Below are positions 1 to 64,000 of a stretch of DNA of 64,000 nt, in pieces (positions within the stretch are counted from its first letter, which is position 1; every line of letters starts with the position of its first letter). Source of the DNA: Macrostomum lignano (Eukaryota). The notes below the pieces were generated by a model. That model saw nothing but the letters and a program-made list of their open reading frames with translations. It was not told the origin of the DNA and did no database searches. The position numbers and the translations under genes are program-made. The DNA lies in assembly GCA_002269645.1 (NCBI GenBank), contig NIVC01000739.1:1-64000 (forward strand), given 5' to 3'.

Positions 1-779
1 TTGTCCTATCGTGAATTAAATGCAATAAAATATTTTGGAAACCGATTTCAGTTTGTCAGTCTGTTTTTACGGACAAACTGAAGCTCAGACATATGTAGAA
101 GGCCGTAACGCTTCACCACACAAATGATCGTGCAAATTTCTTGGCCGGCTTTCGCTACAAACGCATTAGCGTGATGAAAGCTTATAATATTTACAGCAGC
201 TAAATTCACAGCTTTTCACTTTCTGGACTTCCCATTCCAAACGAATTGATACATGTGTAAGTGTCCGATAGCGTTTTTCTCACAAGTAATTTTTTTTAAA
301 TTTTGAGAATTTTTACAACTTTTGACTGAATTTTTTTTAGTTAAGATTGCTGAAATTGAATGGATCCTTTCCGAATTCAATAGACGGTTGAACTAGCTAA
401 GTACGAACGTATAGAATTATGAAGAAGCATTTTTGTCAGCTTGCAAAAATATATTGTACTAGTAGAATCCCGAGTTCGTTAAAATTTAACAGAAAATTTT
501 AGCTAGTGGAGAGCAGCAATAACGCTTAAAATACGGCTGAACTTACTAAACATGTTCCGCAAAGATGCCCTCAGAAATGCTGAATGTCGACACACGCCAG
601 GCTGAATTTAGTCTGCCATGCATGCAGAAGCAGCGATTGCATGTTGAAGCAAGTTAGGGGGCTGCTGCAAAGCAGGCGGAGATGATGCGGCTACAGCGGC
701 TCTGCCCTGCGCGGCTACCTTGCTCAGAAGGCTTCCCCGGCAGACGAAAGCCAGTTTGGGTGTTGTCTATGGAGAGGTT

Positions 780-1410
780 CGGTGCTGCCGACTTCCTGTG
801 GATGAACGACAGTGCGCTGAAGCTTACATGTATTTGCTTGCTCCTGAAGCCTCGCTCCTAGAGGAAGGAAGGCGGTGAACTTATACGGACGTCCAACTTA
901 TGGGGACGGCCACCGCTACTTCGGCACTTCGGAGTTTTTGGCCTCGACGATGACCTCCTCGCCTTCCTGTCAACAATTAACTGTTATTAAGGCGCCCAGC
1001 GCCAGATCAATAGGCTGGTCTTGTGGTCAACACACTTAATACCGAGGTTCTCACCGTGTCGGCTGATTTCCCAGAGGACCTGTACGGTATACATGTATGC
1101 CTCAGCGCAGAAGACCATGCGCTCGCCCGCTGCCAGCGGTTCACCTACCTTGGCGGTCTGGTGCTCCACATAGAGGAGGACATCTGGCGGCGCATAGGAC
1201 TCGCCTGGGCGGCCTACTGATCAACCCACCGTCCTTCTCAGTCCCAACCTCTACAGGACGTCCCGCTATTCACCTTGCAGGGTATATTTAAATGGGGCCA
1301 AGCGGGATTCAGTCTATGTGTGGACAGCCTGCTTTGAGATGCCGGGACGCCCGACACCACTGGCGGGGCGGACTTCGTCGCACCGAGGCACGGCCATCTG
1401 ACGTATCCTG
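780..1410 (+). mobile_element. Degenerate RTE-like non-LTR retrotransposon fragment (RT C-terminus), same family as 19193-20110
   Basis: 1023-1220 reads VNTLNTEVL...LARCQRFTYLGGLV...RRIGLAWAAY, aligning with VNTQKTVVL...LPRCQQFVYLGGLV...RRRGLAWAAF of the 19-20 kb copy. ~1325-1385 (gacagcctgctttgagatgccgggacgcccgacaccactggcggggcggacttcg) matches that copy's DCLLADAGAPDTAGGAAF end. Stops, frameshifts and an internal deletion are present. Confidence 0.8.
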
Positions 1411-2949
1411 ACCGCGTGACCTTACTGGGCTGCATCTTTTGTTGTTCTATTGGCATTATGGTTTAACAAAAACAATAATAGACATGTGCATATACACATA
1501 CATTAGATATCCCTATCATCTACATGTATGCGAGAAGTTGCATGTTATCTGCGCAGGGTATTGCATGCACGTACATGTTCTACTGTGAAAAAGGACAAAG
1601 TAAACGAAGTATATTTGGGGGGTCGCCGTCATACTCGTAAGCTAGAAAAATCACATCGCCGAAACAGGGCTCCACAAAAGCTCGAAAAGTCACAAGCTTG
1701 AAAAGTTACATCGTCTAAAACTGATTTACCAACCACCACCCACAAGCTCAAAGTCACTGTAGTGCTCTTGTGTGGGCGTAGAAGTTGGGCTCTCATGGCC
1801 GTATATTTAAGCATTTACATATACTAGTTTGAGCACATGCGAGCTAGTGAGCACAACGTGCCACTGTTGCGTACCAGTGCAAGGGCGTACATGTACACGC
1901 GATGCCGAGGCACGTGGGGAAGGCTAAAGCGAGGAGCAAAGGAGAGACGCGACATAACAGTGCACTACAGTTGTAGAGTGTTCTACTTCCCACAAAAAAT
2001 CATAAAAATTGTTAGCATACTACTTACATACATACTACTTTCGGTCGAAGAAGTGAATTGCGCAAGCAAACATTGAGAACAATGGGATCCATGAGAAATC
2101 TTAGGAAGAGAATAATAGCATGAGAAAGGCTGCGCAAGAGGAGGTTAATGAGTCATCGGGGTGAGGGAGGGGTCAGGAGCCTTGCGTCACCATTTGGGAT
2201 CCTTAAAGGAGATTGAGGTGACGATGAGCACAAGCGATACTCTAAGTAGGCACGGGACAAGGAGGACACAGCGCAAGTAAACCGTGCTAAAACGTGATAA
2301 AAAGATGGGAAGCACGAGAAATACATGATAAATGGGTGGGGTGCATGAGAAATGGGAAAGCAGGCGAGGTACGCAAAAAAAGGGGGCTTCGGAAAGGCAA
2401 GTGTGGCCGAGTGGGAGACGGAACAGAGACAGCAGGAGGTCGCGACAGAGCGTGAGTCAGGTGTCCTGGTCAGGGACTCGGCCCAGTCTCTACAGCTCTG
2501 CCCAGTAGGGATCTGGGATAGTTCGAAAAATTTCCCTACATGATTCCGCGACCAAAACGTGGTTACATCATAATAATATTAATAATAAAAAATAATAATA
2601 TCACGCCCCGCACCGACCACAGAAGTGGCCAAAAAGGAGGGGCGTCAAATCGTGCGCTTTAGGACAAGATCTCTCTACATGTAGTAATGTACGCTCGTAA
2701 TTCCGCTATTATAGACAACAAAATTTGGTAGCAGTGTCAGGGACTAATCAATAACTAGAGCTGAGAAATTGCAAAAGTTGGAGGCCAATCTATAAATGAC
2801 TCAGTTCTCAAAAAGCATTACTTGGATATGTTTTTTACCACATACACAGACTAGCATTATTAATGTTTTAGTAGTTTAAGAAATCGCAGTGAAATTTAAT
2901 ACAAAATGAAATACGTATAAGTTCTTTCCGTTTCTTTACTTCTTTGGTC

Positions 2950-3622
2950 CAAACCGCTTGGCTGAGAACTCGTTTCTTGGCCGAGGCGTAGCCGAGACAG
3001 CCGCGCCGAGTGGTTTATGCGGACGCCAATGGGACGGCACACCCTGGCTGACACTGTCAAGACTTTAGTGAACGATGTTTCGCCTGGTAATGGTACACGC
3101 TACACTAATCAAAGTCTACGCAAGACCTGCGCTACCACCCTGAACGAGGCTGGCGTGCAACGAGCTGACATAGCACGTGTGACCGGGCACAGTAGCAACG
3201 CTTTAGAGCGCTACATTGGCATCTCAATGAGTCAAGAGAAAACTTTCAGCGCCATCCTAGCTGGATCTGCAGCTGCTGAAACGAAACCGGAAAGTGCAGC
3301 AAAAACCGAGCCGGCCGGGGCTGGAGACGAGATGGACGGTGGCGTTGGCAGTGGTCAACCAAGGGTGAAGAGAATGCGCCTGGAGGTGTGTGGCGATACA
3401 AACAAAGAGAGCATCTATTTCGAATGATTGAATGATTGAAGTGACAAAATACAGCATCGTAAAAAAATTTCTTTCTTTAATATTGCATTGTTAATGTTGT
3501 TTTATTACTTCACTTTCTGATAATAAATATACTGTTGTTGAGTTGATTTCTCTGGCCCGGACCGCTGTTTCTTTGGCCGGGCCAAAGAAAGAATTGTTGC
3601 ATTGAACCATAGATATATATGG
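2950..3622 (+). mobile_element. Crypton-like (DUF3504-type) tyrosine recombinase C-terminal fragment plus putative 3' terminus
   Basis: EWFMRTPMGRHTL...RYTNQSLRKTCATTL...IARVTGHSSNALERY matches the Crypton YR pattern WY..P.G..TL / YTNHSLR.T / TGH.S...+..Y, with the H of HxxR replaced by Q. No N-terminal half is visible. Boundaries are approximate. Confidence 0.7.
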
Positions 3623-6600
3623 AGCATCCACAATGATGAGTAGGTACTTGCCCTCTATCGGACCGGCAAAATCAATGTGCACTCGCTCCCAGGGGTTGTC
3701 AGGTTCTGGCCACGAGTGCCGAAAGTTCTTATTTCTGGACTTGTACGCGTTGCACACGTTGCATCGTCCAATGTAGTCAGCGATGTCACGGTCCATCTGT
3801 TGCCACCAGAACAGTTTCCTCAAAATCGACTTTGACTTTTCTACCCAAGGTGCGTTGAGTGTACAGCTGCCAGGGCAGTTTCTCTCAGGACACGAGGCAA
3901 TACAATTCTATTCATTCTGTAAATAATTCCATCATTGACAGTTAGCTCATCTTGAACCTTTGAGTAGCTGAGTAGGTGTGGGTCGTCAAATAGATTATTG
4001 TTAATTATGGCTGCGCCCAGGCATCTGAACTCCGGGTCCTCTCTGGTTGCGTGTGCAATGCGATCCAGCTGAATTACTCCCGGGTTGTCAGCTTCGAGGA
4101 GTCCGATCGATGCTGTCTGTGCATTCGGCTTAGCGGGCACCAGTCGAGATAGCGCATCCGACAGCATTAGCTTTGATGGTCGATACTGTATGTCATAGTC
4201 ATAAGCAGCTAGTATAATTACCCATCGTTGTAGTCGAGCTGAAACTCTGGTGGGCAGCTGTTTGTCTGGCGCGAATATGTATGTGAGGGGCCGGTGATCA
4301 GTTATCAGTGTGAACCTCCGGCATACAAGAACCGATGGCATCTTTGAATGCACCAAACCAGTGCCAGGCCTTCACGCTCTATTTGCGAATATTTTGTTTC
4401 GGCGTCAGACAGAGTCTTGCTCATGTACAGCACGACTTGACCGCTTTGTGTCAACACTCCGCCCAGAGCTCGCTGAGAACTGTCGCATTCCAGTTCAATG
4501 GGATTCTCCGGATCAAATATTTGAAGACTCGATTGATCAGAGTGACCTTGATTTCGTCAAATGCTATTTGACACTCCTTTGTCCACACGAAGTCCTCATT
4601 TTTCTTTCTTAGTCGATTGAGAGGCTTGGTCAGTGCAGCTAGGTTTCTGATGAACTTGCCGCTAAAATTTACGAGACCCAGGAAGGATTTAAGCTCGCCA
4701 ACGTTCTGCGGTGGTGTCATGTCCTGGATTGCCTTCACTTTGGCTGGGTCCGGCTTGAGCTGATCTCCTTCCAATAAGTAGCCTAGAAACTTGATCGAAG
4801 TCTTGCGGAATTCACTTTTTGCCGTGTTGATATTCAATCCTTGCTGGTTTAGTCGATGCAATACTTCCGTCTCACGAACTGCCAATTGTTCTACGCCTTT
4901 GCCGCATATCAATATGTCGTCTACGTAGGCAATGACGCCAGGAATTCCTTGTAGGACTTGGCTAATGTACCGCTGGAAGATCGCAGGTGCTGTTTTCACT
5001 CCGAACGGAAGCTTGTTGAAAGCGAACATCCCAAATGGTGTTGAAATTACTGTCAGCTCTTTGGAAGCTTCATCTAGTGGGATCTGGTGATAAGCTTTCT
5101 CTAGGTCCAGACGAGTGTATATCCGGCTGCCAGCAGCAGTTGCAATCACTTCGTCAGGTGCAGGCATCGGATATGAATCGTTGATAAGATGAGAATTGAT
5201 TGTCACCTTGTAGTCGACGCAAAGTCTGAGCTTTCCAGAAGGTTTCTTGACCACGACAATTGGTGAGGCCCATTCACTGAACTTGACGGGCTTGATGGTG
5301 TCTTCTTCAAGCAACCGATCGATTTCATCCTTGACTCCCTGTCTGAGTGCGAAGGGTAGCGGCCTGGGTTTGCAATGAATTGGAGTGGTTCCTTCCTTGA
5401 TCTTAAGAGTTACTGGTGGAAATTCGCATGACTGGGTTGCCGATGTGCAGCTGTTGTCTACAGCGTTTAGCGTGAAATTGAGCTTGTCTTGGCCAACCAG
5501 AACAAAGTTCCTCTGCGATTCCACAATGAAGAATGTGATTGGAATGAACTCGTCATTGTACTCCAACTCAGTGTCGTGTGTTCCAAAGACCTTCATCTGC
5601 GTATCAGCGTATGTTGTCAGAACAGTGTCTGTAGGTGTCAGCTTTGGACAACCCAATCGTTTCCAGATCGTTTTTGACATTACCGAAACTCCTGCCCCAG
5701 TATCGATTTGTGCGTTCACGCTAAGCATCGACCCGCTCGTGTGTCTGAGCCTAACAGGCACGGTGTAGCTATCAACGGGATGTCGAATGTGAAAACAATC
5801 CTCCTGTTCAGCTTCGCTTGCATCTACAAAGCTTGTGGTCCTTGGCCACACTGCAGCTCGCCTAAATTGACCAGATGCTGACGGGCTTTTGAACGATTTT
5901 CGGCCTTTGCCAAAACCAGTTGATTTCGTTTTGCAAACTGTTGCGAAGTGGTTTTGCATGCCACATTTGTTGCACGTTTTTCCTTTCGCAGGACACCCTC
6001 CATTGGAGCCATGCATTGTGCCACATCTGCCACACTTGGAGCTTGTAGAGTGGGAGCCTCTGGCCACCGATGCTGAAATTTTCATTACTTCAGAAGACTG
6101 CGGCTGACTGGTGCAACCCTTTAGTATTTGCGTTTGTGATAGGTTCTGGTGCGCCTCAGCGATGTTGATAGCTGTCTCAAACGTGAGAGTGCTGAAGTCC
6201 TGTTCCAATAACTTGCTGATGGCCACCTTGTCATTCAAACCGAATACGAGCTGATCTCTCAGTCTCTCATCTCTGGATAGGCCAAACTGACGCTTGTCTG
6301 CCTGCATGCAGAGTTGCTGTGCATACTCACGAATGCTCATTGATGCCGTGCGAGTGATATGCTGGAAATTGAATCTCTCAGCCATGACGAACGTCTTTGG
6401 TTCCAGGATGCTGGCCAGTAGTTTGGTCAGTTCATCGAAGCTCTTTTCTCCCGGCTTCTTGGGAGCGGCTCGATCTGCCAATGCGTCGTACAGCTTGGTG
6501 CTGAGCTTCATCAGCAGCAGCTTGTTTTTCGTGTCGTCCTGCCAGCCGTTGAGTTCGCTGCACAGTGTGAATCGGTCCAACCACCTCTGGAAGTTCGAAC

Positions 6601-6801
6601 TTTCATCGAGTTTTTCGATGTCAACTTGCTGTCCTCTCGATACTTGTGCGCTTGGGTTCTGCGCTGTCGCTGTTGCCGACTTTGTCGCTTGGACTGATTT
6701 CGACGAGATAGCAAGCGGTGGTGCTTTGTCGCTCGAAACCGTTTTACCAACTCCTTTAGTTGGCGATGCTGGCGTACTTCCAGGCAATTTCGTAGCCTAT
6801 G

Positions 6802-6814
6802 CTTGCCGACGCCA
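6802..6814 (-). promoter_or_regulatory. Primer-binding site of the Gypsy element
   Basis: Minus strand TGGCGTCGGCAAG begins 1 nt after the LTR end (...CAACA g TGGCG), complementary to a tRNA ...CGCCA 3' end. The tRNA identity is not established. Confidence 0.6.
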
Positions 6815-6815
6815 C

Positions 6816-6973
6816 TGTTGTGCTTTTGGCTTTAGCCTTTAGCAATTGTCAGTCTAGCGGTCTGTTGACCTCTGACGCGTCTATCATTTATTTCATAACT
6901 CAATAGCATGGTTCAATTCATCAACGCAGTCGCGTAACAAAAATGTCTATGGCTAAGCCATCAACCCACAACA
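6816..6973 (-). repeat. Putative 5' LTR (158 bp) of the Gypsy element
   Basis: Bounded by the inverted termini tgttgtg (6816) and cacaaca (6967-6973). Contains AATAAA on the minus strand. Directly followed on the minus strand by a PBS-like TGGCG. Confidence 0.65.
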
Positions 6974-7510
6974 ATCAGTTCATCAATTTTTACGAGCTAC
7001 TCAAGATGCCAAGTGCTGATCGCCAATCAACTCTGTAGCACATGCCACAATACTGCAATTCTTTTCAGTTGCTCTGTGACAACCAATGAAAACGTCCTTT
7101 TAACACAGACATTATTATAGTTGTTGCTCTTCAGGCTGCCATAAATGCCATAAAGCGAAAGAGATGGAAAGCAGTCGGAGAGTACCCAGCTATGCAGGCA
7201 GTTTGTCTATTGCAGTGGTTTCTTTCGGTAGCGCAATGTTCTTTGAATTTGTTTTGATTCATTTACCTGGCTCATAAATTGAGTCTTATTCAGCTTTTAG
7301 AGCCCGTGACAATAGTGAATCTAACCCTGACAAGTTCCTCTTTATCGTTGGCGTCTCAAGGCTAGGTAGCATTGAGCAGTCGAGGCGCTGTAAGAGAAAA
7401 GGTTACCATAAAGAATGCCTAAAGCATTCAGACCTTCTTCGACCACGTTTTCGGGGCTCTGTTTATTGGAGGTTAGGAAACACGAGCTTCCAGCCTCAGT
7501 CATGCGGGTC

Positions 7511-7516
7511 TATAAA
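7511..7516 (+). promoter_or_regulatory. TATA box of the prepro-peptide gene
   Basis: TATAAA about 100 bp upstream of the ATG at 7617. Confidence 0.55.
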
Positions 7517-7616
7517 TTCAAGCCCCCTTGAGCTCCCAACAGCTCAAGACCCAAGTCGAGAATCGGCTCTGCAAATCGAATCTCTCTGAGCTCAAAATTC
7601 AACAACAGCAGCAGTC

Positions 7617-7874
7617 ATGAAGTGGCAGTTCGCCCTCGGTCTCCTCCTCTGCGTGGCGCTGGCGGTCTACGCCAACCCGGCTGAGCGCGAAGACAACGAC
7701 GACCTGGACGAGGGGCCCAACGACGACCTGGCCGACATGGACCAACCGGAGCTGGATGATTCCAACGAAGACGCCCATCCGGAATTGAAGTGGTTTAGCA
7801 GGTGGTTCCGGATTACGTATCGCAGGCGTGGGGGCGAGCGCCGCTACCTTCGTTCCTACTTCCGCTTGGGCTGA
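7617..7874 (+). CDS. Secreted prepro-peptide (signal + acidic propiece + cationic Arg/aromatic C-terminal peptide ending in Gly); candidate antimicrobial peptide or neuropeptide precursor
   Basis: Residues 1-19 form a hydrophobic signal (MKWQFALGLLLCVALAVYA). Residues 20-57 contain 17 D/E out of 38. Residues 58-85 (KWFSRWFRITYRRRGGERRYLRSYFRLG) have net charge about +9. True ATG, upstream TATA, GC-rich codon usage, single exon. Confidence 0.85.
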   Translation: MKWQFALGLLLCVALAVYANPAEREDNDDLDEGPNDDLADMDQPELDDSNEDAHPELKWFSRWFRITYRRRGGERRYLRSYFRLG

Positions 7875-8190
7875 ACAACCCGAGCGTCTTCTGACTGATC
7901 GCATTGGAAATTGATAGCTAAATCAGCTGAACACTGCTTTACTTGTAAAAATTGCAGACCAAAGTGACTGCTCAACATCGCGGACATTCACAAATATACT
8001 ACTAGGCTTATTCTTATATTATATTATTATAAACCAAATCTTCGATTTTAATTGTTGGAATGGATTCATTAAATTGTTGGTGCTTTTACGTTTTCAAGGA
8101 TTTGTAATGGAAATTCATCGAAAAGCCAGCTGGGATACCGAATGCCAGAATAACAAGCAGCGATCGAGAAGTTGAATCAGTCATATGTGA

Positions 8191-8351
8191 GGTAGATTCT
8201 GTAATGGGTGAGATACGCTCGTATAGATAGATTCGGTTATGGGTGAGATAGATTCGGTAATGGGTGAGATACGCTAGTATATATAGATAGATTCGGTAAT
8301 GGGTGAGATAGATTCGGTAATGGGTGAGATAGACTCGGTAATGAGTGAGAT
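8191..8351. repeat. Short tandem array, 21-bp unit gatagattcggtaatgggtga
   Basis: About 6 imperfect copies visible. Confidence 0.85.
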
Positions 8352-8704
8352 TACTAGCATATACTGTCTTACATAACAAACTTGAAGCCACGAAGAACAT
8401 TAATACACGATTGATGGTCGCAAGCCCTTGGCAGTGAGAATTTTGAGCAAGTAAATTTGAAATAAAGTAAGAACACCTTATGCAGAGTACGGTTGGGTGG
8501 GCCGAAAATGACCCCCATTCAAACCCCGTCTTGGGTTTTTTCGAGTATTCTGTCTAGACGGCTTTTATTCTACCCTCTCTTTTAGAGCTTTTCTCATCTG
8601 CTTAGACTTAGAATGAAATAAATGAAAAAGTAATTGTAGCTCAGGCTAGTGGCATATGCCGTCTTAAGGACCAAACAGGACTGACATAGAAAACTAATAT
8701 GAGT

Positions 8705-9452
8705 ATGTCAGAGTGACCATATGAATCAGAAAATTGGCATGTCAAATAGTGACCCAGTGTGTCAGAAAATGATTTTGCATGTCAAAGTGACCCAGTGTGT
8801 CAGTCAGGAGGCACGTTAGAGAGTGACACAATGAGTCAGAGAGTGATTTGGCATGTCAAAAAGTGATACAGTGTGTCATAAAATGATTTGGAACGTCAAA
8901 GAGTGACCCAGTGTGCCAGGGAGTGATTTTTCACGTCAAAGAGGGACCCTGTGTGTCAGGGAGTGATTTAGCACGTCAGAGAGTGACCCTGTGTGTCAGG
9001 GAGTGATTTTGCACGTCAGAGAGTGACCCAGTGTGCCAGGGAGTGATTTTGCACGTCAGAGAGTGACACAATGAGTCAGGGAGTAATTTTGCATGTCAGA
9101 GAGTGACACAATGAGTCAGGGAGTAATTTTGCATGTCAGAGAGTGACACAATGAGTCAGAAAGTGATTTGGCACGTCAGAAAGTGATCTGGTGTGTCAGG
9201 GAGTGATTTTGCATGTTAGAGAGTGACACAATGAGTCAGAAAGTGATTTGGCACGTCAGAGAGTGATCTGGTGTGTCAGGGAGTGATTTTGCATGTTAGA
9301 GAGTGACACAATGAGTCAGAAAGTGATTTGGCAAGTCAGAGAGTGACCCGGTGTTTCAAGGAGTGATTTAGCACGTCAGAGAGTGACAGAATGAGTCAGA
9401 GAGTGATTTGGCACGTCAGAGAGTGACCCGGTGTGTCAGGGAGTGATTTGGC
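8705..9452. repeat. Minisatellite, ~40-bp unit (two ~20-bp subunits), e.g. gagagtgacacaatgagtcagggagtgattttgcacgtca
   Basis: 40-bp periodicity is directly visible. Confidence 0.9.
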
Positions 9453-9989
9453 ATAAAATTATTATGTAAAGAGCAGAGATTTGTCAAGCTTCAGTTACAT
9501 AAAATGGGTTTCTATGAGACGTCGTTTAAAGGGATGACAAAAAACAAAAGTATAATATTTATCCTGCACGTGATCAACCCATATCTCAGCAAAAATATAT
9601 AGTAGCATTGAACACTAACACAAGAGTAGTAGAAGCAAGCTACACTTAATTTTCTTAGAAATGAAATGAAGCCGAAAATGAATGCACACTGGTACATTTG
9701 TCGTATCGCTAGTACATTTAGGGGCCTCTCTCCGAAAACGGACCGTTGAGTTTGCACCGAGCATCATTCGGCCCTGCGGTCTAACGTGCTGAAGCAGAAG
9801 ACCGCTCGTGAGCGTCTCTACCAGCTGTAGGGCAGCATCTGTCGCGTCATCACACAGGTGCATACCCATCAACCCCACTTCGAGGGGCTGAACGCTATCC
9901 TAAATTCGCCTCCGCTTCATAAGTTTATTAGGGCCAATGCTATGATATCGGTGATAAAACGTTAAATGACACACTTTCTGGCTTTTATG

Positions 9990-10680
9990 CCAATGAAAAC
10001 TCTAATCCCGCATATGGATTTCGTCCTTCGCGACCTTACCAACATCCACATCGACCCGTACATTGTGAATAGTCGCCTCCCCGCTCTCAACATCAGGAGG
10101 GACTTCCAGACCGCACCTCAGACAGCAGCACCTCACTGGATGTCGGTGCGTCACTGACGGCTCATTGTTTAACGGCCGCGCTGGAGCGGGTATCGCCATC
10201 TTCCACCATCGAGGGTAAGATGCTCTTCCAGGAAAGTCTGCACCTCAGTGAGAACATCCCGGTTTTCCCAGCCGAAACATGAGTCATTGAGCAGTGTGCC
10301 CAGCACCTACTCTAGCTAGGCGAACATCAAGAAATTCAATATTTATTTGTTACACTGATAGCCAAATTTCCACTGCTACAGTATCTCAATACCACCGCAG
10401 TGTGCAGTCTCTCTCAGTCCTTAACAGGATTATAATCATATGGACAACCAGTCACAGCAATATCCAGCTGCGTAACGTGCTGTGGATTCATCTCTCCTAA
10501 GGAGAGTAGCAACCCAGACAGAAACCACCGTATGATGAGGCTACCCATACGTAGGACGCAAATCTCCCACAATACCACATCAGGTGGCTGCACCAGCAAC
10601 ACCAGCTGCATCGGAACAGTTGCACCGACTACAGGCAGGTGTGCATGGTCCTAAAATGGTTATGGATTCTTCCAGACATA
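9990..10680 (+). mobile_element. Degenerate non-LTR retrotransposon relic with RNase H
   Basis: Across frameshifts: [19 protein letters not shown] (10147-), LHLSENIPVFPAET*VIEQCAQHL, ICYTDSQ, NRIIIIWTTSHSNI. These are the ordered RNase HI motifs DGS / E / D / W..H found in RNase H-bearing LINEs. Confidence 0.7.
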
Positions 10681-11761
10681 TCTCGTTGTAAACCGGTTGC
10701 CCTTCCACTTTTTCTTTTTTCTTTTTTTCTTTTCTTCTTTTTTCATTTTTCATTTTTGTCTTATTACCGAGAGTAGTACACTGAGCATGAGATCACGATA
10801 AAAATACAATTCGAAAGTAAAAAAGTAGCAATGCAATTTAAAAATAAACCTCTAACCATTAAGTTGAGTACGTCAGGTAGCATTGTCGAGAGTAAATGTG
10901 CAGAAATACAAAATTGTGCTTTATTTAGAATCCGAAACTTTCATACTTGGGTTAAATAAATGCCTGACGGTCTTTAGTCGAATGGTTGTGACAAAGTTGT
11001 GAAATAGTTGTGGAATAGTTGTCTATTAGCTGTGATGTCCTTGTTTTGAATTAAAAATGATCCCGGCTCTAATGTCAGAGCTAAAGGTTAAAAAACTACA
11101 ACGGACGGCCATCGAAAAAGTAGCTATCTACTTTTAAAAGTAGAAAACATTAAATATAGAAATATAAATCATAGAAAATTTTGTTTAAAAATTGCTAATG
11201 AAAAGTGTAATATACGAGCTACGAGCTTATATACCCAATTCACTTAACTTCTCCTAATACTCTGTCGCAAATATCCTTCCAATCGCGATTCTAACATTTC
11301 TTCAAACGGAACTACTAATAACTAACAGTGGTCTAAAAGTAGTCTTGCTTGTCTGCCCTATAGAATTTTTTTTATTATTTATGTTATTTATATAACAAAC
11401 ATGCCTGCATTAAAAAGCTAATAAAAATTTGCGCATTTCTTAATACCGACATGAGTGCAGGTATAAGTTTTTTAATGGTGGGATTCCAGTACCCATATAT
11501 TTGAAGCAAACGTTTAGAGCAAATGAATTATTTTTTTTTCAGAGTGGCTGAACACTATATAAAGAGCAATAAATATCCGTTTTTCACGAAAATTAAAAAT
11601 CTTCACAAAATGATGAGGTCTGATGACACAAAACAAACAAACCAAAGAACTATACCAATGATAGTCTTCCGAGCAAACATCTAGTTAGTACATGTAATAA
11701 TATATTAGGAAACATTTTTTGTAAAAATTGGGGAAAGCTTTCGCTCCGTACCGTCAGTCCC

Positions 11762-12766
11762 TCACTGTCCGATGCCCCTCCAAAAAGCCGGGATCGTCAC
11801 GAGACAGACGATCACCAGAAAGGGTTGAATGATCCAACCGATACTCAATAGCCAATCCAGTAAGAAAATAAATATAAGTCCTATAGCTGCTGCACAAGCC
11901 AGGACAAAGATGAAGATAAGCCAACAAAGTTCTGATTTAAAAATATCTAGAATCCTCTCTCGAACGTTTTCCAGCTTCAGAGCGACAAAAACTGCAAATG
12001 GCACGGACAGCACCGCCATAAGCAAAAACCTCACAGCCGCGTAGAAATGGTCACTCAGTCGGCCAAAATCATTATTCGTCACTTCAAACGTCACCAGGTA
12101 CCTTGGAGTGGCCTGCTCGTGTCGGTAAACAACGCATGTGCCGAAGCCGGCAAGGCTGTTGTTTGCTAGCACCGAGTCGCAGCCCTCGTCTTGAATCTTC
12201 GAGAGGTTGAGCCCCGGATCGGGCTGGTCGCAGAGTTTCTCTTTGCCCAGGAGGACTTCGCCCAGCAGAAGTGTCTGGTCGCCACTCTGAGTGCTGTAGC
12301 TGGGTCGCTTGCTGTTGTTCTCAGTTAAGAAGTAAATTCCCCAACCGTAGGGACCTTCAGTTGCGGTGAAACCAGCTTCATTGAAGACTTTCTCTCTGTC
12401 ATTCAGGCTGGCATCGTGAATGAGCAACCGTGGCTCCGAGTCGACAAGCAGGAGTTCGCGAGCGGCGTGAAATCGGGCATCGAGCACTGGCTGCTCGATT
12501 CGCTCGATGCTTTTGATCAAAATGGATTTCAGTGGATTTAGAGGCCTCGCGTACAAGTACAGAGTGACCAGTTCGCTGACGGTTGCGTACTCTGTGGCGG
12601 TCTCCGGCTCGTCTTTTAATAGCGGCTTTCGATTGACGGCACTAAAATAAGGCTTTGAAGTCCGTGCTGTACATGTCGAACTTGTTGAACATGTTGAACG
12701 TGTTGTATCCGTTGTTTTCACCGACTTCGCCGTCAGAGATTTCCGCCATTTTTTGAGCTGTTTCAT
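11762..12766 (-). CDS. PARP/ART catalytic-domain-like protein with ~3 C-terminal transmembrane helices
   Basis: IKSIERIEQPVLDARF, EPRLLIHD, GPYGWGIYF, LLLGEVLLG, DSV and TCVVYRHEQATPRYLVTF follow the ARTD catalytic fold, with H and Y kept and the catalytic E replaced by T. Three hydrophobic stretches end the protein. First in-frame ATG is at 12766; the track start at 12808 is TTG. Confidence 0.8.
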   Translation of the reverse strand: MKQLKKWRKSLTAKSVKTTDTTRSTCSTSSTCTARTSKPYFSAVNRKPLLKDEPETATEYATVSELVTLYLYARPLNPLKSILIKSIERIEQPVLDARFHAARELLLVDSEPRLLIHDASLNDREKVFNEAGFTATEGPYGWGIYFLTENNSKRPSYSTQSGDQTLLLGEVLLGKEKLCDQPDPGLNLSKIQDEGCDSVLANNSLAGFGTCVVYRHEQATPRYLVTFEVTNNDFGRLSDHFYAAVRFLLMAVLSVPFAVFVALKLENVRERILDIFKSELCWLIFIFVLACAAAIGLIFIFLLDWLLSIGWIIQPFLVIVCLVTIPAFWRGIGQ

Positions 12767-13356
12767 TCTTGTAGGCTTAAAAAGTTTTCTGAAATTTGTG
12801 TCTTTCAAAGGCTTGCTGGTCTTTTTAGTGCATTAATGCGCTTTCTGAGGTGTAGCTCAGGTGTTGAGGTTGCTCGTTTCTTTGCGATGCGACTACTCAT
12901 ATTTTATAGAGTGATAGAGAGTACTCAGCTACAGTATCTGTCTTGCCGTTGCACAAATTTACTTTGCTGACCATTGGGCTGTGTGTCCAAACAGCTAAAT
13001 GTACAATATGAAAAATGGGCCGAAAATAAGAGCTGCGCTCGTGTGAAGTTAACTATATTTAGCAACATAGAAAATTGGTGAAGGTATCACGGTATCAAAA
13101 TATAGGGTCCACACGAATTTTCCAACGCTAATTGTCTTACTAGCTATGGCTAATCCAAAAAGTCTTAAAAATCCAGCAACCTTAGTCAAGAAGTGCAGTT
13201 TCAAGCACCGACCTACGGCGCTGTTCATTTGTTTCTTCGCATAAGAAGCTGATCCAGATTATGCCAAGTTTCAGATTTAGTGGGCAAGTTGTTTCCTGGT
13301 TTTGCTGGTTGACGCTATAGTTGCTAATTAACTACTAACTAGCTGGAATCCTTTTT

Positions 13357-13688
13357 GGGGTCCCGTAGCCCAGCGGTCTAGCGCGGCGCTCTGATGTACC
13401 AGCGGCCCAGGCTCGATTCCAAGTGCAGTCGCATTAATTCGGGGCTAAATTGGAATCTCGGCTTGGCTCTGCTCGTGCAATTAACGGCCTTGAGGGCCAA
13501 CCCCTTAAGACACAGTGAAGTGCACATGCTTGCCGATAAATAAAGTTAGGGCCGCTGTACACTCCTGTGTGAGTGTGTGCCTGTGCGTATGACTGCGTAC
13601 GTATCTGCGCGCTTGTGCGCCTGCTCAGGGGAGTCGGCGGAATGGGCGTAATGCCTCTCGCCGGTTATGTGACAATGTCGCTTAAAGT
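13357..13688 (+). mobile_element. tRNA-derived SINE family 1, copy A
   Basis: Pol III A box tagcccagcgg (13366-76) and B box ggctcgattcc (13410-20). The body is shared with the copies at 23395-23738 and 54085-54281. Confidence 0.8.
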
Positions 13689-13877
13689 GGTGCACACAGG
13701 GTGCACACACCAGGGTGCACATACCAGGGTGCACACACCAGGGTGCACACACCAGGGTGCACACACCAGGGTGCACACACCAGGGTGCACACACCAGGGT
13801 GCACACACCAGGGTGCACACACCAGGGTGCACACACCAGGGTGCACACACCAGGGTGCACACACCAGGGTGCACACA
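13689..13877. repeat. Minisatellite, 14-bp unit gggtgcacacacca
   Basis: About 13 near-perfect copies abutting the SINE 3' part. Confidence 0.95.
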
Positions 13878-15360
13878 ACCTCCTGCTCAAATCCCCAAAA
13901 TGTTTCATGAACTAAGAAAACAAAAGTCTGTGGCGACCAGAGACAGACTCCAATTCAGCATTTGTTGCGCGTATTGCTACATTTGATGGCCCACGGGAGC
14001 TGAAATCAAATAAACTTATTTGTACTGCTTTTCCTTACTCGCGAGTCGCTTTAAACCATTTTTTCGGTAACAATCAAAAAAACGAAACGTTCCAGCGTTC
14101 AAATGATTCAAGATTAAAACTAGTTTTAAAAGGTTCTCAAGACCTATTTTTTAAATAAAAATGTTTTATAATAAACATTATTATTATTATTGGTGCTGAT
14201 TTTTTATAGTATTTGAGACGACCTAATGAACGAAATAAAACAAAAAAACTAGAAAATAATTTTTTGACATTAATGCAGTTATAAAACCGCTATAGCATTA
14301 CTTATTACGTTAAACTTCGAAAACACCTCCCTTTTTTCAAGTAAAAAATGGTTAAAACTTGTCTTAAAAAAGCTATCACTATTCACAAGAAATAAAAGTC
14401 CCATCCCAGTGGTCCTTTAGAAAACAATGTTAACACCCTAGAAACAGTTGTCTCGGGGCAGACGGTTGCATTTTCGTCGCTTGCATTAGCTTTATCCAGC
14501 GGCAATGATAAACTGTGCACAGCTCCGTTATTTTGCTCCCAGATTGGCCGAAACTGACCAATTGCCTCAATGGCTAATCCTCTCTCCTTTGTCGGCGTCG
14601 TAGGATTCCCGCGGGTTTTCTTGTAAGTAAGAAAACTGCATTCGATTTATGACCGTCATCTCAGTGGTGGAAGCCAATTCAGCACTGATGTAGGGCCCAA
14701 AGACGCGATCGATGCCAAGCTCTACTCTTCATCATTGCAGTTCTACGACGACGTTTAGTGCGACGGGCACTTTGCTAAATCGGCCTGTGCGAGTGTTGAC
14801 GCGGCTCCGCAGAAGTTAAAGATTTCCGAAAAAGAAGCCGCCGACAAAGTCTCGCGCTTGGAGGAGCAATTAATAGTGGGGCATAAAATTTGTCTGGACG
14901 CGTTGCCAAATCAGATGCAGACTGGGAGACTGGGAGGCAGAGAGCAATCTTGTTCTAGACCATTTTGGCAAGTTTTCACTTCGGCCGTCTTGGACCCGCT
15001 GGAAGAAATGAAAGAGAAGAAAAGAAAAAAAATTAAGCGTCATAAAAACCGGCGGTTGACCAGTCGACGCGAGGGCGGGAAAGCGGGTTCGCAGGCCAAA
15101 TTTGGGCCGGCCGAAAGTCGTAAAACGCTGTTGCTAACAAGGGGTGGGCGGGGGTACTAAGATCCGGAGAAAGGAGTGGAGTGGAAGATTTTGTGTGAGC
15201 GAAGCCGGGCGGTGCAATGAGGATCCTCTCTCAATCTTCGAGTATAAATTGCGGCCCCACAGCAGTGCAGGATCTTTCGCCTCAACTGAAATTTGCTCGT
15301 CAGTCAACTTGTTTTCTTTCAACAACCGTCTCATACGATTAGCAAAGAGGTCTTTTGAGC

Positions 15361-18300
15361 ATGCCGCAGAGGATGTTGCAGTGGTTCCTAGTCACTCTGT
15401 TAGCAGCTCGGCCACTGGCGAACAGTCAATGTCGCAGGAGCAACAGCTGATGCGGATGTGCCAGGACTCAGCCGTTAAGAACGCCTGCCGCGGTCTCAAC
15501 CTGCGCCGCTTTCAAGGTCAGAGCTGCCACGACCAGCTGCTAAGCATCGTGTGCAACGTGCGCAGCCTCCGCTGCATCCTGCCTGCCAGCCTGGCGCCAA
15601 CAACTATGGAGGACCCGATCTGCAGTCAGAGCTGTCAGCGAGTCTTCCGCAGCTGCAGAATCAGCGAACTGACGTTCATCGCCTACGTGCCAGTCAATGA
15701 GAAGCTGTGCAACGAGCTGCCCACCCAGCTCTGCGCCGACTGGAGCCGCCCGGTTGGCCAGCGGGACGATCGGGCCATCGATGCGGCGGAACCGAAAGTT
15801 GATCAGGAGACGGCTGAAATTGGCAACGACACTGGTGAGCGCAAGGACGACTAAAGTAAAGTAACTAAAGTAATCCTTGGGTGAGCCCCGCTCGTCCTCG
15901 CATGTTTCCATGCGATTTTTTTGCCGTTTTCAGTCTGCTTTGTAGTGTGTCCTACAATGTCACTGTCCTGTTCTGTCTTCGAATTGCATGATTTAGTGTC
16001 TGTCTCATGGACATCATCAGGTCCGTAGTCATTATGGCTGTCGGTGCCTCCATTTCTCGACAGCGACTCTCCACTCCATTCCTGGTGTCGCCATAGACAC
16101 ATTCGGTCGAGAAAATCCGCGCTGGAAAAATCCCATTCCTCGAAACATTCCAGCTCATTTCTAAGAAAACCGAGTGTCCATGCTGTCTGTCTGTCTGTCT
16201 TTAACTAGCAGTCAAGTTCATCCCTTCGTCTGGTCGATTACCATAAGTTCAAGCGCCCCCGAAAGTGAAATAAATCATTGGTCAGCGTCAGACACAACAA
16301 AAAATTGAGCCATAAAAGTCCAACAGGTCAGGCGGGGGCACAAGTTACAAATAATTGGCAATCGGTTTTGCCATATTGCAACATCTCCTTTGCATATCCT
16401 AGCATGTATCCTTCGGCGGTACTAAAAAACCAAGTCATAAAAGATTCGCCCCCATCGGCCAATAAATGTCCATCAGATATTGGTCCTTTCCAATTTGGCA
16501 GGGCTTGCCAGCTTTTATAAGAAGTTTGCGGTCGTAAAAGTTTAGTCAGACTTTACAAAATTGGAAAGCCGATGAAACGTCGTGCACCTCAGCAGACAAT
16601 TAAAAGAGGTAGAAACCCAGCCAGACGGTCAACAAGGGGCAAATCGTCTGCGCAGATAAAAAAGGGCAAGCAAGCCCCTGACTTCTAGGAAAGTTTCAGG
16701 TCACGTGCTTTCTTCCTATATACGAGTAGTTGGTCTATTTTATTGCACCTTGCGGGCGGCCGTGAACTTCGCTAATTAGCTGAACTTACATGTAAAGCCG
16801 CAACTTAAAAACGTATCTTTGCAATTGAACTATTTTTATAGAAATCTGTCAGGCAAAAAGCTCAATCCAGTGCGACAAGGTGCAGTACATTGCCGACATT
16901 GCTAAGCGACCGAGGCGAGGTGCAGGAGCCCGGTCTAGGACTGTCAGGCGTCGGCATCCGTTCAAGAAAAGCGACTTTCGCGATGGAAACTTCACGTATG
17001 GTGAGTGTACTCAATGGTGAGGCGTCCGACCCTTGAGTCTCTTTCGACCCTTGAGTCTTCGTTGCATTGCCGTGGTTATTAAAATTCAGAAGATGGATTC
17101 TTCCTTTACAATTTTTGCGAATTTGTACATGGTATTAGCTGCAAGGGCTCCGGGCATCCGGGTGCAGAGGGGATTAAGCTAACGTCTGGCGACCACAGGC
17201 AGCTTTTTCTGCAGTGTCGCACAGAGAGATCCAGTGATGCCGCGGTGTCCACAGCGCAGCCCCCCTCGGGAGAGTCCAGGAGGTGGACGGTCGCTCGACC
17301 AATAGCCCTAAGGTAGCGGACAAGCTGGCAGAGACTCTTGGGCCTGAAAGCGTGGAAGATTGGGCCGAGATAGGTGAGCCTGTCCTGAGTAAAGGCGAGG
17401 AAGTAAAGGCTACTCGTTGGCATTCTCAACACCGAAAAGGCAGAAAGGGCATTCCTTACTGTGGGTTTTTCTTTGGAAGTAGAGATGCTAAGAAAAGGTT
17501 CTATGCTCGTATGCCCTGAGAAGGTCCTGGTTTAGATGTCCCAGCTGTTAAGACCTACGCAGGGCCACGCGAAGAGCGGGAGAGAGTCGGAACGGCAGCA
17601 CGGGATATCCAGCAGTCGTAAAAACCTACGAGCGTAATATTCTCAGGAGTTCCTTGCAGCAACGTCTTCGTCGAAAGCGTCCTACAACCAGCGCTGCGCC
17701 AATACTGTACACAAGCACACACTCATTTCACACACGCTCACACAGGGTGTGCAGCCACCCTGACTTTCTAATCTTCAGGTATGTACACTCTCTGTGCACT
17801 GCGGGTTGGCCTTCATCGGTTTCAAGGACAACCCCCGACCAATTTTCCGTGAATAAGCCCCAATAAAGATGATTGCCATCAGTTAGTTTAAAAATGTTCC
17901 GTCTTCTGAATTGCAGCTGCCGAGGTGAAGCTCGCCAGGGCTGGATGGCAGATGGCCGCACCCATTCGCCGACCTCGCAGCTTGGGCTGGCCGTACGCCG
18001 GCGGCTACGAGAAGCTTCTCCATCTGGAGATTAAAAAAGTTCTGTACACTGGCAGCCAGGCCATCGGCCACATCCTGGATCCTGGCTCCGTGCAAATAGT
18101 CGTCTTGAAGTCGGGCTGCGCCTGTGCGCCATTGAAACTGAACCAGCAGCTGATCTTTGTGGGCTACAATTCCTATCTGGAGAACGTGTGGAATCAGGTC
18201 GTCCTGCTGCCCTCCAACAGTCACTACAAGTGCAAGATCAAGCGAGTAAGTGCTTAAGACAATGATTTATGATTGTGATTATATGATAATAACAATGCTT

Positions 18301-18522
18301 TTCACGATCATCCACGCGCAGTGCTGGAGGCCCCGAGGCAGGCGCAACAGGCGCAGGCGAATCGGATGGCTGACAGACGCAGACAGAAGACAAGCTTGCC
18401 AATGCCCCTGCGGCCGGGGGGAGCGCCTGACCTGCTCTGACATCCAACGGGCCAACAGGAGAGCTCAGCGACGTCAGCAGGGCGGCAACTTTTGGCGACG
18501 CAGAGACCGCACAGCCGTCTGA
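15361..18522 (+). CDS. sFRP: Secreted frizzled-related protein-like gene (signal peptide, Fz-CRD, NTR-like domain, basic Cys-containing tail); one frameshift near 15420
   Basis: Exons 15361-15834, 16842-17000, 17917-18245 and 18322-18522 join with consistent GT-AG phases 1, 1, 0. The CRD has 10 Cys with Fz spacing C-x8-C-x6-C...C-x3-C-x6-C-x17-CxxLP. NTR-like features: EICQAKSSIQC, FTYAAEVK, GCACAPLKLNQQLIFVG. The signal MPQRMLQWFLVTLLAARPLA is 1 nt out of frame with the CRD. Confidence 0.7.
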
Positions 18523-19192
18523 AGAGGCGTTTGTGTCCAATTATTTTTTTTCTGTTAACATTAATCCTCTGTGACACGATCGCACAGCGTTTGCGTTGAA
18601 AAAGCTTGGTTGCATGATGAACGCAGAAAATTAAAACAAAAAATTTAATTGCTCTCCTGTTTTGAGTGCATTGTACATTATCGATATAATTTTCTATTTT
18701 CAATGGATTAAAGCCGTCGCTTAAGTATCGCTTGCGATTGTGACTGAATTTCCTTATTTAAAATAGCAATGAAGATTCACCGGAGCTACTTATAGTAAGT
18801 AAGTTGTAGTTTTGGCCAGTATTTCACACTTACTTCACACCAATGCAAGGTTAATTAGGGCGGACAGAACATAGGAAAGCAGCCAGGTGATTAAAAATTT
18901 GCGCATAGGGTACTCGTAGATGTACATTGGGGAGCAGTCGTGGAGTAATATTAGTTAAAAACAATTTGGCCAATCATAGTTCCTAGCGGAATTTATTGAT
19001 ATAGATAATATTAACTGCAGGGGCTGTGAGCACCCTGACGCTATACGCCTTTGGAGACATCGTCTCAAAACCCTTCGAGGCGGTGAAATGTGAGATCGTT
19101 TTGCCCATTCTACTGACTCCTGGGCACAAACAGGCTGTCATTTTAGCGCCGCAGGCACTCATGTTGGTGCTGCATGCAGACGCTGTTTTGTT

Positions 19193-20110
19193 GCAACAAC
19201 AACAACAAAATACGCTGTCATGATGGTAAAAGTCAGCGTCACAGGGCGCGCTTCATGGCTTGGGCGCGAACAAAGGCCGCGCCACCGGCAGTGTCCGGGG
19301 CGCCGGCGTCAGCCAGCAGACAGTCGACGTAACGCCGAGTTCGCGCTTGACCTCGCCGGTAGGGTGCCTGCAGCGTGAGCAGCAGCACCTCCTGCACCGG
19401 CTGTGGGCAGTACGACTCGGCGCGGATGAGATGGCCTGCGAGCTGGAGTCGCCGACGGCGCAGTAGATCACTTGGACGTGGCAGGCCAGCGCGGCGATAG
19501 AGTGCCGCGTTGGTGACTCGCTCGACGCCGATGTTGAAGGCGGCGCGCAGCAGACCAGCGTGCGCCGCATCGACTTGCTGTTCGAGTGAGTCCGTCAGCG
19601 TCCAGGTCTCGGCATTGTACAGCAGGACGGTCTCGATTACCGCCTGGAACAGCGCCGCCCTCTGGCGGTCCGGTAGGGCCTCGGACTGCAGGACTGCCCT
19701 CACAGAACGAAAGGCAGCCCAGGCAAACCGCGGCGGCGTCGCAGGTCCTCGCGAGCGTCTGGAACCAGACCGCCGAGGTAGACGAACTGCTGACATCGCG
19801 GGAGTTCGGTCGCCTGCCCGTCAGCGCCTCGGCAAAATATTGCAGCCTCGATGTCGTCCGGCACGCAGAGCACAACGGTCTTCTGCGTGTTGACCACCAG
19901 GCCGACACTCGCCGCAACGGCAACCAGCCTGTCCAGCTGCCGTTGGGCGCCCTCGACGGTCGAGGACAGCAGGGCGAGGTCGTCGGCGTAGCCAAGCACG
20001 CTGAGCCGCTTCTCCGGTTGACGTCGACCCACGCGTCGCTGCAGCAGAAAACCGTCGTCGTCGGTAGGAAGAGCAGTCCGCAGCACCCAGTCAAGCACCA
20101 GGACGAACTT
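19193..20110 (-). mobile_element. 5'-truncated RTE-like LINE (RT C-terminal half)
   Basis: FVLVLDWVLR, LGYADDLALL, FVYLGG and LLYNAETWTL...RRRRLQLAGH are present. One -1 frameshift at ~19722. (TTG)n tail at ~19193-19207. Confidence 0.9.
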
Positions 20111-21032
20111 TGTTGCCCTGAAGCATAATTATTTATTTCCATAACGGGTAAACAAGGTATAGGGAAACAAAGCATTGGCATGTCCCCCCATAGGTTTTAC
20201 TGGTGGACATGTCCCCCCTGTCCCCCCCCCCGGTGGCGACGCCTGAGTCTGGCCATAGACAAATTCAATTCGAGAAACCTTCGGTCTATAAAAAAACCTA
20301 AATAATAGTGTAAAACGGTGTCTTTGATAGTCTACATCAGCTACTACTATAAAGTCTACTAAAAAGGGGAATAATTTTACCATCCAGCCAATGGATATAT
20401 GATCAGCGGTGGTTCGGGCTACCGGCGCTCGGCTACCGGCGCTCGCCAGACAATTGTTGTCACGCACTGCGACCGCTGATTATTTGCATTGTTTTTCTGT
20501 TTGACGATCCTACAGACAATGCATTGTTTGTAGCAATGGATTGTTCTGCATTAAAAATGTGAATAATGATCGTCAAATTGCTAAACAATGCAAATTGTCT
20601 AATAGTCAACCTATAAGCGTCTTAGAAATTGAAGAAATCGATGCATTAGCCACCATTACGAGTGAAAAACTACAAAGCGACGCCAATTTCGTGGCAATGG
20701 ACACTATAGTTCCGCATTGTTTTACAGCTGCAATTGTCTTTCTTGATAGAATGGAAGAAAGCCGTCACAGAACCACGCCCAGGAAACTCAGCTTCCTATT
20801 CAGCTGAGTTGAAATAAAACAAAAAAAACGGACACTAGTTCGGAAGCGTGCTTCCGCGCAATTGTCCTGCCGAGCGGCTCTGTAGCTTAATGGTTGCTGT
20901 TGGCAAGAAAACTGCATAAATTAAGAAGCTAAAAGAAACTGTAATAGACCAGAAAAAATTGAAGAGATTCTAAATCACTTGATTGCAAATAAACTTGTTT
21001 TAATTCTGCAATTTCACAACGTTTTTACTGAG

Positions 21033-22184
21033 ATGTCAGGTTTTCTTCTATTGCTGTTCTGCCTGAGCTCCGCAACCGCAGCCCCGGTTGCCAGACTGCT
21101 GTCATTCACCAAATTTAATGGGTGCCCAACTCTGTCTGCCGCTCTGCTGTCGAACCGACTCACCAATGAGCTGCAGTGCGCCTCCTCCTGCTCCCGGCTG
21201 CCCACCTGCAACGCATTCCACTTCGACATCAGCACCGGCCAGTGTTACCATGGAGACGCGTGTTCCCAACTCGAGCAATGGACTGACGGCGACTGCGACT
21301 CTTACAAGTACACCGATATGCTGTGTGGAGACTGCGGTGAGCGGCTCATATATTAGTGACTCCTATTAACCAGGCTGTCTATCACTCAAATCTAAGAATT
21401 CAGATCATAATCGCATTTACAGATGTGCAAAAGCCAGAACTCACTGAGTTAGGAATGAAGCTGTTCTACAAGTTCTCAAGGAGCGGTCTGCAGAATGAGG
21501 CCAATCCGAGGCTGTTCTGTCTGACTGCTCACAATGTATCAGTCGATGCAGAAGGTGCTCACTTTGAGGGTTACCTTCACTCATACCTGAGTGCTGAGAC
21601 TCCCGGATTTGACAAGCTGTTGGCGTATGGATCAGAGTTTTCAGTCTTTGTCCAAGTGAGACACATCTTTGATGGAAGGTGAGGTCGGATTGTATAATTT
21701 TGCGTCTAATGAATTCAAAATTATATACTTGTAAAAGTAGTCCGTCTTTAACTGATTTCATTTCAGACGGAAATTCTATCTGCGATTTTTAAATTCATCC
21801 GGTGCGTATGGCAACTATTTATATTCTCTAGGCAACAGGATACGCAACATGAATGTCTTTAGAAGCGGTGACAGAAATTTTCGTATCGGTTCTGTATCAG
21901 CCCCCGCCTTGCCCATTGATGGTCTGCACCGAGTGAACTCAATTGGGATTTCATTCAACGGCAGCTATACTCAGCATTTTGTGAACGGATCCATCGTTGG
22001 TTCCTGGACTAGCGCAAAATTTCCAGCCCCTAATTATTTTTCGAGCTCGTTCGAGCGACTGCATCTGGGCCAGCGTCCCTCAGATTACTATAGCTGGAAC
22101 GGAAGCATGATCTGCTTCGGACTCGGCCAGAAAGTGCTCAGTCAGTACGAATTTCAGCAGCTTCAACAACTATGCGAAGACTAA
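21033..22184 (+). CDS. Secreted PAN/apple + LamG(ConA)-like protein, paralog 1
   Basis: Exons 21033-21336, 21423-21678 and 21767-22184 (phases 1, 2). Signal MSGFLLLLFCLSSATA; PAN pattern CASSCSRLPTCNAFHF...QC; C-terminal GISFNGS..FVNG..LHLG..WNGS.ICF...LS..EF pattern is LamG-like. Confidence 0.85.
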
Positions 22185-23394
22185 TGACACTGATGACTAA
22201 CGCTAATATATCGGCATAAAATGAAACTGGTTATGAGTCATGTGATTGGAATTTCAAAAAATAAGTTAGTTAAGCGTTTTGTTATTTTATCATTATTCTT
22301 ATTCTTTTGTTTAAACTAACGTGGGGATTTTACTGTGAATTAAAAACCTAGAGCTACTGAATCTATTTATTAGATTAAACTTAAGTGTTCTGGACCAATT
22401 GTACAATAGCAAGAGGACCTGACCCTATTACGAGTACTATTTGGTCTGGATGTGTTTAGGGTTTAGAATTAGCAAGTCGTGTGATTTGGTGGCTTGTTTG
22501 ATGGCAGTGTGAATGGCTCATCCATTACTGTGAGTGAGCACCCCGACCCCAGAAAGCACAGGCTTGTTGAAAGTGCCGACGTGCGGACCCAAGAGGCCGA
22601 GGAAAGAGTTCACGGCAAGTAGCTAGGCTTACTAAAAATACCTGCTCTGCCTTCGTTTTAACAAATTTTTCACACGTTATTTTGTTAAATATTATTTTTA
22701 TTATACTAATATTGAATAACAACAAATATTGTTCAATATCTGCTTTGTTACAAATTGTTTTTTTTATTTAAAAAATATTGATTAGTTAGAAATTTTGGGT
22801 GATATTATCATAAGCATAAATCATAAAGAGTACTTTTTATAAGAAACGCGTCTATTTCTTAAACGACTTGCAATCACTTAAATGTATCAGCTAGTATGCA
22901 GCTACCAGCCATGCAGTTACCATATCAATTAAAAGAGCTGACTAACCAACTGTATTTCATCAGGGGTTATAGGCTTAGACTTAGACAAAAATTTATCCAC
23001 CTTGAGAAAACAGAACTCTTGCCCATATTTTAATTGACAGAAAATTCAAACATTTTCTCATTATTTAAATGAAAATATATGATTTTACATGCGAACTGAT
23101 AACCCTGTCAACGGGAAGGGTGCGGCCTACAAGGTTGTCAGTCATTTATGAAATCCGATTTTCAAAGGCTGATTAAAATCAGTGGTAGCTGGTGGCTCCA
23201 TTTCACTAATGCAATTCGACTCAAAATTTTGATTCACTTTGATAAATAAGTATTGTAAAGATGAGTTTATTCGTTTACAGACTGGAGTACTTGCAAAAAG
23301 CCTTACCAACCTTACTTACCCTACCAACAGCCAACAAAAAACCCTTACAGACAACTTTTTTATCAAACTATTCTTGTTTACAGATAAGACATTT

Positions 23395-23738
23395 TTTATT
23401 AGAGGCAGGGGCCTGTGTGCTCCTCTGCGTATAGCGACATTGTCGCACAACCGGCGAGAGGCATTACTGTCCATTCCGCCGACTCCCCTGAGCAGGCACA
23501 CAAGCGCGCGGATACGTACGCAGTCACACGCACAGGCACCACTCACACAGGAGTGTACAGCGGCCCTAACTTTATTTATCGTTGCATGTACACTTCACTG
23601 CGCCTTAGAGGGTTGGCTCTCAAGGCCATTAACTGCACGAGCAGAGCCAAGCCGAGATTCCAATTCAGCCCCAAATTAATGTGACTGCACTTGGAATCGA
23701 GCCTGGGTCGCTGGCACACCAGAGCGCCGCTCTAGACC
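23395..23738 (-). mobile_element. tRNA-derived SINE family 1, copy B (has the 3' end with an A-rich tail)
   Basis: Reverse complement aligns with 13375-13688 and continues as tatacgcagaggagcacacaggcccctgcctctaataaaaaa. Confidence 0.85.
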
Positions 23739-24380
23739 AAATAAATAACTATTAATTAAGGACTACTCTAAGATCAATAAGTACATCAAAATGACCCAGT
23801 GAGTAACAATCATAAAAATTATGAGTTTATGCTTCAGGTGCTGTTTGGTAGGTGGCGCTCGTTGCGTTAAACCCTTGCCAGCCGAACCGATGCTGTAGTC
23901 TCTAGATTCTTAAACTGAAGTCTAAAGACAGTAAGTCTACAAGCTCCTAGTTTCAACATATCCCACTGTAATTTGCACTGCAGAAACATCAGCTAAACAA
24001 TAGCTTACAATGTACCTCAATGCAGAAAACTTGCAATGTAAAACACTTTGGCAAATGCAAAACAACCTGTCAATCATACCAGAGGCTTTAGGCATGGCTC
24101 AGAGACCCAGGCATTGTTGAAAACATCGAGCCTGACAAAAGCTTTTTCCAAGCTAACAGTTAAACCAGCAATGCGAGGCATTGAAACGCAAGAATGAGTT
24201 GAACGCAGTGGAAAACAAAACCCTGAAAAAAATAAACGCTGCCCGCCCCGGAAAAAACGGTTTGGTTTCACACAACCGTAGCTAGCATTGAATCCGGACC
24301 GACTGCAATACATTCAACAACATAGAGTATCTCTATTGGCACCACTGAAGCGCATAGGTAATCCAACTTGACACAAAGGC

Positions 24381-24386
24381 TATAAA
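24381..24386 (+). promoter_or_regulatory. TATA box of PAN-LamG paralog 2
   Basis: TATAAA about 65 bp upstream of the ATG at 24450. Confidence 0.45.
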
Positions 24387-24449
24387 GATGTGTTGCATAG
24401 CCAGCGAAGAGTCGGGGATATTGACATAATCTACTACTACCGGTAAATC

Positions 24450-25620
24450 ATGCTCATCTGGCTGCTCTGTCTGAGTTCGGCAGCCGCCGCAGCCTCCAGA
24501 TCGTCGCAGTGCCCCTCCCTAGTTGCCAGGCTGTCGTTCCACAGGTTCCGCCAGTGCCCAACGCAACACGCCGCTCTGCTGCTGAATCGACTCACCAGCG
24601 AGCTGCAGTGCGTTGCCATCTGCTCCCGACTGCGCACCTGCAACGCATTCCACTTCAACATCAGCACTGGCCAGTGTTACCATGGAGATGCGTGTTCCCG
24701 ACTCGAGCAATGGACTGACGGCCACTGCAACTCTTACAAGTACACCGATGTGCTGTGCCGAGACTGCGGTGAGCGCGGCATCAATCCAATTAACCTGTAC
24801 CTGTCCTAAAATCTGTAGAATTCATATCATAATCGCATTTCAGATGTGCAAAAGCCAGAACTCACTGAGTTAGGAATGAAACTGTTCTACAAGTTCTCAA
24901 GGAGCGGTCTGCAGAATGAGGTCAATCCGAGACGGTTCTGCCTCAAAGCTCAAAATGCGACGGTGGATGCAAAAGGTGCTCATTTTGAGGGCCACAATGG
25001 CTCCTACCTGAGTACTGAGACTCCCGAGTTCCACAAGCTGATTGCATATGGCTCGGAATACTCGGCATTTCTTAGAGTTCGACATGTTTTCGACGATGGG
25101 TGAGCGAAATGCTTCATGCAGAGTAACTTAAAATAAATTTTTAATAACCATCGCGGGAAATTTCCATCTGAATTTCAGCCAAACAACCTATTTTTCCTTT
25201 CTGAATCGTGACGACCCGTCATCTGCGGGGAGCATGCTCCAAAAAAGGGTTGACAACATCTTCAGCGTTACCATTTTCAAACAACTGACGAACTCAGGAA
25301 CTGAGGAGTTTGGACTGCTGTTCAATTCGACGCAGGCCCTGCCAGTGGACAATGCGCGGCACGAATTGTCGTTTGGAATCGCTTTCAATGGGACAACGTC
25401 TCTGCGTTTTTACACGAACGGCTCCACCGTAGAGGTTGGTGCAAATAGCAAAACAGCAAGCCTGTCATATTCCAAGAGCCTGTTTGACTCTTTGCGACTC
25501 GGCTATGGTCCGATAAATGCCAAGAGCTTGAACGGCACCCTGCTGTGCTATGGATTCGGCAGCAAGGCGCTGAGCCCGACCGAGTTTCAAAGGCTGGAGC
25601 TGCTGTGCAATGAAGATTGA
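24450..25620 (+). CDS. Secreted PAN/apple + LamG(ConA)-like protein, paralog 2
   Basis: Exons 24450-24768, 24844-25099 and 25179-25620 have the same intron positions and phases as paralog 1. Confidence 0.85.
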
Positions 25621-26599
25621 GTTTTGGAGCAACCTGGAAGACAAAATGGCGAAACTAACAATAAAAACAATAACAATAACCACAACATTAACAATAACAA
25701 TGACAACAGGTTACGCTGCAAAAACAGCTGCATTACAGGGCCTCACTAAATTATTGTCAGAAAATTCTCTTCCACCCGTTAATTAGTTTTTTCATCAGTC
25801 TACAAACATTAATATATTGCAAGTATTGTATAGGTCATCTTGGGAGCCTGGTGTACAACTAAACCAAACGTTTTGAGGCAGTTATATTCAGTGACAGAAA
25901 ACGTTAAAAGTTCTTTTTAAGAGTTTCTGGGGCGTTACAAGCGTAGAAGCTTGCAGTGCAGAACCTGCAATCGATTTTTACAAGCCTTTTACAAGAATAA
26001 CAAGCTACGATACACATATAGAGTAACCCACATCCATGTAATGATGAGGCAAGGCCCCATGGTCCTGTGGCGTACGCGAAGGGAACAGGGCGTCCGCGGC
26101 CCCCAATCGCTCGCAACAAAAGCTGCCCTCCTCGAAAAACTAAATAAAAGAGATAACCAAATTCGACGAATGACGTCACGGGTGCTCATTTTTGTCACCT
26201 CTTGGACGTGGCATTCACCGGTTTAAAAGACGGCGCCGACCATGAGAGTCGTGAGGCAGGGATGCCCGAAAAGAGACTAGGGCGTCTACCAAAGGGTTTG
26301 CGGCCCTGTGTACACGGAAGCTATAATTGGTCTAAATTGTATTTCTGAGCAGAGCACTGAGCATTAACGATCCTCAGTTTTCATACATGTAGTTCAGTGA
26401 CAGCTAATTTGTTTGCGGCGTGACTTTCAATTGCTTTATTGCTTTAGCCCGAGGGTATTTATGGCGGGTGTTCAATATTAATTTCCGGATACATAGAAAT
26501 GTATCTAGGCCGGCGCGTTGTCCTGGTGGAGTACATGTAGTTAGGAGCCCGCGATGTCGCATCTTTGGACGCCTGTCAGCAACAGCTTGTAGCACCGGA

Positions 26600-27200
26600 G
26601 GACACACGGTCATATACCAGTTGGTAGTCACTGTTCGCCGTGTTTCCAGCGGAATAACGCCGCTGGACCGCAGCTATGAGCCACGAAAACAACCACCATC
26701 TTGAATGGCAAGGCTTCGTGACCGGACCAATTTTGAAGGCACTGCGACGACTGCTGCTTACTTTCGATGTCGAAGCTGTACACCCAAGTCTCGTCTCCAC
26801 TGTTGACCCTCCTAGGTGCTTGTTGACCTGCCTCCGTCAGATCTGTCCAGCTGGACTGGGCAACCAATCGGCTCGAACTTGTTTCTGCTCCCCAGTTAGG
26901 TGATGAGGCAGGCAGAAACCTTCCTCAGCCAGAGTTTTTCGTGCAAAATGCTCGGCATACTTCCCGATGAAATGCCGACAATGGTGGCTAACTGTTGCAC
27001 GGTTGATCGTGGATCTTCGTCGATTAGAGCCTGCTCTGCAAAGTTTGCGTCAGTTGTCGAACTTAATTAACTCGACTTTCATCTTCTGTAAACGATCCGC
27101 TCGGCCTCGAGGAAATTCCGCAAACAAGTCGAAAATGATTCTTCTTGAAGGTGCTATCCCCAAAGGCTAAGCGAAGCCGCTCTAGGCATTCCGACTGGTT
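26600..27200 (-). mobile_element. Degenerate mariner-type transposase fragment
   Basis: ALIDEDPRSTVQQLATIVGISSGS...ILHE..LRKVSA followed by GDETWVYSFDIESKQQSSQ are mariner HTH and first catalytic-D motifs. Multiple frameshifts. Confidence 0.75.
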
Positions 27201-27993
27201 TAGACCAGGTTTGTAATCCTAATAGGTCTCCAGTGGAATGGATTTTGATTTGGGTGGGTAGGTGGCTTTGAAGCCTTTATATTTTTTTGTATAAGCTTAC
27301 ATGTACAGTGTTCCAATCTACTCATCACATCACCCAGAGTGTAATGTGTACTGTGGTCCTTCAAAATTTATGGAACACCACCTCATATTCAGCCCAGAAT
27401 TGCTGCGAAAAATTATGTGCGATAGGTAGCAAGGAGCTCCTTGTTGCCCATGCATGTAGAGATTCATATTTGCATCACGGCACTTGGCTCCCTGGCACTA
27501 CGCTTTCAGAGGAATCATCCCACACACAGCGGTGAGGCTACATACGCGGCCCTGACTTTCTACTCTCTGGGGGTTGGCCCTCGGGGTGTTAAAGTACAAA
27601 AACAACTGGCAAATTATCGGGCACACAAGCGAATGTTCACTTGGACTATTCTAAAATAAAAGAGTTGCTGAGTATAATCAAGGTTTAACACAAAGGAGCG
27701 TTCCAAACTTCATCAACAAAGCGTCAAGACAAATATGTCAAAAATTGAATTTGTCGAATGTTAATTACAGGTGTAAATAACAATTAAACACGAATTTTAT
27801 TTTTATTTGATAGTTAACGCTTTAAATTATACTTTTACTTACGCAGAAAAAATAGTCGGTTCCGTTAATACCGGATCCATAAATATTATATTGAAATGCT
27901 TGTTTACCAAATAGAAGAAAAATAGAACAGCAACATACAAAATGCCAGTTGAAATGATAAGCTACTTACAGTAGCTCGTACTTGAATTGAGCT

Positions 27994-30900
27994 TCAGTCA
28001 GTATCCATTGGAACCTCGGCATCAGCTCGTCCACCTGCACCGTGGAATCCTTCAGCCGACAGAAGCAGCCGTCGAACCCGCCGACTGCGCAGCCCGACGA
28101 GGGCGCACTCGCCAGTGTCAGCGAAGGCCGGCACAGATACCAGCAGAGTCTCCTGGCCAGCCGCATCCTTGACCAGCCGATGACCAAAGCTAGCCTGATT
28201 GCCGGCAATGTACAGGTGGGGGCTGAAGTCCAGCAGCAGCGGATCCGATTCGTAGAATGGAAAACAGCCCAGAGTGTCCGGCGCTGTTGGAGCCAGATGA
28301 CGCCAGCGCAGCGTGCCCTCCATCAGGTCCAGTGGATCCCCGATGTTGCTAAATTTCTTAACATCTTTCACTGTCTGGCCGCTGGTGGCCAGGATGTGCC
28401 AGTCGGCCAGCCGGAACCGATACGGATTAGTGACGAGATTCAGGCTGGAGTAGCGGCCAGACTGCGGCAGCATGCAGTGATGGAGCGGCTGCTGGGGCAA
28501 GAAATAACCGCTGGGATCGAATTCGCCCGGCATCAGATCGACTGGAATCGAGGCCGCCAGCTCGGACAGCAGCGAGTCCAACCGGCTGACTCCTGCGGCG
28601 CTGGTCACGGCTGCCTTCTTAGACAGGTACAGAGCTCTGGAGTGCGACTCTTGGTCCTGAGTACTCTTGGCCAGGCTGTTGCCTGAGTTGGAGGGGCAAT
28701 TAGTAACAATCATTAGTAATTCTGATAGATTTCATCTAAATATCTGTCAGGTTGACTTCTTTCCAATAGGTCGCGCAAGCACAATGTGATCTTGGCTGCG
28801 ACTCAGGAAATGGGTATTGCAACCTGCGCTATCAGAAAATAGCCTTTGATGTTTGCCGCTAATAGCAGTCTCTTCTGGAAGCAGAAATTTGCATTGTTTA
28901 CTGCAACCATAGGAGCGGCAGGTGAGAGAGAAAACTGCTCAGTGCTCCAGTGCTCAGCCCAGCAACTGAGGATCTGGGAGGCTGGCCCAGCAACTGAGGA
29001 TCTGGGAGGCTGGCTCAGCAACTGCGGATCTGGGAGGCTGGCCCAGCAACTGACACTCTGGGAGGCTGGCCCAGCAGCTGAGGATCTGGGAGGCTGGCTC
29101 AGCAACTGAGGATCTGGGAGGCTGGCCCAGCAACTGAGGATCTTGGAGGCTGGCCCAGAAACTGAGAATATTGGAGGCTGGCTCAGCAACTGACGATCTT
29201 GGAGGCTGGCCCAGCAACTGAGGATCTGGGAGGCTGGCCCAGCAACTGACACTCTGGGAGGCTGGCCCAGCAACTGAGGATCTGGGAGGCTGGCCTAGCA
29301 ACTGAGGATATGGGAGGCTGACCCAGCAACTAAGGATCTGGGAGGCTGACTCAACAACTGAGGATCTGGGAGGCTGACTTAACAACTGAGGATCTGGGAG
29401 GCTGGCCTAGCAACTGAGGATCTGAGAGGCTGGCCCAGCAACTGAGGATCTGGGAGGCTGGCCTAGCAACTGAGGATCTGGGAGGCTGGCCCAGCAACTG
29501 AGCATCTGGGAGGCTGGCTCTAGCAACTGAGCATCTGGGAGGCTGGCTCTAGCAACTGAGGATCTGGGAGGCTGGCCCAGCAACTGAGCATCTGGGAGGC
29601 TGGCTCTAGCAACTGACACTCTGGGAGGCTGGCGGAGCTCCAGTCTGGCGGTCCACACAATTATTCTATCCTACTATAAGTAGCAAACGCACAGCAAATC
29701 ACCTGCAATCAGCAGCCGAACAACACTGGCAGCCGACTGTCGCATGCTGTCAGACGGAATCAGACTACAGGTGAGCCGCTGCACCAGCAGGCGCAGTCTT
29801 AGCACATCCTCCGCTGGATCACCCAGGTGCAAACCTGACACAACCGCTAGCCAGATGTCCTGCTCGGGCTCCGGTTCCAGCGGCGGCCACTGCGGCTGCG
29901 GGGCCGGCTGGGCGAACAGGTGCTCCTCTACCTGGGTGTTGATTACCGGGTCGGGACTAGCAACAGAGTGCACTGAGTACTTTCCTGTGACATTATTTAT
30001 GCACATGAAAGTACGAACTTCAACAACACTCGTTCTCAACGAGCTTTTACGATTGCTTACCTCTCATCTTTATTTTTATCCCAATCCCACACTCCCATCT
30101 TCAATTACCCGAATCTCACACTCCCATCTTCACTTACCCGAATCCCACACTCCCATATTCATTCACCCGAATCCCACACTCCCATATTCATTCACCTGAA
30201 TCTCACACTCCCATCTTCAATCACCCGAATCTCACACTCCCATCTTCACTCACCCGAATCCCACACTCCCATCTTCATTCACCCGAATCTCACACTCCCA
30301 TCTTCACTCACCCGAATCCCACACTCCCATATTCATTCACCCGAATCTCACACTCCCATCTTCACTCACCCGAATCCCACACTCCCATCTTCAATCACCC
30401 GAATCTCACACTCCCATCTTCACTCACCCGAATCCCACACTCCCATATTCATTCACCCGAATCTCACACTCCCATCTTCACTCACCCGAATCTCACACTC
30501 CCATCTTCACTCACCCGAATCCCACACTCCCATATTCATTCACCCGAATCTCACACTCTTATCTTCATTCACCCGAATCCCACACTCCCATCTTCAATCA
30601 CCCGAATCTCACACCCCCATATTCATTCACCCGAATCTCACACTCTCATCTTCATTCACCCGAACCCCACACTCCCATCTTCATTCACCCGAATCTCACA
30701 CTCCCATCTTCATTCACCCGAATCCCACACTCCCATCTTCAAGACCGCACACGCACCTGGAAGCGGCCTCTAGCCTCATCCGGCTCTTTACCCAGCACAG
30801 CCAGCACAATGCCAGTCACCAATCGCTCCTTGGCGATGTCGCCAACCAGTTGAATTCGTTGCAGATCGTCCTCCAGGATCAGGCGGTCTTTATCGCTGAC

Positions 30901-31224
30901 GCAGCACTCTGGCACAGGTGGCGGCTCTACCTGCTGATCTTCGCCAATCTCGCTAAGGATGCTGGGCTTCAATGGCATGTCCTTGAACAGGGTGCCAACT
31001 ACGATGCACCGTTCCCCGGTGACAATTTCTGAGATGCGCCGCAATGGCAGGGAAGGCCAACGCTGACGAGCCAGAGCCTCCAACTGGGCTCGCATCGAGT
31101 GCAACCGCTGGGAGTAGACATGGGAATATTGCAGTCGGTAGTTACGGTTGCCGGCAGGTATTACGTAATCTGAGCTCAGATTTTCGTAAGGAGCAATCAG
31201 GCGTTGAAGCAGTTCAGCTGGCAT
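27994..31224 (-). CDS. POLD2: DNA polymerase delta small subunit
   Basis: Exons 31224-30757, 29931-29703 and 28682-27994 (phases 0, 1). Motifs QYSHVYSQRL, GTLFKDMPLKPSIL, LILEDDLQRI, SGLHLG, VDLMPGEFDP, LPQQPLH, TNPY, HLAPTAPDTLGCFPF, PHLYIAGNQ. Confidence 0.95.
28745..29640. mobile_element. Dispersed cassette copy 1: ~190-bp unique segment + 28-bp minisatellite (ggaggctggcccagcaactgaggatctg), in POLD2 intron 2
   Basis: 28745-28930 is nearly identical to 43668-43853, and both are followed by the same 28-bp array. Mobility is inferred. Confidence 0.65.
30075..30740. repeat. Minisatellite, 29-bp unit cacccgaatctcacactcccatcttcact (POLD2 intron 1)
   Basis: About 23 copies visible. Confidence 0.95.
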
Positions 31225-31272
31225 GGCTGATGTGTAGCAGAAATAATGCAAAACAAGTTGATTATCAGTATA

Positions 31273-31540
31273 TAATGCTTATATACTACTTAATGCTTAT
31301 ATACTACTTAATGCTTATATACTACTTGATGCTTATATACTACTTAATGCTTATATACTACTCAATGTTTATATACTACTTAATGCTTATATACTACTTA
31401 ATGCTTATATACTACTCAATGTTTATATACTACTTAATGCTTATACACTACTTAATGCTTATATACTACTTAATGCTTATATACTACTTAATGCTTATAT
31501 ACTACTTAATGCTTACATAATAACTTAATGCTTAAATACT
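31273..31540. repeat. Minisatellite, 18-bp unit atgcttatatactactta, just upstream of the POLD2 ATG
   Basis: About 14 copies. Confidence 0.95.
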
Positions 31541-31579
31541 ACATGCCCCAATCGGGCAAGATGTGCCGACCGACCGACA

Positions 31580-31830
31580 GCTCAGCCTCAGCTATTGCGC
31601 GGCGCGTACGGCTGTCCAAGGACTGGGGGGGGGGGGGGGTCGACACGCGCACCCTCAATTACCCCAGCTAATGCTGGCACCCATTTTACAGCTGGGTGAA
31701 CTGAAGAAATACGGGTACAGAGTTAAGCGTCATGCTCAAGGACACAGATTTTTTTCCAAGTGGGATCGGGAATCGAACCCCCAATCTTCAAGTCGTGAGT
31801 CGGACGCTCTAACCACTAGGCTACAACCCC
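31580..31830 (-). mobile_element. tRNA-derived SINE family 2
   Basis: Minus strand ggggttgtagcctagtggttagagcg...ggttcgattccc (A and B boxes), then gtgtccttgagcatgacgcttaac...cagttcacccagctgtaaaatgggg, resembling conserved SINE central domains. The 3' boundary is uncertain. Confidence 0.7.
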
Positions 31831-32446
31831 CTGACTGTTGGATAGAAATAATCGTTGAGCCCATGACAACTGGACATAAGAATAATATCGTTTGCTATCG
31901 GAATTATTGGGGATAAGATCATTGGGCATTAGGGGGGGGGGGATTGTCACCACCGTGGTAAATCAACACTCGGAAACGTTTAAAACAATCAAGTCAAGAC
32001 AAGCAAAGAATTCGGCAGAAGCAATGTTTTATTTTTGTTTTTATGTTAGAAAAAATAGAATCTGATTTTTTTGGCTGCTAAACTTGTGCGGTATTTACTC
32101 GAGAGTAACAATAAGTGATGATGAAGAAAATTAGAACACATCGCAATAACTGGAAGGTTTCATTGATTGAACGCGAATGAACTCTCGAATCAGGATATAG
32201 GTTGTACGATGCGTATCAAACTCTAGGAATGTTTTTTTATTTATACCATAGGCAAAGCTTCGGACTGGAGTAAGCAAGAAAATAACAAGTACTTTTTAAG
32301 CTACTAACAGTAGTTAGTCAGTTGACGATTTAAGAGAGCTTTTTAACAAACTTCAATTATGAATTTTAGTTGTGCAATATTTGCAACACGACAGTCTCAA
32401 TAGTCTCGTATGCTTAATAAGGCATACTCGGTTACAACAGTTTTAT

Positions 32447-35400
32447 TTATTCCATAGAGTCATAACTCGGAACAAAGATTTGAAGCGATTTTTCGACTGG
32501 CCTAGCGCGACTGGAACTGCCTTCTCCGCCGACATCGGTAAAATCGTCTTCATCTGGGCCGGCCTGACCGCGCCTGCGCTCTCTAGCTTGGCGCCGTTGT
32601 TCCAGCACTAGCAAGTCCTGCGGTCCCTTGAAATATTCTGGCATAACCTGACTGAACGCAGACTCTCCGCGGTCCGACTGTGCGCCGATAATTGTCCAAG
32701 CTATTACGTCACCATCTCGGAGCAAGTAGGGCGAAGTTGTTGACAATTTGGTTAGCGGAGCTGCAGCGCCAAGTTTATCAGCCTGTTGCTGCTGGCTGTA
32801 TAAAGCTTCCTTCACGCGCGGTATGATCAACCAATCGCAGCGTTCGTGACAGCGCTTAGCTAGCAACAGTTGCTTTTGTTTTGCTGCCAGTCTAACTTGA
32901 TAATATACAGCTGAGTACAGAGACGCTGCACTGTCCTCAGTGTCATAACTGTTCGGCCACCACAGAGGCTCTGGTGCTGAATAGTGCTCATTGAGACTGT
33001 CAGATTTCTTGCTGGTCAACCACAATAGCATCGGGTCAACTTGGTGCTTAGGCCTGCTGGCCAACTCTGGCGGGACACCGCAGTGACGGTCGAAGCACAA
33101 GGCTACGCCACTCTGATTCAAGTGACACGACGACACCTGCCTTGACGGTGCCAAAGCCGATAGTTGCAATTTTTTGTCTTTCCGACGAAACATTGCAGCG
33201 GCTTGACCTTCTTTAATATGTCCATCTTTAATTAGCAAATCAGTGAGGTCGTCAACTCTCATATTTGGATCGATAACCAGATCATTGTGCTGTTTAAACA
33301 GCGAATTTGGCGATTGGCTAAGCCGAACCAACCAATCAGACGGGTCGAACGCTAGATGCTCGAACAGACGAACTCGAGCCTGACCAGTTAGCAAGGGCCG
33401 GCCAGTGACAATGCGCAGCTCAGTGGCGTGCTTAATACCTGCACTGTCAAGGGTCCGATCGTCGCGTACCTCGGACGTCGCATCACCAGTAGTTGGACTG
33501 ACAAAGCACAGGTGATAGAAATCTGGACGCCGGACATTCAGCATGTCAGCTGCTTTTCGACGAAATTTGTCAACACGATCAGTCAGCCTGGCAACTATAC
33601 CAACAGGATCCTGGTTGGCAATCTTTGAATCTAGTGTCACTTTGATGTAAACTTCTTGAATATCGTCGCGAAGCGGCCGATTATTGACAAGTTGCATTCT
33701 GGGCGCTGACAGTTCACCAACAACAAAAGAATCTGGCACTGAAAGGTTGGTTGACAGAGTTTGAAAAACAGGATTACTTATATGCTGAAAAAGTAGCAGA
33801 ATAAAACTACCCACCAGGATAGAAGCAATTCAAGTCCTCGCTGTAAACTTCAACACTCCAGGCGCTAGGATCAAATGCCAGGGAATCTTTATGAACTTTG
33901 TCGAACATGCTCTGCTTGATTTGGTAGGCTTTCTGAAATTAATTGATACATTTGCTTAAAATGAAGTCAATACAGAAAGATGCATGTTTATATAGTTAAA
34001 AAAGGCATTTGCCGATGTCAATAGGTGCTCATGCTCAGAGGTGGCAGAAAGTTCCTAACCCCTGGACCTTTCAGTCATGAGTCCGATACTCTTAGCCACT
34101 AGGCTACAACTTGTGACAAAGTGTATGCATATGTCTCTGAGTTGGTGCTCAGGGGTCAGCGCCTCCCCGGCAAACTAACTTTAGTGCAGCAAAGTTAGTC
34201 CAATAAATCAACTTTGTGTAAAAAAGTAAAAAAACGTCGAATAGCTTACGTGAGCAGGCTTGAGACGAAGAGTTTTTACCGACTTTTCGCTTGAGTTTGA
34301 GTTCTAAAACAATAAAGAATCGTATAGTTGGTTGCGCGTGAAACTTTTGCTACAGGGTTGATGAAACTGCAATCTATTGTATGCATTACTAACCAGAATC
34401 ATGGTAACATCAACTTGCTGACAAGTGGCTTCAATAGAGACACTGTCCTCCTTGGACACCGACACGTACAATCGGTCCCCAGTCTTGAAGCCTAGATCGC
34501 CAATACTAGTTGAAAGACTCGATGCTGGCACAACTAGACGAATCTTCTTAATATCATTTGCGCATTCCCGTTGCACGTAGCATTGTTTAGATTCAATAGC
34601 GGTCTCTAGATCAGTGCCTAGTGTATGCGATAGCATAGGCAGGACGCCACTAATGCAGTCAATCAGCGGTTTAGAGGCTGGCAGGGTGACCTCTTGGGAT
34701 TCACCGCCGCGAAAGTGAAAACGTAGCTTGATTGGACGATTGCTCTCGCCTGAGATGAAGCTCTCAGTTTCCTGACGGTGTCAATTCGATAATAAAATAA
34801 AAAACTGCAGTGTAATGCACTTTACAGACTTCAGGTTGTCAGGGTGTTGATACAGACTGAACAGGGTGTCAGAGTGTTGACACAGACTGAACAGGGTGTT
34901 GACACAGACTGAACAGGGTGTCAGAGTGTTGACACAGACTGAACAGGGTGTTGACACAGACTGAACCGGGTGTTGACACAGACTGAACAGGGTGTTGACA
35001 CAGACTGAACAGGGTGTTGACACAGACTGAACAGGGTGTTGACACAGACTGAACCGGGTGTTGACACAGACTGAACAGGGTGTTGACACAGACTGAACAG
35101 GGTGTTGACACAGACTGAACAGGGTGTTGACACAGACTGAACAGGGTGTTGACACAGACTGAACAGGGTGTTGACACAGACTGAACAGGGTGTTGACACA
35201 GACTGAACAGGGTGTTGACACAGACTGAACAGGGTGTTGACACAGACTGAACAGGGTGTTGATACAGACTGAACAATGTGTTGACACAGACTGAACAGGG
35301 TGTCAGAGTGTTGGCACAGACTGAATAGGGTGTTGACACAGACTGAACATTGTGTTGACACATACTGAACAGGGTGTTGACACAGACTGAACAGAGTGTC

Positions 35401-38400
35401 AGAGTGTTGATACAGACTGAACAGGGTGTCAGAGTGTTGACACAGACTGAACAGGGTGTCAGAGTGTTGACACAGACTGAACAGGGTGTCAGAGTGTTGA
35501 CACAGACTGAACAGGGTTTCAGAGTGTTGACACAGACTGAACAGGGTGTCAGAGTGTTGACACAGACTGAACAGGGTGTCAGAGTGTTGACACAGACTGA
35601 ACAGGGTGTCAGAGTGTTGACACAGACTGAACAGGGTGTTGACACAGAATGAACAGGGTGATACCAGAAATTTCAGGGTGTCAGCGTACCATAAATTACA
35701 TGGTATTATAACCCACTGTTAATTACCTAGCCTGCAGCTTACCTTACGCGAGAAGCTGACGAACACATACGGATTAGACGCACTGCACTGCCACATAAAT
35801 GGGGCCGATTTTACTGTGGAATCGCCGAGCACAATTTTTGGATCCGTTAGGCGGCACAGAGCGTAATAGCCGCAATCGGTGCGTTCCAGGCAGACAACGC
35901 AACCGACTTCTGGCATCAGGTCGGACTGAAAGGTATGGAGATCTTCAAGTTTAATTATTCAAAACAAGTCACTATTTAGCTAGTGTTTAAGCAGCTGTTT
36001 AGCTAGTGTTTAAGCGTCTGTTTAGCTAGTGTTTAAGCGTCTGTTTAGCCAGTGTTTAAGCGTCTGTTTAGCCAGTGTTTAAGCGTCAATTCAGCTAGTG
36101 TTTAAGCGTCAATTCAGCTAGTGTTTAATGGCCAATCCAGCCAGTTTTTATACAAGCGAAATTAGAACAAGAAAAACAATTTTACCCACCATCTCGGTGT
36201 CAATTTTGCAAAGCAAATCATTAATTGTCTTGTTACAGCTGATAACAACAGTAGAATGGGGCTGCAACGCATCACCGGCAGGTTCAGGATCCCAGATCAG
36301 TCTGTCCGACCGCAACTTGAACTGGCTCTCGTGGTACAGAGCGTAATTAACTCGATTAACTTCTTCGTCGTGCTTTTTCCGTTGAGATCTTAATTCTTTA
36401 TTCTCTTTCTTAATCGCTCGATAGAGCCAGTCTGGCATCTCCTCTTTGATCTCGTCTGGAGACAGAGGGAAGATGGCTTCGTTACGGCTGCACTGCCTAT
36501 AGAACAGCATGTAGGCGGATGTACGGCCGGAGAACTGGCGCTCAATGTCCGATGGACGAATCGGAGAAATTCGACTGTCATTTAGGTCGAACCAGTGCCT
36601 GCGTTTAAAGTACAACAGTGGAAGGTCATCTTGGGGAGTCGAGTCGATGTAATTGAGTACATTTGAAGGTTGTTTAGGAGAATCGATGATGATCTAATAA
36701 TCTTGAGTACACTTGAAGGTCGTTTTAGAGAAATCGGGATCATAAGATAGTCTTAAGAACAGTTGAAGGTCATTAGGTAGAATCTATGATGATATGATAA
36801 TCTTGAGTACATTTGAAGGTCGCCTAGAAGAATCGAGGATGATATTATAATCTTGAGTACATTTGAAGGTCGCCTAGAAGAATCGAGGATGATATTATAA
36901 TCTTGAGTATATTTGAAGGTCGTCTAGATGAATCGAGGATGATCTGATAATATTGAGTACATTTGAAGGTCATTAAGAATCGATAGCTTGTATGATAATT
37001 TTGAGCACAGTATAAAGGTCATTCAGGGTATTAAAAGATTATCCAAGTACTGAAACTCAGTTTAAATTTGAACGTAACAACATAAATTAAACCAACGAGA
37101 AAAAACTCACTGTTCAGAAGCAGCATCCAATCCATTTCCGTGGACTTTTCCACTATTAGCAGCTGGCTCCTCATCCCTAACTGCAGCTTCATCATCGGCA
37201 TCCAACGCAGCCTCCAGGGCATTAACTTTAAGCCTAACTAAAATCCTATCGCCATTCTCTTCCACTTGGAAAACGTCATCATTAGATTTGACGTACTGCA
37301 AGATGGGACCCCATCGATTTTTGCAAGCGGTAGACCAGGCCTGCCCAGTGACAAATTTAAACCTAGTAGCCAATTCGTTCAGAGGCAAGCACTGATCAGG
37401 ATCGTCTAGTAATAACTGTTTGAGCACAGACGGAGAAGGCCTAGCCGATTGAGCATTATCACCGGAGTTGCGTTTGTCTGATTTGTCCACCTGCCACCAG
37501 TGTCCGCGCTGCTCCAAATCTCTCACATAGGCGTAATAGTGACCGCCCATGGCGGAGCCGCCGTGGATCACTACAGCAAACAGCTCGTAGAGAGCCCCAC
37601 CCTGCGAGGCGGCATCGCAATGCTCGGCCAGGTGCTTGCCAAGGTCCAAACAGTCGGCGTAGGGAAAAGTGAAACGGCCGTCGTGCTTCACTCGGGTCAT
37701 TCTGGCGAAGTCGAAGTCGAAACGCATCAGCGAGAGGGTCAGGATTGGCGGCAGGTGGGTCAGGCGGCTGGTCTGTGGAGAGAGCAATAGATGATTGCTT
37801 AGGACTTCGAAAGGATGATAGCAGGTATAGCTTAGGACTTTAATCCGGGTTTAAGTCTCGCTATTTGATGCTATCCAGCTAAGATTATGCGCATGCATAG
37901 TGTATACAGTGGCGTACGCAGGATTTTTACTTGGAGGGAGCCGCAACCCTATTTAGTGTCTTAGTGGACGCCTCTGTCTTTTGGGTCGGCGCTCCTGTCT
38001 CTTAGTAGGCACCCCTCTCTTAGTAGGCACCCCTGTCTCTTAGTAGGCACCCCTGTCTCTTAGTAGGCACCCCTGTCTCTTAGTAGGCACTTCTGTCTCT
38101 TAGTAGGCACCTCTGTCTCTTAGTAGGCACCTCTGTCTCTTAGTAGGCACCTCTGTCTCTTAGTAGACACCCCTGTCTCTTAGTAGGCACCCCTGTCTCT
38201 TAGTAGGCGCCCCTGTTTCTTAGTAGGCACCTCTGTCTCTTAGTAGGCACCCCTGTCTCTTAGTAGGCACCCCTGTCTCTTAGTAGGCACCTCTGTCTCT
38301 TAGTAGGCACCCCTGTCTCTTAGTAGGCACCTCTGTCTCTTAGTAGCACATCTGTCTCTTAGTAGGCACCTCTGTCTCTTAGTAGCACATCTGTCTCTTA

Positions 38401-40329
38401 GTAGGCACATCTGTCTCTTAGTAGGCACCCCTGTCTCTTAGTAGGCACATCTGTCTCTTAGTAGGCACCCCTGTCTCTTAGTAGGCACCCCTGTCTCTTA
38501 GTAGGCACATCTGTCTCTTAGTAGGCACCCCTGTCTCTTAGTAGGCACCCCTGTCTCTTAGTAGGCACCTCTGTCTCTTAGTAGGCACCCCTGTCTCTTA
38601 GTAGGCACCTCTGTCTCTTAGTAGGCACATCAGTCTCTTAGTAGGCACCTCTGTCTCTTAGTAGGCACCCCTGTATCTTAGTAGGCACCCCTGTATCTTA
38701 GTAGGCACCTCTGTCTCTTAGTGCGCGCCCCTGTCGTTTAGTAGGCACCCCTGTCGCTTAGTAGGCACCCCTGTCTCTAAGTAGACACCCCTGTCTCTTA
38801 GTAGGCACCTCTGTCTCTTAGTAGGCGCTCCTGTCTCTTAGTAGGCACCCCTGTCTCTTAGTAGGCACCCCTGTCTCTTAGTAGGCACCTCTGTCTCTTA
38901 GTAGGCACCCCTGTCTCTTAGTAGGCACCTCTGTCTCTTAGTAGGCACATCTGTCTCTTAGTAGGCACATCTGTCTCTTAGTAGGCACCTCTGTCTCTTA
39001 GTAGGCACCCCTGTCTCTTAGTAGGCACCTCTGTCTCTTAGTAGGCACATCTGTCTCTTAGTAGGCACCTCTGTCTCTTAGTAGGCACCCCTGTATCTTA
39101 GTAGGCACCCCTGTATCTTAGTGGGCGCCCCTGTCTCATGGTTGGCGCCCCTGTCTCTTAGTGGGCGCCCCTGCCTCATGGTTGGCGCCCCTGTCTCTTA
39201 GTGGGCGCCCCTGTCTCTTGGTGGGGCGCCCCTGCCTCATGGTTGGCGCCCCTGTCTCTTAGTGGGCGCCCCTGTCTCTTGGTGGGGCGCCCCTGTCTCA
39301 TGGTTGGCGCCCCTGTTTCTTAGTGGGCGCCCCTGCCTCATGGTTGGCGCCCCTTTTCATTTGTTAAGCATAACTAGCTCTTTTTTTGTTTTTAGAGAAG
39401 TGGAATTTTTGTTGAGGGGGGTGCCTGGCGTTCAGTGTTGGCAATTCTCGCCCAAGAAAGCCAACATCTAATGCACAGAGTAGACACATGAGTAGACCGT
39501 GTGAGCGAGCAGCTGCGACACCCCCCCCCTACAAAACTAACGAATTAAGTAGGTCAAGAACTTGTGGCGACGCGCACCTTCTCAGCGTCCACCAGCCGGT
39601 TGCAGCCGTCGCAGCGGTATTTATTGTCGCCCTGAAGCCACTCGGAGCCGAACAAATCGTTCAAGCTGTCTTCCAATCTCTGATAGCCTACTGTGGTCAC
39701 GCAGAGATCCAGAAAGTCCTCCGACCGGTTGGAGGCGTGGCCGCATTCGCTGCACCGGATCGAGGTGCGAAACGAGCCTCGAATCTGTTTGGCGATGCCT
39801 TCATAAGGAGCGCCTTTGACGCCGGCAAGGGAGTCCTCTAACGCTGAGAACAGGAGCCGGTTCAATTCTTGCACATCGTGCTGATCAGCGTGCTCCATCT
39901 GGTCCCAGCCGAAGCTGCGAGTCAGCTCGCGAGTGCTCAACGCCTCCCGGTTGCTTAGCAACAGTCTGCCTAATAATCGTTGCAATTCAAACGGAATCCG
40001 ACGCAGCCTAGCCGATGCGCTAACATTCGGATCGGCTTCGATGTCTTTCAACTCGAATTTGTCAGCATCAGCTTCTGAGTACAGACCGATCTGCTCCCCC
40101 TGATTGACATGACAGCTCTGCGCAGCTCTGGCGCCGCCAAGATCACATGAATTAACGAATTCAAATAGCAGGTGGCGCCTTGGTTCTCTAAGCCGGCCAA
40201 TTTTGTTGGCCCACGCGGCTGCAATGGCAGGGCGGCGGCGTTGCCAGCGTCGAACGCCATCCGACGAGGCGCCGAGGTTGACGAAGGTCCAGCGGCGCTG
40301 TCTTCTTCATTGAATAAATTATGAAACAT
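32447..40329 (-). CDS. USP40: Ubiquitin carboxyl-terminal hydrolase 40-like; one -1 frameshift at the C5 run 40096-40100
   Basis: Exons 40329-39578, 37772-37111, 36598-36190, 35925-35743, 34771-34394, 34303-34250, 33932-33815 and 33738-32447 are phase-consistent. Cys box GLENQGATCYLNSL; IPFELQRLL...SFGW...QHDVQELNRLLFSALE; His box HGGSAMGGHYYAYV; HWFDLNDS...SAYMLFYR. Confidence 0.88.
34050..34110 (-). mobile_element. Isolated tRNA-like head of SINE family 2
   Basis: Minus strand gttgtagcctagtggctaagagtatcggactcatgactgaaaggtccaggggtt is similar to 31830-31770. Confidence 0.6.
34845..35660. repeat. Minisatellite, 22-bp unit gggtgttgacacagactgaaca with a 30-bp variant (USP40 intron 4)
   Basis: Periodicity is visible, with a switch to the 30-bp unit after ~35390. 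Confidence 0.95.
35985..36127. repeat. Short array, 23-bp unit gtttagctagtgtttaagcgtct
   Basis: About 6 copies in USP40 intron 3. Confidence 0.9.
36650..37020. repeat. Degenerate ~50-bp tandem array (ttgagtacatttgaaggtcg...)
   Basis: About 7 copies in USP40 intron 2. Confidence 0.8.
37993..39352. repeat. Minisatellite, 20-bp unit ccctgtctcttagtaggcac (USP40 intron 1)
   Basis: About 65 copies; the unit drifts to ...gggcgcc at the right end. Confidence 0.95.
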
Positions 40330-40559
40330 TGCCTTACTAGCAAAACCAATCTGCTGCTTTTCCTCCTGCTGCCCTCTTTGAAGGCGACGCCTCTTTGGAC
40401 TGGATGGCGGATGCAGATCAGATGCTGCTGGATTCTGTCGGCTTCTTCAAGGATTTAGCGTGAAACAAATATTAACATTGATTTTTATGACACATTGTGA
40501 CCTTGAACTGGGTGTAAAATTCATTTTTGTGTTGTTTAAGGACACATCACTCTTTAAAT

Positions 40560-40950
40560 AACACCTTATCTAATAGTACATTAAAAACCATTTAAGTACA
40601 ATTGAAAAGAGTCCATCTAAGGACACATTAAAAGATCCTATATCCTAAAACTTCACATCTAAAGACACATTACACACTGCAAGACCCATCTAAGAACACA
40701 TCAAAAGACCCTATCTAAAAACGTATCACACATTAAAAGACCCCATCTAAAGACACATCACACATTAAAAGACCCCATCTAAAGACACATCACACATTAA
40801 AAGACCCCATCTAAAGACACATCACACATTAAAAGAACCCATCTAAAGACACATCACACATAAAACGACCCTAACTCAAGACATCTCAGACATTAAAAGA
40901 ACCCGTCGAAAGACACGCAAAAATCTATTTAAAGACACATCAAAAGAAAA
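40560..40950. repeat. Degenerate ~32-bp array (aagacacatcacacattaaaagaccccatcta)
   Basis: Several near-perfect central copies with decayed flanks. Confidence 0.75.
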
Positions 40951-41588
40951 CATCTGAAAACATACTAAACCCCTGTTAACTGATATTCCTACATAGTAAA
41001 CAAAATGCAAAAATGCATTGAAAAACTATTATTAAGTAAAGTCTGCTACAAGTAATTCAGTAAATACACACAGAATCCCATGTAATATTTATTAGAATCC
41101 GTTTCAAGCGCCAGCTTTTGTTCTGCAACTTCATCAAACAATATTAGTTAAAGTATTGTTTTGCAATGTAAATAAATGAAATTATATATGTAATATAAGA
41201 AGCCTACATTAAATAAAAGGAATGAGTAATGCAGACAATGTTTTATTGCTGTAACTTATTTATATAACTTATACAAACAATATGTCAAACATATGGTAGT
41301 AACATAAATAGCAGATATAAGACCAATGGAGAAATTCAGCCTATTATAATTATATATAGTGCATAAAGTACATTACAGGTGTGTACAAGACTTGTTAAAT
41401 ATAAAAATTATCCAATAAAAAGTGTAGTTTGCGCAATCACAGGACAGGTGGACAGCGACACGTTGTTTGTCCAACTTGTCGATAAAACTATAAATAAGAG
41501 CATCCATATGAACAAATAAAACAACACCTACTTACAGTACTCATTTATATTTATATAGAAATAAAAGAATCACAATTAGTTACAGAAA

Positions 41589-43522
41589 TTAATCGTTTAG
41601 CAAAACAATTTCCAGAACGCGAAGTCCTCGATCGCTGGGATCGACAAGCATCAGCCGATTGGGCTCAAATGTTGTGCGATTGTACTCGGCAACCAGGCGC
41701 GACACCTGCTTCAGGCTCTGCGGAGATGGAGTGCGGTGCTTTGCTTAGACTGGCTGGGAAACAGCTGAGCTGACCAATCAGGGATAGACTGGCTGCTGAC
41801 CAATCAGAGACAAACTAGCTACTGACCAATCAGGGACAAACTAGCTCCTGACCAATCAGAGACAAACTAGCTCCTGACCAATCAGGGACAAACTAGCTCC
41901 TGATCAATCAGGGACAAGCTAGCTCTTGACCAAGTAGAGACAAGCTAGCTCCTGACCAATCAGAGACAAACTGGCTCCTGATCAATCAGGGACAAGCTAG
42001 CTCTTGACCAAGCAGAGACAAACTAGCTCTTGACCAATCAGGGACAAGCTAGCTCTTGACCAAGCAGAGACAAACTAGCTCCTGACCAATCAGAGACAAA
42101 CTAGCTCCTGACCAATCAGGGACAAACTAGCTCCTGATCAATCAGGGACAAGCTAGCTCTTGACCAAGTAGAGACAAGCTAGCTCCTGACCAATCAGAGA
42201 CAAACTAGCTCCTCATCAATCAGGGACAAGCTAGCTCTTGATTAAGCAGAGACAAACTAGCTCTTGACCAAGCAGAGACAAACTAGCTACTGACCAATAA
42301 GAGACAAACTAGCTACTGACCAATAAGAGACAAACTAGCTCCTGACCAATAAGAGACAAACTAGCTCCTGACCAATCAGACACAAACTAGCTACTGACCA
42401 ATCAGAGACAAACTAGCTACTGACCAATAAGAGACAAACTAGCTCCTGATCAATCAGGGACAAGCTAGCTCTTGACCAATAAGAGACAAACTAGCTCCTG
42501 ATCAATCAGGGACAAGCTAGCTCTTGACCAATAAGAGACAAACTAGCTCCTGATCAATCAGAGACAAACTAGCTCCTGACTAATCAGGGACAAGCTAGCT
42601 CCTGATCAATCAGGGACAAACTAGCTCTTGACCAATAAGAGACAAACTAGCTCTTGACCAATAAGAGACAAACTAGCTCCTGACTAATCAGGGACAAGCT
42701 AGCTCTTGACCAAGCAGAGACAAACTAGCTCCTGATCAATCAGAGACAAACTAGCTCCTGACTAATCAGGGACAAGCTAGCTCCTGATCAATCAGGGACA
42801 AACTAGCTCTTGACCAAGCAGAGACAAACTAGCTCCTGACTAATAAGAGACAAACTAGCTCCTGACTAATCAGGGACAAGCTAGCTCTTGACCAAGCAGA
42901 GACAAACTAGCTCCTGATCAATCAGGGACAAGCTAGCTCCTGACCAATCAGAGACAAACTAGCTCCTCATCAATCAGGGACAAGCTAGCTCTTGACCAAG
43001 CAGAGACAAACTAGCTCCTGACCAATAAGAGACAAACTAGCTCCTGACCAATAAGAGACAAACTAGCTCCTGACCAATCAGAGACAAACTAGCTCTTGAC
43101 TTATCAGGGACACTGCACCCGTTCAGATTAAAGCTCACCTTTTCGTAATGAGTATCGATGCACAGGTAGAGCAGGTAGCCAGTCAGACAGGCAAAGATGC
43201 TCTCCATATAAACTGCGGGCGATCCGCGTTCTGCGGCAGTTAAAATCTCATTAATATTGGTTACCACGGCAACAAAAGTCTCTTCAGGAATTCGGCCTTG
43301 CAGTTGAACTGGGAAAGCAGTTGAGAATCGCAATTCAAGTCCGTTAGTGAAGTCGCGAGGTATGAATACTTTGCGAGTGCCAGTAGCTCCGACTGTGGTT
43401 GTGCCAGCTGTGAATGGATTTTTATCCAGTGACGCACTGCTAGACATGTTGCTGCTGCTGTTGATGATGCGATTACTGCTGTTGTTGCCTGCCGCTAACT
43501 TTGCGGCCGTTGGAGGTGGCAT
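41589..43522 (-). CDS. GOLGA7: Golgin A7 / Erf4 family palmitoyltransferase accessory subunit
   Basis: Exons 43522-43139 and 41717-41589 (phase 0). KVFIPRDFTNGLELRFSTAFP, ESIFACLTGYLLYLCIDTHYEK, SLKQVSRLVAEYN...DPSDRGLRVLEI. Confidence 0.92.
41770..43105. repeat. Minisatellite, 26-bp unit ctagctcctgaccaatcagagacaaa (GOLGA7 intron)
   Basis: About 50 copies, many containing GACCAATCAG. Confidence 0.95.
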
Positions 43523-43667
43523 GAATTATTGATTATATAGATATATATGATTATATACTTTTATATAGATCTATGATGAAGGAATTTTACCTCTGTAGAT
43601 TGATAGATGCCTATCTAGAGTTCAAACTATACACAGATATTAAAACTTGCTATTGAATTAAATAAAT

Positions 43668-44190
43668 TGTCAGGTTGACTTCTTTCCAATGGGTCGCGCA
43701 AGCACAATGTGATCTTGGCTGCGACTCAGGAAATGGGTATTGCAACCTGCGCTATCAGAAAATAGCCTTTGATGTTTGCCGCTAATAGCAGTCTCTTCTG
43801 GAAGCAGAAATTTGCATTGTTTACTGCAACCATAGGAGCGGCAGGTGAGAGACAAGATTTTGACGATCCAGTGCTCAGCCCAGTAACTGAGGATCTGGGA
43901 GGCTGGCCCAGCAACTGAGGATCTGGGAGGCTAGCCCAGCAACTGAGGATCTGGGAGGCTGGTGGCTCAGCAACTGAGGATCTGGGAGGCTGGCCCAGCA
44001 ACTGGGGATCTGGGAGGCTGGCCCAGCAACTGAGGATCTGGGAGGCTGGTGGCTCAGCAACTGAGGATCTGGGAGGCTGGTGGCCCAGCAACTGACACTC
44101 TGGGAGACTGGCCCGTCAAATGAGAATCTGGATGGCTGACCCAGTAACTGAGGCTCTGGGTGGCTGGCCCAGCATCTGCGGATCTGGATT
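43668..44190. mobile_element. Dispersed cassette copy 2: ~190-bp unique segment + 28-bp minisatellite
   Basis: Near-identical to 28745-28930, followed by the same array. Confidence 0.65.
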
Positions 44191-44945
44191 TTAAATGGCG
44201 GCCCAGAAACTTAAAATTTTGATTATTAAACTCTAGAGATACAGAGCTAATCCTTATTAAACCTAAAGAATCGAAAGAGTAAAAATTTAAGTTAATTTTC
44301 ATCATATAAAAAACAAACTGCTGATGAATGTTTGAAATATACTTTTTGCAGTACGCTAGCAATTTACCATGCAAGCGACGAATTACGCGATTTAGAGTCC
44401 AGTTCGTACATAAAAGTGACAGAATTTGGTTCAATATAGCAATATTAATTAGCTGCAACGCACGGCCACTTGTGTGCAGGTAGATAAAGCCAATCCAAAC
44501 CATACCAGAGAGTGGGTCATTGTTAAAAGCAAATTCAGGCAATACAGCTTCAAGCACGATGTATACACTTCGCCACTACTCATTTTAATTGAACTAGAAG
44601 TAGTATATGTACAGTACGCACTGTACTACCAGAAATTTAGAAAAGCAGCATACCGTTTAGTATAGGAATCATACAGTTAGTGACAAGTTAACATTTAATA
44701 TTAACAGACATTAAAATTTAAAGAAGTAAACAAATAACAAAAAAAATACAAAATCTATTACATGTGTATGCAAACTGCCACAATAACTACTCGTGCTAGC
44801 AGTAGTACCGAGAACAATTAAGCCTACGCTAAGTTAATGCTAATTTCACGGTGGTTATTTTCTGCGTCCAAGATCTTGCAACATCATTAGGAAATGTATT
44901 TCATTTGGTGGGCTGTAGGGGCAAAGGCCGCACTATACCATAAAG

Positions 44946-44947
<2 letters not shown>

Positions 44948-45033
<86 letters not shown>

Positions 45034-45044
45034 ATGTCTGTCTG

Positions 45045-45098
<54 letters not shown>

Positions 45099-45172
45099 CT
45101 CTATCTATCCTCTATCTATCTATCTTCTATCTATCTATCTATCCATCCATCTCTCTCTCTCTCTCTCTCTGT
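44948..45172. repeat. Compound microsatellite (TC)n-(TATC)n-(TC)n
   Basis: Directly visible. Confidence 0.98.
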
Positions 45173-45562
45173 CTTTCGCAGATGCAGAATACAGTTCCAA
45201 TCATTTTAATTTAGCATTTTTTGCAAATCAATTAGCTTCTGCAGAAATGAGAAATATAACGCCACCAAAATTCTCGTTCTGATGTGCCTGTCCAAAAAAA
45301 GCGACAACTTTAACCGAAGGCACTAAAGTCTCGTTATTCGTTTTCAATGGTGCAATGAGACTGTTTGTTTAAAGCAAATGGGATTCTCGAAAAAAGTTAA
45401 ACTTTGTCTTCTCACTTTCTTAAATCCAGGCCTCATGGCGGTACCAAACTTATTTGACTCATTCAAAATCAACATTTGCTGTTATGTTTTAACATATTTG
45501 CTTTACATTTGGGCGCAGAAACAACTACTGCTTAGTCTGTATTCCTTATTAAGCTAATAAGT

Positions 45563-47031
45563 TTAGTCCTTTGTAGATGAACCCTGACATTCGGTGTCGC
45601 ACTCTTTATCGCAAGCTAATACGCTGGTAGCACTTGAAGCACCAGTAAGCATCATTAGAGCTTGAATGACTTCAACCTCTTTGTCAGATGATGTCGACGA
45701 ATGAAGACGTTTCCGACCGCGCAATGTTGGCTGCGATTGATGAAGATTGGATTCTTGAGCTGAGATAGAGTCAGCACCATCCGCTATGACATTAGTCTGT
45801 TCATTGTATGCAGACTCTTGAGATTTTGCTGGTTCCTTGCACTCAACTTCGTCAGCTGTTTGTTCCGTTACAATAGAACAGATCTCCATAGGCTCGTGAT
45901 GATTAGTGAATGGCGTCATCTCCGCCTTTTTAATTGCTGCCGCTGGCTCCTTGACGCAGAATACTTGGCTACCTTCTGTACTAGCTTTCCCCGTGTGCTC
46001 AACAGAGTCTTCCGAGTAAATAGGTTTCTGCTTAGTGGAACGATTTTCTAGATTATCAGGTATCTCGTGTTGATTAGTTGAACTGTCATGCTGATTGTGC
46101 GGACTCTTGTCCTGATTAACTGGTTCTTCATCGTGATTCGCCGATTTCTCATCGTGATTAGTCGGTTTCTCATCCCGATCAGTCGGTTTCTCATCCTGAT
46201 CAGTCGGTTTCTCATCCCGATCAGTCGGTTTCTCATCCCGATCAGTCGGTTTCTCATCCTGATCAGTCGGTTTCTCATCCCGATTAGTCGGTTTCTCATC
46301 CCGATCAGTCGGTTTCTCATCCTGATCAGTCGGTTTCTCATCCCGATCAGTCGGTTTCTCATCTCGATCGGTCGGTTTCTCATCTCGATCGGTCGGTTTC
46401 TCATCTCGATCAGTCGGTTTCTCATCCTGATCAGTCGGTTTCTCATCCTGATCGGTCGGTTTCTCATCCTGATTAACTTCATCGTCGTCTCCAGTTCGGA
46501 GTAGAGCATTCAGATGAGTAGGGCTAAATATGTCGATGTTAAAGGCTCCATCTCGCATAATGGTGGCAACTTCGCTGGATGAGAGCATCATGCCTACGCT
46601 GGGCAGTACGGAGACGTCGTCCAGATCGAGGTCGGCAGCGGCTGCTGCTGCTGCTGCTGCTGCAGATGCCGACTCTGCCGATGAAGATTGCGACGGAGGA
46701 GGCAAATTAGACTGATGAGACTGAGCTTGAGCCGACGCTGACGATGAAGCTGGTTGGTGTTTATGTTGCTGCTGATGATGAGGCTGCTTTTGCGATTGAT
46801 GGTGTGGCTTCGGATGCTTGGAAGGAGTGGTACACGGCGATTGTAGGAAGACCTGATGTAGAAGAGATGGATTTGATATGAATGAATAGGGTGGCTGCCT
46901 GTCTGTCTGTCTCTTTGCCTGTCTGTTTGTTTCTCTGTATGTCTGTCTTTCTGTCTGTCTGCTTGTCTGTCTGTCTATCTGCTTGTCTGTCTGTCTGCTT
47001 GTCTGTCTGTCTGTTTATCTGTCTGTTTGTG

Positions 47032-47073
<42 letters not shown>

Positions 47074-47137
47074 GCTGTCTGTCTGGCTGGCTGGCTGTCT
47101 GTCTGTCTGCCTGTCTCTATGTCTGTCTGTCTGTCTG

Positions 47138-47192
<55 letters not shown>

Positions 47193-47193
47193 G

Positions 47194-47247
<54 letters not shown>

Positions 47248-50028
47248 AGTCTGTCTGCCTGTCTGTCTGTCTGTCTGTCTGTAAGCAAGCCCTGCACCCA
47301 CCTGCGGCTTAGCCACTTTGTTCGCACTGTCCAATGCCGACTGCAGCAGATCATCAGGCAATTCATAGTGCTCCGCTCCCCTATGCAGATCGCATCGGCC
47401 CGAACTTTCAAATCGAATCACAGGTTTAGTGCAGCCAGCCTGAGTGCAGGCCCTGAATAAGCACTGATTAGGCTCGGACAGCACGTGATTCAAACAGTAA
47501 GATGACAAAGGCAGAGCCCGTTCGTAGCACTTGGATGGCGGGCCGCTATAAGAGCAGCGCCTAGTTGACGGCGGTTTCATCTGCTCAATGTAGGCGGCAT
47601 AGTAGCGCCGCTCGGTGGCGCGGTGGCGCAGCCATTTGTCTGTGCCGGTTAGCACCTGGGTAGAGGGATGAGATCATTATATATTGTTTCTACTTAATAT
47701 AATACATGTATATAGTGTAGATCAACCAATATGAAGATCTAGTCCGTGCGCTACTTCTCTACTTGGTGCCAGTCAGCTCAATTGGACGTCAGGCGGTCCA
47801 ACAGGATGACAAAAGGCGCCAAAATAGAAGCCATAAATGGCGCCAAATTGTATGCTACAGATGGCGCCAAATTGTATGTCACAGATGGCGCCAAATTGTG
47901 TGTCACAGATGGCGCCAAATTTTATGTCACAGATGGTGCCAAATTGTATGTCACAGATGGCGCCAAATCAGATGTCATAGATGGCGCTAAATAATATGCC
48001 ATAAATGGCGCCAAATAATATGCCATAAATAGCGCCAAATCAAATGTCATAGATGGCGCCAAATAATATGCCATAAATAGCGCTAAATCAGATGTCAAAG
48101 GTGGCGCCAAATCGGATTCATAAATGGCGCCAAATCGTATGTAAATGGTGCGGCAAACAAAAACAATAAAAAGCAAAATAATTTTCGCTACATATCGGCA
48201 GCCCTTTACCTGACACTGCTCGTAGGCGCTTCTTCTCGAAGACGAAGAAGCAGTCGAAGAAGCGACGCCGCCAGCAGCCGACGAAGACGCGGAACTGCCG
48301 CCAACAGCGCTGGCCCCGCCGCTGGACACGAACTTTTCGTAGCCCTGGCGCAGCTCCCTCTGCAATCGGAGCACCTCATCTTCGTAAGCAGTTTTCAATG
48401 CTTGCAATTTGCACCTGGCCGCTCTGACCACCTCTGTGCGGGTGAACACTTCCGCAGTGCTGGGGAATGTCGATTCTTCCGAGTCGGACGGATCGTCGGA
48501 CAGTGACGAGTCGGTGTCGCTGGCGCATTCGGACATTCGATCTCGGACACGGTGAGGATTCGGCTCGGACACTTTGGCCCGGACAAATTTGCTGATCTGG
48601 GAATGACAACAGTAGTATATTTTGGCGCTAATTAGTCAGCTAAACAAGGGCTAGAGGCAGAAATCTGACGCCAAACTGGTGGGCTAACTTGGCGCCAAAC
48701 TTTTTGCTAAATGTGGCGCAAAAAACTGCTGGGTATTCGAAGAAAATGCTGAAAAATGGCGCTAAACTGAGCTCAGAATTTGACTCTGAGCTATTTTTAA
48801 GATATGGCGCCAAATCAGGGTTTAATATGGCGCCAAACTGGATGCTTAATCTGGTGCCAAGAAGGACGCTAAAGATGGCGCCAAACTGGATGCTAAATCT
48901 GGTGCCAAGCAGGACGCTAAAGATGGCGCCAAACTGGATGCTTAATCTGGTGCCAAGAAGGACGCTAAAGATGGCGCCAAACTGGATGCTAAATCTGGTG
49001 CCAAGAAGGACGCTAAAGATGGCGCCAAACTGGATGCTTAATCTGGTGCCAAGAAGGACGCTAAAGATGGCGCCAAACTGGATGCTTAATCTGGTGCCAA
49101 GCAGGACGCTAAAGATGGCGCCAAACTGGATGCTTAATCTGGTGCCAAGCAGGACGCTAAAGATGGCGCCAAACTGGATGCTTAATCTGGTGCCAAGCAG
49201 GACGCTAAAGATGGCGCCAAACTGGATGCTTAATCTGGTGCCAAGAAGGACGCTAAAGATGGCGCCAAACTGGATGCTTAATCTGGTGTCAAGCAGGACG
49301 CTAAAGATGGCGCCAAACTGGATGCTTAATCTGGCGCCAAACAGGATGGTAAATATGGCGCCAAACAGGATGCTAAATATGGCGTCAAACAGGATGCTAA
49401 ATATGGCGCCAAACAGGATGCTACATATGGCTCTAATCAGATGACAAAGATGGCACCAATTCAAACACAACAGACACGCACGCACCTGGAACGCGTCGGC
49501 AAAGCAATATTTCTCTGGCGGTTTATTCTGCAATGAGCTGACAGAATTTAGCAGCTCCTGCAGTGCCGCATCGGGGCCCAGCTGAGCTGGCAATCCAAGC
49601 GACGGCTCAGGCAGAGGGTCGGGCTCGTGCTGATGACAAAATCGTTTCGGTCGTTCAACAACTTCGCCGCAACGAATCGATTGCGCATTGGAATTAGTTT
49701 GGTATTGGCAAAATTGCAAGGGGGTCTGATTGAGACTGGCTTGGTCGGACTGGGTATGAGGCGTCGTGGTAGCCAGGTGCCTGGCGCACACGGTGTGGCC
49801 TGGATAGCGCAAATTGGTGCACTGACCCAGCGAGTGCTGGCACAGCGGCTCCGGCGGCGGCTGCGGACCGGCGCCAACTTGCCTGTGCGTCGTTTGAGTT
49901 CGCGCTGCCGCCGCCGCCGCCGCTGACGCCGACGAAATTGAAGTTTTTGTTGGCGAGTCTTGCTGCATGCGAGAGCATTCACTGTGGGTTGGGGGGATTA
50001 GTGCTACAGTGGCTTTATGGCGATTCAA
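45563..50028 (-). CDS. KANSL2: KAT8 regulatory NSL complex subunit 2-like (two zf-C3Hc3H-type regions) with a long low-complexity C-terminal exon
   Basis: Exons ~50028(or ATG 49968)-49486, 48596-48210, 47655-47302 and 46852-45563, all phase 0. [24 protein letters not shown]...FCQY...RC...FCHQH; [15 protein letters not shown]; [37 protein letters not shown]. Confidence 0.78.
46130..46480 (-). repeat. Coding 21-bp tandem repeat (DRDEKPT)n in KANSL2-like exon 4
   Basis: Unit gatcgggatgagaaaccgact, about 15 copies in frame. Confidence 0.9.
46897..47282. repeat. (CTGT)n microsatellite filling KANSL2-like intron 3
   Basis: Directly visible. Confidence 0.98.
47812..48135. repeat. 24-bp array with atggcgccaaa core (KANSL2-like intron 2)
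   Basis: Unit e.g. gatggcgccaaattgtatgtcaca. Confidence 0.9.
48805..49420. repeat. 48-bp (2x24) array with atggcgccaaa core (KANSL2-like intron 1)
   Basis: Unit gatggcgccaaactggatgcttaatctggtgccaagaaggacgctaaa. Confidence 0.95.
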
Positions 50029-50035
50029 TTAATGG

Positions 50036-50820
50036 CACTTCCGGTGACCTAGGGAGACACTTCCGGTGACCTAGGGAGACACTTCCGGTGACCCAGGGAG
50101 ACACTTCCGGTGACCTAGGGAGACACTTCCAGTGACCTAGGGAGACACTTCCGGTGACCTAGGGAGACACTTCCAGTGACCTAGGGAGACACTTCCCGTG
50201 ACCCAGGGAGACACTTCCGGTGACCTAGGGAGACACTTCCGGTGACCTAGGGAGACACTTCCGGTAATCTAAGGAGACACTTCCGGTGACCTAGGGCGAC
50301 ACTTTCCAGTGACTTAGGGAGACACTTCCGGTGACCTAGGGAGACACATCCGGTGAACTAGGGAGACACTTCCGGCGACTTAGGGATACACTTCCGGTAA
50401 CCTATGGAGACTCTTCCGGTGACTTAGGGAGACACTTCCGGTGACCTATGGAGACTCTTCCGGTGACTTAGGGAGACACTTCCGGTGACCTATGGAGACT
50501 CTTCCGGTGACTTAGGGAGACACTTCCGGTGACCTACAGACAACCTTCCGGTGACCTAGAGAGACACTTTCCGGTGACCTAGAGGGACACTTTCCAGTGA
50601 CTTAGGGAGACACTCCCGGTGAACTAGGGAGACACATCCGGTGACCTAGAGAGACACTTTCCGGTGACTTAGGGAGACACTCCCGGTGAACTAGGGAGAC
50701 ACTTCCGGCGACTTAGGGATACACTTCCGGTAACCTATGGAGACTCTTCCGGTGACTTAGGGAGACACTTCCGGTGACCTACAGACAACCTTCCGGTGGC
50801 CTAGAGACACTTTCGGTGAC
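50036..50820. repeat. 22-bp array gacacttccggtgacctaggga abutting the KANSL2-like start
   Basis: About 35 copies. Confidence 0.95.
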
Positions 50821-51252
50821 CTGAGTACAGACACTGAGTGACCTTAGGACAGACACTGAGTGACCTTAGGACAGATACTGAGTGACCTTAGGACAGATAC
50901 TGAGTGACCTGAGGACAGATACTGAGTGACCTGAGGACAGATACTGAGTGACCTGAGGACAGACACTGAGTGACCTGAGGACAGACACTGAGTGACCTGA
51001 GGACAGACACTGAGTGACCTGAGGACAGACACTGAGCGACCTGAGGACAGACACTAAGTGACCTGAGGACAGATACTGAGTGACCTGAGGACAGACACTG
51101 AGCGACCTGAGGACAGACACTAAGTGACCTGAAGACAGATACTGAGTGACCTGAGGACAGACACTGAGCGACCTGAGGACAGACACTAAGTGACCTGAGG
51201 ACAGACACTGAGCTGACCTGAGGACAGACACTGAGTGACCTGAGGACAGACT
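50821..51252. repeat. 22-bp array gtgacctgaggacagacactga
   Basis: About 19 copies, contiguous with the previous array. Confidence 0.95.
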
Positions 51253-52111
51253 TAAGTTTCAAAAGTGCCTATAAAAAGCCATTGACTCCTTGAAAGCTTC
51301 CTTGCATACAAACAGAAATAAATTTAAAAAGAAAAACTTTTTAAAAACAACATTAATATTAAAATATGCCGAATAGCATTGCTTGCTTATATAAATAGAT
51401 TTTTTAACAAATAATCGAATCAGTGAATAACAAAAAAACTTTGTTTATAATAAAAGTATTGAACATTTTCAAAAGATCCTAAAAATTATAAATATTGCTT
51501 GACAGAAAAGCTGTTTTAAAAAAATTGCAAGTATCTCGGACTTTCATACTACAGAAAAAAAAATTTGCTAAGTGTACTGTTTCAACATGCAATTATTTTG
51601 ATAGTTAACCGTGTGGAAAAGCTCATTACTATACTACTAATATGTTAAATATTTAGACAACACAGACATAAGCTGTTAAAGACTTAACAAACTCATTCTA
51701 AACAGTTGGTACAAAACTAAGTAGGTCTAACATTTAAATTACGTTATTAAATACGAAAAAGCCGTAAAACAGCATTTATAGAAAACTGTCATAATTTTTT
51801 ATACATTTAAATTCAAATCGGCAACATTGAAAACCTGTTTAGTGACAATAATTTTTTCCTTCGTAAATTTTGAAGCAGAACAAAAGCTAAAAAGCAGCGG
51901 TCACAAAAAAACGCGAAAAGCTCTGGAACTACTAAGAGTAGTTCAGCAAAATAAGAGACAACTTTAGACTAGAACTGGTTCACGACTATTTCTATATAAA
52001 AATACAGGAAAAAATTGACTCAATTGTTCTCAGGTTGTACATTGCAATGCCAAAAACCCAGCAAAAATACCCTGGCTAAAAATCGGCTCCATTGTGGCGC
52101 ATTTTTTAATT

Positions 52112-53648
52112 GACCAAACCGGATGCTAAATATGGCGCCAAACATTATGCTAAATATGGCGCCAAACAGGATGCTAAATATGGCGCCAAACAGGATGCTA
52201 AATATGGCGTCAAATATTATGCTAAATATGGCGCCAAACATTATGCTAAATATGGCGCCAAATGTTATGCTAAATATGGCGCAAAACATTATGCTAAATA
52301 TGGCGCCAAACCGGATGCTAAATATGGCGCCAAACAGGATGCTAAATATGGCGCCAAATATTATGCTAAATATGGCGCCAAACATTATGCTAAATATGGC
52401 GCCAAATATTATGCTAAATATGGCGCCAAACATTATGCTAAATATGGCGCCAAACCGTGTGCTAAATATGGCGCCAAACATTATGCTAAATATGGCGCCA
52501 AATATTATGCTAAATATGGCGCCAAACATTATGCTAAATATGGCGCCAAACCGTGTGCTAAATATGGCGCCACACATTATGCTAAATATGGCGCCAAATA
52601 TTATGCTAAATATGGTGCCAAATATTATGCTAAATATGGCGCCAAACCGTGTGCTAAAATGGTGCCAAATATTATGCTAAATATGGCACTAAATAGAATG
52701 CTAAATATGGCGCCAAATCGGATGCTAAATATGGTGCCAAATCGGATGCTAAATATGGTGCCAAATCGGATGCTAAATATGGTGCCAAATATTATGCTAA
52801 ATATGGCGCCAAACATTATGCTAAATATGGCGCCAAACCGTGTGCTAAATATGGTGCCAAATATTATGCTAAATATGGCGCGAAATATTATGCTAAATAT
52901 GGCGCCAAACATTATGCTAAATATGGCGCCAAACATTATGCTAAATATGGCGCCAAATATTATGCTAAATATGGCACTAAATAGAATGCTAAATATGGTG
53001 CCAAATATTATGCTAAATATGGCACTAAATAGAATGCTAAATATGGTGCCAAACATTATGCTAAATATGGCGCCAAACATTATGCTAAATATGGCGCCAA
53101 ATATTATGCTAAATATGGCACTAAATAGAATGCTAAATATGGTGCCAAACATTATGCTAAATATGGCGCCAAATATTATGCTAAATATGGCACTAAATAG
53201 AATGCTAAATATGGTGCCAAATATTATGCTAAATATGGCACTAAATAGAATGCTAAATATGGTGCCAAATATTATGCTAAATATGGCGCGAAATATTATG
53301 CTAAATATGGCGCCAAACATTATGCTAAATATGGCGCCAAATATTATGCTAAATATGGCGCCAAACATTATGCTAAATATGGCGCCAAATAGAATGTTAA
53401 ATATGGCGCCAAATATTATGCTAAATATGGTGCCAAATATTATGCTGAATATGGCGCCAAATATTATGCTAAATATGGCGCCAAATGTTATGCTGAATAT
53501 GGCGCCAAACATTATGCTAAATATGGTGCCAAACATTATGCTAAATATGGTGCTAAATATTATGCTAAATATGGCGCCAAACCGGATGCTAAATATGGTG
53601 CCAAATATTATGCTGAATGTGGCGCCAAACCAGATGCTAAATATGGCA
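52112..53648. repeat. 24-bp array atgctaaatatggcgccaaacatt
   Basis: About 64 units; source of the spurious 520-aa ORF. Confidence 0.97.
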
Positions 53649-53746
53649 GCAAGTCTAAAAAAAGTTTTTTAACAAAAAGTACACATAAAAAATAAGAAAA
53701 CAGATTTACTCTCAGCCTCTGTTCCAATCTCCATCTTCAGCCTAGA

Positions 53747-56700
53747 TCAATTGCTACTACCCAGCGGCAGCAGGTAGATAAAGATGTAGACAACATCCAA
53801 GTACAGCTGCATCGCTCCGGACACGTATTCCTCGGGGCTCAGCTCGTACTTGCGGCCGCCAACCACCTGCTGGGTGTCGTAGACAAGAAAAATGGAGAAC
53901 ACCAGGGCGCCAACGCCCCCGTAGACGCAGTCAAGTAGGCGACTGGCTCCAACCACGGCGTAGGAGATTGAGCAGGCCAGGGCGAACAGGATGAAGACTA
54001 GCGAGATCACTAGGATTAGGCCGGAGCACATGGTGAAATCGATCTGGGTTGGAGTGCGGAACGATTTTAATTGTTTGTTTGTTTGCAGGGGTTTGGCTCA
54101 TTCCGCCGACTCCCTTGAGCAGTCATACGCAGCGGCCCTAACTTTATTTATCGTTAGGCATGTACACTTCACTGTGCTTTGGGGGGGAGGGTTGGCCTTC
54201 CAGGCCGTTAATTGCACGAGCAGAGCAAAGCCGAGATTCCAATTTAGCCCCAAATTAATGCGATTTCATTTGGAATCGAGCAATGACAGGTAATTACAGG
54301 TGACCTAGGACAGGTATCACAGATGACCTATGACAGGTATCACAGATGACCTAGGACAGGTATCACAGGTGACCTAGGACAGGTATTACAGGTGACCTAG
54401 GACAGGTATCACAGGTGACCTATGACAGGTATCACAGATGACCTATGACAGGTATCACAGATGACCTAGGACAGGTATTAAAGGTGACTTAGGACAGGTA
54501 TTAAAGGCGACTTAGGACAGGTATCACAGATGACTTAGGACAGGTATCACAGATGACCTATGACAGGTATCACAGATGACCTAGGACAGGTATTAAAGGT
54601 GACTTAGGACAGGTATTAAAGGTGACTTAGGACAGGTATCACAAGTGACTTAGGACAGGTATCACAAGTGACTTAGGACAGGTATCACAAGTGACTTAGG
54701 ACATGTATCACAAGTGACTTAGGACAGGTATTAAAGGTGACTTAGGACAGGTATCACAAGTGACTTAGGACAGGTATCACAAGTGACTTAGGACATGTAT
54801 CACAAGTGACTTAGGACAGGTATTAAAGGTGACTTAGGACAGGTATCACAGGTGACCTATGACAGGTATCACAGATGACCTATGACAGGTATCACAGATG
54901 ACCTAGGACAGGTATTAAAGGTGACTTAGGACAGGTATTAAAGGTGACTTAGGACAGGTATTAAAGGTGACTTAGGACAGGTATTAAAGGTGACTTAGGA
55001 CAGGTATCACAGGTGACCTATGACAGGTATCACAGATGACCTATGACAGGTATCACAGATGACCTAGGACAGGTATTAAAGGTGACTTAGGACAGGTATT
55101 AAAGGTGACTTAGGATAGGTATTAAAGGTGACTTAGGACAGGTATCACAAGTGACTTAGGACAGGTATTAAAGGTGACTTAGGACAGGTATCACAGGTGA
55201 CTTAGGACAGGTATCACAAGTGACTTAGGACAGGTATTAAAGGTGACTTAGGACAGGTATTAAAGGTGACTTAGGACAGGTATCACAGGTGACTTAGGAC
55301 AGGTATCACAGGTGACCTTGGACAGTATCACAAGTGACTTAGGACATGTATTAATTACAGGTGACCTAGGACAGGTATTAAAGGTGACTTAGGACAGGTA
55401 TTAAAGGTGACTTAGGACAGGTATCACAAGTGACTTAGGACAGGTATCACAAGTGACTTAGGACAGGTATCACAAGTGACTTAGGACATGTATCAAAAGT
55501 GACTTAGGACAGGTATTAAAGGTGACTTAGGACAGGTATCACAAGTGACTTAGGACAGGTATCACAAGTGACTTAGGACAGGTATTAAAGGTGACTTAGG
55601 ACAGGTATCACAGGTGACCTATGACAGGTATCACAGATGACCTATGACAGGTATCACAGATGACCTAGGACAGGTATTAAAGGTGACTTAGGACAGGTAT
55701 TAAAGGCGACTTAGGACAGGTATCACAGATGACTTAGGACAGGTATCACAGATGACCTATGACAGGTATCACAGATGACCTAGGACAGGTATTAAAGGTG
55801 ACTTAGGACAGGTATTAAAGGTGACTTAGGACAGGTATCACAAGTGACTTAGGACAGGTATCACAAGTGACTTAGGACATGTATCACAAGTGACTTAGGA
55901 CAGGTATTAAAGGTGACTTAGGACAGGTATCACAGGTGACCTATGACAGGTATCACAGATGACCTATGACAGGTATCACAGATGACCTAGGACAGGTATT
56001 AAAGGTGACTTAGGACAGGTATTAAATGTGACTTAGGACAGGTATTAAAGGTGACTTAGGACAGGTATCACAAGTGACTTAGGACAGGTATTAAAGGTGA
56101 CTTAGGACAGATATCACAGGTGACTTAGGACAGGTATCACAAGTGACTTAGGACAGGTATTAAAGGTGACTTAGGACAGGTATTAAAGGTGACTTAGGAC
56201 AGGTATCACAGGTGACTTAGGACAGGTATCACAGGTGACCTTGGACAGTATCACAAGTGACTTAGGACATGTATTAATTACAGGTGACCTAGGACAGGTA
56301 TTAAATGTGACTTAGGACAGGTATCACAAGTGACTTAGGACAGGTATTAAAGGTGACCTAGGACAGGTATTAAATGTGACTTAGGACAGGTATCACAAGT
56401 GACTTAGGACAGGTATCACAAGTGACTTAGGACAGGTATTAAAGGTGACTTAGGACAGGTATTAAAGGTGACCTAGGACAGGTATTAAAAGGTGACTTAG
56501 GACAGGTATTAAAGGTGACTTAGGACAGGTATAACAGGTGACTTAAAACAGGTATTACAGGTGACCTAGGACAGTAACACAGGTGACTTAAGACAGGTAT
56601 CACAAGTGACTTAGGACAGGTATTACAGGAGACCTAGGACAGGTATCACAAGTGACTTAGGACAGGTATTAAAGGTGACTTAGGACAGGTATTAAAGGTG

Positions 56701-58799
56701 ACTTAGGACAGGTATTAAAGGTGACTTAGGACAGGTATCACAGGTGACCTATGACAGGTATCACAGATGACCTATGACAGGTATCACAGATGACCTAGGA
56801 CAGGTATTAAAGGTGACTTAGGACAGGTATTAAAGGTGACTTAGGATAGGTATTAAAGGTGACTTAGGACAGGTATCACAAGTGACTTAGGACAGGTATT
56901 AAAGGTGACTTAGGACAGGTATCACAGGTGACTTAGGACAGGTATCACAAGTGACTTAGGACAGGTATTAAAGGTGACTTAGGACAGGTATTAAAGGTGA
57001 CTTAGGACAGGTATCACAGGTGACTTAGGACAGGTATCACAGGTGACCTTGGACAGTATCACAAGTGACTTAGGACATGTATTAATTACAGGTGACCTAG
57101 GACAGGTATTAAATGTGACTTAGGACAGGTATCACAAGTGACTTAGGACAGGTATTAAAGGTGACCTAGGACAGGTATTAAATGTGACTTAGGACAGGTA
57201 TCACAAGTGACTTAGGACAGGTATCACAAGTGACTTAGGACAGGTATTAAAGGTGACTTAGGACAGGTATTAAAGGTGACCTAGGACAGGTATTAAAAGG
57301 TGACTTAGGACAGGTATTAAAGGTGACTTAGGACAGGTATAACAGGTGACTTAAAACAGGTATTACAGGTGACCTAGGACAGTAACACAGGTGACTTAAG
57401 ACAGGTATCACAAGTGACTTAGGACAGGTATTACAGGAGACCTAGGACAGGTATCACAAGTGACTTAGGACAGGTATCACAGATGACCCAACACATGCAA
57501 AAAATATACGTCAAATTTCAAACAATTAAAGAATTTTATTCACCTTAGTCTGCACGGCAAAGATGCTAATAGCGATGCAGATGATGGAGCAGATTCCCAT
57601 GGCAATCAGAACGCCTTGGGTATTGTAGAACGAAGCGATGCAGCCCGTCATGTAGGAGAAAGCCAGAGTGAAAATCGACAGACAGATCATATTGCAGGGG
57701 AACCGGCGCCGCACAGACTTGCAGCACATTATCACCAGGTACACTACTATGAACACGCCGAATGAAATGTAGTAGAATAGAAGGTTCGTGTGCACCCATT
57801 TCTTCACGGACTCGCTGGAGTGTGGATTGGTAATGGGCTGTGTGTAGTTAGATAAATCATATATCTTAGTTAGATTTTAGCAGCGTTTTAGTAGACGAAA
57901 AGGTGTAGTTTTGAGCATCAAGACTGTAGATTTTGAGCATCAAGACTGCAGATTTTGAGCATCAAGACTGCAGATTTTGAGCATCAATACTGTAGATTTT
58001 GAGCATCAAGACTGTAGATTTTGAGCATCAAGACTGTAGATTTTGAGCATCAAGACTGTAGATTTTGAGCATCAAGACTGTAGATTTTGAGCATCAAGAC
58101 TGCAGATTTTGAGCATCAAGACTGTAGATTTTGAGCATCAAGACTGTAGATTTTGAGCATCAAGACTGCAGATTTTGAGCATCAAGACTGTAGATTTTGA
58201 GCATCAAGACTGTAGATTTTGAGCATCAAGACTGCAGATTTTGAGCATCAAGACTGTAGATTTTGAGCATCAAGACTGTAGATTTTGAGCATCAAGACTG
58301 TAGATTTTGAGTATCAAGACTGTAGGTCGAATCTGTACTCGTAGAATACGAGTAGCTTGTACTCGTACTCGTAGAATATGTCGATTGGATCTAATCAGAC
58401 TCAAAATGAAGACGCTGAACTCAAAACTCACCTAAAGGTGAACACGGACACTACAATACCAGTAACCAGCAGCTGCAGCATCAGCACAGCGTACACCCTG
58501 GTGATGAAGCCACGTCGCATGGCGGGATCAGAGAAGCTGGGCCCAGCCTCAAAACCGCCGCCGACACCTCCGCCACCTTCAATGATGGCCACGGCGTCGT
58601 GACCTTCAGGACGAGAGTGGGCGTAGCCCCCGCCAGCGGTGGCAGGCGGCTGACCCGAGTCGCCAGTGGCCACAGGTGCGTACTGCACCGACGGGTAGGC
58701 CGGCTTCACCGCATCTGTGTAGCTGGGCAGCTGCGGCTGCTGCCCTGCCTGCTGCTCCGCTGTTTGGTCTCGCTTCTCCAGGAAGATAGATTTTTTTCT
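53747..58799 (-). CDS. Lifeguard / TMBIM (Bax inhibitor-1 family) paralog B, multi-exon; start codon unresolved
   Basis: Exons 58799-58432, 57814-57544 and 54043-53747 (phases 2, 0). MRRGFITRVYAVLMLQLLVT, RRRFPCNMICLSIFT, QTKIDFTMCSG, FLVYDTQQVVGGRKYELSPEEYVSGAMQLYLDVVYIF. Confidence 0.9.
54085..54281 (-). mobile_element. tRNA-derived SINE family 1, copy C (internally deleted)
   Basis: Matches copies A and B from the B box to cattccgccgactccc, lacking a central stretch. Confidence 0.8.
54292..57488. repeat. 3.2-kb minisatellite, 23-bp unit aggtgacttaggacaggtat(taa/cac), with higher-order blocks (Lifeguard B intron)
   Basis: About 140 units. Confidence 0.98.
57905..58323. repeat. 22-bp array gattttgagcatcaagactgta (Lifeguard B intron)
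   Basis: About 19 copies. Confidence 0.97.
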
Positions 58800-58845
58800 C
58801 TGGAGGACTTAAAATTCAAACAATATTGTCCACACAGCAAGGCTA

Positions 58846-59474
58846 GGGATCTGGGAGGCTGGCCCAGCAACTGAGGATCTGGGAGGCTGGCCCAGCAACT
58901 GAGGATCTGGGAGGCTGGCCCAGTAGATGAGGATCTGGGAGGCTGACCCAGCAACTGAGAATATCGGAGGCTGGACCAGCAACTGAGAATATTGGAGGCT
59001 ATATAGATATAGATATCTATATAGATGAGGATCTGGGAGGCTGGCCCAGCAGATGAGGATCTGGGAGGCTGGCCCAGCAACTGAGGATCTGGGAGGCTGG
59101 CCCAGCAACTGAGGATCTGGGAGGCTGGCCCAGTAGATGAGGATCTGGGAGGCTGGCCCAGCAACTGAGGATCTGGGAGGCTGGCCCAGCAACTGAGGAT
59201 CTGGGAGGCTGGCCCAGTAGATGAGGATCTGGGAGGCTGGCCCAGCAACTGAGGATCTGGGAGGCTGGCCCAGCAACTGAGGATCTGGGAGGCTGGCCCA
59301 GTAGATGAGGATCTGGGAGGCTGGCCCAGCAACTGAGGATCTGGGAGGCTGGTGGCCCCAGCAACTGAGGATCTGGGAGGCTGGTGGCCCCAGCAACTGA
59401 GGATCTGGGAGGCTGGTGGCCCCAGCAACTGAGGATCTGGGAGGCTGGTGGCCCCAGCAACTGAGGATCTGGGA
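58846..59474. repeat. Third array of the 28-bp ggaggctggcccagcaactgaggatctg family, without the 190-bp unique flank
   Basis: Same unit as the arrays at 28957-29640 and 43870-44190. Confidence 0.95.
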
Positions 59475-60256
59475 AGGTGAAACAAAAGCCCGAAGACAAT
59501 GTGGTAAGTACAGCCGAATGACACTATAAAATAGACAATTTTGGCAGAGCAAGTAAACAGAAACGTCAACCAATGAATTTTTGGATGCAACAATAATTAC
59601 GAAGGGTAAAGCGACTATTTATATTGTTTATTGACAGTACGGCGGAGTCTGTTTTTAACAAAAAAACACGCACAGAGGTCTCAAACACAAAAGACAGGAG
59701 CCTGACAAAAAACAACAAAAAATATAGAGCTGTGTATTAAGCGTTTGAATATTCCAGAAAAAAACTGCGTTTCTGTTAACAATTTATAACATGGACAGTT
59801 AACTAACTGGATAAGCGAATCAATCGATAGGTTTGGATAAAAAAATTCACTCATAAAAGTGTGCTGCAATAGGCGCAAAAATTACATATACAATATCTAA
59901 AACTGAGTAGTTTTTTTTATAAAAAAACGAAATTGATAAAACAAAGATACTGGGATGAATTTGTTAAACAAAGACCTGCTAAACAGGAACACGTTCAAAG
60001 CACTTTTTCTGCTCAAATTGCATGACGGTCGGTTAATATGGCTTCTAGAAAGATTCTATAATCAAGCGTGCTTACAATATATTACCCCTGTACTTTTAGG
60101 GATCATTGACGTTAGTATTGATGACTACAACGGCATTGGTACGATAGAGAGGCTAATATTTAGAATCCGAGAAGACTTTAAAAACGCGAACTGATCAGAC
60201 ACAAATAACACCTAATAAAAAATGTTAGTAAAATTTAATGCTTAATCAGCTACATA

Positions 60257-61572
60257 CTGGGTGAACACTTAAAATCTGGATTTTCCGAGTTTAGGCCATA
60301 GACAGCGGCTGCTAGCTGCTATGAAGCCAGAAACTTACTGAGATGCTCTCACACTCACTAGCTATCAGTTCTGCAGCAGCAAAACTAGCAGCTCAAACCC
60401 TAACGAGCCATGCAGTCACTTAACGAAGAGCAGCGCAGACGCCTGGTCGTACAGTACAAAACTGAGCACCCCGGACAGAGCAACCATGCCATTGCTAAGT
60501 ACTTCGCTGAGGTTGGGGTGGCACGCTCCACAGTCTACGCCATTCTGAATCGTTACGAAGAAGGCGGCAAAGAATCTGTGCTGCGCAGTGCTGGTTCAGG
60601 CTGCCACAGGACGGAGCTCAAGGTCACGAACGCGGAAGTGAAGAACATCGTGAAGGACCCGCAACGAGGACTGTCGCAGCGGGAGATCGCGCGCAAGTTT
60701 GACATCAGCCAAGCTTATGTGGGGAAAATTCTTCAGGAAAATGGCCTGAAAGCTTATAAGAAGGAGAAAGTACCGGAGAGAGCGAGAGAGACAGCAGGTG
60801 CGTGTTGGCAGACTGTACCGAACCATCTTGGACGGACGCGGAGGCGACTTGGATTTCGTTATCGATGATGAGTCGTACTTCCACATGTCCAGCCAAACGA
60901 TTCCTGGCAACAGCTTCTACTATGCCACTGCACGCGGCGACGCTCCTGTTGAGAAGCGCGTTTCACCTCAAAAGAAGTTCGGCGACAAGATCCTGGTGTG
61001 GCTGGCCATCAGCAGGCATGGGGCTTCGCGAGTGTACATGTGTCACTCCAAGACGATGAACAAGGAGCTGTACGCAAACGAGTGCATTCGCAAGCGGCTG
61101 GTGCCATTTCTCAATGAGCAGCACAGCGATGGAAATCACCTGTTCTGGCCAGATCTGGCCACCTGCCATTACGCCAAGGACGTGATCGAGGTGTTCCAGC
61201 AGCTGGACATCAACTTTGTCTCGAAGGAGCAGAATCCTCCCTGCGTGCCTCACCTTCGTCCAATCGAGCACTTTTGGGGCATTTTGAAGCAGCAGGTGTA
61301 CCATCATAGTTGGCAGGCTCAGACACTTCAGCAGCTGGAGAACAGAATCAAGAAATGCCTGAGGGAGATGGACTGGTCCGTTGTACATCACATGATGGGA
61401 CAGGTCAAGTCGCAGATTCGCAGTGCGCGCGCTGATGGCTTTTAATCGGCTTATTGTTAACTCTATGATGATTCCTGTTTCTTGTTGAATATTTCCCTGT
61501 TAAAAAGTTTGGTTATCCTGTTTATAACGCCACGAAATATAAACATTTAGAGACGTCCAGATTTTAAGTGTT
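60257..61572 (+). mobile_element. Tc1/mariner-superfamily DD37E transposon; transposase split by a frameshift at ~60785
   Basis: Left end TA|ctgggtgaacacttaaaatctgga; right end tccagattttaagtgtt (inverted match to 60264-60280). ORFs 60410-60868 (HTH) and 60798-61445: VIDDESYF, WPDLATCHY, PHLRPIEHFWG, with 37 residues counted between the second D and the E. Confidence 0.92.
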
Positions 61573-61830
61573 AGGCTTAAAAGTGTTAAGTGTTATACGA
61601 TAGGCTATTATAGGACCAAACAGCTTAGACAACTAATAATAAAATACGTTTTTAACAAGATCAATTCACAGTCTCTAGAACGATGCGGGACTGTATATTA
61701 TAATGATACAACATTAAGACGTTTATGTTTTTTTGTTTGTTTCTCTTTCACTAATCATTTTTAAGTCCATCATCTATTGGGCGCAATCTCGTCGCTAAAA
61801 ATGTTAACTTTATCGAACATGCACAATCTC

Positions 61831-62748
61831 CTACTGACGACTGAAGCCAAGTAGTATGAGAAAGATGTAGACAACATCCACGTAGATCTGCATAGCTCCG
61901 TAGACGTACTCCTCCTCGGATAGATCGTGCCTACGACCGCCGACAACGCGCTGGGTGTCGAAGATGAGGAACAGTACGAACAGCAGCGCCAGCAGGCCGC
62001 CATAGACGCAGTCAAGAATCTTGGCGGTCATTGAGAAATTCGGATCGCCCCTGTACACAAAGAAGGTGACCAAGCAGGACAGTCCGAACAGGAACACCAC
62101 CAGGCTAAAACCGAACAGCAAGCCGCTGCACATGGTGAAGTCGTAGCGAGTCTGCACAGCGAACAGGGTGACGCCAAGGCACACGGCGGCGGTGACGCCA
62201 AGGCACACGGCCACCGTGTTAGTCTGATAGCACGAAGCAATAACTCCAGTCATGAAGGACAAGCTAGCCGTGAAGATGGCCAAAGAAATAAAATTGCCAG
62301 GAAATTTACGACGCAGCGGTGTAATGCAGACCAGAGCAAAGTACATGATAATAAAGATTCCGTAGGACACGTGGAACAGCCACAGATTGGATCTGGCAAA
62401 TTGTTTCACAGGTTTCACAGCCGAGAAAATGATCACAACAGTGAAGGTGACCAACAGTTGGGCAAACAGTATCAGATAGACTTTGCGTATGAAGCCCCGG
62501 CGGATCTCTTTATTGTCGAGGCCGCGGATAGCGAATTCGCCAACTTCATTGGTGGCGCCAGATTCCACATCGCCAGTAGATCCAGGCTGGTTACTAAAGC
62601 CTTCATTTTTTATGCCCCCTGTACCCGAGCCCTGAGCCTGAGCAGCGCCAGCCTTTTGCGGACAGTCAGTGTAAGCTTCTGCCGGATATGGAGGCGGCTG
62701 CACCTCAACTTCATTAGGATAATTTTTCAAAGGCTGATCAGCAGACAT
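61831..62748 (-). CDS. Lifeguard / TMBIM paralog A, intronless, 305 aa
   Basis: Continuous ATG-to-stop ORF. IRRGFIRKVYLILFAQLLVT, RRKFPGNFISL, QTRYDFTMCSG, FDTQRVVGGRRHDLSEEEYVYGAMQIYVDVVYIF. Confidence 0.95.
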   Translation of the reverse strand: MSADQPLKNYPNEVEVQPPPYPAEAYTDCPQKAGAAQAQGSGTGGIKNEGFSNQPGSTGDVESGATNEVGEFAIRGLDNKEIRRGFIRKVYLILFAQLLVTFTVVIIFSAVKPVKQFARSNLWLFHVSYGIFIIMYFALVCITPLRRKFPGNFISLAIFTASLSFMTGVIASCYQTNTVAVCLGVTAAVCLGVTLFAVQTRYDFTMCSGLLFGFSLVVFLFGLSCLVTFFVYRGDPNFSMTAKILDCVYGGLLALLFVLFLIFDTQRVVGGRRHDLSEEEYVYGAMQIYVDVVYIFLILLGFSRQ

Positions 62749-64000
62749 GGTTACAATTGGTTTCAGTGTTTTTATTATAACTTTAATCTGTTAGCAATAA
62801 GCTGAAGGATAGAATTGGTAAAAAAATGGCATTTTAGGTTAGCATGATTAGCAATGCTACTTACTACAATTCCTTTTTTAAGTAGCCTAGCAAAATTGAC
62901 ACAAAGCAACCTCTAAAATTACACTGGCTATTCAATTTAGTTTTGACTAGAACAGAAATGTTAGTTCTGCAGCTGACCCAAAAGCTAAGAAAAAAAGATT
63001 TTTGTTGCCACAGTTTAGCAAAAAGTCAAAAATCCTTTACAACAGGTTGCTTGATGGCCTGACTAGGGTTGGGGGGGGGGGCTGGCTTGACTAAGTATTT
63101 TTCTGGTCCCTTGTGTGTGGCCCCTACTCCCATTGCATTGTCGCCCCTCAGATTAGCCAGAAGGTGACATGTAGACACAGGGAGAAGTGGGCTAATGAAT
63201 GCCTCAACTGATAGCAATCCTAGGCAGTTGTCCTCTATCCTTTATTTGCCTATCACAGCACTATACTTGGACTCAACCTCAAGGACATCAGGATGGTAGC
63301 CATGACCATCTTGGGCATTTCTACCACTAAGAAAAATACCCATTCTTTTAGTGATGATCCATCTTTGCTTACCTAGATTACCTAGATGTTTGCTTTAAAG
63401 AATTCTACCAGTTAAAGGCTACTAGACAAGCAACTATTTACCTCCACAACTCTTGCATAGGGGACCAAGTAGCAGACACTACTACTGTCAGATGCCCCTG
63501 GAGAAAAAAACAATAACTACCTATGGTTGCCTAGGCTTAATAGAATAGGTAGCAACATTTTCCTATTATATCCAGATGCCTAGGGTATATTGTATCTAAG
63601 CCAATGCAAAAGAAAATTAACTTATTTAAATTTATTTTCTTATTTGGTTTTCAACTAGACTAATTGCAATGTTAGAAAAAGCTGGTTTACCATTATAGAA
63701 ATTAGAAATCTGTTTCATAATATATAATATAATATAATGTCATTTATTTTAAATTTTATATTTACATGTATCTATAAAAATAATAACTGTTTCTGTATGT
63801 TAGTGTTTAAATTACTTTGCTATATATAGACTTCCAAACAACTTTATTTTATTACAACAAATTTTGTATCTACCCTAAACTATCTTTAGGTTACCTTAGA
63901 ATTTCCTAAGTTTAAGACTTCCATATACTAAAAATTGTCTTCTTACCTAAAAGTGCAAAAAAACTGACAAAAAGTGCTATTTTTCACTAAATCCTTCATA

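Follow-up and report, generated by a model that had tools for sequence, protein, structure and literature searches.

The gene at 7617..7874 of the window (here, the whole 64,000-nt stretch of Macrostomum lignano DNA that was analysed, GCA_002269645.1, NIVC01000739.1:1-64000) has the layout of a secreted prepropeptide precursor, and on balance the peptide that it would release is most likely a membrane-active host-defence effector, whether antimicrobial or cytolytic. We favour this role because a conserved cassette carries a hypervariable cationic and aromatic cargo, because the cargo ends in a Gly that could donate an amide, and because the family consists of clustered, apparently genus-restricted, compact and apparently co-regulated genes. 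Judged by sequence comparison, the family is an orphan one of known design and, as far as can be seen, previously undescribed.

Results

The open reading frame and its product

The open reading frame runs over 85 codons from ATG to TGA on the plus strand without an intron, and its translation falls into three parts, MKWQFALGLLLCVALAVYA / NPAEREDNDDLDEGPNDDLADMDQPELDDSNEDAHPEL / KWFSRWFRITYRRRGGERRYLRSYFRLG, followed by the stop. The corresponding features are these:

7617..7673, plus strand: predicted signal peptide MKWQFALGLLLCVALAVYA, residues 1-19 (hydrophobicity, -3/-1 rule, family conservation)
7674..7787, plus strand: anionic propiece, residues 20-57, 17 D/E, net charge -16 (recomputed composition)
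7788..7868, plus strand: cationic Arg/aromatic tail KWFSRWFRITYRRRGGERRYLRSYFRL, residues 58-84, putative mature peptide with a putative N-terminal boundary
7869..7871, plus strand: codon GGC of the C-terminal Gly85, putative amide donor (paralog comparison)
7872..7874, plus strand: stop codon TGA

The preliminary description of this DNA had read the product as a signal peptide, an anionic propiece and a cationic, Gly-terminated tail, and this layout was borne out, down to the individual counts, when the composition was recomputed. The predicted signal peptide has an n/h/c arrangement with a mean Kyte-Doolittle value of 2.6 over residues 5-18, its V-Y-A|N cleavage context fits the -3/-1 rule, and it is conserved in all paralogs. 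The 38-aa propiece holds its 17 D+E residues together with a single R, while the 28-aa tail (its final residue being the Gly) holds 9 R and 1 K, 1 E and 8 W/F/Y for a net charge of +9, such that 36% of it is Arg/Lys and 29% aromatic, with 3 Tyr. The sole Cys of the 85-aa protein lies in the signal peptide, and the tail is Cys-free. After signal removal the pro-form has a computed pI of about 4.5, as compared to about 11.9 for the 26- or 27-residue peptide.

The observation at 7617..7874 is real, and the reading frame is far beyond what chance would produce, given that its GC content is 62% (GC3 81%) against 41% in the flanks, that it is the only one of the window's 115 ATG open reading frames with 60 aa or more to combine a hydrophobic N-terminus with an acidic-then-basic partition, that GenBank calls a gene at exactly these coordinates in GCA_002269645.1, that an identical protein is encoded on three contigs of this assembly, and that the frame is kept in the paralogs. 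The three identical assembly copies, along with the near-identical copies of other loci, do not constitute independent evidence. The gene models of the assembly were derived from a genome-guided transcriptome (StringTie/TACO, with RNA-seq, trans-splicing and poly(A) data) and not ab initio (PMC5730564), and the gene call therefore provides indirect evidence that the window gene is transcribed. In the full texts and supplements of the M. lignano/Macrostomum literature searched for expression, the gene ids of the window gene and its paralogs were not found. The gene stands alone in its locus, as the clustering described below concerns other members of the family, and a fragment of a retroelement lies approximately 770 nt upstream of it.

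A family with a constant N-terminus and variable tails

About ten types of paralog were identified in profile searches, with the signal peptide MKWQ[LF]ALGLLLC.. in common and an acidic propiece behind it. These searches comprised a two-protein profile against 1.84 billion representatives, which returned M. lignano proteins only plus one low-complexity match, and subsequently an alignment-based, word-indexed profile search of a 5.8-billion-cluster collection, which added one sequence from outside the M. lignano set bearing the same signal peptide. Within the M. lignano genome, coverage extended to the annotated proteins and the fetched loci, and unannotated paralogs may exist. To date, the family is known from M. 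lignano and from one contig of the sequencing run SRR31628392 only, a distribution that may partly reflect which flatworm proteomes are held in the databases. A set of paralogs with conserved signal and pro regions and a variable tail, which the preliminary description had named as a sign of an antimicrobial precursor, is thus what the searches returned. Its statement that the family was not a recognised one likewise held: every named member is annotated "hypothetical protein", genuine Pfam matches are lacking both for the window protein (none at E <= 10) and for the eight relatives scanned, the window tail gave no sequence relative in the PDB, and no publication was found. A Lock_Gag1-like Pfam match was discarded, being marginal and confined to an acidic stretch that is duplicated in a chimeric model.

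Across the family the tails fall into W/R-rich, (VR)n, repeated (L/M)PRVR, amphipathic Lys/Arg and (RRYY)n classes, and they span 11-79 aa and net charges of +3 to +43, most being short (11-35 aa), non-repetitive and amphipathic. The first paralog group to be found, Mlig025063/008283/022283, has the same signal peptide as the window gene, a propiece that is 60-70% identical, and a different tail, KLFFRRRRRRHYFVYHSRRRYYRRR(FYRRYYRRR)YHRRHHVHIVAYHG; its copies vary in repeat number (96 vs 105 aa), and one of them, in locus L006, is frameshifted and 75 aa in length. Further M. lignano tails obtained in the profile searches were KWRRRRRFRWRKAIRVAGKVAKAVL, KWFVRWRRRRWRFRFFRG, KKWRIKSACKIFRRLLHLARKCYAKKG, KKFVRVRVRLG and KKFLRVRLPRVRM..., and those of other members are given below:

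Mlig024774/026085: tail ..AEKWRRRRRFRWRKAIRVAGKVAKAVL
Mlig023933: tail ..QQKWFVRWRRRRWRFRFFRG
Mlig020420: tail ..PQKKWRIKSACKIFRRLLHLARKCYAKKG
Mlig004661/022076/010792/023536: tails ..AKKFVRVRVRLG, KKFIRARVRVRLG, KKFVRVRARIRLG
P0036: KKWLRVRARTDV...
Mlig020534: KKAVYKPNYYKD, barely cationic
P0039: ..LQKKFLRVRLPRVRMPRVRLPRVRLPRLRVRFRWSKK, on a 929-nt genomic contig of sequencing run SRR31628392

P0040 is the one barely cationic member, and P0023 has a long tail of the (RRYY)n type with a net charge of +20. Family members are clustered in three other loci. Locus L001/L007, that of the Mlig025063/008283/022283 group, holds three of them, including, 9.3 kb upstream, a 148-aa gene (RRYY148) whose 79-aa (RRYY)n tail ends in YYG, carries a net charge of +43 and is 37% aromatic, and, 2 kb downstream in L001, a pseudogene in which the 5'UTR and 22 nt of the signal exon are present at 12108 and the sequence resumes at about 13740 with the propiece and the tail EKFRIRFRFRKHRYFRRRSQF. 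L014 contains a tandem pair and L015 a head-to-head pair. A search with the (RRYY)n cluster-mate also returned proteins with RRYY-rich ends, mostly bacterial and equipped with Sec/Tat signals, together with one unrelated eukaryotic protein; because neither signal nor propiece matches, we regard these as compositional look-alikes and not as homologs.

Conservation pattern

When the codons and DNA of the window gene were compared with those of its closest paralog, a steep gradient became apparent. The promoter is nearly identical, the signal codons are 96% identical (pN 0, pS 0.14) and the propiece has 72% nucleotide identity (pN 0.24, pS 0.43), while the tail is barely alignable, the 3'UTR is unalignable, and parts of the 5'UTR are conserved. 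What the window and paralog tails have in common is the skeleton K-x-F-x-R...(W/Y)F....RRR..xRRY.R...G. That the window tail might be related to the paralog tails by a frameshift was considered and rejected, since the other frames of 7788..7874 are without similarity and it is this positional skeleton that is shared. Propiece and tail charges stand at -16/+9 in the window gene and at -11/+12, -13/+9, -9/+11 and -8/+6 in paralogs, and in the short-tailed members the charge of the propiece roughly offsets that of the tail. We propose that the tails diversify rapidly by substitution, repeat expansion and frameshift, with the export/propiece cassette and the promoter remaining constant.

Junction and terminal glycine

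In every member of the family the junction between propiece and tail has the form (E/Q/L/K)-K-(W/F/L/Y/A). A KK pair occupies this point in five types of paralog (P0029, the P0035 group, P0036, P0039 and P0040); the window gene, like the three relatives closest to it, has no dibasic site there but the single Lys58, and as such the start of its mature peptide is tentative. Inside the window tail lie RRR70-72 and RR75-76, and a convertase might therefore cut the 27-mer. Most tails of the family, those of six paralog types among them, end in Gly. Its codon may be GGC or GGT, the stop that follows TGA or TAA, and the residue that precedes it L, H, Y or R, and the Gly was thus kept while its surroundings changed, as is predicted for a putative amide donor. 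Both features, KK at the junction and a Gly that is retained, suggest that the precursors are processed and amidated in the classical manner of propeptides.

Promoter and 3' elements

The following elements flank the window gene:

7443..7453, minus strand: promoter element CGAAAACGTGG with the core AAACGTG, located about 173 nt before the ATG (from paralog promoters)
7476..7486, plus strand: the element again, as GGAAACACGAG with a single mismatch, positioned like the paralog copies
7511..7517, plus strand: TATA box TATAAAT within the block GCGGGTCTATAAAT, about 105 nt before the ATG
8068..8073, plus strand: ATTAAA, candidate polyadenylation signal, 193 nt past the stop

The block GCGGGTCTATAAAT is identical in the paralog locus L001, and the promoters of P0035 and P0027 have GGAAACACGTG, and those of P0023 and RRYY148 GAAAACGTG, at the position corresponding to that of GGAAACACGAG. 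A TATA-like box is located approximately 85-125 nt before the ATG in all six independent promoter types, the upstream regions of which are otherwise unalignable, and one or more A(A/C)ACGTG cores, in many cases as GGAAACACGTG or GAAAACGTG, lie 110-175 nt upstream of the ATG in every independent paralog promoter. Across 15 gene starts this core occurs 21 times at distances of up to 260 nt, against an expectation of 0.8 from motif density over 271 kb.

Structure of the tail

A disulfide-free beta-hairpin had been suggested for the window tail. Its hydrophobic moment at 170 degrees is 0.24, as compared to a mean of 0.26 in shuffled sequences, and an AlphaFold2 model built on a two-sequence alignment is a poor one (pLDDT 58.6) in which residues 55-72 form a helix and the rest is disordered; with no beta periodicity and a model of helix plus disorder, both of them weak evidence, the hairpin was set aside. 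The alpha-periodicity moment is 0.52 against 0.27 in shuffles (p about 0.04), which is a weak signal. Several tails of other members are strongly amphipathic, above all those of the (VR)n class with their beta moment of about 1.0, and others are W/R-rich or helical-amphipathic.

Discussion

The course of events that we postulate for the window gene is as follows. Transcription of an intronless, TATA-driven gene would yield a secreted prepropeptide, the signal peptide of which would be removed after VYA19. The pro-form would then travel and be kept in store, its polycationic tail neutralised by the polyanionic propiece, until cleavage at the junction (KK in several paralogs, the single Lys58 in the window gene) released an Arg/aromatic peptide of 26 or 27 residues, the terminal Gly of which could be converted into an amide.

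By design, precursors of two kinds resemble the M. lignano family most closely. In preprodermaseptin/conotoxin-type precursors conservation falls from a signal that is hyper-conserved, even synonymously, through a moderately conserved acidic propiece to a hypervariable mature C-terminus; many of them have a Gly as amide donor, and such families grow by local duplication. Frog preprodermaseptins have a propiece that ends in KR, and their genes are intron-containing and vertebrate. The M. lignano family shares the conservation gradient of the dermaseptins and conotoxins, but its junction is KK or a single K, its genes are intronless, and homology is not seen. Hydra arminins, which the preliminary description had named as an example of this layout, resemble the M. 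lignano family in having a signal peptide, an anionic part followed by a strongly cationic C-terminal part, clustered paralogs and restriction to a genus (PMC10945409, PMC6217004); the C-terminal peptide of arminin 1a has been used in amidated form (PMC10945409, PMC6217004), and signal peptide, bipartite charge, clustered paralogs and genus restriction are traits of Hydra antimicrobial peptide families in general (PMC10945409). Unlike the Lys-rich arminins, the M. lignano tails are Arg/aromatic or (VR)n in character, and whereas activity and endodermal expression have been shown for arminins, a host-defence activity is for the M. lignano family a predicted one. Homology to arminins was not detected, the profile searches returning only Macrostomum-type sequences. 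The likeness in layout is accordingly one of design and not of sequence, and the same may be said of both comparisons: Hydra arminin-type and frog dermaseptin-type precursors are the closest by design, and in the Pfam and profile searches the family shows homology to neither.

Resemblances to other antimicrobial peptides are confined to the tails. Indolicidin, tritrpticin and lactoferricin-type peptides are linear and Trp/Arg-rich, while the (IRIK)2-NH2 type consists of synthetic, beta-sheet (XR)n peptides; the putative KWFVRWRRRRWRFRFFR-amide and FVRVRVRL-amide tails match these in composition and length only. The KW start, which had been noted earlier as a cecropin feature, is indeed shared with cecropins, as are the C-terminal Gly and a central GG. 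The correspondence does not extend to the Pfam cecropin profile, which the window protein does not match, nor to the layout of the precursor: the window protein has its 38-aa acidic propiece, and cecropin precursors are not known to have a long anionic N-terminal propiece. With tachyplesin and arenicin the tail has its richness in Arg and aromatic residues in common, but unlike peptides of the tachyplesin, arenicin and protegrin type it has no Cys and no beta periodicity, and without Cys there is no disulfide-stapled hairpin.

Several observations count against an antimicrobial role. The amphipathicity of the window tail is weak, the AlphaFold2 model is poor, P0040 is barely cationic, a convertase might cut the window 27-mer, and the two (RRYY)n-type tails (net +20 and +43) are untypical and would fit a structural or coacervate role equally well. 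The latter role belongs to an alternative in which the junction is left uncleaved, or the halves are kept together, and the product acts as a structural or granule-packaging polyampholyte, the Arg/Tyr/Trp/Phe and acidic blocks of which would self-coacervate in secretory granules. The glands concerned could be rhabdite, adhesive, shell/cement or prostate glands, and the material might be released as mucus, glue, eggshell or seminal material, the Tyr possibly being cross-linked. We consider such a function unlikely. The cluster-mates RRYY148 and P0023 resemble sticker-rich polycations and not antimicrobial peptides, a dibasic site is missing from the junction both in the window gene and in the three members nearest to it, tail length follows repeat number among copies of 75, 96 and 105 aa, and the arrangement of signal, acidic spacer and RRYY is met again in an unrelated eukaryote and in bacteria, a recurrence which suggests a generic physicochemical role. 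However, the short, non-repetitive and amphipathic tails that make up most of the family suit soluble peptides better, five paralog types have the KK junction and the terminal Gly is retained, and the window tail has only 3 Tyr. Least probable of all is a non-functional reading frame, that is, a chance or decaying one beside a retroelement that was captured in a spurious transcript model, and we give this very little credence. The retroelement fragment is indeed close by, and broken copies of the family do exist (the L006 frameshift and the L001 12108/13740 pseudogene), but the GC3 of 81% against flanks of 41% GC, the transcript-derived model, the identical protein in three assembly copies, the preservation of promoter, signal peptide and frame in diverged paralogs, and the values of pN (0 in the signal, below pS in the propiece) are all at odds with it.

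A precursor of a neuropeptide or peptide hormone must also be weighed. Amidated peptides of the FVR(I/L) type are in use in flatworms and other lophotrochozoans, and GFVRIamide-type peptides are mentioned in the literature consulted. The preliminary description had raised such an alternative, with YLRSYFRL-amide released at RR. A convertase acting at RRR70-72 and RR75-76 would liberate this octapeptide; the KK paralogs would correspondingly give peptides of the FVRVRVRL-amide type, and the products would be receptor ligands. The dibasic and tribasic sites and the C-terminal Gly that this calls for are present in the window tail. Precursors of FVR(I/L)-amide, FLP and NPF peptides resemble the family in their signal peptide, basic sites and C-terminal Gly, and some of the paralogs would yield ...VRL-amide. 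The short paralogs consist of KK, 8-10 residues and Gly, with an RL-Gly end as in the window gene, and FVRVRVRL and YLRSYFRL have R3, R7 and L8 in common. Moreover, some neuron-derived peptides of Hydra are also antimicrobial (PMC10945409). We nevertheless hold a signalling function to be rather improbable, since the conservation is the reverse of that anticipated: signal and propiece are conserved, and the putative bioactive end is the least conserved part. The octapeptide is not conserved in the closest paralog, which would instead yield HHVHIVAYH-amide or YY dipeptides. Tails of 11-79 aa with net charges of +3 to +43 also speak against it, as do the lack of repeated, dibasic-flanked peptide copies, the absence of FVR(I/L)G and RFG motifs from the window gene, and the lack of a match to any Pfam neuropeptide family. 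For a signalling peptide, a set of about ten paralogs that diverge fast, are duplicated locally and are known to date from M. lignano and one sequencing run only would be atypical. Membership in the FVR(I/L)-amide group, which was considered on account of the FVRVRVRL-Gly paralogs, was rejected for reasons of architecture and conservation pattern, as the family, unlike those precursors, has an unconserved mature end, a single peptide copy, and extremes of charge and length.

If the released peptides are host-defence effectors, as we favour, their study would open flatworm mucosal and gut immunity, and the control of the microbiome, to experiment. Among the papers listed by a full-text search on M. 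lignano and antimicrobial peptides, none describes an antimicrobial or host-defence peptide family for Macrostomum. Transgenesis is established in the flatworm model M. lignano, whose genome is annotated (PMC5730564), and reporters, RNAi and synthetic peptides could be applied to a family of compact, intronless genes that have short promoters and a cis-element in common; the predictions are cheap to test. The family would also supply natural Cys-free Arg/Trp/Tyr peptides, salt-water-adapted ones among them, and would constitute a clean case of a constant secretion/propiece cassette with a hypervariable cargo, a pattern known in Hydra, frogs and cone snails which would here be of independent origin.

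A broader conjecture, which we put forward with considerable reserve, is that one cassette of export signal and acidic counter-ion serves a continuum of products, from RL-amides of 8-10 residues, through Trp/Arg, (VR)n and (L/M)PRVR host-defence peptides of 18-35 residues, to coacervating or cross-linking (RRYY)n polymers of 50-80 residues. Were this the case, signalling-like, antimicrobial and material-forming polycations would have come from one recent ancestor under one promoter logic (TATA plus A(A/C)ACGTG), and the family would be a natural experiment on the birth of new effector classes. The ACGTG core of that promoter element is compatible with several bHLH and bZIP classes.

Members of the peptide family and their cluster-mate

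The paralog cluster that holds the closest relative of the peptide gene (L001, with L007 as its counterpart) also carries a gene of unusual composition, a long repeat between family genes and a broken family copy; three further loci bear on the extent and fate of the family.

Family members and associated features outside the window
L001 719..1165 (= L007 266..712): 148-aa cluster-mate gene with signal peptide, acidic propiece and (RRYY)n tail
L001 11227..11703: trinucleotide repeat of ~100 units, between family genes of the cluster
L001 12108..12130 and 13731..13922: split family copy, its signal exon broken off after 22 nt
L006 10001..10228: frameshifted family copy, 75 aa
L008 541..813 (Logan SRR31628392 contig 42504): family member from a separate sequencing run
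L014 10001..12935: Mlig004661 (P0034), annotated 85-aa protein, acidic stretch duplicated

The cluster-mate is an extreme Arg/Tyr polycation, its 79-aa tail being almost pure (RRYY)n with a net charge of +43 and 37% aromatic residues. Its role may be to form a material or a coacervate. The trinucleotide repeat would read as poly-Leu, poly-Ser or poly-Val according to frame.

The split copy in the cluster and the frameshifted copy on L006 are family members in decay, and in the latter the ancestral C-terminus HHVHIVAYHG is still legible in another frame. At the tandem-pair locus L014, Mlig004661 appears to be a chimeric model that fuses two tandem 62-aa genes (at 10001 and 12747). The sole Pfam match of this protein, Lock_Gag1-like, was rejected as an artefact of its duplicated acidic stretch. 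The member on L008, the tail of which is made of repeated (L/M)PRVR units (VRLPRVRMPRVRLPRVRLPRLRVRF), is accompanied by its own TATA-like box and GGAAAAACGTGG element, and may be the first homolog beyond the reference M. lignano assembly.

Proteins of similar design outside Macrostomum

Two adjacent genes on a contig of another eukaryotic assembly resemble the family in their layout.

Look-alike genes in GCA_012271395.1 (L005, WLWI01026680.1)
31..438: first gene, running past the contig end
3001..3591: second gene (P0007), signal peptide complete

In each product a poly-acidic block is accompanied by a stretch of poly-Arg or RRYY, and the Cys-rich end closes with Gly. As the signal peptide of P0007 is unrelated to that of the Macrostomum proteins, the likeness looks convergent. 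Furthermore, among the metagenomic and bacterial proteins P0003-P0013, many bacterial ones, all uncharacterised, have a signal peptide of Sec or Tat type, a spacer that is acidic or neutral, and an RRYY/RRYW-rich C-terminus (e.g. the Beijerinckiaceae protein HEX8664143.1). The design thus occurs repeatedly across kingdoms.

Surroundings of the peptide gene

Features around the peptide gene
Window 3841..6842 (-): retroelement pol fragment (gag-type aspartyl protease, RVT_1, RNase H)
Window 8187..8351: tandem array, 21/60-nt units
Window 8734..9453: tandem array, 40/80-nt units, ~18 copies
Window 13693..13877: tandem array, 14-nt unit, 13 copies
Window 11762..12808 (-): PARP catalytic-domain gene
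L002 1552..4065 and 14124..15125: PARP catalytic-domain genes
Window 61831..62748 (-): Bax inhibitor-1 (TMBIM) domain ORF (strong match, E = 6.6e-29)

Some 770 nt separate the end of the retroelement fragment from the peptide gene downstream, and this spacing recurs in the other two assembly copies of the locus (L002 and L003); the insertion therefore predates the duplication that gave rise to the three copies. The tandem arrays lie close downstream of the peptide gene. The peptide gene is flanked by PARP catalytic-domain genes, at the positions listed for the window and L002; proteins with PARP domains frequently have a relation to immunity.
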